64,000 nucleotides of DNA from Coleofasciculus sp. B1-GNL1-01 (GTDB lineage Bacteria > Cyanobacteriota > Cyanobacteriia > Cyanobacteriales > Coleofasciculaceae). The translations under genes were made by a program, and so were the position numbers. The notes under the pieces were generated by a model. That model worked only from the letters and a program-made list of their open reading frames with translations, was not told the origin of the DNA and made no database searches. Position 1 is the first letter of the stretch; every line of letters begins with the position of its first letter. Positions 1 through 64,000 of this stretch are shown piece by piece. The DNA lies in the NCBI GenBank assembly GCA_040220235.1, contig JAVJTO010000102.1; one strand, 5' to 3'.

Positions 1-193
1 CACGGCGGAAAATTTACCTAGAGTTCAAACTCTCTACACTTAGTCATGAAAGTGGTAAGCGTGTAAATCTCTGTATTTTCTCCAACGAATCCCCCGCCCA
101 AAGGATGGGGGATTTCGCATTATCAGCATCCCATTTTAGAGGGGGGATTCCAAAACCGTAACTGTATCGCCGCCAAGCCAAGACTTAAAAATT

Positions 194-1285
194 ATGATTA
201 ACGGATATCAAATTATTGATGCAGATGCTCATGTATTTGAGCCGCAAGACCTTTGGCAAAATTACCTAGAACCTGGGTTAAAGCAGTTTGCCCTGACACC
301 ACCACCAGATATAACAATTCAGGGTGAAAAAATTTACCGCAAAATTTCTAATGACGTTCACAACTATGCGGTGAAAAATATCGGACGCAATCACCCGACA
401 TTGGGCATACCTAATGGTTTTGACTCAGAATCTCAAGTTAGAGCAATGATGCAGATGGGAGTTGATATCTCATTTCTCTATCCCAGCCTGGGATTGTGGG
501 TGATGGGAATCGATAGCATGACACCGCAACTGGCTGGAGCATTTACCAGAGCCTATAATAATTGGTTACATGACTTTTGTAGCTATAACCCGCAAATTCT
601 CAAAGGGGTGGGAGCAATCAATTTACACGATCCCGAAGAGATGATCCCTGAATTGCATCGAGTTGTCGCCTTTGGTTGGAATGCTGTCTTCTTGCGCTCC
701 AACCCCGTTCAGGGGCGACTACTGAGTGACCCCACCTACGAGCCATTTTGGACGGAGTGCGAAGCGCTAGGGGTAGCTGTGGGGATTCATGAAAGTGGCA
801 GTCACAGTCGTTTACCAACCACTGGCGCGGATCGGTTTAACACCCGTTTTGGGATGCACGCCTGCTCTCATCCAATGGAACAGATGATGGCATTGTTAGC
901 GCTGATTGAAGGGGGGGTGTTAGAGCGTCACCCTAACCTGAGAGTTGGCTTTCTCGAATCTGGCTGTGGTTGGTTACTCTATTGGCTGTGGCGTCTGGAT
1001 GAAGAGTATGAGGAGTTAGGTTGGGAAGTGAAGAATAACGTTACAATGAAGCCGTCCGAGTACTTCCGTCGCCAGTGCTTTATCACGATAGAGCCTTCTG
1101 AGCCTTATCTGGATCGGGTTATTCAGGATATTGGCGTTGATAACTTGCTCTTTGGTTCTGACTATCCTCACATGGATCACAAGCAGGATATTGTGACAAG
1201 AGCCGTGGCACTTCAGGAACAACTGGGTGAGGAAACGGTGCGAAAGATTCTTTGGCATAACCCTGTTCGTTTTTATGGATTGTAG
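194..1285 (+). CDS. Amidohydrolase-2 family metal-dependent hydrolase/decarboxylase
   Basis: N-terminal IIDADAH metal motif, VGIHE, FLESGCGW and C-terminal LLFGSDYPH, typical of the amidohydrolase TIM barrel. Confidence 0.88.
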   Translation: MINGYQIIDADAHVFEPQDLWQNYLEPGLKQFALTPPPDITIQGEKIYRKISNDVHNYAVKNIGRNHPTLGIPNGFDSESQVRAMMQMGVDISFLYPSLGLWVMGIDSMTPQLAGAFTRAYNNWLHDFCSYNPQILKGVGAINLHDPEEMIPELHRVVAFGWNAVFLRSNPVQGRLLSDPTYEPFWTECEALGVAVGIHESGSHSRLPTTGADRFNTRFGMHACSHPMEQMMALLALIEGGVLERHPNLRVGFLESGCGWLLYWLWRLDEEYEELGWEVKNNVTMKPSEYFRRQCFITIEPSEPYLDRVIQDIGVDNLLFGSDYPHMDHKQDIVTRAVALQEQLGEETVRKILWHNPVRFYGL

Positions 1286-1405
1286 CTATTTTAGTTATTC
1301 ACTCAATTATGGCTAAAAGAGAAAAAAGCACGACCATGTATTTGGCAATATAGAAAACCCTAAAATAACAGTCCAACTGAATAACACTTACTTCTGTTAA
1401 AAAAA

Positions 1406-4400
1406 ATGAACTTCACGACTGACTATCAAATTCTTGCCAAAATATACGAAAGCAATAATTCATTAGTCTATCGAGCGATTCTTCCCAAAAATCATCAACC
1501 CATTATTCTTAAGATTCTTAAAGAAGACTATCCCACTCCAGCAGAACTCAATCGATACAAGCAAGAATATGAAATAACCCGTTCCTTAAATCTGGAAGGT
1601 GTGGTTAAAGCATACAACTTACAGCGATATCAAAATAGCTTGATCATGCTATTGGAAGATTTTGGGGGAGAATCTTTAAGGAAATGGATGACCGAGTGCC
1701 AGTTTAATCTGAAAGAATGTCTCGATATTGCTCTAAAAATAACCGAAGGCTTGGGCGGAATTCATGCTGCCAATATCATCCACAAAGATATTAATCCATC
1801 AAATATTGTTTATAACCCAAAAACTGGACAATTAAAAATCATTGATTTTGGAATGTCTTCTGTTTTATCGCGGGAGAATCCAGCCGTTCGTAATCCGGAT
1901 CATCTGGAAGGCACGTTAGCCTATATTTCCCCAGAGCAAACAGGCAGAATGAATCGAGTGATTGATTATCGAACTGATTTCTATTCTCTGGGGGTTACAT
2001 TCTACGAACTTCTCACCTATCAACTTCCATTTAAAACGACTGATGCGATGGAGTTGGTGCATTGTCATATCGCTAAACAACCGATTCCACCTCATCGCTT
2101 GAGAGGAGGAGCAAATGAACTCAAGAATAGGGGGATCAACGAGATTCCTAAGACGGTTTCTGATATCGTCATGAAACTGATGGCAAAAACGGCAGAGGAT
2201 CGCTATCAAAGTACTTGGGGACTAAAAGCCGATTTAGAAAGCTGTTTAAGTCAATTACAAACTCAAGGTGAGATTTTAGAGTTCACTCTCGGTCAGCAAG
2301 ATATTTCAGATCAGTTTAAAATCCCGCAAAAACTCTATGGTAGGGAAACAGAAATCAAGAAACTGATAGCAACCTTTAATCAAGTGAGCCAAGGCACAAG
2401 TCAAATGATGCTTGTGGCGGGCTATTCAGGTGTTGGAAAGTCAGCATTAGTGAATGAAATTCATAAACCTATCGTGCGACAGCATGGGTATTTTATTTCC
2501 GGTAAATTTGATCAGTTTAAGCGGAATATTCCCTATGCTTCTATAATTCAGGCTTTCCAAGAATTGATGCGGCACTTGTTGACAGAAAGTGAAGCGCGTC
2601 TGCAAGCTTGGAGGCAAGAACTGCTAGCCGCACTGGGAAGCAATGGGAAGGTGATTACTGATGTTATTCCTGAAGTCGAAATAATTATTGGTAAACAGCC
2701 ACCCGTGCCGCAACTCGGTTCAACTGAGTCCCAAAATAGATTTAATTTAGTCTTTAAAAATTTTATTGGTGTTTTCACTAAAAAAGAACATCCTTTAGTT
2801 ATTTTTATGGACGATTTACAGTGGGCAGATTCTGCTTCTTTAAAGTTAATTCAGTTGTTAATGACTGAACCCGATATCCAATATTTACTCATAATTGGGG
2901 CATATCGAGATAATGAAGTCAGCGCCACACATCCTTTGATGTTCACCTTAGAGGAAATTGAGACTCATAATATAAATGTGAATACTATTACTCTTAAGCC
3001 TTTAACAATAGACTGTGTTAAGCAATTAATTTCTGATACGTTACACTCTTCGCAAGATGCAGCTAAACCTTTAGCTAATTTACTTTTAAATAAGACTAAT
3101 GGCAACCCGTTTTTTTTGACTCAATTACTTGAAAATTTATATCAAAGAAATATATTTTTATTCGATTCAAATACGGGATCATGGCAGTGGAATATTAATC
3201 AGATTCAAACTGTAGAAATAACTGATAATGTTGTTGAACTAATGGTCAGTAAAATTAAACGATTAGATGAGCCAACCCAAACTGTATTAAAATTGGCAGC
3301 CTGTATGGGCAACCGATTTAATTTAGATGTTCTCTCCGTCGTCAACTCCAAATCGTTGTCAAATACGGCTAACGATCTGTGGTCAGCCATACAAGAAGGG
3401 TTAATTATTCCGTTAAGTGATGATTACAAAATACCCCTGCTTTGGCAGAAAGAAAGCGAGTTAATTGACTCTGGAAAACCAGCCCACTCTCTCTTTTCGG
3501 CTCAGAAACATTCTATCTTTTATAAATTTTTGCATGACCGAGTTCAACAAGCGGCTTATGCTCTGATTCCCGATAACCATAAAAAAGAAGTTCATGTCAA
3601 AATTGGTCAATTATTGCTAGCGAACGTCAAAGAAAATGAACTCGATGAAAATATTTTTGCCATTGTTAACCAGTTAAATATTGGAGCCGAATTAATTAAC
3701 GAGCAGTCAGATAGAGATGAGTTGGCTCAATTAAATCTGATGGCTGGGAAGAAAGCCAGAGAAGCAACAGCTTATGAATCGGCTGTTAGGTACTTAACGA
3801 TAGGGTTAGATATCCTCTCATCAGATGCCTGGGAACGTCAGTATGACTTAACCCTGGAACTGCATATAGAAACGATTAAATCCCAATACCTCTGTACCCA
3901 ATTTGAGCAAGCACACAAGCTTTCTGCGGTTGTTCTAAAACATACTAAAACGCTGATTGATCAAGCTAAAGTGTATGAAATAAAGCTTCAATCCTACTAC
4001 TCGCAACTACAGTTCCAGTCAGCGATAGATACGGGACTTGAGATTTTAGCGAAATTGGGAATAGTTTTGCCCCAACAACCAAGCCAAAGGCGAATAAAAA
4101 AAGAACATAATGCATTCAAGTTACTTTTAGGCGATAAACGGATTAAAGACTTAGCTAATCTACCCGAAATGACGGCTGCTGATAAACTGGCAGCAATGAG
4201 AATCTTACTCGCGATCGCTTCACCTACTTATATTACTAATCCACCCTTGTTTGCGATGGTTGCTCATAGTTTAGTGACTCTCTGTATCAAGTATGGAAAT
4301 TCTAGTTTAGCTGTGGGGGGTTATATTAACTATGCTCTGTATCTATCTGGAATTGAAGGTTATAAAGAAGATGCTTATCATTTTGGTCAATTGTCTTTGC

Positions 4401-6880
4401 AGTTACTGGAAAAGTTTAATGCCCAACAATTTACAGCAAGAGTTCCCTTGATCTATAATACTCAGATTAAACATTGGAAAGAACATACTAAAACTACCAT
4501 AGAACCGTTACGAGAGGGATTAAATACCGGATTAGAACATGGGGATTTGGAGTATGCTGGCATGGCTGCAAATTCCTATTGCGCCAATCTATTCTTTATT
4601 GGCAAGAATTTGGATGACGTAGAACAACAGACCGCAAAGTATACTGAATTAATGCTCAAATTAAAGCTGGTATATTCTATACAATATTCCCAGGTTTTTC
4701 ATCAAACTGTATTGAATTTACTCAATCCCCCTATAGAGCAATTCAATTTAATTGGCAAAGCTTTTAATGAAACTCAATCTATTCCTAAATTAATAGAAGG
4801 AAAAAATTACTGTACATTGTGTCACTTGTATGCTAACAAAGCACTATTGTCTTTTTTATTCAAACATTATCAGCAGGTCATTGAACATATTAGATTAGGT
4901 CAATCCTACGCCAGTTCTGCTGCTGGAATGATAGCCCTCGTTCAGCTTAATTTTTATGAGTCAATAGGCAATTTAGGGTTATACTTTAAAGACCAGAGTT
5001 TAGAGAAAAAACAGTTAATTAATAAAACTAATATAAATCAAAAGCGTCTGAAAAAATGGGCAGCTCATTGCCCAGAAAATCATCAACATAAATATGAACT
5101 CGTGGAAGCGGAAAAAGCGCGGGTTTTGGGTCAACAAATCCCAGCCATGGAACATTATGATTCCGCGATTCGTGGGGCGAGAGAGCAAGGGTTCATCCAC
5201 GAAGAAGCCATCGCTTACGAACGGGCGGCGGAGTTTTATTTCTCCCTCGGTAGAGACGAAATCGGTAAATTCTACCTAAAAAACGCCCACCACTGCTACA
5301 CGCGCTGGGGTGCTAAAGCTAAAGTCAAAGCCTTGGAAGCAGAATATCCGCAAATTTTAGTTGGTGCAACCCATCGAACTGATAGTAAAGGGATTAGCAC
5401 CCGAATCTCTACATCGGGGCGTGATGCTCAAGCGTTAGATTTGTCAACGGTGATGAAAGCCTCGCAAACCCTCACCAGTGAAATTATGCTGGATAAGGTA
5501 CTGGCGAAACTGATGAATATTGCCATAGAGAATGCAGGCGCACAAAAAGGCTTTCTAATTTTACAATCCCAAATTGAGCCAGAGACTGAGCCAGGGAAAT
5601 GGGTAATTGAAGCCGAAGGTATCGTGGATTCAGAAGCGGTTAATATTTTGCGATCGCGTCCTGTAGATACGGTCGATCCTGACACCCAATTGCCCCTGCT
5701 GTCAACCGCTATCATCAACTACGTCATCCACACCAAGGAAAATATTGTCCTCAATGACGCCACCCATGAAGGACAATTTACCCGCGATTCCTATATCGTC
5801 GCCACTCACCCCAAATCCATCCTCTGCACCCCCCTCCTCAATCAAGGCAAACTAACAGGTATTCTTTACTTAGAAAATAACCTCGCCACCGACGCCTTTA
5901 CACCCGAACGAGTCGAAACCTTAAAAATTCTATCCGCCCAAGCCGCTATCTCCATCGAAAATTCCCGCCTTTACCAACAACTCGAAGCCTACAGCCGTAA
6001 CCTGGAAATTAAAGTTGATGAAAGAACCCAGGAACTCCAAGACAAAAATCAGGAACTCTCCGCCACCCTGAAAAAACTCAAAGCCACCCAAGATAAAATT
6101 ATCGCCCAAGAGAAACTCGCCTCCCTCGGTGCATTAACCGCCGGGATTGCCCATGAAATTAAAAATCCCTTAAACTTTGTCAATAACTTCGCCGAACTGT
6201 CGGCTGAGTTAACCGAAGAACTCTTAGAAGAACTCGACAGTCAAAAAGAACGATTAGACCCGGAAAGCACCGAATACATCGAAGAAATTCTCAGTGACTT
6301 AGAACAAAACGTAAAAAAAATCAACGAACATGGCAAACGCGCCGACAATATTGTGCGCGGGATGTTGATGCATTCACGGGGTCAAGGGAACGAACGCCAA
6401 CTCATCGATATCAACGCACTTCTATCTGAATATGTAAATCTGGCATATCACGGAATGCGTGCTAAAGACTCCTCATTCAACATCACCATTGAAACCGACT
6501 ATGACCCCACCCTTGGTCAAATTAATATTGTGCCGCAAAATATCAGTCGCGTCTTTCTCAATGTGATCAATAATGCCTGTTATGCTGCCCATGACAAGAA
6601 AAAATCCGTTGACACAGACTTTACTCCCACACTCTCCGTTACCACCAAAAATCTAGGCGATAAAGTCGAAATCCGTATCCGAGATAACGGTAATGGCATC
6701 CCAGCAGACATTCGAGATAAAATATTCAACCCCTTCTTTACCACCAAACCCACAGGTCAAGGAACAGGGTTGGGATTATCCATTAGTCACGATATCATTG
6801 TGGGAGAACATCAAGGGGAGATTCAGGTAGCAACTGAAGTAGGCACATATACCGAGTTTAAGATTATTTTGCCGCAATAA
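1406..6880 (+). CDS. Ser/Thr kinase - AAA ATPase - GAF - histidine kinase multi-domain sensor (1824 aa)
   Basis: Kinase HKDINPSN and DFG; Walker A GYSGVGKS and Walker [12 protein letters not shown] (PKSILCTPL...LYLEN); H-box [15 protein letters not shown] and GQGTGLGL G-boxes. Confidence 0.93.
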
Positions 6881-6954
6881 TAGTAGCCAGGGCGCGTCTT
6901 GAACAGTGTAGTGTAGGGGCGACCCGCTGTACATTAGTGTCAACTTAAGCTCAA

Positions 6955-7215
6955 CCCCTCACCCCCAGCCCCTCTCCCAAGCTTGGGGGGGAGCAAGAGG
7001 GGAGCAAGAGAATCCGGTTCCCCTTCTCCCGTGCCAAAAAAAGCGAAGCATCCGCTGGCTTCCCCGTGCCAAAAAAGCGAAGCATCCTTTGGCTTCCCCC
7101 TTTTGAAGGGGGACGGGAGGGGGATCTGAAGGGGGACGGGAGGGGGATCTAATAGGGGGACGGGAGGGGGATTCAAAAGGGGGACGGGAGGGGGATTCAA
7201 AAGGGATGAGGGGGA
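6955..7215. repeat. Intergenic C/G-run hairpin repeats and ~23-24 bp tandem repeats (core GGGGGACGGGAGGGGGAT)
   Basis: Four tandem units at ~7108-7200; TGGCTTCCCCCTTTTGAAGGGGGACGGGAGGGGGATCT recurs identically at ~52000-52037; related hairpins at ~26640, ~30230 and ~38400. Confidence 0.85.
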
Positions 7216-7266
7216 AAATGCTTAACAGTTTATGTCACTCTTGATAAATTGAGAGGAAAGGGAAAA

Positions 7267-7653
7267 ATGATAAAAGTCATGGTAGTCGATGATGAAAAAG
7301 ATGTTCTGTTGTTGTTTCGACAACGATTTAGAAAAGAGATTAGACAGGACAAAATTGAATTTCACTTTGCGTTCTCAGCCAAGGAAGCCCTCTACTATCT
7401 GGAAATGGAAAGCAAAAAAGAAAATTGTGTGGTCTTAATCCTGTCCGATATTAATATGCCGGAAATCAACGGCTTAGAATTACTTAAAACTATCAAAACC
7501 CAATTTCCCAGCTTAAAAGTTTTTATGATTACCGCTTACGGCGACGACGAAAACTATCGCCTGTCCCAAGAATACGGAGCTGATGATTATATTCATAAAC
7601 CCGTTGACTTTGACCAACTCAAAGAAAAAATCTTTAATTTATCCACAACCTAG
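7267..7653 (+). CDS. Single-domain response regulator (CheY-like)
   Basis: VVDDE, LSDINMP (phospho-Asp), ITAY and KP motifs; ATG at 7267 preferred over TTG at 7249. Confidence 0.92.
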   Translation: MIKVMVVDDEKDVLLLFRQRFRKEIRQDKIEFHFAFSAKEALYYLEMESKKENCVVLILSDINMPEINGLELLKTIKTQFPSLKVFMITAYGDDENYRLSQEYGADDYIHKPVDFDQLKEKIFNLSTT

Positions 7654-7667
7654 CCGACTGAAAACCA

Positions 7668-8852
7668 ATGCCAGCCAAAATACTGGTTGTCGATGATGAA
7701 CCCGACATAGAACCCCTAATCCGTCAAAAATTCAGAAAAAAGATTCGGCGCAAAGAATTCCAGTTTAGCTTTGCCTGTAATGGTGTGGACGCCCTAGAAA
7801 AGATACAAGCTGACTCTGATATTGATATGGTTTTAACCGATATTAATATGCCCCAAATGGACGGGTTAGCCTTGCTGATGAAACTGGCAGCAGACTATCC
7901 AGCGATTAAAACCGTGATCCTGTCCGCTTATGGGGATATGAACAATATTCGAGCGGCGATGAACTTAGGCGCGTTTGATTTTCTCACCAAACCCATTGAT
8001 TTTCAAGACTTAGAAATTACCACCTACAAAACCCTCAACCATGTCCAGCAAATCAAACAAGCCTTAGCCCAAAAAAACTATCTCAAGCGCTTAGAAGCCG
8101 AAAACCTCCGCCTCAACACCGAACTCGATATTACCCGACGACTGCAACAGATGCTGTTACCCACAGAAACAGAACTACATCAAATTCAGGGACTCGATAT
8201 CGCTGGGTATATGCAACCCGCCAATGAAGTCGGGGGAGACTATTACGACGTACTGCAACACAATGGCAGGGTGAAAATTGGCATCGGCGATATCACGGGT
8301 CACGGATTAGCCAGTGGTGTCCTGATGCTGATGGTACAAACGGCGGTGCGGACATTGCTGGTCAATAATGAGACCAACACCGTTAACTTTTTCAGTACCC
8401 TCAACCAAACGATTTACCACAACCTACAACGGATGCGCTGCGACAAGAACTTAAGCCTGGTCTTAATCGACTATCATCAGGGAACTCTAACTGTGAGTGG
8501 ACAACATGAGCAAATGATTGTGCTACGCTCTGAAGGTAGGATTGAGCGAATTGATACGATTGATTTAGGCTTCCCCATTGGTTTGGCAGAGGCTATTGCC
8601 GACTTTGTGGCGGAAGCGACCGTACAGTTGTATCCCGGTGATGGAGTTGTCCTCTATACCGACGGGATTACAGAAGCCGAAGATATTAATGGGGTGCAAT
8701 ATGGGCTAGAACGGCTGTGTCAAGTCTTAAGTAACAACTGGCACAAGTCAGCCTGTGAGATTAAACAGGCAGTTATTGACCAAGTGTGGCAGCATATTGG
8801 AAACCAGAAAGTTCATGATGATATCACCTTACTTATTCTTAAGCAGCAGTGA
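7668..8852 (+). CDS. Response regulator with SpoIIE/PP2C (RsbU-like) phosphatase output
   Basis: REC (VVDDE, TDINMP, KP), then VGGDYYD, GDITGHG, YTDGITEA and DDITL. Confidence 0.93.
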   Translation: MPAKILVVDDEPDIEPLIRQKFRKKIRRKEFQFSFACNGVDALEKIQADSDIDMVLTDINMPQMDGLALLMKLAADYPAIKTVILSAYGDMNNIRAAMNLGAFDFLTKPIDFQDLEITTYKTLNHVQQIKQALAQKNYLKRLEAENLRLNTELDITRRLQQMLLPTETELHQIQGLDIAGYMQPANEVGGDYYDVLQHNGRVKIGIGDITGHGLASGVLMLMVQTAVRTLLVNNETNTVNFFSTLNQTIYHNLQRMRCDKNLSLVLIDYHQGTLTVSGQHEQMIVLRSEGRIERIDTIDLGFPIGLAEAIADFVAEATVQLYPGDGVVLYTDGITEAEDINGVQYGLERLCQVLSNNWHKSACEIKQAVIDQVWQHIGNQKVHDDITLLILKQQ

Positions 8853-8950
8853 TTGGTCATTGGTCATTGGTCATTGGTCATTGGTCATTGGTCATTGGTC
8901 ATTGGTCATTGGTCATTGGTCATTGGTCATTGGTCATTGGTCATTGGTCA
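8853..8950. repeat. STRR-type heptamer tandem repeat (TTGGTCA)14
   Basis: 14 perfect copies directly after the stop codon, followed by a few GGGAATA-like units. Confidence 0.97.
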
Positions 8951-9049
8951 GGGAATAGAGAATAGGGAATAGAGTCGAGGTGTTCCCTATCTCCCAGACG
9001 TTCCACGGTCACGTCTCTACAGTCAGCCCATCCTTATCAGGCAAAAACA

Positions 9050-11974
9050 ATGCCAGCAAAAATACTGGTTGTCGATGATGAACCTGATTTAGAAGTCCTA
9101 ATTCGCCAGAAGTTTAGAAAAAAAATTCGGCGTCAGGAACTCCTGTTTATTTTCGCCCGGAATGGTGTAGATGCTTTGGGAAAACTGCACGCCCAACCGC
9201 ATATTGATATGGTTTTAACCGATATTAATATGCCCGAAATGGATGGGTTAACCTTGCTGACACACCTCGCCCAAGATTATCCCACCACTAAAGCTGTGAT
9301 TCTTTCTGCCTATGGGGATATGGAAAATATCCGCAAAGCCATGAATCTGGGAGCGTTTGACTTCCTGACTAAACCTATCGATTTCCAAGATTTAGAGATT
9401 ACCACCCATAAAACCCTAAACCATGTGCAACAGCTCAAAGCCGCACAACAGCAGGAGAGTTTGGCACAACAAGCGCAAGCTGACTTATTAGAAAATCTAC
9501 GCCAAGAAGTGATTGAGCGCAAGCGCGTCCAAGAGGCATTACGGGCGAGTGAGAGACAGTTGGCACAATTTCTAGAAGCTGTACCCGTAGGCTTATTTGT
9601 CGTTGATGCTGAGGGTCAATCTCACTATGCAAACCAACGGGCGCAACAACTTGTCGGAAAAGAGATGATACCGGGTGCAACGGTTGAAGAATTGTCCCAA
9701 GTTTATCAAATCTACGTCGCCGGAACTAATCAACTCTACCCCACCGAGGAAAACCCCATCGTGCGAGCCTTATGGGGGGAACGAGTCACTGTGGATAATC
9801 TGGAAATTCATCGCGGGGATCAAGTGATTCCCTTGGAAGTCTGGGCAACTCCCATCTATAATGAACAGGGTGAAATTGTTTATGCGATCGCGGCTTTTCA
9901 AGATATCAGTCTCCACAAGCAAGCTGAAGCAGAACGGCTTCAGTTTACCCAAGCCTTAGAACAACAGAATGCGGCGTTGCAGCGCCTAGACCAACTCAAA
10001 GATGAGTTTTTAGCCAATACCTCCCACGAACTACGGACTCCCCTGAATGGCATTATTGGCATTACTGAATCCCTCATCGATGGGGCGGCGGGTTCCCTGT
10101 CTGAGATGCAAATCGCGAATCTGGCAATGGTTGTTTCCAGTGGGAAGCGCCTGAACAGCCTCATTAATGATATTTTGGATTTTGCCAAACTGAAAAACCA
10201 AGATATCAAATTACACCGCAAATCAGTGGACTTTCGCCAAATCACGGAAGTGGTGCTTACCCTATCTCGCCCCCTGATTAAGGGCAAATCTATCGACTTA
10301 AACAATGAAATACCCACAGATTTTCCTGGTATTGATGGCGACGAGAATCGGTTGCAACAAGTTATGTATAATCTGGTGGGCAATGCGATTAAGTTTACCG
10401 AATCAGGTTCTATTACCGTGTCAGCCACCCAGCAGCAAAATATGGCAGAAATAACGGTGGCAGATACGGGGATTGGTATTTCCCTGGATAAATTCGAGGA
10501 TATTTTTAAATCTTTTGAGCAACTTAACGCCTCGGTTTCCCATTCCTCTAGGGGGACAGGATTAGGATTAAGTATTACCAAACAACTGATTGAACTTCAC
10601 GGCGGTAGGATTCGCGTTGAGTCAGAAGTGGGTCAAGGTTCACGATTTATTTTCACGCTTCCTCTCAGTTTCCAACCGATTGCATCTTCATCAGACTATA
10701 GAACGGATATTACCAAAGTACGGGACTATAGTAACTCTTTTCCCAGTGAACTGTTGCCCCTGATGTCTAAAACGGGCGAGTTCACGATTTTAGTGGTAGA
10801 CGACGAACCGATTAATTTGCAGGTAGTGACGAATCACTTATCTGTACAAAATTATGCCATTGTTCAAGCCACCAGTGGGATAGAGGCTTTAGCCAAAATC
10901 GAGCAGGGATTTAAACCGGATCTGGTGATTCTAGATATTATGATGCCCAAAATGTCAGGCTACGAAGTCTGCCAAAAAATTCGCGAACGCTTTCCAGCCA
11001 CTGAAGTACCAATTATTATGTTGACGGCGAAGGAACAAGTCTCAGATTTAGTGGAAGGGTTGAGTGTGGGCGCGAATGATTATTTAACTAAACCGATTTC
11101 TAAACATGAATTGATTGCCCGGATCAAAACCCATCTTTATCTGGCGAAAATCAATAGTGCTTATGGGCGCTTTGTTCCCCAAGAATTTCTCCGCTTTTTG
11201 GGCTATGAAAGCATTGTGGATGTGCGCTTGGGAGATCAGGTGCAGCAGGATATGTCGATTATGTTTGCGGATATTCGCAATTTTACGACTCTATCAGAAA
11301 GTATGTCGCCCCAGGAGAATTTTAACTTTCTCAATTCTTATTTAAAACAAGTGGGACCAATTATCCGTAAGCATCAGGGGTTTATCGATAAATACATTGG
11401 CGACGCAATTATGGCACTGTTTCCCCAGACTGCCGATGATGGCTTAAAAGCGGCGATTGAAATCCAGAAACAGGTGACACGTTATAACCGCGATCGCGAA
11501 AAAGCAGGGTATCCTTCAATTACCATTGGCATTGGCTTACATACAGGCAGTTTAATGCTAGGAACCATTGGGGAACAGCAGCGCATGGAAACTACCGTAA
11601 TTTCTGATACGGTTAACCTAGCATCACGCTTAGAAGATTTGACAAAAATCTACGGGGCATCCATTTTAATTAGTGGTTACACTTTGTTTTGTTTAGAGGA
11701 TCAAAGTCAATATCACTATCGATTTATCGGTCAGGTGCAGGTTAAAGGTAAAAAAAACTTGGTTCCAGTCTTTGAATTTTTTGATGCGGAACCGGAGTAT
11801 ATCATCCAATTAAAAGAAAATACTAAAACCACATTTGAAGCAGGAATCGTTAATTTTAATCAAAATAAAATTGATGTAGCTTTGAGAATATTTGAACATA
11901 TTATAGCAATTAATTGGCGCGATAGAGCGGCGCTTAATTACATTAAACTTTGTAAAAGGACACGACCACAATAG
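9050..11974 (+). CDS. Hybrid REC-PAS-His kinase-REC-class III adenylate cyclase
   Basis: N-terminal REC; PAS/PAC ([27 protein letters not shown]); [18 protein letters not shown]; second REC LDIMMP; cyclase [31 protein letters not shown]. Confidence 0.92.
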
Positions 11975-12021
11975 CGTTAAGTAGAGGGCTTACTTTTCAC
12001 AGCATCTGGCTGAATTAGGAA

Positions 12022-12230
12022 GTGTAGGGACAGGTTATAGGGAATGTAGGGGCGGGTTATAGGGACTGTAGGGGCGGGTTTAGGGACTAAAGACAGCTAT
12101 TCACCAATAACGGCACAACAAAACCCGCCCTCTCCACCAATAACGGCACAACAAAACCCGCCCTCTCCACCAATAACGGCACAACAAAACCCGCCCTCTC
12201 CACCAATAACGGCACAACAAAACCCGCCTT
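12022..12230. repeat. REP-like cluster: GTAGGGGCGGGTT left arms plus a 33-bp tandem repeat (about 4 copies) carrying AAAACCCGCCC right arms
   Basis: Unit CACCAATAACGGCACAACAAAACCCGCCCTCTC repeated from 12102; complementary GGGGCGGGTT arms upstream; lies between convergent genes. Confidence 0.9.
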
Positions 12231-12306
12231 TATGTATAATCTAATCTCAACCGTTAACTTTAATCGTCTCCACCCAGTTAAAAGAAACAGAAAACCGATT
12301 TCCGCC

Positions 12307-12933
12307 TTACAGGGGAATCAGTTCTGGAAAATTCACCAATAGCTGTTCATCAGTCAATTCATCACCAAACTGAGCCGGAGAAAAGTGAACTTGGATCGCT
12401 CGCAAGTATCCCTGATAATGGAGATTAATTAACGCTTTGAGACCCTCTTCTAGTGCCTCTATATCTGCCAGATTAGTTTCCATTTCCGGCACTTCCCCTT
12501 CAAACGCCACAGTAATCATCACAATTAAATTACGAGTGACGGGTAACGATAGCGATTCATCCTCTGAAGCATATCCATTGAAATCAGGCTCACTCAAATA
12601 CCGTTGAGCCGAATCAGTAAATAACTCACTCACATAATCCCCTGCTTCCCCTTCATCCCAAAACACATCCCCTTCATTCGCCGCCGATTGCCAATAGGTA
12701 TTGTACTGTAAGAGGTTCTGGCAAATATCCACCAGTCCTTCACCGAGAACAGTTAAGTCTCCGTCGGATTCAACCGCATCTCGCGCCGCCCGATTCAGCA
12801 CTCCCAATAACGGTGCGACTTCTGTACCGCTTAAATGAACAAACAACCGACAGACAACCAGTCGGGTTTTACCACTCAGTTTATTGAAGCGATCGCGCCA
12901 CGAACTCATAGACTGCTCCTCTGCTGGCTCCAA
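12307..12933 (-). CDS. DUF1517-like conserved cyanobacterial protein
   Basis: C-terminal QVHFSPAQFGDELTDEQLLVNFPELIPL resembles the DUF1517 end; true start may be the ATG at 12909 (MSSWRDR). Confidence 0.7.
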   Translation of the reverse strand: MEPAEEQSMSSWRDRFNKLSGKTRLVVCRLFVHLSGTEVAPLLGVLNRAARDAVESDGDLTVLGEGLVDICQNLLQYNTYWQSAANEGDVFWDEGEAGDYVSELFTDSAQRYLSEPDFNGYASEDESLSLPVTRNLIVMITVAFEGEVPEMETNLADIEALEEGLKALINLHYQGYLRAIQVHFSPAQFGDELTDEQLLVNFPELIPL

Positions 12934-13035
12934 ACGAAATAATATGTCACTTATGCCGATTAAAATCGTAACATAAAGTTACCCACTCTCCTGTTTATAA
13001 CGTATTATTTATAAAGTCTCTTTTGTTTTAACGCC

Positions 13036-13491
13036 ATGACACCCAGTTTACTTTTTACCATCGCGAATCTGTTCGTTTTACCCTTCTGGTTACTCATGAT
13101 TCTGCTACCGAACTGGGGGATAAGTCGAAAAGTGATGGAATCTTATTTACCATTTGTCGCCTTAGCCGGGTTATACATTTACTTCTTCGCCAACAGTATT
13201 ACACCGGAATCGGCTCAAGCCTTATCCAATCCTCAACTCGCTGATATTGCCCGCTTCTTTGGAGATGAAATCATCGCCGCCGCTGGATGGACTCATTTTT
13301 TGGTCTTGGATTTGTTTGTAGGGCGATGGATTTATTGGGAAGGACAACGGACTGGGGTGTGGACAATTCACTCCCTGGTTCTCTGTTTATTTGCTGGACC
13401 GATTGGATTATTATCTCACATTTTGACAGTTTGGATTACCCAGAAATTCTCGGCAAGTTCACCAACAGAATCAACAACTGCATCAACATAG
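13036..13491 (+). CDS. ABA4-like (DUF4281) membrane protein
   Basis: LPFWLLMILLPNW, GWTHFLVLDLFVGRWIY and LCLFAGPIGLLSH motifs; hydrophobic helices. Confidence 0.85.
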   Translation: MTPSLLFTIANLFVLPFWLLMILLPNWGISRKVMESYLPFVALAGLYIYFFANSITPESAQALSNPQLADIARFFGDEIIAAAGWTHFLVLDLFVGRWIYWEGQRTGVWTIHSLVLCLFAGPIGLLSHILTVWITQKFSASSPTESTTAST

Positions 13492-13568
13492 ATCGGGCTT
13501 TCCACGGGAAGTCTAGGGTGGAATCCTAAAACAGTAGAGAACTTCTTGGGAAACATCTCTAAGTTAAA

Positions 13569-16500
13569 TTACTCTGGAGTACCAATACCATCACAGAGGG
13601 TGCGATCGCTCTCTGGTACTTTGGAGTTATTCTTGAGATAATCTCTTGCCCAATCACAACCTTGCTCTAACAGCTCATCTAAACTCGGACTCAAAACCAA
13701 CATACCATCATTGCCGGAAACGGTAATAGACTGGGGGCTAGGGCTAAAACTCACATCCGAAAATTCAGTCATGTTGTAAAGTTCAGTTAGTTTTAACCAC
13801 ATCCCGTTAAGAATATATAGCTGCGCCTTACCCATCTGACTGCCACCTAGGGCTAACATTTTACCGTCTTTGCTAAAATTTAGAGCATCAATATTACTTA
13901 TACTATCGTCTGGTTTCAATAAATCTATCGATTTGTCTGTACTGCTTCTCCACAGCCTGACAGCACCATTTTCGTTGGCATAAGCAAGGGTTTTACCATT
14001 GGGGCTGAACCTGACACTTGTCATTTGTTCATTATGTTGATCAATGTCTTTGAATATGCTCCCGTCAATATTCCATATTTTCACCGTTTTATCATCACTA
14101 GCAGAGGCAATTGTATTCCCATCTTTACTAAAGCTTACACTGTTGACTTTACCCTCATGCTTACCAATAGTTTGTGGAGAACTTGCATCTCCGTCAAGGT
14201 TCCAAAGTTTCACCGTTTTATCATCACTAGCAGAAGCGATTTTCTTTCCATCATCACTGAAGCTTATACTGTTGATCCAGCTTGAGTGACCTTTGAGGGT
14301 TGATTGTAAATTACGGTTTATGTCCCAGAGATTGATATTATGCTCTTGACGAGCAAGAGCAACTGTTTCACTATCTTCACTGAAACTAATAAGATTCAAA
14401 TCAATGATCCCATTGTCGAGCTTTATTAAGCTGTTATCACTCTGTCCGAAGAGAGTTTTGATATGTTCGCCATCACGACGCCAAAATCGTACTGTGTATT
14501 TAGATTTAACTTTTTTACTAGACCAACTTCTAGTACCACTAACAGAGGTAATCATCTTGCCGTTATTACTGAAACTAACCCGGTGAAATAACAAACCATC
14601 TGTGTTACCCTCATCACTTGGAACTGTCAACGTATTTATATTAGTGCCGTAACTGCTATTCCATATTTTTACTGTTTTGTCTTTACTAGCTGAGGCAATA
14701 ATTTCACTATCTGGGCTAAAACTGACGCTATAAACAACATCACTATGTCCTCGGAGGGTTTTGATTTGACTACCGTTTTTGCCATTCCAAAGCCTTACTG
14801 TATTGTCCTCACTTGCTGTTGCAATTTTCTCGCCATTACGGCTAAATTTTAAATCATAAATTGAAGCGTTATGCCCTTTAATAGTCCCCAACAAATCCCC
14901 TTTAATATTCCATAATTTAACTGTGTTGTCAGCATTGATAGACGCAAAAATATTACCGTTAGGACTAAATATCAAGCTTCCAATGCCATAATTAGCAATA
15001 GTTTTAATCTCAGAACCATTGTAGCTGTGCCAAAGCTTAATTTCGCTATTTGCTGGTCTATTTCCACCATCACTTACAGAAGCTATAATCTTACCATTTG
15101 GACTAAACTTAACACTTGTGACTCTATCGGTATGTCCAATTAAGGTTTTAATAACTTTGCTGTTCTGACGCCAAATATGAATGAGGTTATCCTCACCAAG
15201 TGAGGCAACAAACTGACCATCAGGACTAAAAATTACGCTTCTCCCTGGAAGAGTGATAATAGGTTTACCATCTCTATGCCAAAGTTGTACTACATCATTG
15301 GCTTCAATAGTAGCAATAACCTTACCATTTGGACTAAATTTGACACTTTCAATGTTAGCTCTGTGTCCAGACAATGTTTGGATAAGGATACCCTCACGAT
15401 TCCAAATCTGTACTGTATTATTTCCACTGACGGTAGCAATTCGCTGGCTATCAGGACTGATCTCAATATATTTAATATTAAAAATAGATTTTGGTAAACG
15501 CATTTTCTGGCCTTCAATAGCCCAAATTGTGACAATATCGTCAGCACTGGCAGTTGCTAGAGTCTGTCCAGTAGGACTAAAACTTAAAATCGAACTATCT
15601 GCTTGGATTATTTTAGGAGAATTACTATTTTTTTGCCATAGCTGCACTGTATTGTCAGCACGACCTTTTGCAACAGCTATACCATTCCTACTATGTGCTA
15701 ATTTGATGGTGCGACTATTCTCAGTATTAGATCCGTTTGAAGTTTTTTCAAAACGCCAAATTTTGATAGTATTATCTTGACTGGCTGATGCTAACAATTT
15801 CCCATTCGGACTCAGACTCAGAGAAGTAATAGCATCGTTGTGATTTAATTCCTCTATATAATAACAACCTATAGAGTCTTTTTTTGCCAAAACAACTCTA
15901 TCTTTATAGTAAATATTGTCTAGACTATATGCCGCCAAATTGCTATAATAATTGACACTGATATTACTTATTTTTTCTGTATCACAACTATTGGTACTCT
16001 TTACCAAAAAATTTTCATTTATGCCATTGAAAATATTAATATGCCATTGTTTTGTTGAACCATCTTTATTGACTATATCAATAGTACTTTTATCAGAGTT
16101 AAATTGCATACTCATAGCACCATAGTTATCGATTTCGCCTATAAGTTTGCCATTAATATTCCAAAATTTAACTGTGTCATATTGACTACCCATAGCCAAG
16201 ATAGTGCTGTCAGGAATAAAACGCAATGTTGTTACATCACCAATCTCAATAATTGCTTTTGGTTTTCCATCACGGTTCCAAATTTTTACAGTTTTATCTC
16301 CACCAGCCGTGGCTAACAGTTTGCCGTTGGGACTAAACGCAACAGTTGTAACACCATCTTGATGAGCGTTCCAATCCTTGATTAGGTTGCCATTTATATC
16401 CCAGAGTTTTACCATTCCGTCTTGACTAACAGAAGCTAACCGTTTGCCATTGGGACTAAACATTGTGCTATTAACAGCATTCGTGTGTCCTTTCAAAATT

Positions 16501-19500
16501 CCAATGGAACTACCATCAAGATTCCAGAGTCTTACTGTTTTATCCTCACTGGCTGTAGCGATTATGTCGCCTTTAGGACTAAAGCTAATATGCGTAACAG
16601 TCCCTTCGTGTCCTTCTAGTCGATTACTTTCTGTTACTCCATTTAGCGCCTGATTCAGTTCTGCCAAAACTCTGAGTCTTGTACCTGGTATTGTTGCCAT
16701 GGATAACAAGGGTTGTTTTAGCATCTTCCCTGCTTTTAGCGCAGATACAACTCGATCAAGTTCTTCTTTCTGAGTTGAGACAGACGTAAGATTTGTCAAG
16801 TACAGATTGATACCAACAACTGTAGCGGTTAGGGCAACTCCCCCAATTACTGCTAGGAGTCCAGCTAGAGTTAAAGTTGCTCGGCGTGCTGCTCGAAGTT
16901 GCTGTTTGAGAACCTGATTTAGCTTGGCTTCAGTTAACTTTCTTTGTTCTCTTTCTTTCTCCAATTCGGCAACTAATCGCGCTGATTGTTGCTGACGAAC
17001 AAATGGGACTAAATAATCATGAACCAGTTGATAGCGGTCAGCCGGAGAAGCGGGTACTCTCAACACTAATCCTGATTTCACCAAGACATCTAACACTAGG
17101 GTCAGGGTTTCTAGTTTAACGTCAAGCTCTAATTCTAAATCAGCACGGGTTTTCAGGGGACGAGTATTATTCTCATCGGTTAATAAATATAATACTAATT
17201 TGGCAATCTGCTCGTTTTCAGAACCACAATCTTTAACCACTTCTTCTAAAAATCGTCCCACCAGTACTTCCTTGGGACCCTTTTCACGATACTGTTTTAG
17301 AGTGGTAATTTTCTCGGTTTGTAACTGCGATCCCACAACCTGTAACTCGATGGGACGGACTTCTCCTAAATGTCCCGCTAAATCACTCACCAATTCATCG
17401 ATCAGGGCTTCCTCTAAGAAAAACTGACTTTGAGCGGTTAAACTTTGAATTACTGATTTAGTATCTGCTGGAGAAAAATTGCCCAAGTAGTAAATAATTA
17501 ACTTATCGAGAATATTATTGTTGATCACTTCCAACATTGTCAGTCGATTAAACTCTAACAAGTAATGGAGATAGTCCTCACGCAACGATAAAATAACCTT
17601 GACATAAGGAATATCTAAACAGTCTCGCAGAAATTCATAAAACGGCAACCGTTGCTGAGTGTCTTTATAGATAAAGAAAAACTCTTCAAATTGATCAAAG
17701 ATTAAAACCGTTAGTAGATTTCGATCAGCATTCTTGTTCAATTCTTCAATCACGGCTGTTGTATCTAGCGGTTCGGTCAAACGAATAGCTTTAACCGCTT
17801 TAAGAGATTCAGCCAAACATTGACCCAATTCCTGACGCCAATCAGTATAGACTTGGAGCAAAACAGGTAAAATATCGCGAATACCGATCGCTTCCCCTTG
17901 TAACACAGGAATTAAGCCAGCTTGGACAATTGAGCTTTTGCCCACCCCAGATTGCCCATAAATAACCGTCAGTTTGTGATCAATGCGTCCGAGGCGTTCC
18001 AATAAACGTTGGACATCTTGTTGTCTCCCAGAGGCGGCTATTTCTTGAGTGATTGTTTCTTTCGTTTCACCAGGTAGCAAACTTGAACTGATGGCTTCTT
18101 GTTTGGGTTGTAACCGACCTGCACCAATAAAGGCTCGAAAGCCATAGCGTTGTTCAATTTCCCGCTGTTTTTGCTTAATTTCAAAAGCCTTTAAATACTG
18201 ACCGTGCTGGAAGTAAGTGTCTCGTAATGCTTGTAAAATTTGAATATACAGTTCCGGTTCATAGTGAGGTTGGGTTTGTTTCCTAGCAGTTTCAAGCTGG
18301 TCGATCGCCTCAGCATTTTGACCTAAACCTCGTTGCGCTCTCGCTAAGGCGAAATGATACCACCCTTGATCATAAAAACGCACCCAGTCTACATCTCCTG
18401 TAGAGGGGGAATCGGAACTCGATTCCAGATAGGATTGGACTAAGGTGAGAGCGTTTTGAGCCAAGGTTTGCGCCTCACTCCAATCAGATTTAGCCAAGGC
18501 GACTTCCGCCAAAAAGCCATACACCCGCGCTAGTCTAAAGGGTTCAGAGTGAGTTTGATGCAGTTCCAACGCCTTTTCAGCTAAGGCAGCTAACTCATCC
18601 CACTGTTTTAACCGTTGGAGAATTTCGCCTACAGCATTAATAAATTTAGTCACTAATTCTGGCTGTTGACATTGCTCAAATACTGCCACACATTGTTGAA
18701 AATACCCCTTAGCGCGATCGCACGCCATTTCATACTCAGCCCGATGTCTAACTGCATAGGTGCGCCAACCGATTCCTAGGCTGTACAGAACGCATCCGAG
18801 ACGCTGGTTAATGTATTGATTTCGAGAGGAGACGTCGGGGGAAACCGTGGTCTGTTTTTCTGACTCTGGATCATCTAAATCCCCCGGCAAACAGTGCTGC
18901 CACAGTGCTAAACTTTGCTCATAGTGTTGCTGTGACTCGTCAGACACACCATCGGCTATTCGACCTAAAATAAATTGCCAACTAGCTTCTAGTTCTGGGG
19001 TGAATGTGATTCCCTGATGTTGTAGTTCTTGGTAGGCAGATTTAAGTTCAGCACGAAGGGGAGATCCTTTCCCTAAATTTAGCGCCACATTACTTAAGAA
19101 TTTACCTGCACCTGTCTCTAAGACTTGGCTAAAAATCTGATCCGCCGTTTGCTGAATTAACTGAATTAACTGTTCTGGACTACTGGAAAAACGAATGGTT
19201 TTTGTCCAACTTTCCAAATCTGGCGCTAACTGCATCAACTGACGCAAAACGTCATCAGTCACCCACCATACAATCGGAAACGAGAACTGTTTGCGAAACT
19301 CTTCTCGCACCTGGTTAGCCGCCGTGAGTACAGAACCTAAATTGGGTAAAGCTTCCAAGCCAAATACCATTAAAGCCGATGGCTGTTCATCCCCCAATTG
19401 AGCTTTAAGGGTGGCAAATAATCGCTTCACTGATTGATCTAAAACCACTTCCCGCCATTCAACCGGGGAACTGTCTCGCAACTGCTGCACTATCTGCGAT

Positions 19501-19622
19501 CGCACGGTGGTAGAGTTACACCGTGCCAAAATTAGGGAAAATTTGCCTTGAGAGGCTCGAATTGCCCAAACTAAAGCCGCTAAGGAATTGGCGTTATTCT
19601 GGTTTACCTCATGTTCACTCAT
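13569..19622 (-). CDS. Large TPR - STAND NTPase - WD40 repeat protein (2017 aa)
   Basis: TPR-like helices; Walker A GQSGVGKSS; LIFDQFEEFF; SLREDY; YQLVHDYL; one hydrophobic segment; roughly 20 WD40-like repeats (GH...FSP.G...WN). Confidence 0.88.
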   Translation of the reverse strand: MSEHEVNQNNANSLAALVWAIRASQGKFSLILARCNSTTVRSQIVQQLRDSSPVEWREVVLDQSVKRLFATLKAQLGDEQPSALMVFGLEALPNLGSVLTAANQVREEFRKQFSFPIVWWVTDDVLRQLMQLAPDLESWTKTIRFSSSPEQLIQLIQQTADQIFSQVLETGAGKFLSNVALNLGKGSPLRAELKSAYQELQHQGITFTPELEASWQFILGRIADGVSDESQQHYEQSLALWQHCLPGDLDDPESEKQTTVSPDVSSRNQYINQRLGCVLYSLGIGWRTYAVRHRAEYEMACDRAKGYFQQCVAVFEQCQQPELVTKFINAVGEILQRLKQWDELAALAEKALELHQTHSEPFRLARVYGFLAEVALAKSDWSEAQTLAQNALTLVQSYLESSSDSPSTGDVDWVRFYDQGWYHFALARAQRGLGQNAEAIDQLETARKQTQPHYEPELYIQILQALRDTYFQHGQYLKAFEIKQKQREIEQRYGFRAFIGAGRLQPKQEAISSSLLPGETKETITQEIAASGRQQDVQRLLERLGRIDHKLTVIYGQSGVGKSSIVQAGLIPVLQGEAIGIRDILPVLLQVYTDWRQELGQCLAESLKAVKAIRLTEPLDTTAVIEELNKNADRNLLTVLIFDQFEEFFFIYKDTQQRLPFYEFLRDCLDIPYVKVILSLREDYLHYLLEFNRLTMLEVINNNILDKLIIYYLGNFSPADTKSVIQSLTAQSQFFLEEALIDELVSDLAGHLGEVRPIELQVVGSQLQTEKITTLKQYREKGPKEVLVGRFLEEVVKDCGSENEQIAKLVLYLLTDENNTRPLKTRADLELELDVKLETLTLVLDVLVKSGLVLRVPASPADRYQLVHDYLVPFVRQQQSARLVAELEKEREQRKLTEAKLNQVLKQQLRAARRATLTLAGLLAVIGGVALTATVVGINLYLTNLTSVSTQKEELDRVVSALKAGKMLKQPLLSMATIPGTRLRVLAELNQALNGVTESNRLEGHEGTVTHISFSPKGDIIATASEDKTVRLWNLDGSSIGILKGHTNAVNSTMFSPNGKRLASVSQDGMVKLWDINGNLIKDWNAHQDGVTTVAFSPNGKLLATAGGDKTVKIWNRDGKPKAIIEIGDVTTLRFIPDSTILAMGSQYDTVKFWNINGKLIGEIDNYGAMSMQFNSDKSTIDIVNKDGSTKQWHINIFNGINENFLVKSTNSCDTEKISNISVNYYSNLAAYSLDNIYYKDRVVLAKKDSIGCYYIEELNHNDAITSLSLSPNGKLLASASQDNTIKIWRFEKTSNGSNTENSRTIKLAHSRNGIAVAKGRADNTVQLWQKNSNSPKIIQADSSILSFSPTGQTLATASADDIVTIWAIEGQKMRLPKSIFNIKYIEISPDSQRIATVSGNNTVQIWNREGILIQTLSGHRANIESVKFSPNGKVIATIEANDVVQLWHRDGKPIITLPGRSVIFSPDGQFVASLGEDNLIHIWRQNSKVIKTLIGHTDRVTSVKFSPNGKIIASVSDGGNRPANSEIKLWHSYNGSEIKTIANYGIGSLIFSPNGNIFASINADNTVKLWNIKGDLLGTIKGHNASIYDLKFSRNGEKIATASEDNTVRLWNGKNGSQIKTLRGHSDVVYSVSFSPDSEIIASASKDKTVKIWNSSYGTNINTLTVPSDEGNTDGLLFHRVSFSNNGKMITSVSGTRSWSSKKVKSKYTVRFWRRDGEHIKTLFGQSDNSLIKLDNGIIDLNLISFSEDSETVALARQEHNINLWDINRNLQSTLKGHSSWINSISFSDDGKKIASASDDKTVKLWNLDGDASSPQTIGKHEGKVNSVSFSKDGNTIASASDDKTVKIWNIDGSIFKDIDQHNEQMTSVRFSPNGKTLAYANENGAVRLWRSSTDKSIDLLKPDDSISNIDALNFSKDGKMLALGGSQMGKAQLYILNGMWLKLTELYNMTEFSDVSFSPSPQSITVSGNDGMLVLSPSLDELLEQGCDWARDYLKNNSKVPESDRTLCDGIGTPE

Positions 19623-21046
19623 CCCTGAAACTCCGGCGCTTGCAATAAAATTGGATTAATATCAAACCAAGACCCTTGCTGATCTCGATATTCATAGACA
19701 AAGCGACTACGGATCAGGAGTTGGTAGCCCTCATCCCCACTCACTTGTTTGCGCTGTTGCACTTGACGCAGCAGGTTCCACTCCCGATCATCAATCGCTA
19801 ATTTCATCTGATTGCGACGACTTCTAATCGCATTTTCTAAGCCTTCACGGGAGAGGGGAATTTGTCGTTCTTGTTCAATCCACTCATTCAGCAGTCTCAG
19901 CAATTCCCGCACATGACCCCCACTGACATAGCATAATCGATCTAAGGTTTCGGGTTGGTCAAAAATCTTGGAAATTAAGGTTAATCGCTGCTGAGTTTCA
20001 ACCTCTGGAAATGCCCTTACCAGAACCATTTGCCGTAATAGCATCATCCCTTGTTCACAGACACCGCCATCGCGCGATCGCACTGGAACCATAGGTAATA
20101 CTTTCGGATCAACCCCAAATCGTTCGGTTAATCTACCATAGTCATTGGAGAAAATTAAGCCTAAGGGTATGGTATAAACAACGTGGCAATTCAGTTGGCG
20201 TAACTGTTCGGCTCGATCCACAAACAAGTATTCCGGTTGAGTTCGTCCCCAGGGTTTTTTCACTGTCTCAACCCGATCCAAATTATCTACAAGCACCACA
20301 AGACCTTTTTTTCCCTGTTGTTTTAGGCTGTCTTGGGCGGGTATCAGTAGTTCTTGATTAATCGCGTCAATAATTCCCTTGGTGCGCGGTTCTAGATATT
20401 CCCGTAACTTATTCCGCAAGTCTGGACTATCTTTGGCTTTCGCTGTGATTTTACCAATCCCCAGTGCTACCAGGGACACGCCTTCTTTGTCACTCGCCGT
20501 GACTTGACCAATCCCTGGAATCCCCACATCTGCCGAAAACTCTCCCTCGGTGTTCGCCTCAATTTTGCCAATACCGGGAACCGAGGCTTGAGCCGACAGT
20601 TCCAGTTCTGTCTGCAACAGCTTCGCCGCACCTCGGAGAATCGCCTTCAATCCCTTCGGTTCAGCAATTTCTATCCGATTGAGACTCTCACTCACCCGAC
20701 GTGCGATCGCTAGGAGAATATCGGTAACATCCACATCCCCCATTTCCAGATACTGACTCGACTCAAAATACACCAGATGGTAACCCGCCTGTTCTAATTC
20801 GGCTTTGAGTCCCAACAACTCCGTAGACTTCCCGCAGCCAATATGTCCGGTAAATAGCTGACACGTCGGCTTTCCCCGGGAGAAAAACGTAATTTTATCC
20901 CTTAAGTCCTTAATAATATTGCTGCCTCTGACGGGAGAAAAGTCAATGTAGTATTGCTTCTCCTCTGGATTCTCCACCGCCAACGGTTTGGTCGGATCAA
21001 GTAATTCATAGAATTGCAACAAATCCAGTGTCATGCCCAGAGCCAC
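19619..21046 (-). CDS. P-loop ATPase translationally coupled to the STAND-WD40 gene
   Basis: Walker A GHIGCGKSTEL, Walker B-like VLVDNLDR, SGGHVRELL; 4-bp ATGA overlap with the next gene. Confidence 0.85.
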   Translation of the reverse strand: MALGMTLDLLQFYELLDPTKPLAVENPEEKQYYIDFSPVRGSNIIKDLRDKITFFSRGKPTCQLFTGHIGCGKSTELLGLKAELEQAGYHLVYFESSQYLEMGDVDVTDILLAIARRVSESLNRIEIAEPKGLKAILRGAAKLLQTELELSAQASVPGIGKIEANTEGEFSADVGIPGIGQVTASDKEGVSLVALGIGKITAKAKDSPDLRNKLREYLEPRTKGIIDAINQELLIPAQDSLKQQGKKGLVVLVDNLDRVETVKKPWGRTQPEYLFVDRAEQLRQLNCHVVYTIPLGLIFSNDYGRLTERFGVDPKVLPMVPVRSRDGGVCEQGMMLLRQMVLVRAFPEVETQQRLTLISKIFDQPETLDRLCYVSGGHVRELLRLLNEWIEQERQIPLSREGLENAIRSRRNQMKLAIDDREWNLLRQVQQRKQVSGDEGYQLLIRSRFVYEYRDQQGSWFDINPILLQAPEFQG

Positions 21047-21214
21047 TCAATTTCCGTTCGAGAACTAATTGAACCATAACTGTTCTCACACCAGACTAGG
21101 GCGAATTTTTAACTTTTCTTTACCTAGCGACAAAGCATAGCATAGCATGGCGCTGTTCATTATTAGGCTAGCCCATCCAGTTTTAAGGCGGAAATAAAAT
21201 TAAGTTTGTTGTTG

Positions 21215-21365
21215 CGCTGTCTTCACTAAAGTTAGTATTCCGAAAGTCGGCTCCCTGAGCATTTACATTTTCGAGGATAACTGCTTCCAGAGTAGCACCA
21301 TTCAAGTTAGCGTTTTTCAGGATAGCTCCTGTCAAGTCAGTTGCTTTAAGGTTGGCTGTTGTATT
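21215..21365 (-). pseudogene. Pentapeptide-repeat gene fragment
   Basis: ANLKA TDLTG AILKN ANLNG ATLEA ... ADFRN; the apparent ORF start (MSFVICHSSFV) is just translated STRR heptamer repeat at ~21386-21420. Confidence 0.6.
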
Positions 21366-21514
21366 AACAAACCTCAAATCCTTACAAATGACGAATGACG
21401 AATGACAAATGACAAATGACAATCCCCACCTACTTACCCCTGAGTAGCTTCTAACACGCCAGATTCGTTACAGTGTCTCTAAGACAATCACAGCAATTGA
21501 ATCCGTAAACTACA

Positions 21515-23416
21515 ATGGCAATGGCAACGACTTCTCCAGTATCCCAAGCACTACCTCCCTTAATTCCCCGCGAAACTCTATTCGGAAACCCCGATCGCAC
21601 CCGCCCCCAGCTATCGCCCGATGGTAAGTATTTGGCTTATATCGCCCCGGATGAGAAAAATGTGTTGCAAGTCTGGTTGCGAACCGTAGGAGAAGATGAT
21701 GATCAGCAGCTAACGGCGGATCAAAAGCGGGGGATTCGCCTTTATGTCTGGACATACAATCCTAACCAGCTTATTTATCTGCAAGACTCAGACGGCGACG
21801 AAAACTTTCACCTCTACTTGGTGAATGTCCAATCCAAGTTAGTGCGCGATTTAACCCCCTTCCAAGGCGTGAAAGCCCAACCGATTGACCTTGATCCAGA
21901 GTTTCCGGATCAAGTCTTGGTGGGAATGAATCTCAACGATCGCCAAAAATTTGATGTGTATCGGGTTAATCTAAATAATGGGGCAGTGGAGTTTGAGACC
22001 GATAACCCTGGTAATATCGTCAGTTGGGTGGCTGATGCTCAATTCCAGATTCGGGGGGCGATCGCAGCCACGCCAGATGGGGGTTCCGATCTGTTATTTC
22101 GCCAGACGCCTGATAAATCTTGGGAATTATTACGCCACTGGGGACCCGATGATGAAGGATCAGCCGTAACCTTTTCTCAGGATGGCAAAACCCTATATAT
22201 TAGTGGATCGCACGATGCCAATGCCCAACGGTTAATTGCTTTAGATTTAGCCTCCCGCCAAGAAACCGTTATGGCGGCTGATGAGCAGTATGATATCGGT
22301 GGTGTGGTCATTCATCCAACTCAGCGCCGGATTCAGGCGGTGTCCTTTTATAAGGATAAAGTGGAATGGCAAATTCTCGATGACAGTATTGCTGATGATT
22401 TTAATGCGATCGCGCAAATCCGAGACGGTGAATTTGCCATCACCAATCGCACGTTAGCGGATGATACCTGGTTGGTTGGCTACGCCACGGATGATGGTCC
22501 GGTTTATTACTATGTGTATAACCGTGAGGCTAAAACCCACTCCTTGTTATTTAGCAATCAACCCGAATTGGAAACGTTGCAACTCGCATCAATGCAACCC
22601 ATTTCTTACCAAGCACGGGATGGTTTAACGATTCACGGCTATCTCACCACGCCTGTTGGAATTGAGGCAAAAAATTTACCCACGGTGCTTTTAGTTCACG
22701 GTGGACCTTGGGCGCGAGATACGTGGGGGTATAGTCCAACAGTACAATGGTTGGCTAACCGAGGTTATGCCGTGCTGCAAGTCAATTTCCGAGGATCTAC
22801 AGGTTACGGGAAAGCGTTCCTAAATGCCGGAAATCGTGAATGGGCGGCAAAGATGCATGATGATTTAATTGATGCCGTCAATTGGATTGTAGACCAAGGG
22901 ATTGCGGATCGGAATAAGGTGGCAATTATGGGCGGATCGTATGGTGGATATGCCACATTAGTCGGATTAGCGTTTACCCCAGAAGTATTTGCGGCGGGTG
23001 TGGATATTGTTGGTCCGAGTAACTTAGTGACGTTGATGCAAAGTATTCCTCCCTACTGGGCACCCATGAAAGCCGTATTTGCCCATCGATTGGGCGATTT
23101 GGATACAGAGGAGGAGTTTCTCAAAGCGCGATCGCCTTTGTTTTTTATTGACCGGATTCAGAAGCCATTATTGATTGGTCAAGGGGCAAATGATCCACGG
23201 GTAAAACAAGCCGAAAGTGAACAAATTGTTGAAGCGATGCGAAAGGCAGATAAACCCGTTGAATACGCCCTTTACACAGACGAAGGACATGGATTTGCTC
23301 GTCCAGCGAATCGGCTTCACTTTTTCGCGATCGCCGAAGAGTTTCTCAGTAAATATTTAGAGGGACGCTTTGAACCGATTGGTGAAATCAAGGGTCATTC
23401 GGGGGTGGTGAGTTAA
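21515..23416 (+). CDS. S9 family (prolyl oligopeptidase/acylaminoacyl) peptidase
   Basis: VHGGPW, nucleophile GGSYGG, GANDPRV (Asp) and DEGHG (His). Confidence 0.93.
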   Translation: MAMATTSPVSQALPPLIPRETLFGNPDRTRPQLSPDGKYLAYIAPDEKNVLQVWLRTVGEDDDQQLTADQKRGIRLYVWTYNPNQLIYLQDSDGDENFHLYLVNVQSKLVRDLTPFQGVKAQPIDLDPEFPDQVLVGMNLNDRQKFDVYRVNLNNGAVEFETDNPGNIVSWVADAQFQIRGAIAATPDGGSDLLFRQTPDKSWELLRHWGPDDEGSAVTFSQDGKTLYISGSHDANAQRLIALDLASRQETVMAADEQYDIGGVVIHPTQRRIQAVSFYKDKVEWQILDDSIADDFNAIAQIRDGEFAITNRTLADDTWLVGYATDDGPVYYYVYNREAKTHSLLFSNQPELETLQLASMQPISYQARDGLTIHGYLTTPVGIEAKNLPTVLLVHGGPWARDTWGYSPTVQWLANRGYAVLQVNFRGSTGYGKAFLNAGNREWAAKMHDDLIDAVNWIVDQGIADRNKVAIMGGSYGGYATLVGLAFTPEVFAAGVDIVGPSNLVTLMQSIPPYWAPMKAVFAHRLGDLDTEEEFLKARSPLFFIDRIQKPLLIGQGANDPRVKQAESEQIVEAMRKADKPVEYALYTDEGHGFARPANRLHFFAIAEEFLSKYLEGRFEPIGEIKGHSGVVS

Positions 23417-23653
23417 ATTGAAATGTAGGGGCGCAAGGTTTGCGCCCTTTTCCGTATAATTGGTTACGAAATTATGTTGTTTTAACGCAGAGGAGCGCAG
23501 AGGTTTACGCAGAGGGCGCAGAGGAAGTTGGTTGATGTGAATGAACATTTTATAGAATTGGATAAATAACTGGAAACGATATCAGTAGTCAAATTACCCA
23601 TTAAATACGCCATTTTATGACAGACGTGCCATGGTACGTCTCTACAAAATCAG

Positions 23654-24979
23654 ATGCAGGATTCTCATAATTACTATCAAATTCTGGAGATTTCTCCTGG
23701 CGCAACCCAACAGGAGATTAAACAGGCTTATCGTCGCCTCGTGCGTCAATACCATCCAGATTTGCATCCTGATAATCCAGACGCCACAGAGCGATTTAGA
23801 GCAATTTGTGAGGCGTATCAGGTGCTGTCAGATGAAGTAAAGCGGCGTCAGTATAACCAAGAGGTTCAACCTCAGCCTAATCCGCCTAAAACGGAGTCAA
23901 TGACGGCTCAAGATTTCTATGTACGGGCGGTTAGTAAAGCATTGGCTAAAAATTATCAGGGGGCGGTTAAGGATTGTAATCAAGCGATTTCCCTAAATCC
24001 TAACTTTGTAGACGCCTACGTGGAACGGGGCGCAGCGTATTATAAACTAGGAAATGCGAGGAAAACACTACAAGATTGTAATCAGGCATTAAGGATTAAT
24101 TCTCAGTTTGCCCCAGCTTATTATTACCAAGGGAGAGCGCGTTATCGACTAGGATATAGTCAGGCGGCGATTGATGCCTATACTCAAGCGATCGCCTATC
24201 ATCCTACTCACGCTCAGGCTTACTATCAGCGCGGTTTAGCCCATAAAGATTTGCAAGAATTTGAAAGCGCGATCGCGGATTTTCACCAAGCGGCACAATT
24301 ATTACGTGAACAAGGAGATAAAACAGGATATCGGTTAGTTCAGGAAACGTTGCGAACTCTGCAACAAACACCCGGAAAAGGGGGAGTTTCCCGGAAACGA
24401 AATCCTATCCGTTATCTCAAAGGGTTATTGGGGGACACGCTATTTACAATCAAGTCCTTTTTACTCAATCCCATGGGGGGACTCTTACCCAGTTTTGCCC
24501 GTCTCGATGCTCAACGAGCTAGGGGGGTAGGATTCCTATTGGCGGCGATTTTTGATGCTTGTTTTGTCTGGGGTGTTTATGCAGGGTGGCGGGATATGGT
24601 TTCTATTTCCCTGGTTCCATTAATCGGCGTGGGTATGATGCCATTTATCATTCTAGCCGCGATGAGTGCGATCGCCCGATTAATTCGGCGTCATCCTAGT
24701 AGTTTGGCGGGGGATAGTTTTCTGGCTGGGGCGACACTGATGCCATTAACTATTTTAGCGATCGCTAATGGGATTTCGTCCAATTTGCCGAGTCAACTCA
24801 TGGTGATGATCACCGTATTCACTAGCTGCTACACGATTCTGACGCTGTATAGTGGTTGCACACAGATCGCCAATTTCTCGGAAAAGACAGCCGCGTTATT
24901 GGTTCCGGTGATGGTTTTAGTCAGTGGCTGGATTTCCTATTGGGCGTTTATGGCGATGCTGGGAACGGCGTCTTTTTGA
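23654..24979 (+). CDS. DnaJ-domain + TPR + C-terminal multi-pass membrane protein
   Basis: J domain NYYQILE...YHPD; about four TPRs; about five hydrophobic C-terminal helices. Confidence 0.87.
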   Translation: MQDSHNYYQILEISPGATQQEIKQAYRRLVRQYHPDLHPDNPDATERFRAICEAYQVLSDEVKRRQYNQEVQPQPNPPKTESMTAQDFYVRAVSKALAKNYQGAVKDCNQAISLNPNFVDAYVERGAAYYKLGNARKTLQDCNQALRINSQFAPAYYYQGRARYRLGYSQAAIDAYTQAIAYHPTHAQAYYQRGLAHKDLQEFESAIADFHQAAQLLREQGDKTGYRLVQETLRTLQQTPGKGGVSRKRNPIRYLKGLLGDTLFTIKSFLLNPMGGLLPSFARLDAQRARGVGFLLAAIFDACFVWGVYAGWRDMVSISLVPLIGVGMMPFIILAAMSAIARLIRRHPSSLAGDSFLAGATLMPLTILAIANGISSNLPSQLMVMITVFTSCYTILTLYSGCTQIANFSEKTAALLVPVMVLVSGWISYWAFMAMLGTASF

Positions 24980-25257
24980 GGATGCAATCGAGACACTGTA
25001 CCAAGCCGATAGTTCATTAAGTTTGTGTAAACTTACCAACTCCCTAAATAAAATAGGAAATCCTGGAAACAATTCTAGATATTATCGCCAAACTAACTCA
25101 ATCCGGACATTTGGGGCATAATTTCAAGTAATACTTTCCTTATAGTTTAGTTGAGGTTATATGAAAAGCTAATGAAGTTAAGTTAATCCGCTTGCTTTGC
25201 CAACCGTAATCACTCTACGCTAGATAACAGTATAGTTATCAGTATGCTTAAAAAGCT

Positions 25258-25977
25258 ATGAAAAAAACCTTATTGGCAAGTTTAAGTGTAGTCTTAGGTT
25301 TAATCTTTGTTTCTGAGAATGCACAAGCCCTTACCTTGTATGCGGAAGACTTCTCTGGTGAAAACGGTAAAGGAGCAACAGGCGGAGCGGCTACAGACGT
25401 AGTTGGCGTAGATTGGTCGATTGAGTTGCATGATGCGGCTCTCTTTGACTCCAACGATTACTTCAGAGTCGAGGCTGAAGCCTTCACCGCTCGTGATACA
25501 AACGCGGGTTGTCCGAATGTAAGATGTTCTGGGGGTAATCTTAATCCCTTATTTCCAGCGTGGCTGAGTCCAAAAATCGATATTTCTGGATTTAGTAATC
25601 TGGCGTTATCGTTGGATGCTTTCGCCAGTGATGTCAGTTTTGAACACGAGGAAAATAGCCCGATTGGTCACAAAGATTACTTTATTGTCTCCTATTTACT
25701 AGATGATGTTGAATTTTTAGCGGCTGACTTAATTACCCAGACTGGGTTTTTCACGAATCAAACGGTGAATCAAGCGATCGGTGATGGTAGTACATTACAA
25801 GTGAAAGTGCAGCTAAACACGACGGCATCCACAGAGTTGTTGTCATTTGATAACATTTTGGTCACAGGAGATCAAATCAATCCCCCTCAGTCTGTCCCTG
25901 AACCTGCGTCTATTATGGGTTTAATCGCACTTGCGGGTTTCGGTATAGCTTCCCGTAAACGCCAATCTGCTAAGTAG
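25258..25977 (+). CDS. PEP-CTERM sorting-domain surface protein
   Basis: Signal peptide ending AQA; C-terminal VPEP + hydrophobic helix + RKR. Confidence 0.88.
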   Translation: MKKTLLASLSVVLGLIFVSENAQALTLYAEDFSGENGKGATGGAATDVVGVDWSIELHDAALFDSNDYFRVEAEAFTARDTNAGCPNVRCSGGNLNPLFPAWLSPKIDISGFSNLALSLDAFASDVSFEHEENSPIGHKDYFIVSYLLDDVEFLAADLITQTGFFTNQTVNQAIGDGSTLQVKVQLNTTASTELLSFDNILVTGDQINPPQSVPEPASIMGLIALAGFGIASRKRQSAK

Positions 25978-26156
25978 GGGCTGCTGAATAAGTCTTGTAG
26001 TGGGGTTAGAGAGCAGGGGAAGCAGGGGAAGCAGAGGGAGCTGGGGGAGCAATGGTACATTTTCGGTGATTCTATCGCCATAAATCCGGGTTAGTTACCC
26101 CTGTTATAAACCAGTCCGCGCAGGCGGACTTTGTTTGTGTAGCAGCGATTTCAATC

Positions 26157-26425
26157 TCAGTCTGGCTGACATCATGTAGATCTAGGGCTATTTTTGTAAA
26201 GAACAACTGGGCATGAAATCGCAGTGACCAATAAACGATGCGGTAACTCAATTTACCGTGAAAGGTATTAATCGGATCGGTAAAGCAAATATCTTCAGTA
26301 TAAATATCATAAGAAATATCGCGTTCAAATAGCGGTGGCAAGTCTCGCTTAATTCTCTCAATATTCTGCTGAATTTGCGCTTGATAGTCAGTTTCTCTAG
26401 CGGTCTGACGCTCTGATATTGGCAT
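26157..26425 (-). pseudogene. Truncated DUF2358 (SnoaL/NTF2-like) gene
   Basis: DLPPLFERDISYDIYTEDICFTDPINTFHGK...YRIVYWSLRF is DUF2358-like; the frame runs into an intergenic repeat (CAGTCCGCGCAGGCGGACTTTG...) after HDVSQTE. Confidence 0.6.
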
Positions 26426-27028
26426 AACAATTCCTTGGTGCGTCAACAGTAGCAATTATTGTCTATAGAAGAAATAGTAGCGCTATCCAATTTGTTGAAA
26501 CACCCTCCTAAGACTGAGATTGGATAAAAGTTTGGGGGGAGCATGTCAGTTTTGCCCGCAGGATTATTGTAGGTTGGGTTTCGACTTCTGATAGTAAGCC
26601 TTTAGGCTATGTACTCACACGCATCGAACCATTTCACCCTCATCCCCTAACCCCTTCTCCCATCGAGGGAGAAGGGGAACTATAACTGCCTTCCCACAGC
26701 CGATGGTGAGAATTGAGATGTAACAGATGAAAACATGCGATCGCGTTATCGTAAAACCCAATCTGTAGGGGCGGGTTTAGGGACTAACCTATTAAAACAT
26801 AACCGATAACTTTCGTACAAAACCCGCCCTTCCAAAGTTTGCGATCGCGTCTTTCCCGTCTGTTGTTATAATCTTTTTGTTCACCGTTTCTTTGGCATTA
26901 GATTTTCTTTGACAAAATGACTTGAATAGGCTGAAGCCCTTACTACAAAACTCGCCCGACCAAAGTTTGCGATCGCGTCTTCCCTGTCTGTTGTCTTAAT
27001 ATATAGGATGGGTCAGCATTTGAGCGGC

Positions 27029-30000
27029 TCATGAATTTGGCGCATCTGGTGATGGATTGGGTGGGTAAAGTGATAGCAGTTGCTTTAAGGCTTCTGGAAT
27101 GTTAATTGCTGTTTCTAATCCTTGCACGTTTTGCCATTGAGTATATTCATCCCAGGTAATACCGTCTAGATTAGCCTTGCTGAAGTTAGCCTTGCTGAAG
27201 TTAGCCTCGCTGAGGTTGGCGTCGCTGAGGTCGGCTAAGCTAAGGTTGGCACTGCTGAGGTCAGCGTTGCTGAGGTCGGCATTGGTCAGGTTTGCATAGC
27301 TAAGGTCGGCATTGCTGAGATCTGTGTAGCTAAGATCTCCATAGTGGAGATTGGCACAACTGAGGTTGGCTGTATTGAGGTTGGCTGTATTGAGGTTAAC
27401 CAAGCTGAAATTAGCGTTACTGAGATTAGCACTACCGAGGTCAGCTTCGCCGAGTTGAGCGTTGATGAGTTGAGCGTTGATGAGATTGGCGTTAGTGAGG
27501 TTTGCATCAAGCAGGCATGAGTCGTAAAGGTCTGCGTTAGTGAGATTACCCTCGATGAGGTCTGCATGGCAGAGATTAGCTTCACTGAGATTAGCCCCAA
27601 TGATGTTTGTGCCGCTGAGGTTAGCGAACTCAAGGTTGGCATCACTGAGGTCTGCGCCACTGAGGTCTGCGCCACTGAGGTCTGCCCTAACAAAGTTGAC
27701 ACCTCTAAGATTGACCTGCTTAAGATTGACGTTACTAAAAAATAAGTTAACCGTATTTTCAAAAGTGTTAAGCTTAACGCTATTGCTATAACTAATAATG
27801 CGAAGCAATCGAGTTGGCTCAAAACTATCACTATCTGTATTACCACAAGGATTAAAGTTAATCTTATCCTTTAGTTCATCTTTTCTCTGAGCGTAACGAT
27901 TCAATACTAACAGCAGAATCATTACATTTAGCCCAGCATAGATATCCACCTCTCGCAATCCCATCAAACTACCATGCTTTCGCAATTGCAGCATCTTTTT
28001 CTGAGGTAGATTACTCGTAGGTTCTGCATTAATAAAGTCCCCATTACACCAATCCAAGTAGAATTCTTCCAAACGCTGGAATAATTGCACAAATTCTTCG
28101 TTACTGACATCAAGCAACGCCATCACATACTCGACAATTTCCCAAGTCAGCCCCCCATAACCTAGTAAATCGTAAACTTCCTCGGCTAACTGATCCTGGC
28201 TAACCAGAAAACCGCTACGTCTGCGGCGCGGTTCAACCCACTCTTTCAAACTTTCAACTAACCGCTGAGCGCATAAAAACTCAGCAAAACTTTTATGAAC
28301 AAACTCCACCGCTCCTTCCGTGGCGTCAGCAGCAGAAGCGGGTCGTAAATAAAACGCTGCTAGCGCATTTCTCAACGGATTATCGCCAATGCGTTCTCGT
28401 GCTTTTTCTAACAATTTACTGGCTTGATCATCTCCCTTGAGACGTTCCTCAATCATGCGAATTGAAGTCCACTCTCCACCCGATTGAGTGACACATAACC
28501 CCGCTTCAGTGAGAATGCGCCGCAAGTCATCTGTCTCTTGTTCAGTAAGTTCCAAATTCAGGTCTTGAGAACGCTGCTGAGTCAGTACCCAATCTAAAGC
28601 TTTTTGATAAATCAACACTTTGGCACCAGCGCGGCTGGTTCCCTCAAACATTTCTAAGGATAGTTCCCCATCCCGATGCATCGCAGCTAAAAGGTAAAGT
28701 AATAGCGGTTCTCGCGCCAATTCTTTCACCCGTTCCGGGCAGTTTCCAGCCTGTAAAAAATCCCAAAATACGTTAGCTTTATCCTCACCCACTAAATTTG
28801 ACCACTTATCCAACCATTGCTGCTGGATTTGGTCATTCATGAGGGCAATTTCTACCCGTTCTAAATTGCGAGGTAGAAATTGTTCAATTCCATGTAAAGC
28901 TAATTCTCGACCCGTGACTAAAAACCGATGTCCCAGTTCTGAATTTTGCTGACAACTGGTTTGAAAATTCCCCACCTGTTTGAGAAACTTTTCAATCCCG
29001 CCTGTAGTTCTTCCCTCCATTCGCAATTCATCAAACCCATCCAGGACGAATAAAAATCGGGTATTGCGGTCAGTTAACCAGCCGTCATCGCTCTTAACAA
29101 AATCTGCCTTAACCGCAGCGCGGAGGGTATTTTCGATATTGTTTTCAAAGGCATCAATATCCCGGAGTCGAATCAGAATCGGTGTCCAGATGGGATGAAG
29201 ATGTTCTCGCACCCAATTGGCAAACATCCGACAAAAGACACTTTTTCCTCGTCCAGGTCCCGCTTGAATGAATAGGACTTTACCATTTTTATCCGGGTTC
29301 GTAAGCTGGTTTTTCGCCCACTGTTCTAAATTAACCGGGTCTGCTTTTTTATCAACTTTGCCATTTTTATCCACTAAATGGGCTTCCAGTGGCACATAGA
29401 TATCGGGAAGCGTGAAATTTTCACCCAATACTTTCCACTGGGTTTGTAATAGAGGATTACTGGTATGAGGAGATATCTGTTCCGTTAAATAGGATTCAAT
29501 ACTGCCATATTTCTGGCTGGCTTGGATTTCCCGCGCGGCGGTACGGGTTAATTGTAGGGGTTGGGTAATCGTCTCTGACTCGTAGGAAAGTAGCTGATCA
29601 ATTATCGGATAGATTCCCCAGGCTACCCATCCGGTTACAATAGGAATATTGTACTGATTTAATCCCGCTTGGTTTAAGTATTCTGATAATTGTTGATTTA
29701 AAGCCTGTCCTAACCGGGATTCAGGAAAATAGGTTAAAGCGTCTTCAATTAATTTCTGGTCAAGTTGAAGTTCTCCAAGCTGATCCAATTGTGATTTAGC
29801 CGCTTGATTCGATATCCCAGAACCGATTTTGTGCTGTAGCCAATCATTCTCACGCACCAATTTATCGAAACGTTCCAGATACGCTAAAGGAAACGCGATC
29901 GCAGCCCACTCTTCTAAGCGTGTCTTTCCCTTAACCTTACCACGATACAGGTTCACCCCTTTGCGAGTAAGCCCCACAAACGACAACCCCGCCGGGATCA

Positions 30001-30166
30001 CCGCCACAGGTGCGGCTGGCGTTCCCAATAAACCTAACGCGATCGCTAATTCTAACCCCGCCTTGGAAACCTCTGCGCCAGTCTCGGCAATTTCTCCCGG
30101 TTTCCCTAAATCCCGGATATCAGTATTGAGAAGCTGCCAAACCTGCTTAAATTTGTTCACCGTCAC
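27029..30166 (-). CDS. NACHT NTPase with C-terminal pentapeptide repeats
   Basis: Walker A AGPGRGKS, FVLDGFDEL, PLLLYLLA, EFVHKSFAEFL; long A(D/N)LxX pentapeptide run. Confidence 0.9.
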   Translation of the reverse strand: MTVNKFKQVWQLLNTDIRDLGKPGEIAETGAEVSKAGLELAIALGLLGTPAAPVAVIPAGLSFVGLTRKGVNLYRGKVKGKTRLEEWAAIAFPLAYLERFDKLVRENDWLQHKIGSGISNQAAKSQLDQLGELQLDQKLIEDALTYFPESRLGQALNQQLSEYLNQAGLNQYNIPIVTGWVAWGIYPIIDQLLSYESETITQPLQLTRTAAREIQASQKYGSIESYLTEQISPHTSNPLLQTQWKVLGENFTLPDIYVPLEAHLVDKNGKVDKKADPVNLEQWAKNQLTNPDKNGKVLFIQAGPGRGKSVFCRMFANWVREHLHPIWTPILIRLRDIDAFENNIENTLRAAVKADFVKSDDGWLTDRNTRFLFVLDGFDELRMEGRTTGGIEKFLKQVGNFQTSCQQNSELGHRFLVTGRELALHGIEQFLPRNLERVEIALMNDQIQQQWLDKWSNLVGEDKANVFWDFLQAGNCPERVKELAREPLLLYLLAAMHRDGELSLEMFEGTSRAGAKVLIYQKALDWVLTQQRSQDLNLELTEQETDDLRRILTEAGLCVTQSGGEWTSIRMIEERLKGDDQASKLLEKARERIGDNPLRNALAAFYLRPASAADATEGAVEFVHKSFAEFLCAQRLVESLKEWVEPRRRRSGFLVSQDQLAEEVYDLLGYGGLTWEIVEYVMALLDVSNEEFVQLFQRLEEFYLDWCNGDFINAEPTSNLPQKKMLQLRKHGSLMGLREVDIYAGLNVMILLLVLNRYAQRKDELKDKINFNPCGNTDSDSFEPTRLLRIISYSNSVKLNTFENTVNLFFSNVNLKQVNLRGVNFVRADLSGADLSGADLSDANLEFANLSGTNIIGANLSEANLCHADLIEGNLTNADLYDSCLLDANLTNANLINAQLINAQLGEADLGSANLSNANFSLVNLNTANLNTANLSCANLHYGDLSYTDLSNADLSYANLTNADLSNADLSSANLSLADLSDANLSEANFSKANFSKANLDGITWDEYTQWQNVQGLETAINIPEALKQLLSLYPPNPSPDAPNS

Positions 30167-30193
30167 TCAGGCATTAGACTCTCCCTTACACGA

Positions 30194-30299
30194 TACAGCA
30201 GTTTGCTCTGCTATGCGGTACATTGTCGATCCCCCTCGCATCCCCCTTAAAAAGGGGGACTTTGATCTACTGTACTTTATTACAGCGCAAAGAGCTGTA
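30194..30299. mobile_element. Putative ~106-bp MITE with TA ends
   Basis: Imperfect 29-bp terminal inverted repeats TACAGCAGTTTGCTCTGCTATGCGGTACA / TGTACTTTATTACAGCGCAAAGAGCTGTA enclosing a CCCCC-TTAAAAA-GGGGG hairpin. Confidence 0.6.
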
Positions 30300-30372
30300 A
30301 CCTGAATTCACCCACGTTCGTAGTTAGGCTTGTAGCCAACTTGAACGCCAGGAAATAAATTTCTTATCGTTA

Positions 30373-30520
30373 AGCTGTAATGCATTTAAATTGGGTATTA
30401 GTAGCGAGCAAGATGCTCAATGTAGCGAGCAAGATGCAAAGCCTGCGGCATGGCTTCGCTAAACGCACTACGGCAAGGATCTCGCAATTATTGACATTAT
30501 GGTTTAAATGCCGAACAGCT
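30373..30520. mobile_element. MITE (AGCTGT...ACAGCT ends, TA flanks), copy 1
   Basis: 18-bp imperfect TIR AGCTGTnnnGCATTTAAA, TA on both sides; close inverted copy at 53895-54018. Confidence 0.85.
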
Positions 30521-30620
30521 TAAGCTCAAGTAAGCTAAAGCTTACTAGGTAAATCTTACAACCCGTTTTAACGGGTTTAAGCTTTTAGCCGGAACTTTAG
30601 TTCCAGGCTTAATGGGCTAT

Positions 30621-31202
30621 CTATTCCTGGATTTCGCTAGTATAATGCAGCTTAATAAAACTATCAAAGGAATACCAAGCTAAAACATACCAAGGAATCG
30701 CTTCTATCATCAATCCCTTAACAATTAATTGTCTTATCGCTAAAACACTAAAACCCAAAGGAATCAAAAATCTTATATCAACGATCCCATCGGTTGCCCG
30801 TCTCACGCGACGGTTAAAATCAGTGACAGCATAAGTTACACTAGCCGCCGCATCAGATTGACCGTTAGCCGAACGTCTCGGTTGTTGTTCAGGAAGCTGG
30901 CTCAACGTCACCCCTAAATCCTGCAAAATCGCCCAAACTCCCTCGAAATTAATGTAATCTTGGGCGTAAAAAATAGTAATACTACCACTGTGGATATTAC
31001 CTCGTACCCGATAAATCTCTAGACGTTCATTTAACAAGTTGATCAGCGGTTCAATATCCTCAGATTGGCGATACTCCGGAGCCACCCGCAATCGCACTCG
31101 CCCTGGTGTTTGACTGATCAGTTCAGCATAAATAGGTGAAACACCTATTTCGGGCGTCGTTTCCTTTAGTTTTGGCATTTTAGAATTATTAGTTATGATC
31201 AT
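30621..31202 (-). CDS. HMA2-domain membrane protein (FezC-like architecture)
   Basis: Arg-rich LISQTPGRVRLRV, GSITIFY, no CxxC; C-terminal hydrophobic LIPLGFSVLAIRQL...IPWYVLAWYSF. Confidence 0.72.
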   Translation of the reverse strand: MIITNNSKMPKLKETTPEIGVSPIYAELISQTPGRVRLRVAPEYRQSEDIEPLINLLNERLEIYRVRGNIHSGSITIFYAQDYINFEGVWAILQDLGVTLSQLPEQQPRRSANGQSDAAASVTYAVTDFNRRVRRATDGIVDIRFLIPLGFSVLAIRQLIVKGLMIEAIPWYVLAWYSFDSFIKLHYTSEIQE

Positions 31203-31238
31203 AATTAATTCTCAATTATGAATTGTGCCTCATGAATT

Positions 31239-31266
31239 GTAGAGACGTGCCATGGCACGTCTCTAC
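31239..31266. repeat. Perfect 28-bp REP-like palindrome GTAGAGACGTGCCATGGCACGTCTCTAC
   Basis: Self-complementary; variants at ~8996, ~23622, ~37491 and ~61299. Confidence 0.92.
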
Positions 31267-31280
31267 ACAGTTAATGAAAA

Positions 31281-31568
31281 TTAACCTTCACTATTCGGCG
31301 CGGGTTCCAATTCGGCTTGGCTTTTTTGTTCAGCCAATTCTGCCTTCGCTTCTGCCACGATGTCTTCAAAAACTTCACCAGATTCTGAGAGCATTCCTTT
31401 ACCTTTTTCGTAAAAGACAATTCCACCTTTGACCATCGCCTTGGCAACAGGTTTCCCCACCTTGACAGCAGCCGGAATCAGCAACGGCGCAGCAACAACG
31501 GCACCAATACCCGCCACAACACCGGGAACCCCCAGATCTTCAAACAGATCAGTTATTTTAAACGCCAT
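31281..31568 (-). CDS. DUF5132-like small GxxxG membrane protein (paralog 2)
   Basis: GVPGVVAGIGAVVAAP, KPVAKAMVKGGIVFYEK, acidic helix EVFEDIVAEAKAEL; upstream AGGAGG RBS. Confidence 0.8.
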   Translation of the reverse strand: MAFKITDLFEDLGVPGVVAGIGAVVAAPLLIPAAVKVGKPVAKAMVKGGIVFYEKGKGMLSESGEVFEDIVAEAKAELAEQKSQAELEPAPNSEG

Positions 31569-31655
31569 AATGTACCTCCTTCATTCAAAAAACTTTTCCG
31601 GAACTGTTATTCTAGCAACCTACCTAGGAAAATGCATGATCCTAGGGATACAGGG

Positions 31656-31952
31656 TTAGTTCGTTTCCGGATGATTAGACACTTTGACAATGCTATTCTC
31701 GTCTAATTCAGTCGCCAGTTCTGCCTTACTCTGGGCGACTAAATCGCCAAAGGCTTCGCCAGCTTCTGCCATGACAATTTTGCTCTTTTCATAGAACACA
31801 ATGCCACCTTTAATCGCAGCTTTGGCAACAGGTTTGCCTGCTTTCGCCAGCGCCGGACCAAAAATCGGTGCCAGAACAACCGCACCAACACCGATAAGAA
31901 CACCGGGAATACCAATGTCTTCGACTAAATCTTCGAGATCAAATAAACTCAT
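31656..31952 (-). CDS. DUF5132-like small GxxxG membrane protein (paralog 1)
   Basis: GIPGVLIGVGAVVLAP, KPVAKAAIKGGIVFYEK, EAFGDLVAQSKAEL; upstream GGAGG RBS. Confidence 0.8.
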   Translation of the reverse strand: MSLFDLEDLVEDIGIPGVLIGVGAVVLAPIFGPALAKAGKPVAKAAIKGGIVFYEKSKIVMAEAGEAFGDLVAQSKAELATELDENSIVKVSNHPETN

Positions 31953-32010
31953 AAAACACCTCCAAACGTAGATTGAAAACTTTTAGGTTGAGATAACAGG
32001 GAAACCTGGT

Positions 32011-32150
32011 TGTAGGGGCGGGTTTTACCGATAACGTTCTGTCGTGTCTCTAACTTAACTAAACCCGCCCTTCTACGGAATCAGGGGAGATGGGGCGGGT
32101 TTAGTCACATCCGGGTGACAACATCAGATAATAATGAAACCCGCCCCTAC
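32011..32150. repeat. Two REP-like inverted-repeat elements (GGGGCGGGTTT...AAACCCGCCC)
   Basis: Arms at ~32012/32061-32070 and ~32092/32138-32150. Confidence 0.85.
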
Positions 32151-32167
32151 AGTCGGAAAAACTCCAA

Positions 32168-34444
32168 TTAATCGCTAGCAACTTCAACCTCAATCGCCGC
32201 TTTATCTCCCTTGAGTGCAGGGCGTAATCCGTTGACACCCGCAATGACACTAGAGCCATTGTTAATTAAGGTGGCTGTCATTGGATTTAATCCCACCGTC
32301 GCCGCGATCGCTAAACCCGATAAATTAGGTACAGCGACAATATTGGTATTCTGGCGGATAATCTCTTTAGCATTCCGGGCGATCGCAATGGCTTCGACTA
32401 AACCCTGCAAGTTATTCTGCATCAACACCACATCGGCGGTTTCGCGGGCAATATCAGACCCATCCCTGAAGGATACCGATACATCAGCATAAGCTAACGC
32501 GGCGGAATCATTCAGTCCATCACCAACAAACGCCACCGTTTTCCCCGCTTCATGTAACTGCTGCACCACTTCCGCTTTGCGTTGGGGGAAGGCTTCGGCG
32601 TGGGTATGACTGGGAGGTATATTTAATTGAGCCGCCACAGTCGCTGCCCGTTGACAATTGTCCCCCGTTAGGATATGAATCTCTGCCCCAATTTCGTCCC
32701 GCAACATGGCAATCACTTCGGCACTTTCTGGGCGCAAGGGATCGGTATATTGCAATATACCCAGCAGTCTGCCATTACTTGCCACATAAATTGTTGGATA
32801 TCCGGTTGTCTTCACGTCAGGATGGGCGGTATAGAATGACTCTAGGTCAATTCCCTCTTTCACCAAGAAGCGTTCGCTCCCCACTAACACCGTCTGTCCT
32901 TCAATTTGCGCCTGAATCCCTAAACCGACTTGGTAATCCCACTCACCGCGCTGGGGTATAATCACCTCCTGATAATTGGCGTAACGCATTACCGCTTCTG
33001 CAACCGGGTGGGTAATCCGTTGTTCCGCCGCTGCTGCAAGTCGCAGCACATCTAATTCAGAAATGGCGGGATCAGCGGTTTTAATCCCAATCATTGCCAC
33101 ATCGCCCTGTGTCAATGTCCCCGTCTTATCAAAAACGATCGCATCAACTCGCGCCAATTGCTCTAACGCCCGCCCACTCCGCAGTAGAATCCCCTGACGG
33201 GCTGCACTTAACATCGCCGCCATGACGGTAGTCGGTACCGATACCCGAATCCCAGTAGCAAAGTCAATGGTTAAAATCGACGCCGCCCTCGCCGCATTCC
33301 GAGTTAGAGCAAAAATAGCCCCCCCTAATAATAGAGTGGGCAGTACCATGCGATCGGCAATTTTCGCCGCATAGTTTTCCACACGGGTATCATGAACCGG
33401 GGCATCTTGTAGTAACTTCAAGGTTCGCCCTGCCAGCGTATCCGCACCAATGCGTTCAGCTAGAATATACAGTTGTCCTTCCCGTACCAACGTAGACGCA
33501 TAAACGCTATCGCCCTCACTTCGTACCACGGGCATAGCTTCACCCGTGAGTTTTTGTTCATCAATCAGGGCTTTGCCTTGCAGAATCTGCCCATCCACGG
33601 GAATCTGATTCCCCGGATAGACAATCACGGTATCCTCTGGCTGTACCTGTTCAATCGGAATTTGCTGTTTTTCGCCATTCCGTTCCACCCAAACAACTTG
33701 CGCTAAGGAACTGAGCAAGTCTAAGGTTTGACTGTGAGACGAACGCGCCGTGCGTTCTCGAATTGCCTCACCCAGTTCAATTAGCCCCAACATACTACAG
33801 GAGGTGAGGAAATGACGTTGAGCGGTAATAATCGTAATCGCCGTTAGATCCAGAAAGTCCACATTGAGACGACGTTCATCTTTAATACTTTCCATCGCCC
33901 GTCGAGCCACAGGTATTGTTGCTAGTGCGATCGTCCCGCCCACAATTAAGGGATGGAACGATAACCCCAATGGACCACTAATCAGAGAAATTAGTGTGGC
34001 TAACGTCGGTAATTTTAATCGAGACCAATTTCCGGGTTCCGGTGAGTTCTCTACCTGAGTCGTATTCTCTGGAATCGTTAGCGCTGCATTGGTAGCAAGC
34101 TGAATCAGTTTCCCTAACCGGGAACGCATCTGGCTATCCGGTTCACTGGGTAGATAGCGAATTACCACCGATGCGGCGGCTGGTTTTAACCGCACCGATG
34201 TAACCTGGGGTTCTGCTGCCAAAAGCCTTTGCAGCCGTTGAGCATAGTTAGAATCATGAGCAATGCGCGGAATCCGAAACCGCACTCGTCCAGGTGTGGA
34301 GTGAACCACTCGATAGGTTACCTGAAACTGTCGTGTTTTTGGCTTGGTTCGCTCAATCACAGTTGGCGATTTACGTTCCATGGCGGCTGTCTGTTTCTGG
34401 GAAACATTGCCAGATGTCAAAAGCACTTGCTTCATTTTCACCAC
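32168..34444 (-). CDS. Heavy-metal P1B-type ATPase with N-terminal HMA2 domain and non-canonical membrane metal site (P1B-6/FezB-like)
   Basis: VVHSTPGRVRFRIP; LTGEAMP; DKTGTLT; HP motif (RITHP); TGDN; GDGLND; IDFATGIRVSVP where CPC normally sits; INNGSS in the last helix. Confidence 0.9.
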   Translation of the reverse strand: MVKMKQVLLTSGNVSQKQTAAMERKSPTVIERTKPKTRQFQVTYRVVHSTPGRVRFRIPRIAHDSNYAQRLQRLLAAEPQVTSVRLKPAAASVVIRYLPSEPDSQMRSRLGKLIQLATNAALTIPENTTQVENSPEPGNWSRLKLPTLATLISLISGPLGLSFHPLIVGGTIALATIPVARRAMESIKDERRLNVDFLDLTAITIITAQRHFLTSCSMLGLIELGEAIRERTARSSHSQTLDLLSSLAQVVWVERNGEKQQIPIEQVQPEDTVIVYPGNQIPVDGQILQGKALIDEQKLTGEAMPVVRSEGDSVYASTLVREGQLYILAERIGADTLAGRTLKLLQDAPVHDTRVENYAAKIADRMVLPTLLLGGAIFALTRNAARAASILTIDFATGIRVSVPTTVMAAMLSAARQGILLRSGRALEQLARVDAIVFDKTGTLTQGDVAMIGIKTADPAISELDVLRLAAAAEQRITHPVAEAVMRYANYQEVIIPQRGEWDYQVGLGIQAQIEGQTVLVGSERFLVKEGIDLESFYTAHPDVKTTGYPTIYVASNGRLLGILQYTDPLRPESAEVIAMLRDEIGAEIHILTGDNCQRAATVAAQLNIPPSHTHAEAFPQRKAEVVQQLHEAGKTVAFVGDGLNDSAALAYADVSVSFRDGSDIARETADVVLMQNNLQGLVEAIAIARNAKEIIRQNTNIVAVPNLSGLAIAATVGLNPMTATLINNGSSVIAGVNGLRPALKGDKAAIEVEVASD

Positions 34445-34545
34445 CCTCTCTTTCTGTCAATACAATTTATTTCGGTGAGCAATATCGGGAGCGATCGCTG
34501 TCGTCATCAAAGTTAAGACTCACCCTTCCTGAACTCAAACTGGGA

Positions 34546-35868
34546 TTAAACGCCTACGATGGGCATTTTTGCCATCAATCCGAGAAGGGTGGAAAGCGCT
34601 GCTGACTTAAATTCCAACCAAGGACTCACTGAGGTTGCGATCGCGGCTTGAGCGTTTTCCAGGGGTTCTGGTTTATCAGCCACAGAATCATCGGTGTTGG
34701 TTGGTTGTACATCCTGATCAACAGAACTCTCCCCAGCCTCCTCACTCCCCTGATCCTCTTCTTCTACCTGCACCGGAGGAGTCAACGAATTCGCCTCGGC
34801 TGAACTTGTCTCCGGTGGCGACAAATCCGGCTCGGCCATCTCCTCAGCTTCCCCACGCCTGGGTTCCTCTGGAAGGACAGGTTGAGTCAAGTTATCCGTT
34901 TTCTCTTCAACGTTATCGGTATAACCCGCTCCGACAACTGGGTTCTCAGATGTGTCATGACTCGTCTCTACATACTCCGCTCCTCTGCTCCTCCACTCCC
35001 CGGCTCCTCTGCTCCCCGGCTCCCTGGAGTCAGGATCAGCAGCGATTTGAATCAGACTAATGAAATGTAACCCAGCTTCTGCTTCGGAAACCTGCATCGG
35101 GTTGTAGGTGATCACCACCGATGCGACGGTGCTGTTGCAGCGCATCTGAGTAATCCAGTCATCTTTTTTAACTAAGGCTTGCAATCGGCGCAGATAGGCT
35201 GAATCTTCGGTAACTTTAGGAACACGAAAACGCATCCGTCCAGGAACTGTATGAACTAAGCCATAGACAACCGCTGAATCGGTATTGAATGCGACTGTTG
35301 GCGGCTTATTATTTTGCTCATAAGGTGTAGCATTTGCAATAACCTTTCCGTCTAAATTGACATTATTTTCGTCCGCCTTGTCACCTTCCTTCTGTCCTGT
35401 GTCTTCTAACCAATCCAAATTCTGCATAATCTGGCGAACGACATTCGCTGTCAGTAAATAGACCAGAATTGACCGCCATCCTTGCAGTCCTAGTTGCCTT
35501 GTGGTTAATAGTCCAAGTAATAAGGGAATAAAGGATATAAGCTGAGTCCCTGATTTTTTCCAAGCCTCTGCGTCTAACGGTTCTTGACTTTGAGGCTGTT
35601 CAATTTCGCCAAGTCCTAAATTCCCCAGAATTTGAAATAGTTGAGCTAGAGATAACTGATTCGTATCAAAGGTAATGAGTAAACTTCCAATTTGCTCATT
35701 GGTTCGTATCTCTCGCACGCCGACCCGCTTTCGCAGCAGGGGCGTAACCGCTCTCAATACGGTTCCGGGTTCCTCTCCTAAGACTCGGAGTCTTAGACGA
35801 CCTGGAACAACATGTAAAATTTCGACCTCCCGCTCTGGGCGAGGTGAAACCACACCAACCATTGGCAT
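34546..35868 (-). CDS. Double HMA2-domain membrane protein with acidic low-complexity tail
   Basis: Two Arg-rich motifs (LHVVPGRLRLRV, VHTVPGRMRFRVP) separated by hydrophobic segments; tail contains translated repeat elements. Confidence 0.72.
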   Translation of the reverse strand: MPMVGVVSPRPEREVEILHVVPGRLRLRVLGEEPGTVLRAVTPLLRKRVGVREIRTNEQIGSLLITFDTNQLSLAQLFQILGNLGLGEIEQPQSQEPLDAEAWKKSGTQLISFIPLLLGLLTTRQLGLQGWRSILVYLLTANVVRQIMQNLDWLEDTGQKEGDKADENNVNLDGKVIANATPYEQNNKPPTVAFNTDSAVVYGLVHTVPGRMRFRVPKVTEDSAYLRRLQALVKKDDWITQMRCNSTVASVVITYNPMQVSEAEAGLHFISLIQIAADPDSREPGSRGAGEWRSRGAEYVETSHDTSENPVVGAGYTDNVEEKTDNLTQPVLPEEPRRGEAEEMAEPDLSPPETSSAEANSLTPPVQVEEEDQGSEEAGESSVDQDVQPTNTDDSVADKPEPLENAQAAIATSVSPWLEFKSAALSTLLGLMAKMPIVGV

Positions 35869-36655
35869 TGACCCTCGTAACAGTAGTGTGGAGTTTCTCT
35901 GGTTAAGAACAGGTTAACCTCCATATCTAAGCATACACCCTATCTGTAATTTTTTATCTGAAAAAAATATTATGAATCTGAGAGCGTCTCTTAACCTAAT
36001 CTTATACTCTATGTATAGAGGAATACATCTATTGGATGATCCCTTGAGATTTTAGAAGATAGAAGCTTAGCTAATTCGCCATACTGCTCGGATCAGCTCT
36101 CGTTGAATGTTTTCTAGACATTCAAACGTCTTTACAAGATCCCCCTGCTTCCCTTAACCAAACAGTAGTGGGCTGATACGTAAGTTGAGTATTAACTGAT
36201 TATTTGTAGTCTGGGATACATTATCTATCGAACTGTTCCCCGTTCCCTACCCTCACCACCACACTGATTCGGGGTGTGGGGAATAGCAGCCAAGGGATAA
36301 AGGGGGTGATCAAGGCGGATTGGATAACAAACTGGATAGTACAGCAGCATTTAGGCGTCAAGACATTACTGGCATTGGGATGCCCATAAGTTAGATAGTG
36401 TCTTGACCAAAACTTCATAAACTTCTGACAATTTCTTTATGGAAACTTTACAACAAGCAAGACAAAAGTTTATAAAATAAAGTTAAATTAAATTTAACTC
36501 TGTCTAAAAAATATTGTATTCAGATTGTTTTCAGAAAGAGGGTTGACAAGATTTAATTTCCGCAAGAATTAATAGATAGGAGAGAAATTGCCTTCTTAGC
36601 AAAGATATCCAAGACAAGAGATAACCCAATATCAAACAATCGCATTTGGAGCAAG

Positions 36656-37417
36656 TTGATGAATTACATTTTTGGCACAGTTGGTGATGATTGGCTAGAA
36701 GGCACATCCAGTGATGATGTCATTTATGGAGGAGAAGGAACCAATAGGATTATAGCCAGATATGGCAATAATGAAATTTATGGCGGTTCGGCTGCTGATT
36801 GGATTACCTCTGGAGATGGCGATGACACGATTTATGCCAACGAAGGGGAAAATATAATTGATGCTGGAGGCGGCGATAACCTGATTTATGGCGGTTCAGC
36901 TGCTGATTGGATTACCTCTGGAGATGGAAATGACACGATTTATGCCAACGAAGGGGAAAATATAATTGATGCTGGAGGTGGCGATAATCTAATTTATGGC
37001 GGTTCGGCTGCTGATACAATTACCACGGGATCGGGTGATGATATTATTTACGCGGGTGAAGGGGTAAACACGATTAATACAGGAGATGGAAATGATATTA
37101 TTTACAGTGGTTCAGGTGATGATGTAATTAATGCAGGTAGAGGTCAAAATCAAATCTGGCTGGGCGGTGGACAGGATACCATTAGCTTAGAAATGTGGGG
37201 ATCTAGTGAGATTAATAACTTTAACCCCTATCAAGACCAAATTGACTTTGGACTCTCCGATCTACGCGGCGTAGTTTTGATCGGACAAGGCAATGACACA
37301 ATGATCGGTTTAGGTAATTATGCGATTATGGCAACGTTGCATAATGTTGATGTTCAGACTGTAGCGGCTCATTCCACTGATATTTTTGGCGCAGAACTTA
37401 CTGTGTTTTCCAGTTAA
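36656..37417 (+). CDS. RTX/hemolysin-type Ca2+-binding repeat protein
   Basis: Many Gly/Asp-rich nonapeptides (GDGDDTIYA, GGGDNLIYG); internal 108-bp (36-aa) direct repeats starting 36776, 36884 and 36992. Confidence 0.85.
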   Translation: MMNYIFGTVGDDWLEGTSSDDVIYGGEGTNRIIARYGNNEIYGGSAADWITSGDGDDTIYANEGENIIDAGGGDNLIYGGSAADWITSGDGNDTIYANEGENIIDAGGGDNLIYGGSAADTITTGSGDDIIYAGEGVNTINTGDGNDIIYSGSGDDVINAGRGQNQIWLGGGQDTISLEMWGSSEINNFNPYQDQIDFGLSDLRGVVLIGQGNDTMIGLGNYAIMATLHNVDVQTVAAHSTDIFGAELTVFSS

Positions 37418-37893
37418 GCCTGTCCAGCGATCATCGGTCATCATACCAAATCCGGGTTCCGGGTTGACGACCTCCTTTTATGCCAACCTTGTAGAGACGT
37501 TGCGTGCAACGTCTCTATAGGTATATTTTGATACCTACAAAAATTAGGATATGAATCGGACATCTCGCGATCGCGCCCAATGACGCTAAGTGGCACTCAA
37601 GAAACCCAAGCGTGAGAGATCGCTGGGTGGAAGTAGGTTGCATGTACACTCTTCATTAAGATTAGCGCATTAGGCTTCTAAATAAACCGTTGCCGCTTAA
37701 ATTTACCTTTTTTAATATACTAAAGCTAATAAATTTACCAAAGCTTAATTCTACAATTAAAAATTAATTAATTGACTGATAAACTGAAGATTATCAGCAA
37801 TTTTCATGATAAGGCTAGACAAAATGTAAACGAAATGTTATAAATATTAACTAAGCGCAATACATAGGATAGTAAATACTCAATATTCACGGG

Positions 37894-38337
37894 GTGTTGT
37901 CTGAAGCACGAGGATTGTCCTTTACCTATAGACTTCCAATGAATCAAAATTACTCAACCGTTTCCCTTGCTGCCCCTGCTGCTTCCCAACCCTTAGCCAA
38001 AGTTACTGCTAAGTCAGGTTCAGATAACTCCCTCTGTTATGAGTTTCAAGTGCATGGAGTTGGCAGAGGTACATTTAGCTGCTCTGGTCATTTCCTGAAT
38101 GGGAATAATACGGAGTCCGTACTTTTAGAGTCTTTAGTCTGGAATGGAAACGTCATCAAATTAAATAATTTCCAAGAACATAGCCTATGCTTTGAGCAAG
38201 GAAAATTATTGGGACTGAATCTTTTAGGTGAAGGTTGGGAAATTCTGTTGAATCTAGGCATTCAGATCAATAGTGTTCACCGGATTACAGAAGTCACCTA
38301 TACACTGATCAACCCATCTGCATCGGTTCATAGATAA
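37894..38337 (+). CDS. Hypothetical protein
   Basis: 147-aa ORF after an AT-rich promoter-like region; no recognisable motif; start may be ATG 37939. Confidence 0.5.
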   Translation: MLSEARGLSFTYRLPMNQNYSTVSLAAPAASQPLAKVTAKSGSDNSLCYEFQVHGVGRGTFSCSGHFLNGNNTESVLLESLVWNGNVIKLNNFQEHSLCFEQGKLLGLNLLGEGWEILLNLGIQINSVHRITEVTYTLINPSASVHR

Positions 38338-38629
38338 CACCAATCGAGGTAGGGGTACATAGCGTGCCATTGGTCAAAAATCTGCCATACCTTGAATGAA
38401 CCCCTCCCTAGCCCTCCCCTTGTCAAGGGGAGGGAACTTGCATAGCCTGACGCTTCAAAGGTGAGCGTTTTTGTGGTATGTGTTGATAAAATAGAAATTA
38501 CATCCCACTTAGCCGTTGCCAACCTCTACTGGTATTTCCAAGTCAGAGATGAATCAGAAGAAGAGACAGAATAAAGTGTCAAAAATACGTGATATTTTTC
38601 ATTTGTCATTAACCCTTGATTTGCTACAT

Positions 38630-39310
38630 TTATTCTGAAGCATTCGCTAACTCAAATAGACGTTTTAACCATTCAACAAACTTGTTCGCGATTTCAGCAT
38701 TATAACTCAGTACCTGTGCAGTAATAGCTTGTCCCATGGGCATTCCTGGCGTTTCTTGCCAAGCTAACCAGGTATGAATTAAGGCTTTGGGATGATGAAT
38801 TGGCGTGTAACGATTCAATTTCAACTGTTCAATTTCTTGCACAATCGCCTCGGCTTTTGGACGCAAACTATCATTAGAAGGAATTAGATGGGCAACAAAA
38901 TCTTCCAACATTCCAGGAAGTTGATTATCAGGCATTAACCAAACGCCTATTTTGGGTTTGTCTGGTTGTGTATACATCCAGCCATCTGGAGGAGGTACTG
39001 TCGGAATCGTCTGATATCCACTCTCCATGAGTCGATTTCGTATAGCTTGCCATCGTGCCAGTAAATCTTGATCAGCATCAACGACAATTCCTAATGTTTG
39101 TAATTTGGGTTGTTTGATTCTCAATTTTAAACTCTCTAAAATTGCGTCAATCCCTCCTCTATCGATTTCTTTCCCCGGTACTTCTACAGAAAAGGTTTCT
39201 GGTAGGTTATATTGTTCACATAAAGCCCAAATCACATGTTGGTCATTCTTCCCTTCAACCAACAATAACTGCTGAGGTTTGGGTAAAGGAGGTTTTCGTG
39301 CTTTTGGCAT
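38630..39310 (-). CDS. DUF3226-like protein (TOPRIM-like nuclease partner of an ABC ATPase)
   Basis: LLLVEGKND and GIVVDAD acidic motifs, GVWLMPDN, GMLEDF, KALIHTWLAWQ; 1-bp overlap with the ATPase gene. Confidence 0.75.
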   Translation of the reverse strand: MPKARKPPLPKPQQLLLVEGKNDQHVIWALCEQYNLPETFSVEVPGKEIDRGGIDAILESLKLRIKQPKLQTLGIVVDADQDLLARWQAIRNRLMESGYQTIPTVPPPDGWMYTQPDKPKIGVWLMPDNQLPGMLEDFVAHLIPSNDSLRPKAEAIVQEIEQLKLNRYTPIHHPKALIHTWLAWQETPGMPMGQAITAQVLSYNAEIANKFVEWLKRLFELANASE

Positions 39311-40416
39311 TAACGCACCTCAATACTTTGGCGTACAGCGACGGATAGTTCATCAGCCGGATATTCAACCGGACGTATATCTTCACCCTTACGACTCAAT
39401 CGAAATAATTTGCTCACTGATGGATCATCGAATTCATCCACGGCTTCTTGAAACGCACAAATGCAGTCCCAACTATGAGTTGTCGCAAAAACTTGTATGT
39501 TTAATTCATTGGCTACTTCTAGTATAAATCTCCACATATCAGTCTGGACTTCATAATATAGACCTGTTTCAATTTCGTCTATCAGCAAGACACCATTCTC
39601 AACTGTCACGGCTGCCATGGCTAAGTTTAAAATGCGTCGCATTCCTTCGCCCATGCTACTGAGAGGAATTGGGTATTCTTTATGACGCCTCAACAGAATA
39701 CCACTATTGAAGTTTGGCTTGCTTGTAAAACTAATTCGTTCTATATTTTTATCTAATATTTTCAAAGCGTCTATTACCTGATCTTCTTTTGGTGTAAGAG
39801 TAATATCATTCCATATAGCAGATATATCCAGGTTGCTTAAATTATTACTTGGAACAAACCAACTTTTATTCAAGAATTTGTATTCGGGCTTTGATGAACC
39901 AGAATATTGATTGGAAAATCCAGGGAATGTCAGCCATCTAGCTTCTATTGAATCATCAGAATATACAGGAACATGATAGGTTTCTTCTTGTGAGTTTAAT
40001 CGAATAACCAATTCAAAGGGAGTTATAATTTGAGTTTGACTGCGAAGTTGAGGTGTCTCTAGTTTTTGTCTAATAATTTCAACTTGTAAATTCTGATCTT
40101 GGGTTGAACTAAAACTGATTGTTGAATTTAAGCTCGGTGCATGACCATAAAATAGATGGCTAATTTGATAGTGAAACTGAGGGTGGGGGGGTTCACCGGG
40201 CAGGCTAAAGCTGGAGCGTTCAACCAGTTCACCTCGGTTATGGAGTAAATAGGCTAAACGTTGAGGATTGCCTGGATTAACGAATAGATACACAGCTTCC
40301 AATAATGTGGTTTTTCCACAATTATTCATACCCACGAGTAAATTGACTCGCGCTAACCCATCGATATGAAAGTTCTTGAAGCAGCGATAGTTTTGTATAG
40401 TGAGATCACGTAACAT
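39310..40416 (-). CDS. ABC/SMC-like ATPase (AAA_15/AAA_21 type)
   Basis: IQNYRCF, Walker A GMNNCGKTTLLE, signature SMGEG, Walker B LLIDEIETGL, ATTHS. Confidence 0.88.
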   Translation of the reverse strand: MLRDLTIQNYRCFKNFHIDGLARVNLLVGMNNCGKTTLLEAVYLFVNPGNPQRLAYLLHNRGELVERSSFSLPGEPPHPQFHYQISHLFYGHAPSLNSTISFSSTQDQNLQVEIIRQKLETPQLRSQTQIITPFELVIRLNSQEETYHVPVYSDDSIEARWLTFPGFSNQYSGSSKPEYKFLNKSWFVPSNNLSNLDISAIWNDITLTPKEDQVIDALKILDKNIERISFTSKPNFNSGILLRRHKEYPIPLSSMGEGMRRILNLAMAAVTVENGVLLIDEIETGLYYEVQTDMWRFILEVANELNIQVFATTHSWDCICAFQEAVDEFDDPSVSKLFRLSRKGEDIRPVEYPADELSVAVRQSIEVR

Positions 40417-40609
40417 AAACTTTTAGCTAAAGGAGCAGTGATTATCTCTTATCTTAGAGGCTAATCGTCACTGTGGTCATAGCTGGGTGATAATCAGCGA
40501 TCGCACGTTGATCGGTCATCGTCTATTGTTCTAGCTGGTAGGCTTGTCCCATTGGCATTCCTGGCGTTTCTTGCCAAGCTAACCGCGTAATTAAAACACA
40601 CGTTATTAA

Positions 40610-40906
40610 CTACTTACGATTTCTCCAATACTGGGGTCTGCGCTTGTGATGCGCTAATGCCAAAATCCGAATTTGGTTGTTTTCAAGGAGGCGATAGAGT
40701 AGAAAGTAAGGAAATTTGGGCAGGATGAGACGACGAATAGAACCTCGAACCCTTGAACCCGCTTCTGGATAAATTCTGAGGAGATTAACTGTATTTTCGA
40801 CGTCTTCTAAATACTCCAAGCCAAGTCCTGCTTGTTGCGCTTCGTAATAGGCTATGGCATCGGTTAACTCCTGACTTGCCAGTGGATGAAATATAACCGT
40901 TTTCAT
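40610..40906 (-). CDS. RelE/ParE family type II toxin
   Basis: FHPLASQELTDAIAYYE...FPYFLLYR...IRILALAHHKRRP; ATGA overlap with the upstream antitoxin. Confidence 0.88.
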   Translation of the reverse strand: MKTVIFHPLASQELTDAIAYYEAQQAGLGLEYLEDVENTVNLLRIYPEAGSRVRGSIRRLILPKFPYFLLYRLLENNQIRILALAHHKRRPQYWRNRK

Positions 40907-41133
40907 TGCCAGGACGCACGAATCTGTTGAAACACGTCCTCAGCCGGAATACCAGTGACTTGACCATCGTCTATTTCGCGATCGCGTGCTTCAGCTTCTT
41001 GAGTCCAAACACGTTCAACATCCTGGTCAATTTCACTGAGTTGACTCAAATGTTCCAGAAGTCGCGCCAGCAATGCAACTAGAGAGTCTTTAGGCAGAGC
41101 GAGGACTTCAGCTTCAAGCTGTTTGAGGGTCAT
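40903..41133 (-). CDS. Addiction-module antitoxin
   Basis: EVLALP...W.QEAEARDREI..G.V..IPAEDV pattern; directly upstream of the ParE-like toxin. Confidence 0.85.
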   Translation of the reverse strand: MTLKQLEAEVLALPKDSLVALLARLLEHLSQLSEIDQDVERVWTQEAEARDREIDDGQVTGIPAEDVFQQIRASWQ

Positions 41134-41182
41134 AGGAGTTTTAGCTCAAGATGGGCAACTATCCTTATCATAATCATATCTT

Positions 41183-41443
41183 GCGATCGCACGTTGATCG
41201 GTTATCGTCTTGTTCTCCTGAGTTAAGCCAGATTCAGTTGTCAAAAGTGACGCCACCAATATTGTTCGCTTCTGGTAGGCTTGACGCAGGTGTTCCAAGG
41301 CGGCTGTTGATAGTAATCCTTTTACCAGAGCAACAAATTGTCCCCACGCTAGCAATTGGGATTCACTCTTGGCTTGGTTGAACTGGTATCTATAGAATTT
41401 TGATGTGATGATTGAGGACTTGGTTGAAATTTTGGAAGAGTAG
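41183..41443. pseudogene. Internally deleted copy of the orphan/XRE module
   Basis: 41183-41398 matches 42211-42425 (orphan 3' end and downstream DNA); 41399-41443 matches 43050-43094 (XRE 3' end); the ~624 bp between are missing. Confidence 0.88.
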
Positions 41444-41555
41444 AGACAAGCGTAATCATCTCGTTGGCTGGGAGGAACGGATAACCGCGAGATATACCGT
41501 AGGGTGGGCAATGCCCACCAACCAAAATTTCAGTACCATTCCCATTAAAACTCAA

Positions 41556-41903
41556 TTACAAGAGTTGAAAGGCTTGAAGCATAAGTGAGTTCAATTGCTG
41601 AATTTGATTGACGCCTAACTTACCGATACGTCGTGTAATCAACCGACGTTCAAGAGTAACAATTCTTGTCACCCTCACTTTAGAAGTAACCTTTAGTCCA
41701 GTATTGGAAAATTCGGGATCTGAAGTATCTAGAACAAATTCATCTGGACTGAGACGGGTTAGATTTTGAGATGAAATAAAACAGAGGGTTATGTCATCAC
41801 CTGTAGAATCTACCCATAAAACTACAGCCGGACGCAGTTTTGTTGTACTCAAATCTGTGAAAGGGAAGGGAACTAAAACAATATCTCCTTTTTTGACAGA
41901 CAT
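41556..41903 (-). CDS. PemK/MazF family type II toxin
   Basis: KGDIVLVPFPFTDLSTTKLRPAVV...TGLKVTSKVR...RRIGKL. Confidence 0.9.
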   Translation of the reverse strand: MSVKKGDIVLVPFPFTDLSTTKLRPAVVLWVDSTGDDITLCFISSQNLTRLSPDEFVLDTSDPEFSNTGLKVTSKVRVTRIVTLERRLITRRIGKLGVNQIQQLNSLMLQAFQLL

Positions 41904-42115
41904 TAGATTGCTTCCCCATCTTCAAGAGTATACAAATCGGGTTCATCGTACAGGAAGTTGAACGAGCCACCCTTTTGAGCCATTTGCATTAAGTCACCCG
42001 TTGAAGGACTTGATGATTCAAAAAATAGCTTTTCCTCAAGTAAATGACGTTCCTCTTTCGAGAGAGAGAGGATAACTTCGATTAGAGAGTCAACGAGTTT
42101 AGTGTTCATATTCAA
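41903..42115 (-). CDS. Putative antitoxin of the MazF-like toxin
   Basis: 70 aa; 1-bp overlap with the toxin; acidic C-terminus FLYDEPDLYTLEDGEAI. Confidence 0.72.
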   Translation of the reverse strand: MNMNTKLVDSLIEVILSLSKEERHLLEEKLFFESSSPSTGDLMQMAQKGGSFNFLYDEPDLYTLEDGEAI

Positions 42116-42268
42116 TGGTATTGTTATCCTCTAGTTAAGCCAAATTCAGTGTTTTGTAGAAGCTGTATCCCAGTCAGCTCAAGCCTCTAGTTTGGCATCC
42201 TAACCGATAAGCGATCGCACGTTGATCGGTCATCGTCTTGTTCTCCTGAGTTGAGCCAGATTCAGTCA

Positions 42269-42739
42269 TCAAAAGTGACGCCACCAATATTGTTTTAGTT
42301 GGTAGGCTTGGCGCAGGTGTTCCAAGGCGGCTGTTGATAGCAACCCTTTCACCAAAGCAACAAATTGTCCCCAGGCTAGCAATTGGGATTCACTCGTGGC
42401 TCGGTTGAACTGGTATCTATAGAATATTGTCCAAAATTCAGGCGCAATTGCAGACTTCCAGCGCTTGCGCCAGCGCACCATGTCTTGAAGTGTGGGAGGT
42501 TCAGCGTCCAGGATGGGTGGAAAGTCGGCGTAGCTGACGAAACGGCTCAACCCTTTGCCATGAACGTAAACGATATGTTTCCAGCATTCGATGCGATAAA
42601 TCTCGTCAGGAGAGCGGTTAAACAGTAAGGCGACTGTCTCAACGGTGACGAATCGTGCCAAGGGGTGACGGGTGGAGGATTTGTAATTGAGTTTTGAGGC
42701 TTCAAAGGTGGGCGTTTTTGTGGTATGTGTTGATAACAT
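42269..42739 (-). CDS. Hypothetical Trp/Arg-rich protein (intact member of the repeated module)
   Basis: 156-aa ORF (IYRIECWKHIVYVHGKGLSRFVSY); fragments recur at 38452, 40497, 41183, 42121 and ~43105-43190. Confidence 0.7.
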   Translation of the reverse strand: MLSTHTTKTPTFEASKLNYKSSTRHPLARFVTVETVALLFNRSPDEIYRIECWKHIVYVHGKGLSRFVSYADFPPILDAEPPTLQDMVRWRKRWKSAIAPEFWTIFYRYQFNRATSESQLLAWGQFVALVKGLLSTAALEHLRQAYQLKQYWWRHF

Positions 42740-42856
42740 AGTAATTGATTCCCATGCAATGGTAAGTCATTCCCTTGTAGTGGGGTGGAAAGGGCGATCG
42801 CTCTTAAGTTTGCGAGACTGGGAGAGCGATCGCTTTTTCCAATTCTCTCATTAAAC

Positions 42857-42870
42857 GATGCAACTGCATC
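42857..42870. promoter_or_regulatory. Candidate XRE operator palindrome GATGCA-AC-TGCATC
   Basis: Ends 11 nt before the XRE ATG (42882); the paralog has GGTGCAATTGCACC (43281-43294) at identical spacing. Confidence 0.6.
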
Positions 42871-42881
42871 ACTTGTCAAGG

Positions 42882-43094
42882 ATGGGGTTAGTTAGGCTAA
42901 AGATTCGAGAACTTGCACAAGAGAAGGGATGGACGTTGAAGGAAGTGTCCGATCGTTCCGGAGTCATTTACAGTACGGTGAGAAGTTATGCCCGTCGTCC
43001 TGGAATGTCAATGGTCGATTATACTGCCCTCTATAAGTTGGCTCGAACCTTTGATGTGATGATTGAGGACTTGGTTGAGATTTTGGAGGAGTAG
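42882..43094 (+). CDS. XRE/Cro-C1 helix-turn-helix regulator (copy 1)
   Basis: LKIRELAQEKGWTLKEVSDRSGV...LYKLARTFDVMIEDLVE; start assigned by alignment with copy 2. Confidence 0.9.
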   Translation: MGLVRLKIRELAQEKGWTLKEVSDRSGVIYSTVRSYARRPGMSMVDYTALYKLARTFDVMIEDLVEILEE

Positions 43095-43305
43095 TGGCTC
43101 AACTTTCCCCAAGCTAGCAATCGTGATTCAGTTGTAGATCCGTTGACAAGGATGGGCGTTTTTGTTGTAGGTGTTGATAACATAAAAGATACTTCCCATG
43201 TAATGGGGTGGAAAGGGCGATCGCTCTTGGGTTTGTCAGACTTAGAAGAGCGATCGCTTTATATATCAGAATTATCATAAGGTGCAATTGCACCGATAGT
43301 CAAGT

Positions 43306-43518
43306 ATGGGTTTAGTCAGGCTGAAAATTCGCGAACTGGCGGCTGAGAAAGGCTGGACGCTCAAGGAGGTTGCTGATCGTTCTGGCGTGACGTACAACAC
43401 GGTCAAAAGCTATGCCCGCCGTTCTGAGTTGTCAATGGTAGACTTTACCGCTATTCACAAGTTGGCTCGAACCTTTGATGTGATGATTGAGGATGTGGTT
43501 GAAATTTTGGAGGAGTAG
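43306..43518 (+). CDS. XRE/Cro-C1 helix-turn-helix regulator (copy 2)
   Basis: 70-aa close paralog of 42882-43094. Confidence 0.9.
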   Translation: MGLVRLKIRELAAEKGWTLKEVADRSGVTYNTVKSYARRSELSMVDFTAIHKLARTFDVMIEDVVEILEE

Positions 43519-43530
43519 ACGCGATAAACT

Positions 43531-43672
43531 GTAATCAACTGACGTTCAAGAATAACGATTCTTATCACCCTAATTTTAGAGAAAACCGCTAGTCAAGTAT
43601 TGGAAAATTCTGGCTCTAAAGCATCTAGAACAAATTCATCTGGACTGAGACAGGTGAGATTCTGAGACGAAA
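43531..43672 (-). pseudogene. Internal fragment of a MazF-like toxin gene
   Basis: Diverged copy of 41635-41776. Confidence 0.8.
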
Positions 43673-43687
43673 CAAGTCCGATTTTTT

Positions 43688-43786
43688 GGGAGCATCCCAA
43701 TTTGGCACGTTGGCTCTTTAAATGGGGCTGAAACCCTTGCAATTACGTTACTTGAGGTAATGCTTTGTCCAAAACGGGATGCTCCC
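43688..43786. mobile_element. 99-bp MITE with GGGAGCATCCC terminal inverted repeats
   Basis: GGGAGCATCCC...GGGATGCTCCC flanked by GATTTTTT / GATTTTTG (probable target-site duplication). Confidence 0.72.
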
Positions 43787-43794
43787 GATTTTTG

Positions 43795-44583
43795 TCAATG
43801 CCCAGCTCCTGACTTTTTCTTGACAACTGAACTAACACCCAAAGCACCTAATGTTAGCAAACCTATTGTGAAAGCAGGTTCCGGTACAGATTCGACGAAC
43901 TCACCCCTAACCACAAACCGTGTACGGGAAGTACCACCATTATTACCATTACGCCAATATGGGGGATTATATCCTTCTCCGTCATTCCACCAAAAGTAGG
44001 TCGCAATGTTAGTTGGGGGGATATCGGCTTGATCTGAGTAGTTCGGCATAGCACCAACGCCAGTTGCTCCGAACAAACTGCTTCCAAAAACGAGACCGTA
44101 ACTACCGGGGGTTAGAGTAACAGAAAGTGGAACAAATATCTCACTGCTGGGAAAGGTCGTAGTCAAAATCGTTGTCGCCAAAACCTCTTCCGGCAAAAAT
44201 GGTGTTCCTTGTGGAAGTGCATCAGAGCTATTTAGCGAGATAATGGCTCCAAATATGTCATATCCCCGTACCAAGTTCCCTTGGTACAACGATCCCCCTA
44301 AAAGATGTCCGCCAATATGTGTAACCTGAAGCGGTGTATCAATTTGAAATCTCCATCCGTAAAATTGGTTGTCGCTGATAGAAGTTCCTCCCCTTTGCCC
44401 AGTAGAACCAAGTGTTGCAGACTCCAAAGTTATGGTTGATGCCTGTGTCGTGCCAACTGTTCCTAGAGCAATAAATATTCCTCCAGCAGTAGCCATTGAT
44501 AACTTTTTCAGAACAGAACTGGTTCCGGAGGCTGTGTCAGCACAAGCAACTGCAATTTTCTGGTAGATGGTTGTCATATCCAA
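43795..44583 (-). CDS. PEP-CTERM sorting-domain surface protein
   Basis: KKLSMATAG signal peptide; C-terminal SVPEP + hydrophobic helix + KKK. Confidence 0.85.
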   Translation of the reverse strand: MDMTTIYQKIAVACADTASGTSSVLKKLSMATAGGIFIALGTVGTTQASTITLESATLGSTGQRGGTSISDNQFYGWRFQIDTPLQVTHIGGHLLGGSLYQGNLVRGYDIFGAIISLNSSDALPQGTPFLPEEVLATTILTTTFPSSEIFVPLSVTLTPGSYGLVFGSSLFGATGVGAMPNYSDQADIPPTNIATYFWWNDGEGYNPPYWRNGNNGGTSRTRFVVRGEFVESVPEPAFTIGLLTLGALGVSSVVKKKSGAGH

Positions 44584-44599
44584 ACCTGATAAGAATTTC

Positions 44600-44702
44600 T
44601 ATAGCAGTACGCTCTCACGTAGTTACAGTAAAAATGTTCTAAGGCGCTCCTGATAAAGCCTCCATTTCTAATGTGTAAATACACGCCTGGCGTCGGGCTA
44701 TA
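44600..44702. mobile_element. Putative degenerate TATAGC-ended MITE
   Basis: TATAGCAGTACGC...TTACA and TGTAA...GCGTCGGGCTATA form imperfect terminal inverted repeats. Confidence 0.5.
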
Positions 44703-44826
44703 TTTATTAGTTTAATCCTTTCCCAGAAGCTGGATATGAAGAGTTGATGAAACAAGCATAGAATTATGTAAAGCATGGTAAAGTGCAACTTCTGAATTTG
44801 GCATAAACTCTCAAAACCTGCAATTC

Positions 44827-44855
44827 AAAATCCCCCACCCGAAGGCAGGGGATTT
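44827..44855 (-). terminator. Rho-independent terminator of psaAB
   Basis: Minus strand AAATCCCCTGCC-TTCG-GGTGGGGGATTTT about 30 nt after the psaB stop. Confidence 0.8.
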
Positions 44856-44883
44856 GTTTAATTACCTACAAGGCTTCAGCTCG

Positions 44884-47112
44884 TTAACCGAACTTACCCG
44901 CAGTTGAGGCAATCACAAACGCCGCATAAGTTAGGACATACCCCACCGTAAAGTGAGCTAGACCAACCACACGAGCTTGAACGATGGACAGAGCAACCGG
45001 CTTGTCCTTCCAACGAACCAGGTTCGCCAGAGGCGTGCGCTCGTGCGCCCAAACCAACGTTTCAATCAGTTCTTGCCAGTAACCACGCCAGCTAATCAGG
45101 AACATGAAGCCAGTCGCCCAGATTAGGTGTCCTAAGAGGAACATCCAAGCCCAAACCGACAGGTTATTGGTTCCAAACGGGTTGTACCCATTAATTAGCT
45201 GAGAGGAGTTCAGCCAGAGGTAGTCGCGTAGCCAACCCATCAGATAGGTTGAGTTCTGATTAAATGTAGCTACGTTGCCTTGCCAGATGCCCAGATGCTT
45301 CCAGTGCCAGTAGAAGGTTACCCAACCAATGGTATTCAGCATCCAGAACATGGCTAGATAGAAAGCGTCCCAAGCGGAGATATCGCAGGTGCCGCCACGA
45401 CCGGGACCGTCGCAGGGGAAGCTGTAGCCGAAGTCTTTTTTATCGGGCATCAGCTTAGAACCACGGGCATCCAACGCACCTTTGACCAGAATCAAAGTGG
45501 TGGTATGCAGACCGAGTGCGATCGCGTGGTGAACTAAGAAGTCACCAGGACCAATGGTCAGGAACAAGGAGTTACCGCCATCGTTAATCGCATCTAACCA
45601 ACCGGGTAACCAAACGTTCCCGTAGTTGGGCCAAGCCGTGGTCGCAATGCTATCAGGATTAGATAGCAGCGTATCGAATCCATAGAGCAGCTTACCGTGA
45701 GCCGCTTGAATCCATTGAGCGAAAACTGGCTCAATTAGAATTTGCTTTTCAGGAGTTCCAAATGCCACAACCACATCGTTGTGAACATACAGACCCAAGG
45801 TGTGGAATCCGAGGAACAAGGAAACCCAGCTCAAGTGAGAGATGATTGCTTCCTTGTGATCCAATACCCGTGCCAACACATTGTTTTTATTCGCTTCGGG
45901 GTCGTAGTCTCGCACCAGGAAGATTGCTCCGTGGGCGAAAGCACCGACCATTAAGAAGCCGGCAATGTATTGGTGGTGAGTATACAACGCTGCCTGCGTG
46001 GTGTAATCCCGCGCCATAAATGCGTAAGGCGGCAAGGAATACATGTGTTGCGCCACCAGCGAGGTCACTACACCTAAGCAAGCCAAGTGCCAACCTAACT
46101 GGAAGTGCAGCGAGTTGTTATAGGTGTCGTAGATTCCTTTGTGACCTTCACCCAACAAACCACCAAACGGGGTTCCCGGTGGGGGATTATGCGCTGCCAT
46201 GATGTCTTTCATGCTGTGTCCAATACCGAAGTTTGTCCGGTACATATGACCTGCAATGATAAACAGAACAGCGATCGCCAGGTGGTGATGAGCAATATCG
46301 GTCAGCCACAGGGATTCAGTCTGAGGATGGAACCCACCTAAGAAGGTAAGAATCGCAGATCCAGCCCCTTCAGAGGTACCAAAGATATGGTTCGCTGTAT
46401 CTGGATTCTGGGCATAAACCCCCCAGTTTCCTGTGAAAAACGGAGCTAAACCCGCTGGGTGTGGCTTGACGGACAGGAAGTTATCCCAACCCACATGCTG
46501 TCCCCGAGCTTCGGGAATCGCAACGTGAACCAGGTGGCCCGTCCATGCTAAGGAACTCACCCCAAACAAACCCGCTAAGTGGTGGTTTAGGCGAGACTCA
46601 GCATTTTTAAACCAAGCCAAGCTGGGACGGAACTTGGGTTGTAAGTGCAGCCAACCTGCAAACAGGAAGACGGCGGATAGCACAAGGAGGAACAATGCCC
46701 CTTGATACAGATCCCCATTTGTCCGCATCCCTACGGTGTACCACCAGTGATACACCCCAGAGTAAGCAATATCAACAGGGTTAGACGCACCGGCTTGGGT
46801 AAAGGCATCAACAGCCGGTTGACCGAATTGAGGGTCCCAAATCGCGTGGGCGATCGGACGGACATTGAGCGGATCTTTGATCCACTGTTCAAAGTTGCCT
46901 TGCCAGGCGACGTGGAACAGACTGCCAGAGGTCCACAGGAAAATGATTGCGAGATGACCGAAGTGAGAGGCGAAAATCTTCTGATAAAGATTTTCCTCCG
47001 TCATGCCATCATGGCTCTCAAAGTCATGGGCGGTGGCAATTCCGTACCAGATTCGACGTGTAGTCGGATCTTGAGCGAGATCCTGGCTAAATTTCGGAAA
47101 TTTTGTTGCCAT
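44884..47112 (-). CDS. psaB: Photosystem I P700 apoprotein A2
   Basis: [24 protein letters not shown] motif [13 protein letters not shown]; 742 aa. Confidence 0.99.
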
Positions 47113-47267
47113 CTGTCTTTCGTTAGGAAATCCTACAGAGACTTATGCTTTTGCTGCTCGTTTTCTGTCTTTTTTGACCCCCTGGAACCGAAGTTCCAGT
47201 TTGGGATGGGGTCGAGACAGGCAAGACCTGGTGTCCTGCTTTATAGTGGTATCGATTCAAACAGCCG

Positions 47268-49523
47268 TCATCCGACTGCTAGGATTCGTGCCAGGAAGAA
47301 TGCCCAAGTGGTGACAATTCCTCCTAGGAGGTAGTGAGCTACCCCCACAGCCCGACCCTGAATGATGCTCAGAGCGCGAGGCTGAATCGCTGGAGCCACT
47401 TTTAGTTTATTATGCGCCCAAACGATGGATTCGATCAGCTCTTGCCAGTAGCCGCGACCACTGAACAGGAACATCAAACTGAATGCCCAGACAAAGTGAG
47501 CGCCTAAGAACAGGATGCCATACGCTGACAACGCTGTGCCGTAGGAGTTAATCACCTGAGAGGCTTGCGCCCAGAGGAAGTCACGCAACCAACCGTTAAT
47601 TGTAATTGCGCTGGCGGCAAAGTTACCGCCCGTGATATGAGACACGGTACCATCTGGTGAGACTGTTCCCCAGACATCGGACTGCATCTTCCAGCTAAAG
47701 TGGAAAATTACAATCGAGATGCAGTTATACATCCAGAACAGACCGAGGAAGACGTGATCCCAAGCTGATACTTGGCAAGTACCACCCCGACCAGGACCAT
47801 CGCAGGGGAAGCGGAAACCCAAGGATGATTTGTCAGGAATCAAACGAGAGTTCCGGGCGTATAGCACACCTTTAAGCAGAATCAGTGCGGTAACATGAAT
47901 CTGGAAGGCGTGAATATGGTGGATTAAGAAATCCGCCGTTCCCAAGGTGATCGGCATCATTGCCACTTTGCCACCCACAGCAACCATGCCACCGCCAAAG
48001 GCGTAGCTAACAGGTTCTAGGGCATTGGGAGCGGTTCCGCCGGGAGCCAGGGTATGCAAATGCTGCACCCACTGAGCAAAGATCGGTTGGAGTTGAATCC
48101 CCGTATCCGAGAACATATCTTGAGGACGACCAAAAGCTCGCATCGTGTCGTTGTGAACGTACAGACCGAAGCTATGGAAGCCGAGGAAGATACAAACCCA
48201 GTTCAGGTGAGAAATAATCGCATCCCGGTGACGGATGACCCGATCCAATAGGTTATCCACATGAATATTGGGATCATAGTCCCGCACCATGAAGATTGCC
48301 GCGTGAGCAGCACCCCCAACGATACAGAAGGCACCAATCCACATGTGGTGGGTAAAGATGGACAATTGCGTACCATAATCGGTGGCTAAGTACGGATACG
48401 GAGGCATCGCGTACATGTGATGCGCCACGATAATGGTCAGCGAACCGAGCAGCGCTAAGTTCCAGGACAGTTGAGCATGCCAGGAGGTGGTGAAGATCTC
48501 ATACATCCCTTTGTGACCTTGACCGGTAAAGGGACCCTTATGAGCTTCTAGAACTTCCTTAAAGCTATGACCAATTCCCCAGTTCGTCCGGTAGAAGTGA
48601 CCTGCGATGATAAACAGAACCGCGATCGCTAAGTGGTGATGCGCGGTATCGGAGAGCCACAATCCACCTGTGGTTGGGTTTAACCCACCTTTAAAGGTGA
48701 GGAAGTCAGAATACGCCCCCCAGTTCAGGGTGAAGAACGGCTTCAACCCTTGCTCGAAACTGGGATATAACTCTGCCATCAAGCTCTTGTTCAGGATGAA
48801 CTCGTGGGGGAGAGGAATATCCTCAGGAGCTACCCCAGCATCCAGTAGCTTGTTGATCGGCAGAGAGACGTGAATCTGGTGACCCGCCCAACCTAATGAT
48901 CCACAACCTAACAATCCAGCTAAGTGGTGGTTCATTACGGACTCTACATTCTGGAACCATTCCAACTTAGGCGCCCGCTTGTGGTAGTGGAACCAGCCAG
49001 CAAACAGCATCAGGGCTGCCATGACTAGACCACCAATGGCGGTGCAGTAGAGTTGGAATTCATTGGTGATTCCAGATGCACGCCAGATTTGGAAGAATCC
49101 TGACGTGATTTGAATGCCGTGGAACCCGCCACCGACATCCGCATTTAAAATGTCTTGACCCACGATGGGCCAGACTACTTGAGCGCTTGGCTTGATATTG
49201 ATTGGATCAGTAAGCCAAGCTTCGTAGTTGGAAAACCGAGCGCCATGGAAATACATGCCGCTCAACCAGACAAAAATAACCGCTAGGTGACCGAAGTGAG
49301 CGCTAAAGATTTTGCGCGATACATCTTCTAGGTCACTGGTATGACTATCGAAATCATGAGCGTTCGCGTGAAGGTTCCAAATCCAAGTGGTGGTTTTTGG
49401 TCCCTTGGCTAGGGTACGGTCGAAATGTCCCGGTTTAGACCACTTCTCAAATGAAGTAGGAACGGGATCTTTATCAACTGTTACCTTTGCCTTCGTGTCC
49501 CGCTCAGGAGGGCTGATTGTCAT
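47268..49523 (-). CDS. psaA: Photosystem I P700 apoprotein A1
   Basis: MTISPPER start at 49523 with a GAGAGGAG RBS (the 60-codon upstream extension of the ORF call is not supported); FX motif [13 protein letters not shown]; 751 aa. Confidence 0.99.
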
Positions 49524-49795
49524 CAGGAGTCTCCTCTCTATACAAGGAACGAGAAATATCCAAAAGGAAGTTTGCTTTTTTATCAATTTAGCGGAAAGTA
49601 CCGCTTTTGGCGTAACTTTCCTGGAAAAACGATATCCCCGTTGAAATTCAGGGGATACTCTTTTGTTGATGATAGGTCTGCTAGAGGCAGTCTTGGGCTG
49701 CACTTAACAAAAATTCAAATTTCAGCAAATCAAGGTCTACTTTGGGTTTTGATTTGAGCAAACTCCCAAAAAAGTCAAGAGTGTGATCGATAAAA

Positions 49796-49813
49796 TTTAC
49801 AAAACTAAACAAT
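49796..49813 (+). promoter_or_regulatory. HLR1-like (RpaB) direct repeat upstream of psaA
   Basis: TTTACAAA-AC-TAAACAAT fits (G/T)TTACA(T/A)(T/A)-N2 repeats with mismatches; RpaB control of psaAB is established. Confidence 0.55.
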
Positions 49814-49949
49814 AGACAGGTTTAATCTCAGATTGGTCATTCGTCATTCGTCCTTCGTTATCTCCCCCATCCATCATGTAGAGGAGGAGTAGAGGAGGAG
49901 CCATTGTTCGCTATAGTTCCTAATGAGCAGAATTAGTTGAGGAGATGGT

Positions 49950-51989
49950 GTGTTGGCTAGGAATCTCTGGTGGAAAACAGTAAGAGCAATTTGTTCAGTC
50001 GTGCTGGTGGTAGTACTGATGGTAGGACTGGTGGCATGTGGCGATCGCACCGAAACCTTACCCCCCATTGAAGAGGAAGCCCCACCGCCAACCGAACCAG
50101 TAGCACAACTCTCAGAAGTCGCCCCACCCCCAATGATTCAGCAACTGAACCGCCGCTTAGAAAGCTATCAGCCTCAAGTCACCATCTTGAGTCCCACTCC
50201 GGATCAGATTCTCCAAGACACCACCGTCTCCGTAAAATTCCAGGTGCAGGACTTACCCCTGTTCAAAAACCCAGAATTAAACATGAGTCCTCATCTCAAC
50301 GTAATTCTTGACAATCAGTCTCATATTCCGGTTTACAACATCGATAAACCCCTAATCCTGGAAGACGTATCCCCCGGAACCCACACCCTAAGAGTTTTCG
50401 CCGCTCGTCCTTGGCATGAAAGCTTTAAAAATGAAGGAGCCTACGCTCAAACCACATTTCACGTATTTACCAAAACTGACGATAATAATCCGGTAGCCAA
50501 CCTACCGCTTTTAACCTACAACCACCCCCTAGGCAGCTATGGTACTGAGCCTATCCTGCTCGACTTCTACCTGACGAATGCTCCCCTGCACCTCGTTGCC
50601 CAAGAAAACCCAGAAGACGAGATTGTCGATTGGCAAATTCGCGTCACCATCAATGGTGAAAGTTTTACCCTTGATCGCTGGCAGTCCGTTTATCTCAACG
50701 GCTTTAAACCCGGTAAAAACTGGGTACAGCTAGAGTTTCTGGATGAGCAAGGGAATCCGGTTAAAAACGCTTACAATAACACGGCACGGCTCATTCATTA
50801 TCAGCCAGGGGGCGATGACACCCTATCTCAGTTAATGCGGAACGAACTCTCTATTGAAGTTGCCCGTAGCCTTATCGATCCCAACTATAAAGTTCAAGCC
50901 ACACCAACACCCACGCCAGAAGTAATCCCGACACCCGCACCTGAACCGACTCCATCGCCTACAGTCGAGCCAACACCAATACCGTCAGTGTCTCCCACTC
51001 CCGTTGAAGAAAAACCAACGGTTGAACCAGAGATACCCGAACAAATTCCCACCCCTGAACCCGAAACACCTATTGAAGAAAAACCAACGGTTGAACCAGA
51101 AATACCCGAACAAACTCCCGCTTCTGAACCCGAAACACCTATTGAAGAAAAACCAATACCTGAACCCAAAACCAAGGCAGAATCTCCCACAGTCGTAAAA
51201 CCTGCTATGCCAGATGCAACCGTTCCCTCAACCAAAGACTTGGCAACTCCTGAAGCCACACCCACAGACAAATCCCCCTCCCGTGGCTTTTTCAATCGCT
51301 TCTATCAAACCATCCGGGAACGATTCCAAAAACCCAAAGTGTCTCCTACCCCATCCACTGAACAACCAGAAGCACTAGAAACACCGTTACCTGAACCTGA
51401 AGTTTTGCCAGAGGAAACCGAGTCGCCGCCAGAACCGCCAGCGGATACGGAACCTGTAACTTCACCCCAGATAACTCCTGAGGAAGCCTCGAATATCGTG
51501 ACTGAGAAAACCGAATCTCAGCCAAAACCCGAAGCATCTACATCCTTGGATAAAACCCAAACATCGCCACAGGAACCCCAAGCAGAGACAGAACCAGTAA
51601 CTTCACCCCAGATAACTCCTGAGGAAGCCTCGGATATCGTGACTGAGCCAACCAAATCTCAGCCAGAACCCGAAGCATCTACATCCTTGGATAAAACTCG
51701 AACATCCCCAGAGGAACCCCAAGCGGAAACAGAACCCGCAACTCCAGCCCCAAAAACTCCCCCACCGTCATCTGAAGTGATTCCAGAGGACACAGAATCG
51801 AACCCAGAGACAACCCAAACTGCTCCAGAAGAGGCGACAGAAAAATCAGTAACTCCCGATAAACCATTGCCGCCGGAATCCCCTGAATCGGAAGAAGACA
51901 CGCCAACTCCCTCGCCAACACCAACAATTAAGCCTGTCGTTCCTGACGCTGACTTGCCACCAACCTTACCCGAACTGATTGAAAAATAA
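49950..51989 (+). CDS. Putative lipoprotein with conserved N-terminal globular part and Pro/Glu/Thr-rich repetitive tail
   Basis: Hydrophobic helix + LVAC lipobox; PGTHTLRVFAARPWHESFK; internal 69-bp (23-aa) and 141-bp (47-aa) tandem duplications. Confidence 0.75.
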   Translation: MLARNLWWKTVRAICSVVLVVVLMVGLVACGDRTETLPPIEEEAPPPTEPVAQLSEVAPPPMIQQLNRRLESYQPQVTILSPTPDQILQDTTVSVKFQVQDLPLFKNPELNMSPHLNVILDNQSHIPVYNIDKPLILEDVSPGTHTLRVFAARPWHESFKNEGAYAQTTFHVFTKTDDNNPVANLPLLTYNHPLGSYGTEPILLDFYLTNAPLHLVAQENPEDEIVDWQIRVTINGESFTLDRWQSVYLNGFKPGKNWVQLEFLDEQGNPVKNAYNNTARLIHYQPGGDDTLSQLMRNELSIEVARSLIDPNYKVQATPTPTPEVIPTPAPEPTPSPTVEPTPIPSVSPTPVEEKPTVEPEIPEQIPTPEPETPIEEKPTVEPEIPEQTPASEPETPIEEKPIPEPKTKAESPTVVKPAMPDATVPSTKDLATPEATPTDKSPSRGFFNRFYQTIRERFQKPKVSPTPSTEQPEALETPLPEPEVLPEETESPPEPPADTEPVTSPQITPEEASNIVTEKTESQPKPEASTSLDKTQTSPQEPQAETEPVTSPQITPEEASDIVTEPTKSQPEPEASTSLDKTRTSPEEPQAETEPATPAPKTPPPSSEVIPEDTESNPETTQTAPEEATEKSVTPDKPLPPESPESEEDTPTPSPTPTIKPVVPDADLPPTLPELIEK

Positions 51990-52196
51990 TGCGAATAACT
52001 GGCTTCCCCCTTTTGAAGGGGGACGGGAGGGGGATCTAATCGGGGGACGGAAGAGGGATCGAAAAAGGAGGACGAGAGGGAAATCTGTAAGGCGATAGGT
52101 AGATCACATCTGTTGCGAATACTTGGAAAAACGGTATTACAGTGAACGGTGGGTTAGGATCTCAGCAGTAAGCAATGAACAATCATAGAGAATCGC

Positions 52197-53687
52197 ATGA
52201 CACCACGGGTTCGAGCACCAGAACTCCCCCAAGACGGCATCTGGTTAAATACCAATCACCCGCTTTCCCTGACGAATTTAAAAGGGCGAGTGGTGATTCT
52301 CGACTTTTGGACGTACTGCTGTATTAACTGTCTCCATGTTCTGCCAGACTTAAACTATTTAGAACAAAAATATAAAGATAGTCTGATTGTGATTGGTATT
52401 CACTCAGCTAAATTTGATAACGAAAAAGACACAGAAAATATTCGTCAGGCAATTCTTCGCTACGATGTCGAGCATCCCGTTGTTGTAGACGTTAATGGTA
52501 ATCTCTGGCAGCAGTATGCGGTTCGGGCGTGGCCCACATTAGTCGTGATTGACCCAGAAGGTTACGTGATTAGAGATGTGGCGGGCGAAGGGAATCGAGA
52601 GGTTCTCGATCAACTCATAGGAGAACTGATTCAGAAACACCAGCAAAAAGACACAATGACAATGGAGCCACTTCATTTCACGTTGGAAAAACAGCAACAT
52701 CCCCTCACTAATCCCTTGGCATTTCCCGGTAAAGTATTGGCTGATGAATTTAGCGATCGCCTATTTATTGCTGACTCTGGTCATCATCGGATTGTGGTGA
52801 GTACGTTGGCGGGTGAGGTGTTACATATTATTGGTACAGGTGAACCAGGATTAACCGATGGCACGTTTGCCGAAGCCCAATTTTTTGCGCCTCAAGGTAT
52901 CACCCTAGATCCCAACAACCAGCGTCTTTATGTAGCAGATACGGACAACCATTGCTTGCGCTGCATTCATCTAGAAACTGAGCAAGTTGAAACCCTTGCG
53001 GGTACGGGTGAGCAAAGTCGCCAGATTGAACCCCATAGTGGTTTAGGGTTACAAACAGCATTGAATTCACCGTGGGATCTTGAAAAAATTGATAATCGCC
53101 TGCTAATTGCCATGGCGGGTTCTCATCAAATCTGGGAAATGCAGCTTGAAACGGGTGAGATTGGCACATACACGGGGACAGGTGCAGAAGCCTGCTTAGA
53201 TGGTTCACTTCAGGAAGCCGCCTTTGCTCAACCCAGTGGGATTACCAGCGATGGTCGAGAACTTTACGTGGCTGATAGTGAAGTGAGTTCGATTCGGGGA
53301 GTGGGTCTAATTAATAATTTACCCGTGCGGACAATTTGTGGCAGTGGGGAACTGTTTGAATTTGGCGATCGCGATGGTAAAAAGTCAGAGGTACGACTCC
53401 AGCACTGTTTAGGGGTGGAATATACCCAAAATTACCTCTGGGTAGCAGATACTTATAATCACAAAATTAAGCGTGTCGATCCGACAACAGGGAGTTGTCA
53501 GACGTTGTTAGGGAACGGACAAGCGGGACACCGCGACGGTCAGAGTCATGAAGCAGAGTTTGCCGAACCTTCTGGAGTCAGTGCGATCGCGGCTCGTCTC
53601 TACATCGCTGATACGAATAATCATGCGATCCGTTGTGTTGATTTAGGCACGTTAGAAGTGACCACTTTAAATTTGAGCGGGTATTAG
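52197..53687 (+). CDS. Thioredoxin-like + NHL repeat protein (NHLRC2/SOQ1-like)
   Basis: DFWTYCCINC, IGIHSAKF, WPT; NHL blades IADSGHHRI, VADTDNH, IADTNNHAIR. Confidence 0.9.
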   Translation: MTPRVRAPELPQDGIWLNTNHPLSLTNLKGRVVILDFWTYCCINCLHVLPDLNYLEQKYKDSLIVIGIHSAKFDNEKDTENIRQAILRYDVEHPVVVDVNGNLWQQYAVRAWPTLVVIDPEGYVIRDVAGEGNREVLDQLIGELIQKHQQKDTMTMEPLHFTLEKQQHPLTNPLAFPGKVLADEFSDRLFIADSGHHRIVVSTLAGEVLHIIGTGEPGLTDGTFAEAQFFAPQGITLDPNNQRLYVADTDNHCLRCIHLETEQVETLAGTGEQSRQIEPHSGLGLQTALNSPWDLEKIDNRLLIAMAGSHQIWEMQLETGEIGTYTGTGAEACLDGSLQEAAFAQPSGITSDGRELYVADSEVSSIRGVGLINNLPVRTICGSGELFEFGDRDGKKSEVRLQHCLGVEYTQNYLWVADTYNHKIKRVDPTTGSCQTLLGNGQAGHRDGQSHEAEFAEPSGVSAIAARLYIADTNNHAIRCVDLGTLEVTTLNLSGY

Positions 53688-53747
53688 GGCTGTTGCCTTT
53701 TCACTTAACTTTTTGTTCACCATTTATCTAAGATTACTGTATAGATA

Positions 53748-54115
53748 ATGACACTCTCTACGGAAAAAACTCCCCAACCATTCCACCAACTGAAGCAGAA
53801 GCGAATATTGCTCAAGCGAGTTATCAACTATTAGCATCTTATGTTCAAAACAACGGAAAACCTATCACTATTTAAGTGATACAAGAAGACGCTAAGCTGT
53901 TCGGCATTTAAACCTTAATATCAATAATGACAAAAGCCTTGTAGTGCGTTTAGCGAAGCCATGCCGCAGGCTTTGCATCTTGCTCGCTACTAATACCCAA
54001 TTTAAATGCATGACAGCTTACAAGCGAGACTGTGACGATTCCCGCCGCCACCTTTCATCGGTTAGTTGAGACTTTGACACAGATGAGTCAAGGGCATGAA
54101 GTCAAGGTAACATAA
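53748..54115 (+). pseudogene. Degraded gene (resembles N-terminal part of excisionase-family DNA-binding proteins) interrupted by a MITE
   Basis: After removing the MITE and one TA the frame reads PTIPPTEAEANIAQASYQLLASYV...TI*VIQEDATSETVTIPAATFHRLVETLTQMSQGHEVKVT*. Confidence 0.55.
53895..54018. mobile_element. MITE (AGCTGT...ACAGCT ends, TA duplication), copy 2
   Basis: Reverse complement of 30373-30520 minus an internal duplication; flanked by TA on both sides. Confidence 0.88.
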
Positions 54116-54205
54116 CACTGCTAAAAGATTGCAATTTACGTCGAGAGGGATTAAATTGCAAACTTAAGATATGACCTTCACAGTTTCTTTACTTGATTAT
54201 CATCT

Positions 54206-55510
54206 GTGAATCACACTGAAACTCGACAACTCGGCTTCTTTTCCCTCGCCGCTTTACTGGTATCGGCACATTATGGTTTGGGATTTGTTCTCGGAACCGC
54301 CGAAAAAGCCTTGACCTTGGGTTGGGCGGGTAGCCTCTATCCGATTTCTATTGCCCTAGGAACCCTTATTCTCCTGGGATTTGCCCGATTCTATTGGCGG
54401 TCAGTTGAACCAATCTGGACGCTACTGGGGAAACGCTACGGACATCCCGTCAAAGTGCTGGTGGGAATCATGTCCTGGTTATCGCTAATTGGGATTTTTG
54501 CGGTGCAAATTATTGCGGGCGCATTTATCCTCAAAGTCTTAGATTTACCCGTACAGCCCAGTATGCTAGGCTTAGCTCTAGTCTTTCTGCTCTCTTCTAT
54601 ACTGCCGATTGAGAAAGCCAGTTGGCTATTCCGGGGATTGTTGGGGTTCAATATCCTGGCATTATTGTACGCGATCGCGAAATTGCACGCTGTTCCTCTC
54701 TATTTGCACGCCCCAGTGGATTTCATCCCCGCCCTGCACCAGATGAGTCCCCCAGCTTTAATCGGCATCTCTTTATCCACAGTCTTGCTGGTGTTAATTG
54801 ATATGAAATATCACCAGTTTGTCGTGCAAGCGAGGAATATGCGTAGCCTTTATATTGGCTGTGTCTTGGCGGCTATCTTATTCCTATTTCTGGCATTGTT
54901 ACCCTCTGCTGTAGTGATTGCTACCAAAACTGCCGGAATTTTACCCACCGATATTGATGGCAAAGCAATCATTCCTTGGCTTTTCTTATGGCTAGGTGGA
55001 GGCGCAAACCACTTGGGGGGACAGTTATTGATTTTATCCTTAATTGTACCCGCTTTAGGAGTCGGAAGTAGTATTTTGCGGGTGCAGACGAAGGTGGTTT
55101 TGGACTTTGAGTTGATTCCCGATTCTCAACTGAATCGGCTACTCGTTGCTATCACCAATACCGGATTAGGACTAGCTGTCGCGTTGAAGGGGGGTTCAAT
55201 TATTAGTCTCATTGTCTTATTTTATGCCGTATATGTGGCAACCGTTTGGGTTCCTTTTGCCGCTTACCTCGTCGCTGAAACTGGACGCTATACGTTTACC
55301 GCGAGTAGTGTTCGGCTGGCATTAATTATTAGTGGTGTATCATCAGTGGCAATGCTAATCTTGAGCTTGATCAAACCGGAAGCCGCTTTTTTTAACAGTG
55401 CCGAGTTAAGTATTATTCTGTTGGGTATTGGCTTTGGGTGCTTGGGATTAGGTTTAGGTGAGATCATTGAGAAGTATTTGCCTATTTCTCCGATCAAAGA
55501 AGAATTATAA
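54206..55510 (+). CDS. Multi-pass membrane transporter, probably sodium:solute symporter-like
   Basis: About 12 hydrophobic segments; SAHYGLGFVLGTAEKA, LGKRYG and HQFVVQAR resemble SSS-family motifs. Confidence 0.65.
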   Translation: MNHTETRQLGFFSLAALLVSAHYGLGFVLGTAEKALTLGWAGSLYPISIALGTLILLGFARFYWRSVEPIWTLLGKRYGHPVKVLVGIMSWLSLIGIFAVQIIAGAFILKVLDLPVQPSMLGLALVFLLSSILPIEKASWLFRGLLGFNILALLYAIAKLHAVPLYLHAPVDFIPALHQMSPPALIGISLSTVLLVLIDMKYHQFVVQARNMRSLYIGCVLAAILFLFLALLPSAVVIATKTAGILPTDIDGKAIIPWLFLWLGGGANHLGGQLLILSLIVPALGVGSSILRVQTKVVLDFELIPDSQLNRLLVAITNTGLGLAVALKGGSIISLIVLFYAVYVATVWVPFAAYLVAETGRYTFTASSVRLALIISGVSSVAMLILSLIKPEAAFFNSAELSIILLGIGFGCLGLGLGEIIEKYLPISPIKEEL

Positions 55511-55653
55511 GTCATTTTTCATTTGTCCTCCGTCCTTTGTCATCCGTTTTGATGTATCACCGCCAGAAAGATGTAAGATTAGCGATCGCCTGCGGTAGGT
55601 TACGCGATCGCGCTGTAGAGATAAGGATCGCGCTAAAATAACCCTGATATCCA

Positions 55654-55893
55654 ATGGTTGAAGTCAAAATGGAAGTTTTTCAACTGACAACTACTGTCAA
55701 TGCCTCCGGTCATTTAGTTCTTGATATTCCCACACAACTCTCTCCAGGCCCCGTGAATATTGTGCTGGTACTCAGTTCATCTGTTGGATCTAAAGTGCCA
55801 AACCAGAACTATGATTTTTCTGATTTGGCAGGGCGACTGAATTGGCGAGGAGATGCAGTAGCCATACAAAGGGCTTTACGAGATGAGTGGTAA
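55654..55893 (+). CDS. Putative antitoxin
   Basis: Small ORF overlapping the PIN gene; C-terminal DAVAIQRALRDEW. Confidence 0.72.
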   Translation: MVEVKMEVFQLTTTVNASGHLVLDIPTQLSPGPVNIVLVLSSSVGSKVPNQNYDFSDLAGRLNWRGDAVAIQRALRDEW

Positions 55894-56260
55894 TCGCTAT
55901 GTACTGGATACGAATGCTATCGTTGCTTTATTACAAGGCAATCTCCAATTGGTTCAATTACTCCAGAATGCTAGTTGGATTGGTATTTCGATTATTAGCC
56001 AGATTGAGTTTCTGGTGTTTTCTGGACTAACTGAAGCGGATCGCCAGCTTTTCCAACAATTTGTTCAACGAGTGGAGGTTGTGGGTTTAACAGCAGGTGA
56101 TGCAACCTTGATTGAGAAGATTATCGAAATTCGTCAGCAATATCGCTTGAAACTACCCGATGCCACAATTGCAGCGATCGCAATCCAAAATAGAGCAAGT
56201 TTGGTAACGGCTGATCGGGAGTTCTCAAAAGTCACGCAGTTGACAGTTACCACTTGGTAG
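55883..56260 (+). CDS. PIN-domain (VapC family) toxin
   Basis: YVLDTNA, SQIEFL, LKLPDATIAA, LVTADREF. Confidence 0.9.
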   Translation: MSGNRYVLDTNAIVALLQGNLQLVQLLQNASWIGISIISQIEFLVFSGLTEADRQLFQQFVQRVEVVGLTAGDATLIEKIIEIRQQYRLKLPDATIAAIAIQNRASLVTADREFSKVTQLTVTTW

Positions 56261-56400
56261 TGAGTCATTGTTGGATCTGAAACTTGATCTAGGTTGCTCA
56301 ATTGCTCGATCAGTTACCAATTAATGGAATGGTGCGTTCTGATCAAGATGTTTGGTTTGAGAGCAGGGGTTGAATTCAGGAACGCACCCTACAAGATTAG

Positions 56401-56760
56401 CTAGTCAGATTTCTGCTGTTGATCGGGAAACTTACACTTGACTTCAATTTCAAAATGACCCTCGGCTGAACTTTGAGTAATAAAAGGAACCCCAGTCTGA
56501 CCAGCTAGTTTAATCCCAAATTTTATCGTCACTTCTTCAATTTGAGCATCGGTAAAATTTTTAAATGCTCCCAGCGCAAATTTGGTGTAGCCGCGAATCC
56601 TTTGGTGAACTTTTTGAATGTCAACTTTTGGTTTTAGCGCACGGGTTCCTGGTTCCTCTTCGTCTAATTCTGCTGGAAGTTCAGTGTCTATTTTTGATTC
56701 AATAAACAATTCGTATTCCTGATCGTCCTCTCTAACAAGCAGGCGTTCTATGTCTGACAT
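56401..56760 (-). CDS. Trypco1/CU044_2847-like protease-associated small protein
   Basis: C-terminal EEVTIKFGIKLAGQTGVPFITQSSAEGHFEIEVK beta-hairpin pattern; divergent from a caspase gene. Confidence 0.7.
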   Translation of the reverse strand: MSDIERLLVREDDQEYELFIESKIDTELPAELDEEEPGTRALKPKVDIQKVHQRIRGYTKFALGAFKNFTDAQIEEVTIKFGIKLAGQTGVPFITQSSAEGHFEIEVKCKFPDQQQKSD

Positions 56761-56835
56761 GAGTAGCCTCGGTTAGTTTATAATTGCTATCTTAGTAAAG
56801 ATATTCTACACCTTCTAACTATCAGGTTGGGCAAG

Positions 56836-59800
56836 ATGGCTCGATACGCACTGGTGATTGGTATTGCCAATTACAATAACTTTAACAGTTTAGAGAAAGC
56901 AGTTGTTGATGCCGAAGCGATCGCGCAGCGTTTAGAACGCCATGGAAACTTCCAGGAGGTAAAGCGTCTACCTCGTAAGTGGCTGAACGATGAAAATCGC
57001 TGGGCGGTAGCTAGTGACAAGAAGCTCAAAGGGAAGGAACTGGGTGATGAACTGAGAACCTTTCTCTTAGAGCAAGCCGTTAAAAATGAAGCCGTAATCT
57101 ATTTTGCAGGGCATGGCTTCCCGGTGTCAAGTTGTCTGGGAGTAGCGGAGGGATATTTGGCAACCTCCGATTGTACCAACGATGGGCGCAATGCCATTTT
57201 ATTACGGCATCTAAATGCGTTAATTGCTCAATCTGACCTCAGTAGTCTAGTCATACTCCTAGATTGCTGTTATGCTGGCACGTTACTAGAAAAGCAGCTA
57301 CTACAGCCCACCTTTACGGCTTTTAATACGAAGCGAGATTATTACCTAATTACAGCCTGTCGAGGGTTTGAAAAAGCCTATGAAGGTGAAGACCACGGTT
57401 ATTTTACCCGAGCGATTCTCAAAGGACTATCTGTAGAGAACGCGGATGAAAAGGGGCAAGTTAGTGGCGATCGTTTATTTGATTTTATTGCCTCAGAACT
57501 TAAGGGTAGTGGGCAAGAACCAATTCGTCTGGGATGGGGACGTTGTATTACTCTAGTCCAGTATCCGCACAAACAGACAACTAGAGTAATTGATGAAACT
57601 TGTCCCTATCAGGGTTTAAAAGCTTTTGACAAAGAGCAGGCGCAGTTCTTTTTTGGGCGAGAGAAGGTTGTTCAACAATTGATAGAAAAGCTGCTTAAAG
57701 CAAATTTTGTGCCAATTATTGGGGCGTCTGGGAGTGGAAAATCATCAGTAGTTAGGGCAGGATTGATTCCTCAGTTAGAGAAAAACGGTTGGCGAGTCTT
57801 AGAACCAATATTACCAGGAATTGAGCCGTTAGCTGAATTGAAACGGGCTTTAATAACGCTATTTGAGCGTTCAAATTTTCGGGAGATTTACTCTTGGATC
57901 GAGACAGAGGGTTTACGTCCAGTTATTGAAAAGTTACCGAATGAGGAACCTTTTTTGCTGATCATAGACCAATTTGAGGAAGTATTCACAGTTTGTTTCA
58001 AAGAGAAAGAAAGACACCAGTTTATTGAATTACTCACTCAGGTTACGGAAATTCCTGATTCGCCCTTGGCAATTGTAATCACGATGCGAGCAGATTTTCT
58101 GGAACCCTGTTTGCATTATGAATCACTGACTCACCTGATTCAACACGAAGCCTTATATATGCCTCCATTGGTGGGTGCAGAATTAGAGGAAGCGATCGCG
58201 ACACCTGCCAATCTCCAAGGTTATCAGTTGGAAACAGGACTCTTGGGAGCTATTCTACAAGATGTCGGTCAAGAAAAGGGTTGTTTACCTCTATTACAGT
58301 TTGCGCTAACAGAACTTTGGCAGCAGCGAGACCGAGAAACTCATCAATTAACATTAACCAATTATAATAAACTGGGTGGAGTAATTGGAGCGCTCAATCG
58401 TCATGCCCAAACCTTGTATAAAGACTTTACAGAACAAGAACAAGAATGGGTTAAGCAAATTTTTCTCAAGCTAGTGCGAACGGGGGTACAAGAGAAGGAT
58501 ACACGGCAACGACAGCCAAAAGCCAAACTACTCGCGATCGCCGGAGATAACCAGACTCACCAAAATACTATTAGCAAAGTCCTTGACAAGTTGGTTGATG
58601 GACGGTTGTTAGTCACCAATCGAGATGTAGAAGAATGGGTGGATGTAGCTCATGAAGCTTTGATGGATGGATGGGAAACTTTTGCTCAATGGCGTCAAGA
58701 AAATCGGGAACTACGGCGATTGATTGACAGAATGGAAGATGCTTATCAAGAATGGAAAAAGCATCCAATCGATCAAAATTTAATTATGGGTGGCTTGCTC
58801 GTGCAAGCGCGGAAAAAATGGCAAGAACTGAAATTAAATTTAGATGATGAACTGGTGTTATTTTACAAAATTAGCATTTTTTATGAACAAGATATAATTA
58901 GTACTGTAGAAGGATTGAGAACTGAATCAAAGTTGCGAGAACAAGCAATTAAGGTTTCTAACTTACTGCCGCTAAAACCTCTAGAGGGTTTGTTACTGGC
59001 AATTGGATCAATGGGTTTTAATTTGAACAAATTGCCACAACAGATTCTCACTCCAGTTCTGTCTAACCTCAGTCAAGCAATGGAACTAAGCCGAGTCCCA
59101 ATTCTTTGCCACGGGCATGAAAATTTCATTTTGTCAGTTGCTTTTAGTCCAAATGGTCAGATGATTGCCACTAGCGGCGTAGACAAGACCGTGCGCCTGT
59201 GGAATTTACAGGGTCAACCTATTGGTCAACCCTTTCAAGGACACGAGGCTGCCATCCATTCAGTCGCTTTTAGTCCAGATGGGCAAACAATTGTTAGTGG
59301 AGGTGAGGACAAAACCATCCGCTTGTGGAATCTACAGGGTCAACCTATTGGTCAACCCTTCCAAGGACACGAGGATTCCATCCATTCAGTCGCTTTTAGT
59401 CCAGATGGGCAAATAATCGTTAGTGGAGGTGAAGACAAAACCATCCGCTTGTGGAATTTACAGGGTCAACCTATTGGTCAACCCTTTCAAGGACATGATA
59501 GTTCCGTCTATTCAGTCGCGTTCAGCCCAGATGGGAACATGATTGCGAGTGGCAGTTGGGATAAGACAGTGCGCTTGTGGAATTTACAGGGGCAACCTAT
59601 TGGTCAACCCTTTCAAGGACATAAGACTTCTGTTAGATCAGTAACCTTTAGTCCAGATGGGAACATAATTGCGAGTGGCAGTGGGGATAAGACAGTGCGT
59701 TTGTGGAATTTACAGGGGCAACCTATTGGTCAACCTTTCCAAGGACATGAGAATAACGTTATGTCTGTAGCCTTTAGTCCAGATGGGCAAATCATTGCCA

Positions 59801-60999
59801 GTGGCAGTTGGGATAAGACAGTGCGCTTGTGGAATTTACAAGGGCAACCTATTGGTCAACCTTTCCAAGGACATAACGATTCCGTTAGTTCAGTTGCCTT
59901 TAGTCCAGATGGACAGATGATGGCTAGTACCAGTGGCAGTTGGGACAAGATAGTATACCTGTGGGACTTACGGAGTCACCTCATCGGTCAATCGTTCCGG
60001 GGACATGAGGGTGCTGTTAATTCAGTAGCTTTTAGCCCTAATGGGCAAATAATTGTTAGTGGCGGTGAGGATAAAACCTTACGTCTATGGGATTTACAGG
60101 GCAATCTAATTAGCACACCCTTTCAGGGACATGAGAATAATGTTACGTCTGTAGCCGTTAGCCCAGACGGTCAAATGATAATTAGTGGTAGTTGGGATGG
60201 GACAATACGTTTGTGGGACTTACAAGGTAACCTGATTAATCCACCATTTCGGGGACATACAGATTCTGTTTGGTCTGTAGCCTTTAGCCCCAATGGTCAA
60301 ATGATTGTTAGTGGCAGTAGAGATTGGACAGTGCGCTTATGGGATTTGCAGGGTAACCCAATTAGCCAATCCTTAAAAGGACATCCACATTCTGTGAGAT
60401 CTGTAGCCGTTAGCCCAGATGGTCAGATCATTGCTAGTGGTAGTTGGGATAAAACAATTCAGTTATGGAATTTACAATGTGAGCCAATTAATAAAGGATT
60501 TAAATTTAGAGGACATCAGTCTTCTGTATTCTGTGTTGCTTTTAGCCCAAATGGTCAAACCATTGTTAGTGGTAGTCGGGATAGGACAGTACGCTTGTGG
60601 GACGTACAGGGCAATCCCATTGGTCAACCTTTCCAAGGACATGAGTTTCCTGTGACTTCCGTTGCTTTTAATCCAGATGGTCAATCGATCGTTAGTGGTA
60701 GTGAGGATGGAACAGTACGTTTGTGGGACTTGCAAGGCAACCCCATTGGTAAACCATTCCAAAAGCATGAGGGAGCGGTGAGGTCAGTTGCTTTTAGTCC
60801 AGATGGTCAAATGGTGGTTAGTGGTAGTAGCGATGGGACGATATGTTTATGGCGTGGTCATTGGCGGGCATGGTTAAACGTTTGCTGCGATCGCCTCCGC
60901 TATCATCCTGTCTTCCAAAACCCTCAAACTGAAGTAGACAATCAAGCCTACGAAACCTGTCGTCAGTATGTTTGGGATACCTATAATTTGATTGATTAG
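56836..60999 (+). CDS. Caspase-like (C14) protease - STAND NTPase - 14x WD40 protein
   Basis: ALVIGIANY, YFAGHG (His), LDCCYAG (Cys); CPYQGL, FFGRE, GASGSGKSS, IIDQFEEVF, LPLLQFAL, VAHEAL; 14 WD40 repeats; ATG 56836 preferred over TTG 56827. Confidence 0.92.
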   Translation: MARYALVIGIANYNNFNSLEKAVVDAEAIAQRLERHGNFQEVKRLPRKWLNDENRWAVASDKKLKGKELGDELRTFLLEQAVKNEAVIYFAGHGFPVSSCLGVAEGYLATSDCTNDGRNAILLRHLNALIAQSDLSSLVILLDCCYAGTLLEKQLLQPTFTAFNTKRDYYLITACRGFEKAYEGEDHGYFTRAILKGLSVENADEKGQVSGDRLFDFIASELKGSGQEPIRLGWGRCITLVQYPHKQTTRVIDETCPYQGLKAFDKEQAQFFFGREKVVQQLIEKLLKANFVPIIGASGSGKSSVVRAGLIPQLEKNGWRVLEPILPGIEPLAELKRALITLFERSNFREIYSWIETEGLRPVIEKLPNEEPFLLIIDQFEEVFTVCFKEKERHQFIELLTQVTEIPDSPLAIVITMRADFLEPCLHYESLTHLIQHEALYMPPLVGAELEEAIATPANLQGYQLETGLLGAILQDVGQEKGCLPLLQFALTELWQQRDRETHQLTLTNYNKLGGVIGALNRHAQTLYKDFTEQEQEWVKQIFLKLVRTGVQEKDTRQRQPKAKLLAIAGDNQTHQNTISKVLDKLVDGRLLVTNRDVEEWVDVAHEALMDGWETFAQWRQENRELRRLIDRMEDAYQEWKKHPIDQNLIMGGLLVQARKKWQELKLNLDDELVLFYKISIFYEQDIISTVEGLRTESKLREQAIKVSNLLPLKPLEGLLLAIGSMGFNLNKLPQQILTPVLSNLSQAMELSRVPILCHGHENFILSVAFSPNGQMIATSGVDKTVRLWNLQGQPIGQPFQGHEAAIHSVAFSPDGQTIVSGGEDKTIRLWNLQGQPIGQPFQGHEDSIHSVAFSPDGQIIVSGGEDKTIRLWNLQGQPIGQPFQGHDSSVYSVAFSPDGNMIASGSWDKTVRLWNLQGQPIGQPFQGHKTSVRSVTFSPDGNIIASGSGDKTVRLWNLQGQPIGQPFQGHENNVMSVAFSPDGQIIASGSWDKTVRLWNLQGQPIGQPFQGHNDSVSSVAFSPDGQMMASTSGSWDKIVYLWDLRSHLIGQSFRGHEGAVNSVAFSPNGQIIVSGGEDKTLRLWDLQGNLISTPFQGHENNVTSVAVSPDGQMIISGSWDGTIRLWDLQGNLINPPFRGHTDSVWSVAFSPNGQMIVSGSRDWTVRLWDLQGNPISQSLKGHPHSVRSVAVSPDGQIIASGSWDKTIQLWNLQCEPINKGFKFRGHQSSVFCVAFSPNGQTIVSGSRDRTVRLWDVQGNPIGQPFQGHEFPVTSVAFNPDGQSIVSGSEDGTVRLWDLQGNPIGKPFQKHEGAVRSVAFSPDGQMVVSGSSDGTICLWRGHWRAWLNVCCDRLRYHPVFQNPQTEVDNQAYETCRQYVWDTYNLID

Positions 61000-61066
61000 G
61001 CTTGCGTGCAGAAATTGTAGGGGCGCAAGGCTTGCGCCCGATTTAATCAATGCTGCAATAGATTTT

Positions 61067-61172
61067 TATAGCACTACGCACACAGGTTAGGACGTCACTG
61101 AATCCCAGTCATGAACTGATAATAGGCAATAAGGAACTGTAAAATCTCCTAACCTGCCTTGGTAAGGCTATA
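61067..61172. mobile_element. Putative ~106-bp TATAGC-ended MITE
   Basis: TATAGC-N10-CAGGTTAGGA at both ends in inverted orientation. Confidence 0.65.
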
Positions 61173-61182
61173 CAGTTAAATC

Positions 61183-61252
61183 GGGCGCACGTCTGTGCAA
61201 TAAAAGGGCGCACGTCTGTGCAATAAAAGGGCGCACGTCTGTGCGCCCCTAC
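61183..61252. repeat. 23-bp tandem repeat of a REP arm (GGGCGCACGTCTGTGCAATAAAA) ending in GCGCCCCTAC
   Basis: Three consecutive GGGCGCACGTCTGTGC units. Confidence 0.88.
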
Positions 61253-61348
61253 TGTTTGTGGACATCATTCTAATCACTAAAATTAGGCGTGCTACGCCAG
61301 TAGAGACGTTGCAGGCAACGTCTCTACAATATTGCCAACACGAACGAT

Positions 61349-63157
61349 CTACTTGACCCCAGACGCTTTCTTCGGCTTATAGGTAGAAACAACGTGCAAT
61401 TCTTTCAACTGCTTTTCTCCCACCTGGGCGGGTGCTTCCGTTAACAAACAACTGGCTTGCTGCGTCTTGGGAAAGGCAATCACATCCCGAATTGATTCTT
61501 CCCCAGCTAACAACATAACCAACCGATCTAAGCCATAGGCAATTCCACCATGAGGGGGTGCGCCATAATCAAAGGCTTCCAGTAAGAAACCAAACTTATT
61601 TTGAGCCTCTTCTGGCGATAATCCAATTGCCTCAAATACCCGTTTCTGAATATCCGGCTGGTAAATCCGCAAACTGCCACCGCCGACTTCATAGCCGTTA
61701 TACACTAAATCATACGCTTGCGCCCTTGCTGTTTTCAGATCATCGATATCATCGGGGTGCGGCGCGGTAAAGGGGTGATGAATTGCCTCTAAGCGCTTCT
61801 CATCCGCATTCCATTCAAACATGGGATAGTCTGTCACCCAGAGTAAATTAATTTTCGTTGGGTTAATCAGTCCCAACTCCTGACCCAATACCTGGCGCAG
61901 GCGATCTAAGGTTTTATTCACTACATCCGTATCCCCGGCACCAAACAGGAGTAAATAACCGGGTTTAGCCCCTGTCATTTCCAGCAGTTTCTGTTTCTGT
62001 TCCTCAGTGAGATTATCTTTAATCGCCCCAATCGTATCAATTTCCCAGTTATCTCGCACCCGAATATAAGCTAAACCTTTAGCACCTGCGGCGGCGGCTT
62101 CGTTAAATAAGTCTCCACTCTTACCCGGTTTAATTCGCACGTTGGAAATTTTGTCGTTACCGCCAGGAATGGGCAAAACTTTTACCTTACCCCCAGCCGC
62201 CACTGCACCGGAAAAGACTTTAAATCCTGAATCTTTCAGCAATTCCGAAACATCCACCAATTCCAAGCCAAAGCGGGTATCCGGTTTATCCGTACCGTAG
62301 CGTTCCATGACTTCGGCGTAGGTAAAACGGGGAAAAGGGCGGGGAATGTCTATCCCTTTTACGGTTTTAAAGATATGACAGACCAAGCCTTCATTAAGCT
62401 GAAGAATCTCATCCTGGGACATGAAACTCATTTCCATGTCCAACTGGGTAAACTCCGGCTGACGATCTGCCCGATTATCTTCATCCCGGAAGCAACGGGC
62501 AATCTGATAGTAACGGTCTAATCCAGCAACCATCAATAATTGCTTGAATAATTGCGGGGATTGTGGTAAAGCATACCATTGTCCGGGATTCACGCGAGAC
62601 GGCACCAAATAATCTCTCGCCCCTTCCGGTGTGGAACGGGTTAACATTGGGGTTTCCACCTCAATGAAATGTTGCTCATCTTCTAAATACCGACGAATCG
62701 CCTTAATCACCTGATGGCGCAATTCTATATTTTGGCGCATGCGATCGCGGCGAATATCCAGATACCGATATTTGAGCCGTAAGTCTTCCCGCACGGCTTC
62801 GGCGTCAGCAGTAGACACCTGAAACGGTAACTGCTTCCGCACCGTATTTAACGGGTTAATCTGATCTGCATACACTTCCACTTCACCCGTGGATAAGTTC
62901 GGGTTGAGCGACTCATCGGGACGCCGACTCACACGCCCGGTAATTTGTACCACATATTCATTCCGCACGGCTTCTGCATTCTGATAAGAATCCGGCGTGC
63001 GCTGAGGATCACTAACAATCTGCACAATACCCGTGCGATCGCGCAAATCTAAAAATATCACCCCCCCGTGGTCACGTCGCCGATCTACCCAACCACAGAG
63101 GGTAACGGTTTCACCAACATGGTTACTTCGCAATTCGCCGCAATAATGAGTCCGCAT
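61349..63157 (-). CDS. aspS: Aspartate-tRNA ligase (probably non-discriminating)
   Basis: MRTHYCG, RRDHGG (His typical of the non-discriminating type), [23 protein letters not shown]. Confidence 0.97.
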
Positions 63158-63350
63158 AACCGATGAAAAAATAAGTGATTTGACAGGGAGGAACGTCTAA
63201 GGTAACAGAATGTGAACGCTTTGCCCATTATCCTGCATTCGGTGGTCATTGTCTTTGTCTTCCCACCAACTTCATCGTCTCTGGCTAGAGGAAGATGTTG
63301 ATCTAACCACAGATTCTAAGCAAACTCTACCGATCGGAGGGCGATCCCTG

Positions 63351-63368
63351 TTTGTAAAGTTTGGTAAA
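63351..63368 (-). promoter_or_regulatory. HLR1-like (RpaB) site upstream of the HCP gene
   Basis: Minus strand TTTACCAA-AC-TTTACAAA, one mismatch from consensus, ~45 nt before the ATG. Confidence 0.5.
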
Positions 63369-63412
63369 CATAAGAGTAGAGATATTTTGTTGTATTAGAG
63401 GAAAGAAACTAT

Positions 63413-63943
63413 ATGGCTTCTACTCAACCAACTGGTGTAAACCCAGCCCGCTCTGAGGAGACGAAAAACATAACCCAATCATTTGAGGGATTGGGTACAG
63501 ATGACAAACTAGCGTTACTTTACTACATCTACAAAAAAATGGGTGATTCGATCACACCAGCAGCACCCACAGCGGCTGATGCGGAAATCTCCCCCCAACT
63601 ACTGCGAGACTTCTACAACCTTTCAGATGATCAGCAGCTAGCCGCAATGCGAGACATCGTAAATTGTGAGGATACACAAGTATCACGGGCGTATGGGGCA
63701 TTGAGTGAAAATAACCAATTGTTAGTCTGGTATGCTTGGGCGCAAGGAATGGGTGATACGGTTGTCGATATGCCCTTAAACTACAAAGCCCAGTCAGAGG
63801 TGAATTCGATTCTATCCCAAATCGAAACGCTAGATTTCGAGGGGCAAATCTCCCTACTCCGCCAAGTTGCTGGTGATATGGGTTACAGTCCCGTTGACCC
63901 CGTTCCCAGCCAGGAAGAAACCGGAAAAACCCCCAGTTTATAG
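63413..63943 (+). CDS. Helical carotenoid protein (stand-alone OCP N-terminal domain homolog)
   Basis: LGTDDKLALLYYIYKKMGDSITPAAP, SRAYGALSENNQLLVWY, LDFEGQISLLR; no C-terminal NTF2 domain. Confidence 0.88.
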   Translation: MASTQPTGVNPARSEETKNITQSFEGLGTDDKLALLYYIYKKMGDSITPAAPTAADAEISPQLLRDFYNLSDDQQLAAMRDIVNCEDTQVSRAYGALSENNQLLVWYAWAQGMGDTVVDMPLNYKAQSEVNSILSQIETLDFEGQISLLRQVAGDMGYSPVDPVPSQEETGKTPSL

Positions 63944-64000
63944 GTTTTCCAGGGAGCGGGGAAATTTTGAGTTTTGAGGGAAGTAGGGGCGGGTTTAGGG

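Follow-up and report, generated by a model that had tools for sequence, protein, structure and literature searches.

A cyanobacterial gene cluster of the fez/PacL type that is probably tied to phosphate rather than iron status

Background

The closest described relatives of the cluster analysed here are the fez clusters of ferrosomes and the PacL systems of Mycobacterium tuberculosis. As set out in the available text of Grant and Komeili (bioRxiv 10.1101/2020.01.10.902569), fez clusters are compact and combine the pump FezB, recognizable by the motifs D[Y/F]SCA and HNxxT, with partners that share its arginine-rich HMA_2 domain and with small GxxxG proteins; the ferrosome mineral is ferrous phosphate (bioRxiv 10.64898/2026.06.16.732667). 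In the PacL systems, according to the accessible portions of two reports (bioRxiv 10.1101/2021.10.01.462712; PMC13043812), a small protein (PacL, DUF1490, related to DUF6110) accompanies an arginine-rich P1B-6-like pump (CtpC, CtpG or CtpV), uses its transmembrane glycines to gather such pumps in membrane patches and its Glu/Ala repeats to bind their N-terminal domains; CtpC has CPC and HN motifs, and PacL1 carries a His-rich metal motif. Two DUF5132 and two CoBaHMA genes also flank ccyA and cax in a biomineral-tied neighbourhood of Microcystis PCC 7806 (accessible portions of bioRxiv 10.1101/2024.07.07.602159 and PMC8890360). The available text of Su et al. 2007 (PMC1906773) lists all2006 and Ava_5066 as predicted SphR targets with a triple box, calls them only 'hypothetical protein' and draws no link to a pump or a fez-like cluster.

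We analysed a window of 64,000 nucleotides from the oxygenic phototroph Coleofasciculus sp. B1-GNL1-01 (contig JAVJTO010000102.1). Its cluster shares with fez clusters the arginine-rich HMA_2 domains on pump and partners, the small GxxxG proteins, the compact organization and a pump in the sister clade of FezB, and differs from them, as far as they are described in the text cited, in its pump motifs (DFATG and NNGSS), in a hairpin unrelated to the FezC type, in having a Pho box but no Feo or Fur link, and in its oxygenic host. With the PacL systems it shares the small protein with transmembrane glycines and a Glu/Ala helix beside an arginine-rich pump; it differs in the pump motifs, in small proteins that lack the His-rich motif, and in a CoBaHMA hairpin protein and a double-domain partner that have no counterpart in the PacL systems as reported. 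Compared with the ccyA neighbourhood, it has a P1B pump instead of ccyA or cax. No description of the function of this cluster was found in the literature consulted; Supplementary Table 1 of Grant and Komeili, on related P1B-ATPases, and Gaschignard 2024 may already include pumps of this kind.

The module is probably of the fez/PacL type and tied to phosphate status rather than iron status. Because the residues typical of iron pumps are absent and the regulatory signal is one of phosphate rather than iron, another metal ion is probably handled, together with phosphate. The explanation that we favour, at a probability of about 0.4, is a pump held in a scaffold that transports a hard divalent cation (Ca, Mg or Mn) and loads a cation-phosphate store or a membrane patch when phosphate suffices.

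Results and discussion

Organization and conservation of the cluster

Five co-oriented ORFs at 30621-35868 encode, in transcription order, proteins of 440, 758, 98, 95 and 193 aa (Table 1), as the initial annotation had proposed. The arginine-rich motif PGR[VLM]R[LF]R that it had noticed does occur four times in three of these proteins (at residues 22 and 209 of the 440-aa protein, 51 of the ATPase and 33 of the 193-aa protein), every copy lying inside a Pfam HMA_2 domain, and the two small GxxxG proteins with an acidic C-terminal helix are indeed paralogues, both DUF5132 and 53% identical. Gene order is kept across cyanobacterial families. Two features had gone unmentioned in the annotation: the motifs DFATG and NNGSS at the transmembrane site of the ATPase, which are not those of FezB, and the Pho box at 35900-35918.

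Table 1. Features of the cluster in the window
Feature	Coordinates	Strand	Evidence or position
440-aa scaffold candidate	34546..35868	-	Pfam HMA_2 x2; conservation over 17 homologues; hydropathy
758-aa P1B-type ATPase with N-terminal CoBaHMA domain	32168..34444	-	Pfam, TIGR01525, model, trees
98-aa DUF5132 protein, PacL/DUF6110-like: GxxxG helix and acidic Glu/Ala helix	31656..31952	-	
95-aa DUF5132 paralogue of the 98-aa protein	31281..31568	-	Pfam; profile comparison
193-aa CoBaHMA and Trp/Tyr-rich membrane hairpin protein, FezC-like layout	30621..31202	-	
Tandem SphR/Pho-type box GTTAACCT-gtt-CTTAACCA	35900..35918	-	31 nt upstream of first-gene ATG

A downstream NACHT/pentapeptide gene was ruled out as a member of the cluster, as other genes occupy its place in loci L001 and L003. 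Neighbour genes for Ca, Mg or polyphosphate do not recur among the cluster loci compared. A sigma-70 promoter and terminator scan did not rise above shuffles (14 vs 9.8 +/- 3.3; 5 vs 5.9), and contigs from four metatranscriptome runs, searched over 26500-37600, span the cluster and its flanks alike and thus give no evidence for expression or co-transcription. Cyanobacterial pumps of this kind split into several subtypes, and the window subtype is compared below with a Feo-linked, His-type subtype in counts of loci that are not independent, since many of the loci belong to one kin family (f5).

Partner proteins and small DUF5132 proteins

The fez-type character of the cluster, which the initial annotation had put forward together with FezB membership and an iron role, holds for the parts list, the arginine-rich partners and the small GxxxG proteins. 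Partners of the FezC/FezD type are present as the 440-aa and 193-aa HMA_2 proteins, and the arginine-rich motif marks an HMA_2/CoBaHMA domain that FezB-motif pumps and the proteins encoded next to them carry as well. The domain has the features of CoBaHMA: an HMA fold without CxxC, basic strands 1-2 and an extra strand beta0 (model strand 24-32); the model from the 193-aa protein (residues 22-101) matches HMA folds and KipI 2kwa (Z 7.0-7.6, rmsd 2.3-2.8). The 440-aa protein consists of a CoBaHMA domain, a hydrophobic Gly-containing segment (about 104-146), a second CoBaHMA domain, a variable acidic linker (280-412; 33 D/E vs 8 K/R) and an amphipathic C-terminal helix conserved among 17 homologues.

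The 193-aa protein ends its likeness to FezC at the layout: its hairpin, with the motif IPWYVLAWYxFDSF, is by profile comparison unrelated to the His-bearing FezC-type hairpin (hhalign probability 0.1% against 7 such hairpins), and an ESM Atlas search with it returned HMA_2 clusters only, all under 0.9. The hairpin protein accompanies 16/18 pumps of the window subtype vs 1/20 of the His-type; the single His-type locus that has it holds both subtypes. Fused to DUF5132, the hairpin also precedes CoBaHMA-bearing P2A Ca2+-type pumps in 7 loci, including one on contig C81 of this genome.

The GxxxG motif of each small protein (residues 16/17) lies within a hydrophobic stretch. Our DUF5132 profile matches 18 small proteins beside FezB-motif pumps (E 1e-3 to 4e-7), and hhalign pairs DUF5132 with the DUF6110 type at 87% (E 3.8e-6), so that the homology to fez-associated small proteins suggested by the annotation is borne out; like the DUF1490/DUF6110-type PacL proteins, of which they are distant homologues, they have transmembrane glycines, a Glu/Ala helix and a place in an operon with a pump. 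They contain 0 and 1 His. A predicted complex of the pump CoBaHMA domain (36-125) with the 95-aa protein scored 0.00.

Since DUF5132 proteins have the same layout as PacL, the cluster could encode a platform resembling an effluxosome, set in the cytoplasmic membrane or in that of the thylakoids, on which the small proteins would cluster and stabilise a pump that exports Mn2+, Ca2+ or Mg2+ to the periplasm or lumen, possibly supplying secreted enzymes, without any organelle. Pump-less remnant loci that retain DUF5132 and the hairpin protein fit such scaffolds serving several pumps. We regard this alternative as doubtful: PacL systems comprise two genes, and the hairpin and double-CoBaHMA proteins are more like those of fez clusters; moreover, supply of alkaline phosphatase would require induction under phosphate deprivation, which is absent in Nodularia (see below).

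Ion site and phylogeny of the pump

The pump is an intact P1B ATPase (TIGR01525 493 bits vs a cut-off of 346; ATPase motifs intact) with a membrane domain of the six-helix type and a model pLDDT of 89, for which the top Foldseek matches are ZntA/CopA. Its placement with FezB/P1B-6, as implied by the initial annotation, does not stand. The N-terminal HMA_2 domain with PGRVRFR, lacking CxxC, is not specific to FezB, and both FezB signatures fail in the membrane domain, with DFATG (394-398) in place of D[Y/F]SCA and NNGSS (728-732) in place of HNxxT. In the tree, the FezB-motif clade (SH-aLRT 98) and the DxxTG clade (99) are sisters at 100, the references being database proteins that bear FezB motifs rather than the named FezB proteins, and a clade made up of the cyanobacterial pumps and FezB is rejected by the AU test (p=0.0004). 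Thus, although the pump is nearer to FezB than to Cu/Zn/Co pumps, as the annotation would have it, by this phylogeny it is not FezB and falls in the sister clade.

The candidate ion site comprises D394, T397, N707, N728, N729 and S731/S732, together with M218, E223 and E226, and the FezB ligand positions hold neither Cys nor His. D394, T397, N707, N728, N729, M218 and Ile222 are present in 21/21 aligned pumps of the window subtype; in the same alignment, His occupies position 728 (17/17) and position 222 (94%) of the Feo-linked subtype, neither of which is His in the window subtype, and FezB-motif pumps have Cys397 and His728 (18/18). These residues suggest a so far uncharacterised family of P1B pumps whose ion site offers only oxygen donors, and for which Ca2+ or Mg2+ would be the most likely substrate and Mn2+ the next. 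The conserved Met218 would suit Mn2+ or Fe2+ too, which counts against the reading of a Ca/Mg/Mn-phosphate store.

Iron-related signals

Pfam-called feoA/feoB genes lie within 9 kb of 1/18 window-subtype pumps vs 14/20 His-type pumps; the lone window-subtype locus, L069, follows feoB. A Fur-like box (>=15/19) is found in 0/20 window-subtype upstream regions vs 8/18 of the His-type, where shuffles yield at most 1 and 2, respectively. The genome possesses a separate His-type pump paralogue on contig C40, whose Fur-like box scores 16/19 vs a best score of 13/19 for the window cluster, and which, judged by its sequence features, fits an iron role better than the window pump. The iron role suggested by the initial annotation is accordingly not upheld: Feo linkage, a Fur-like box and Cys/His ligands are all lacking here, and the iron-type paralogue is on C40.

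It is therefore unlikely, on these signals and the failed FezB signatures, that the cluster is a true ferrosome equivalent, a modified form of the annotation's idea in which an Fe(II)-phosphate storage vesicle of an oxygenic phototroph would be phosphate-tuned because its mineral consumes phosphate. Such a vesicle would account for the sister relationship of the two pump clades, for the accessory families common to fez clusters, for D394 and N707/N729, which the window pump has in common with FezB, for the feoB gene adjoining L069 and for the ferrous phosphate of ferrosomes.

A conserved Pho box and the response to phosphate

In the available text of Su et al. 2007 (PMC1906773), the Pho box is a tandem CTTAACCT with a 3-bp linker, and at least three repeats define an SphR target. 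Boxes scoring >=15/16 precede 14/23 window-subtype clusters (shuffles give at most 1; 9/23 upstream regions fall below the cut-off) vs 0/18 His-type clusters; they span five families and lie mostly 25-36 nt ahead of the first-gene ATG. Two repeats are clear in the window cluster and two or three in relatives; the triple box of L058, L060 and L064 is that of all2006/Ava_5066, which by gene order fit the first gene of the cluster. Strict boxes are no commoner in this genome than a reversed control (11 vs 23), so that the support for the box is its positional conservation. Of the cyanobacterial P2A operons that share the hairpin, 1/9 has the box. A -10 search around the box finds TAnnnT downstream in 3/17 regions and upstream, at -12 to -20, in 10/17, a placement that is suggestive of a repressing position and weak in such AT-rich DNA.

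Published responses to phosphate deprivation are available for a cluster of Nodularia CCY9414, paired with that of the window by gene order and annotation only. While PstS rose (+7.1/+4.3 log2), the pump (-0.39/-0.50), DUF5132 (-0.56/-1.94) and last gene (-0.48/-0.90) were mildly lower, and the first gene, behind the expected box, was unchanged (-0.26/+0.14); only DUF5132 at day 14 was significant. Induction under phosphate deprivation, the criterion for the SphR regulon, is thus absent from the syntenic genes of this other organism. DUF5132 was up (+1.13) in ageing phosphate-replete cultures, where Pho genes rose too. A Nostoc phosphate re-feeding supplement (PMC7564538) has no rows for the cluster genes.

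A predicted cation-phosphate store

In the favoured explanation, the DUF5132 proteins would oligomerise in the membrane via their GxxxG helices and, by contacts of acidic helices with basic patches, keep the pump and both CoBaHMA proteins together, by analogy with PacL-CtpC/CtpG; the hairpin and amphipathic helices would mould the membrane into a patch or a small vesicle; the pump would use ATP to move a cation, presumably a hard divalent one, via its oxygen-donor site; and the cation would be deposited with phosphate as a store, like Fe(II)-phosphate in ferrosomes. SphR would bind the conserved box just upstream of the ribosome site and would most likely damp expression when phosphate is scarce. 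If the cluster does build such a store, cyanobacteria that matter in mats and blooms would have a phosphate-storage compartment of a new kind, with a bearing on luxury phosphate uptake.

The distribution of boxes and pumps suggests that different regulators have come to control one ferrosome/PacL accessory kit: Fur where the pump is of the His-type, SphR where it is of the window type. A bolder version, which we hold with considerable reserve, is a ferrosome kit with interchangeable pumps, in which the window subtype would build a hitherto undescribed, SphR-switched and membrane-bound organelle for Ca/Mg-phosphate storage that fills only at plentiful phosphate and from which the Fur/Feo-linked His-type pump would derive by regaining iron-type ligands.

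A lipid-handling module, which would hold back or translocate phospholipid (PG) depending on how much phosphate is available and store no metal, is improbable: the P1B fold and compact polar site are typical for cation transport, and lipid-enzyme neighbours are only sporadic. They comprise CoBaHMA-PAP2 genes next to two of the clusters (L059 and L062), fusions of CoBaHMA with DAG kinase next to related pumps and, in several f5 loci, dihydroxyacetone-kinase genes 3' of the cluster; together with the hypothesised binding of CoBaHMA to anionic lipids, they would speak for such a module. Still more improbable is a part in the intracellular calcium-carbonate (iACC, calcyanin) machinery, which the Microcystis ccyA neighbourhood and a related pump subtype in 5/6 genomes with a strong calcyanin-like match would favour, for this genome has no such match (E<=1e-5, with one calcyanin-like query, so that divergent types could be missed) and, among the loci examined, the window subtype occurs in none of the strongly calcyanin-positive genomes. 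By box sequence and gene order, the cluster of the window subtype appears to be present in the model Anabaena PCC 7120, from all2006 onward, and is thus directly testable there.

Gene content and surroundings of the cluster

The initial annotation described five co-oriented genes with an Arg-rich motif occurring four times among their products; five minus-strand open reading frames and four copies of the motif were found. In these proteins the motif is a mark of the CoBaHMA domain, whose definition comes from PMC8890360 and which has been equated with Pfam HMA_2 (bioRxiv 10.1101/2024.07.07.602159). The nearest named relatives of the pump belong to Coleofasciculus genomes (94-98% identity); the pump is intact, and its structure model (pLDDT 89) lies closest to ZntA and CopA. 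The model of the 193-aa protein combines an HMA fold, preceded by an extra strand, with two C-terminal membrane helices (hairpin).

Features of the window, on contig C102 of genome G000, and of related loci in the same genome (domains from Pfam)
Feature	Position	Strand	Content
440-aa protein		minus	two HMA_2 domains
758-aa pump		minus	HMA_2, E1-E2, HAD
Two small proteins		minus	DUF5132 in each
193-aa protein		minus	HMA_2
154-bp element	30370-30523		21-nt terminal inverted repeats; between cluster and NACHT gene
Nested inverted repeats	32000-32151		GGGGCGGGTTT/AAACCCGCCCC; between pump and first DUF5132 gene
Pho box, predicted	35900-35918		
Further CTTAACC-type units	35984-36010; 36147-36162	plus	opposite strand to cluster
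253-aa protein	36656-37417		RTX-type Ca-binding repeats
Lone type H pump	C40:30170-32485 (L287:7171-9486)		DFVTG/HNGSA; His222-equivalent subtype
P2A operon	G000:C81:59665-65044 (L286)		DUF5132-hairpin fusion, P2A Ca2+-type ATPase, second metK

The 154-bp element is MITE-like, with 151 genome matches of at least 100 nt. Short pieces of the nested repeats occur genome-wide (225 matches), and these repeats could stabilise the downstream part of the transcript.

Relationship to fez and PacL systems

FezB, the P1B-6 ATPase of ferrosomes, is defined by D[Y/F]SCA and HNxxT, and the R-rich motif is also found in related pumps (Grant and Komeili, bioRxiv 10.1101/2020.01.10.902569). The window pump is not a FezB: both motifs are absent, with DFATG at 394-398 and NNGSS at 728-732, and trees place the pump outside the FezB clade. 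References were FezB-motif metagenome loci (80 of 113 matches listed; pumps of at least 620 aa retained), chosen by motif, none being a named FezB protein; further sequences came from the top 150 among 72,895 phmmer hits, of which those of 600-1100 aa bearing the phosphorylation motif were retained. FastTree (216 sequences, from 220 aligned minus three non-pumps and one gappy row) and IQ-TREE (72 chosen rows) agree on the grouping. In the latter, FezB-motif pumps form one clade (support 98) and DxxTG pumps, including that of the window, another (99), the two being sisters (100) apart from CPC-type pumps; an AU test rejected cyanobacterial pumps and FezB as one group (p=0.0004). The DxxTG clade extends past cyanobacteria, since two of ten members looked up are from Deltaproteobacteria and Anaerolineae.

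A profile of cyanobacterial DUF5132 proteins matches 18 small proteins adjoining FezB-motif pumps, several of them DUF6110 or DUF1490 by Pfam, and profile-profile comparison links the two sets (87%, E 3.8e-6). DUF6110 has been reported next to P1B-6 pumps and as related to PacL, which gathers pumps into membrane patches (bioRxiv 10.1101/2021.10.01.462712; PMC13043812). The accessory proteins thus belong to the fez/PacL kit. In the 193-aa protein, the hairpin shows no relationship to the His-bearing ones of FezC-type proteins (seven compared). The cluster is a real, conserved variant of this kind, apparently undescribed, although earlier literature may already list its proteins.

Pump subtypes and iron context

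Among the 301 cyanobacterial genomes sampled, 39 contain the pump family (up to three candidates scored per genome) and 49 contain DUF5132, including all 39. Motif and tree distinguish three subtypes: type A, that of the window (DF[AC]TG/NNGS, Ile222); type H (DFVTG/HNG, with His also at 222), which forms a single clade (100) inside type A (93); and type G (D[FL]GTG/NNG.A). Within 9 kb, some contigs ending earlier, feoA/feoB accompany 1/18 type A, 14/20 type H and 0/12 type G pumps, and the hairpin protein 16/18, 1/20 and 0/12, respectively. Against the published cyanobacterial Fur consensus (PMC7546424), boxes of at least 15/19 precede 8/18 type H genes (shuffles at most 2) and 0/20 type A genes (shuffles at most 1); the window region scores 13/19. 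The window cluster lacks iron context, and the idea of a ferrosome in a phototroph suits the type H paralogues better. The C40 pump, with a Fur-like score of 16/19 at 188 nt upstream (among 35 such strand hits genome-wide), is the better iron-pump candidate in this genome.

Among loci lacking the pump, L269 (G249:C84) carries feoA-feoB-ferritin-feoC, then CoBaHMA, double-CoBaHMA and two DUF5132 genes. Family f5 loci L261-L266, L284 and L275 keep DUF5132 and CoBaHMA-hairpin genes at the deformylase locus without a P1B pump there; some have a degenerate Pho box, and several of these genomes carry a P2A operon elsewhere.

Possible phosphate-type regulation

Pho boxes, tandem SphR-type repeats ahead of the first gene, were scored with the degenerate form YTTAAYYW, which we take to represent the SphR unit. 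Boxes of at least 15/16 precede 14/23 type A genes, a count inflated by kinship among loci (shuffles at most 1), 0/18 type H and 0/8 type G genes, and 1/9 P2A operons; predicted Fur-like versus Pho-type boxes thus set types H and A apart. Four further type A regions score 13-14 at the same position, and of 17 loci inspected, 15 have the end of the final repeat 25-36 nt ahead of the ATG (families f1, f3, f5, f8, f16). Because 141 sites score 15+ in the window's genome, the box alone is insufficient to prove binding. The published unit is CTTAACCT with a 3-bp linker, and all2006 and Ava_5066, each listed as a hypothetical protein, were predicted to carry the same triple box as loci L058, L060 and L064 (Su et al. 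2007, PMC1906773); all2008, a serine protease (PMC4365693), fits the protease-deformylase-cluster order of family f5. In PCC 7120, all2003 would by gene order alone be the cluster's DUF5132 gene; its listed change is a 4.0-fold increase at 12 h of nitrogen step-down (PMC4365693). The plus-strand units point to the divergent RTX-type gene, which adjoins the cluster in Coleofasciculus loci only.

The placement of the box suggests repression, because it lies too near the start and a downstream -10 element is mostly missing, unlike at the pstS-like gene of the window's genome; with an activated promoter so close to the start, the ribosome sites present in several loci could not be accommodated. 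In Nodularia CCY9414 under phosphate starvation (RNA-seq, PMC9846622), the cluster, matched by gene order and annotation as the genes after protease and deformylase, gave log2 changes at days 7 and 14 of -0.26 and +0.14 (first gene, hypothetical), -0.39 and -0.50 (P-type ATPase), -0.56 and -1.94 (DUF5132) and -0.48 and -0.90 (last gene, hypothetical), only DUF5132 at day 14 being called significant; PstS gave +7.1 and +4.3. Values flat or lower therefore indicate no starvation induction there. Simple repression is disfavoured as well, since the first gene is flat and DUF5132 rises in ageing phosphate-supplied cultures (PMC9846622).

Possible function and calcium links

The kit would work much like a ferrosome or effluxosome, but its pump falls outside FezB and iron context is absent. 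Cluster proteins may contact one another as a scaffold and shape the membrane, SphR may repress the genes, and the cation could be deposited together with phosphate, by analogy with ferrosomes, which contain ferrous phosphate (bioRxiv 10.64898/2026.06.16.732667). In the sequence, oxygen-donor polar residues occupy the transport positions, where they may form the ion site. Calcium or magnesium is the tentative choice of cation (probability about 0.35); iron is unlikely, manganese slightly more so, and any other cation as doubtful as manganese.

Seven loci, among them C81 of the window's genome, carry the hairpin domain as a fusion with DUF5132, placed ahead of a CoBaHMA-bearing P2A (PEGL) pump and an additional metK. 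The operon of DUF5132-hairpin fusion, P2A ATPase and metK is conserved at L286 and also at L254-L259, L267 and L273. In Microcystis, calcyanin and a Ca/H exchanger are flanked by DUF5132 and CoBaHMA genes (bioRxiv 10.1101/2024.07.07.602159). A search of the window's genome with one calcyanin-like query found no match at E<=1e-5; strong matches occur in 6/301 genomes, and type G pumps are present in five of these six. Type G loci include L047, L078, L080, L082, L084, L088-L090, L093 and L103; at L082 the pump adjoins a Ca/H-exchanger-like gene, with degenerate pump paralogues alongside. Near pumps of the family as a whole, CoBaHMA is also fused to PAP2 phosphatase or diacylglycerol kinase (L059:13174-14325, L062:15725-16858, L084:15343-16656, L280:8043-9554).
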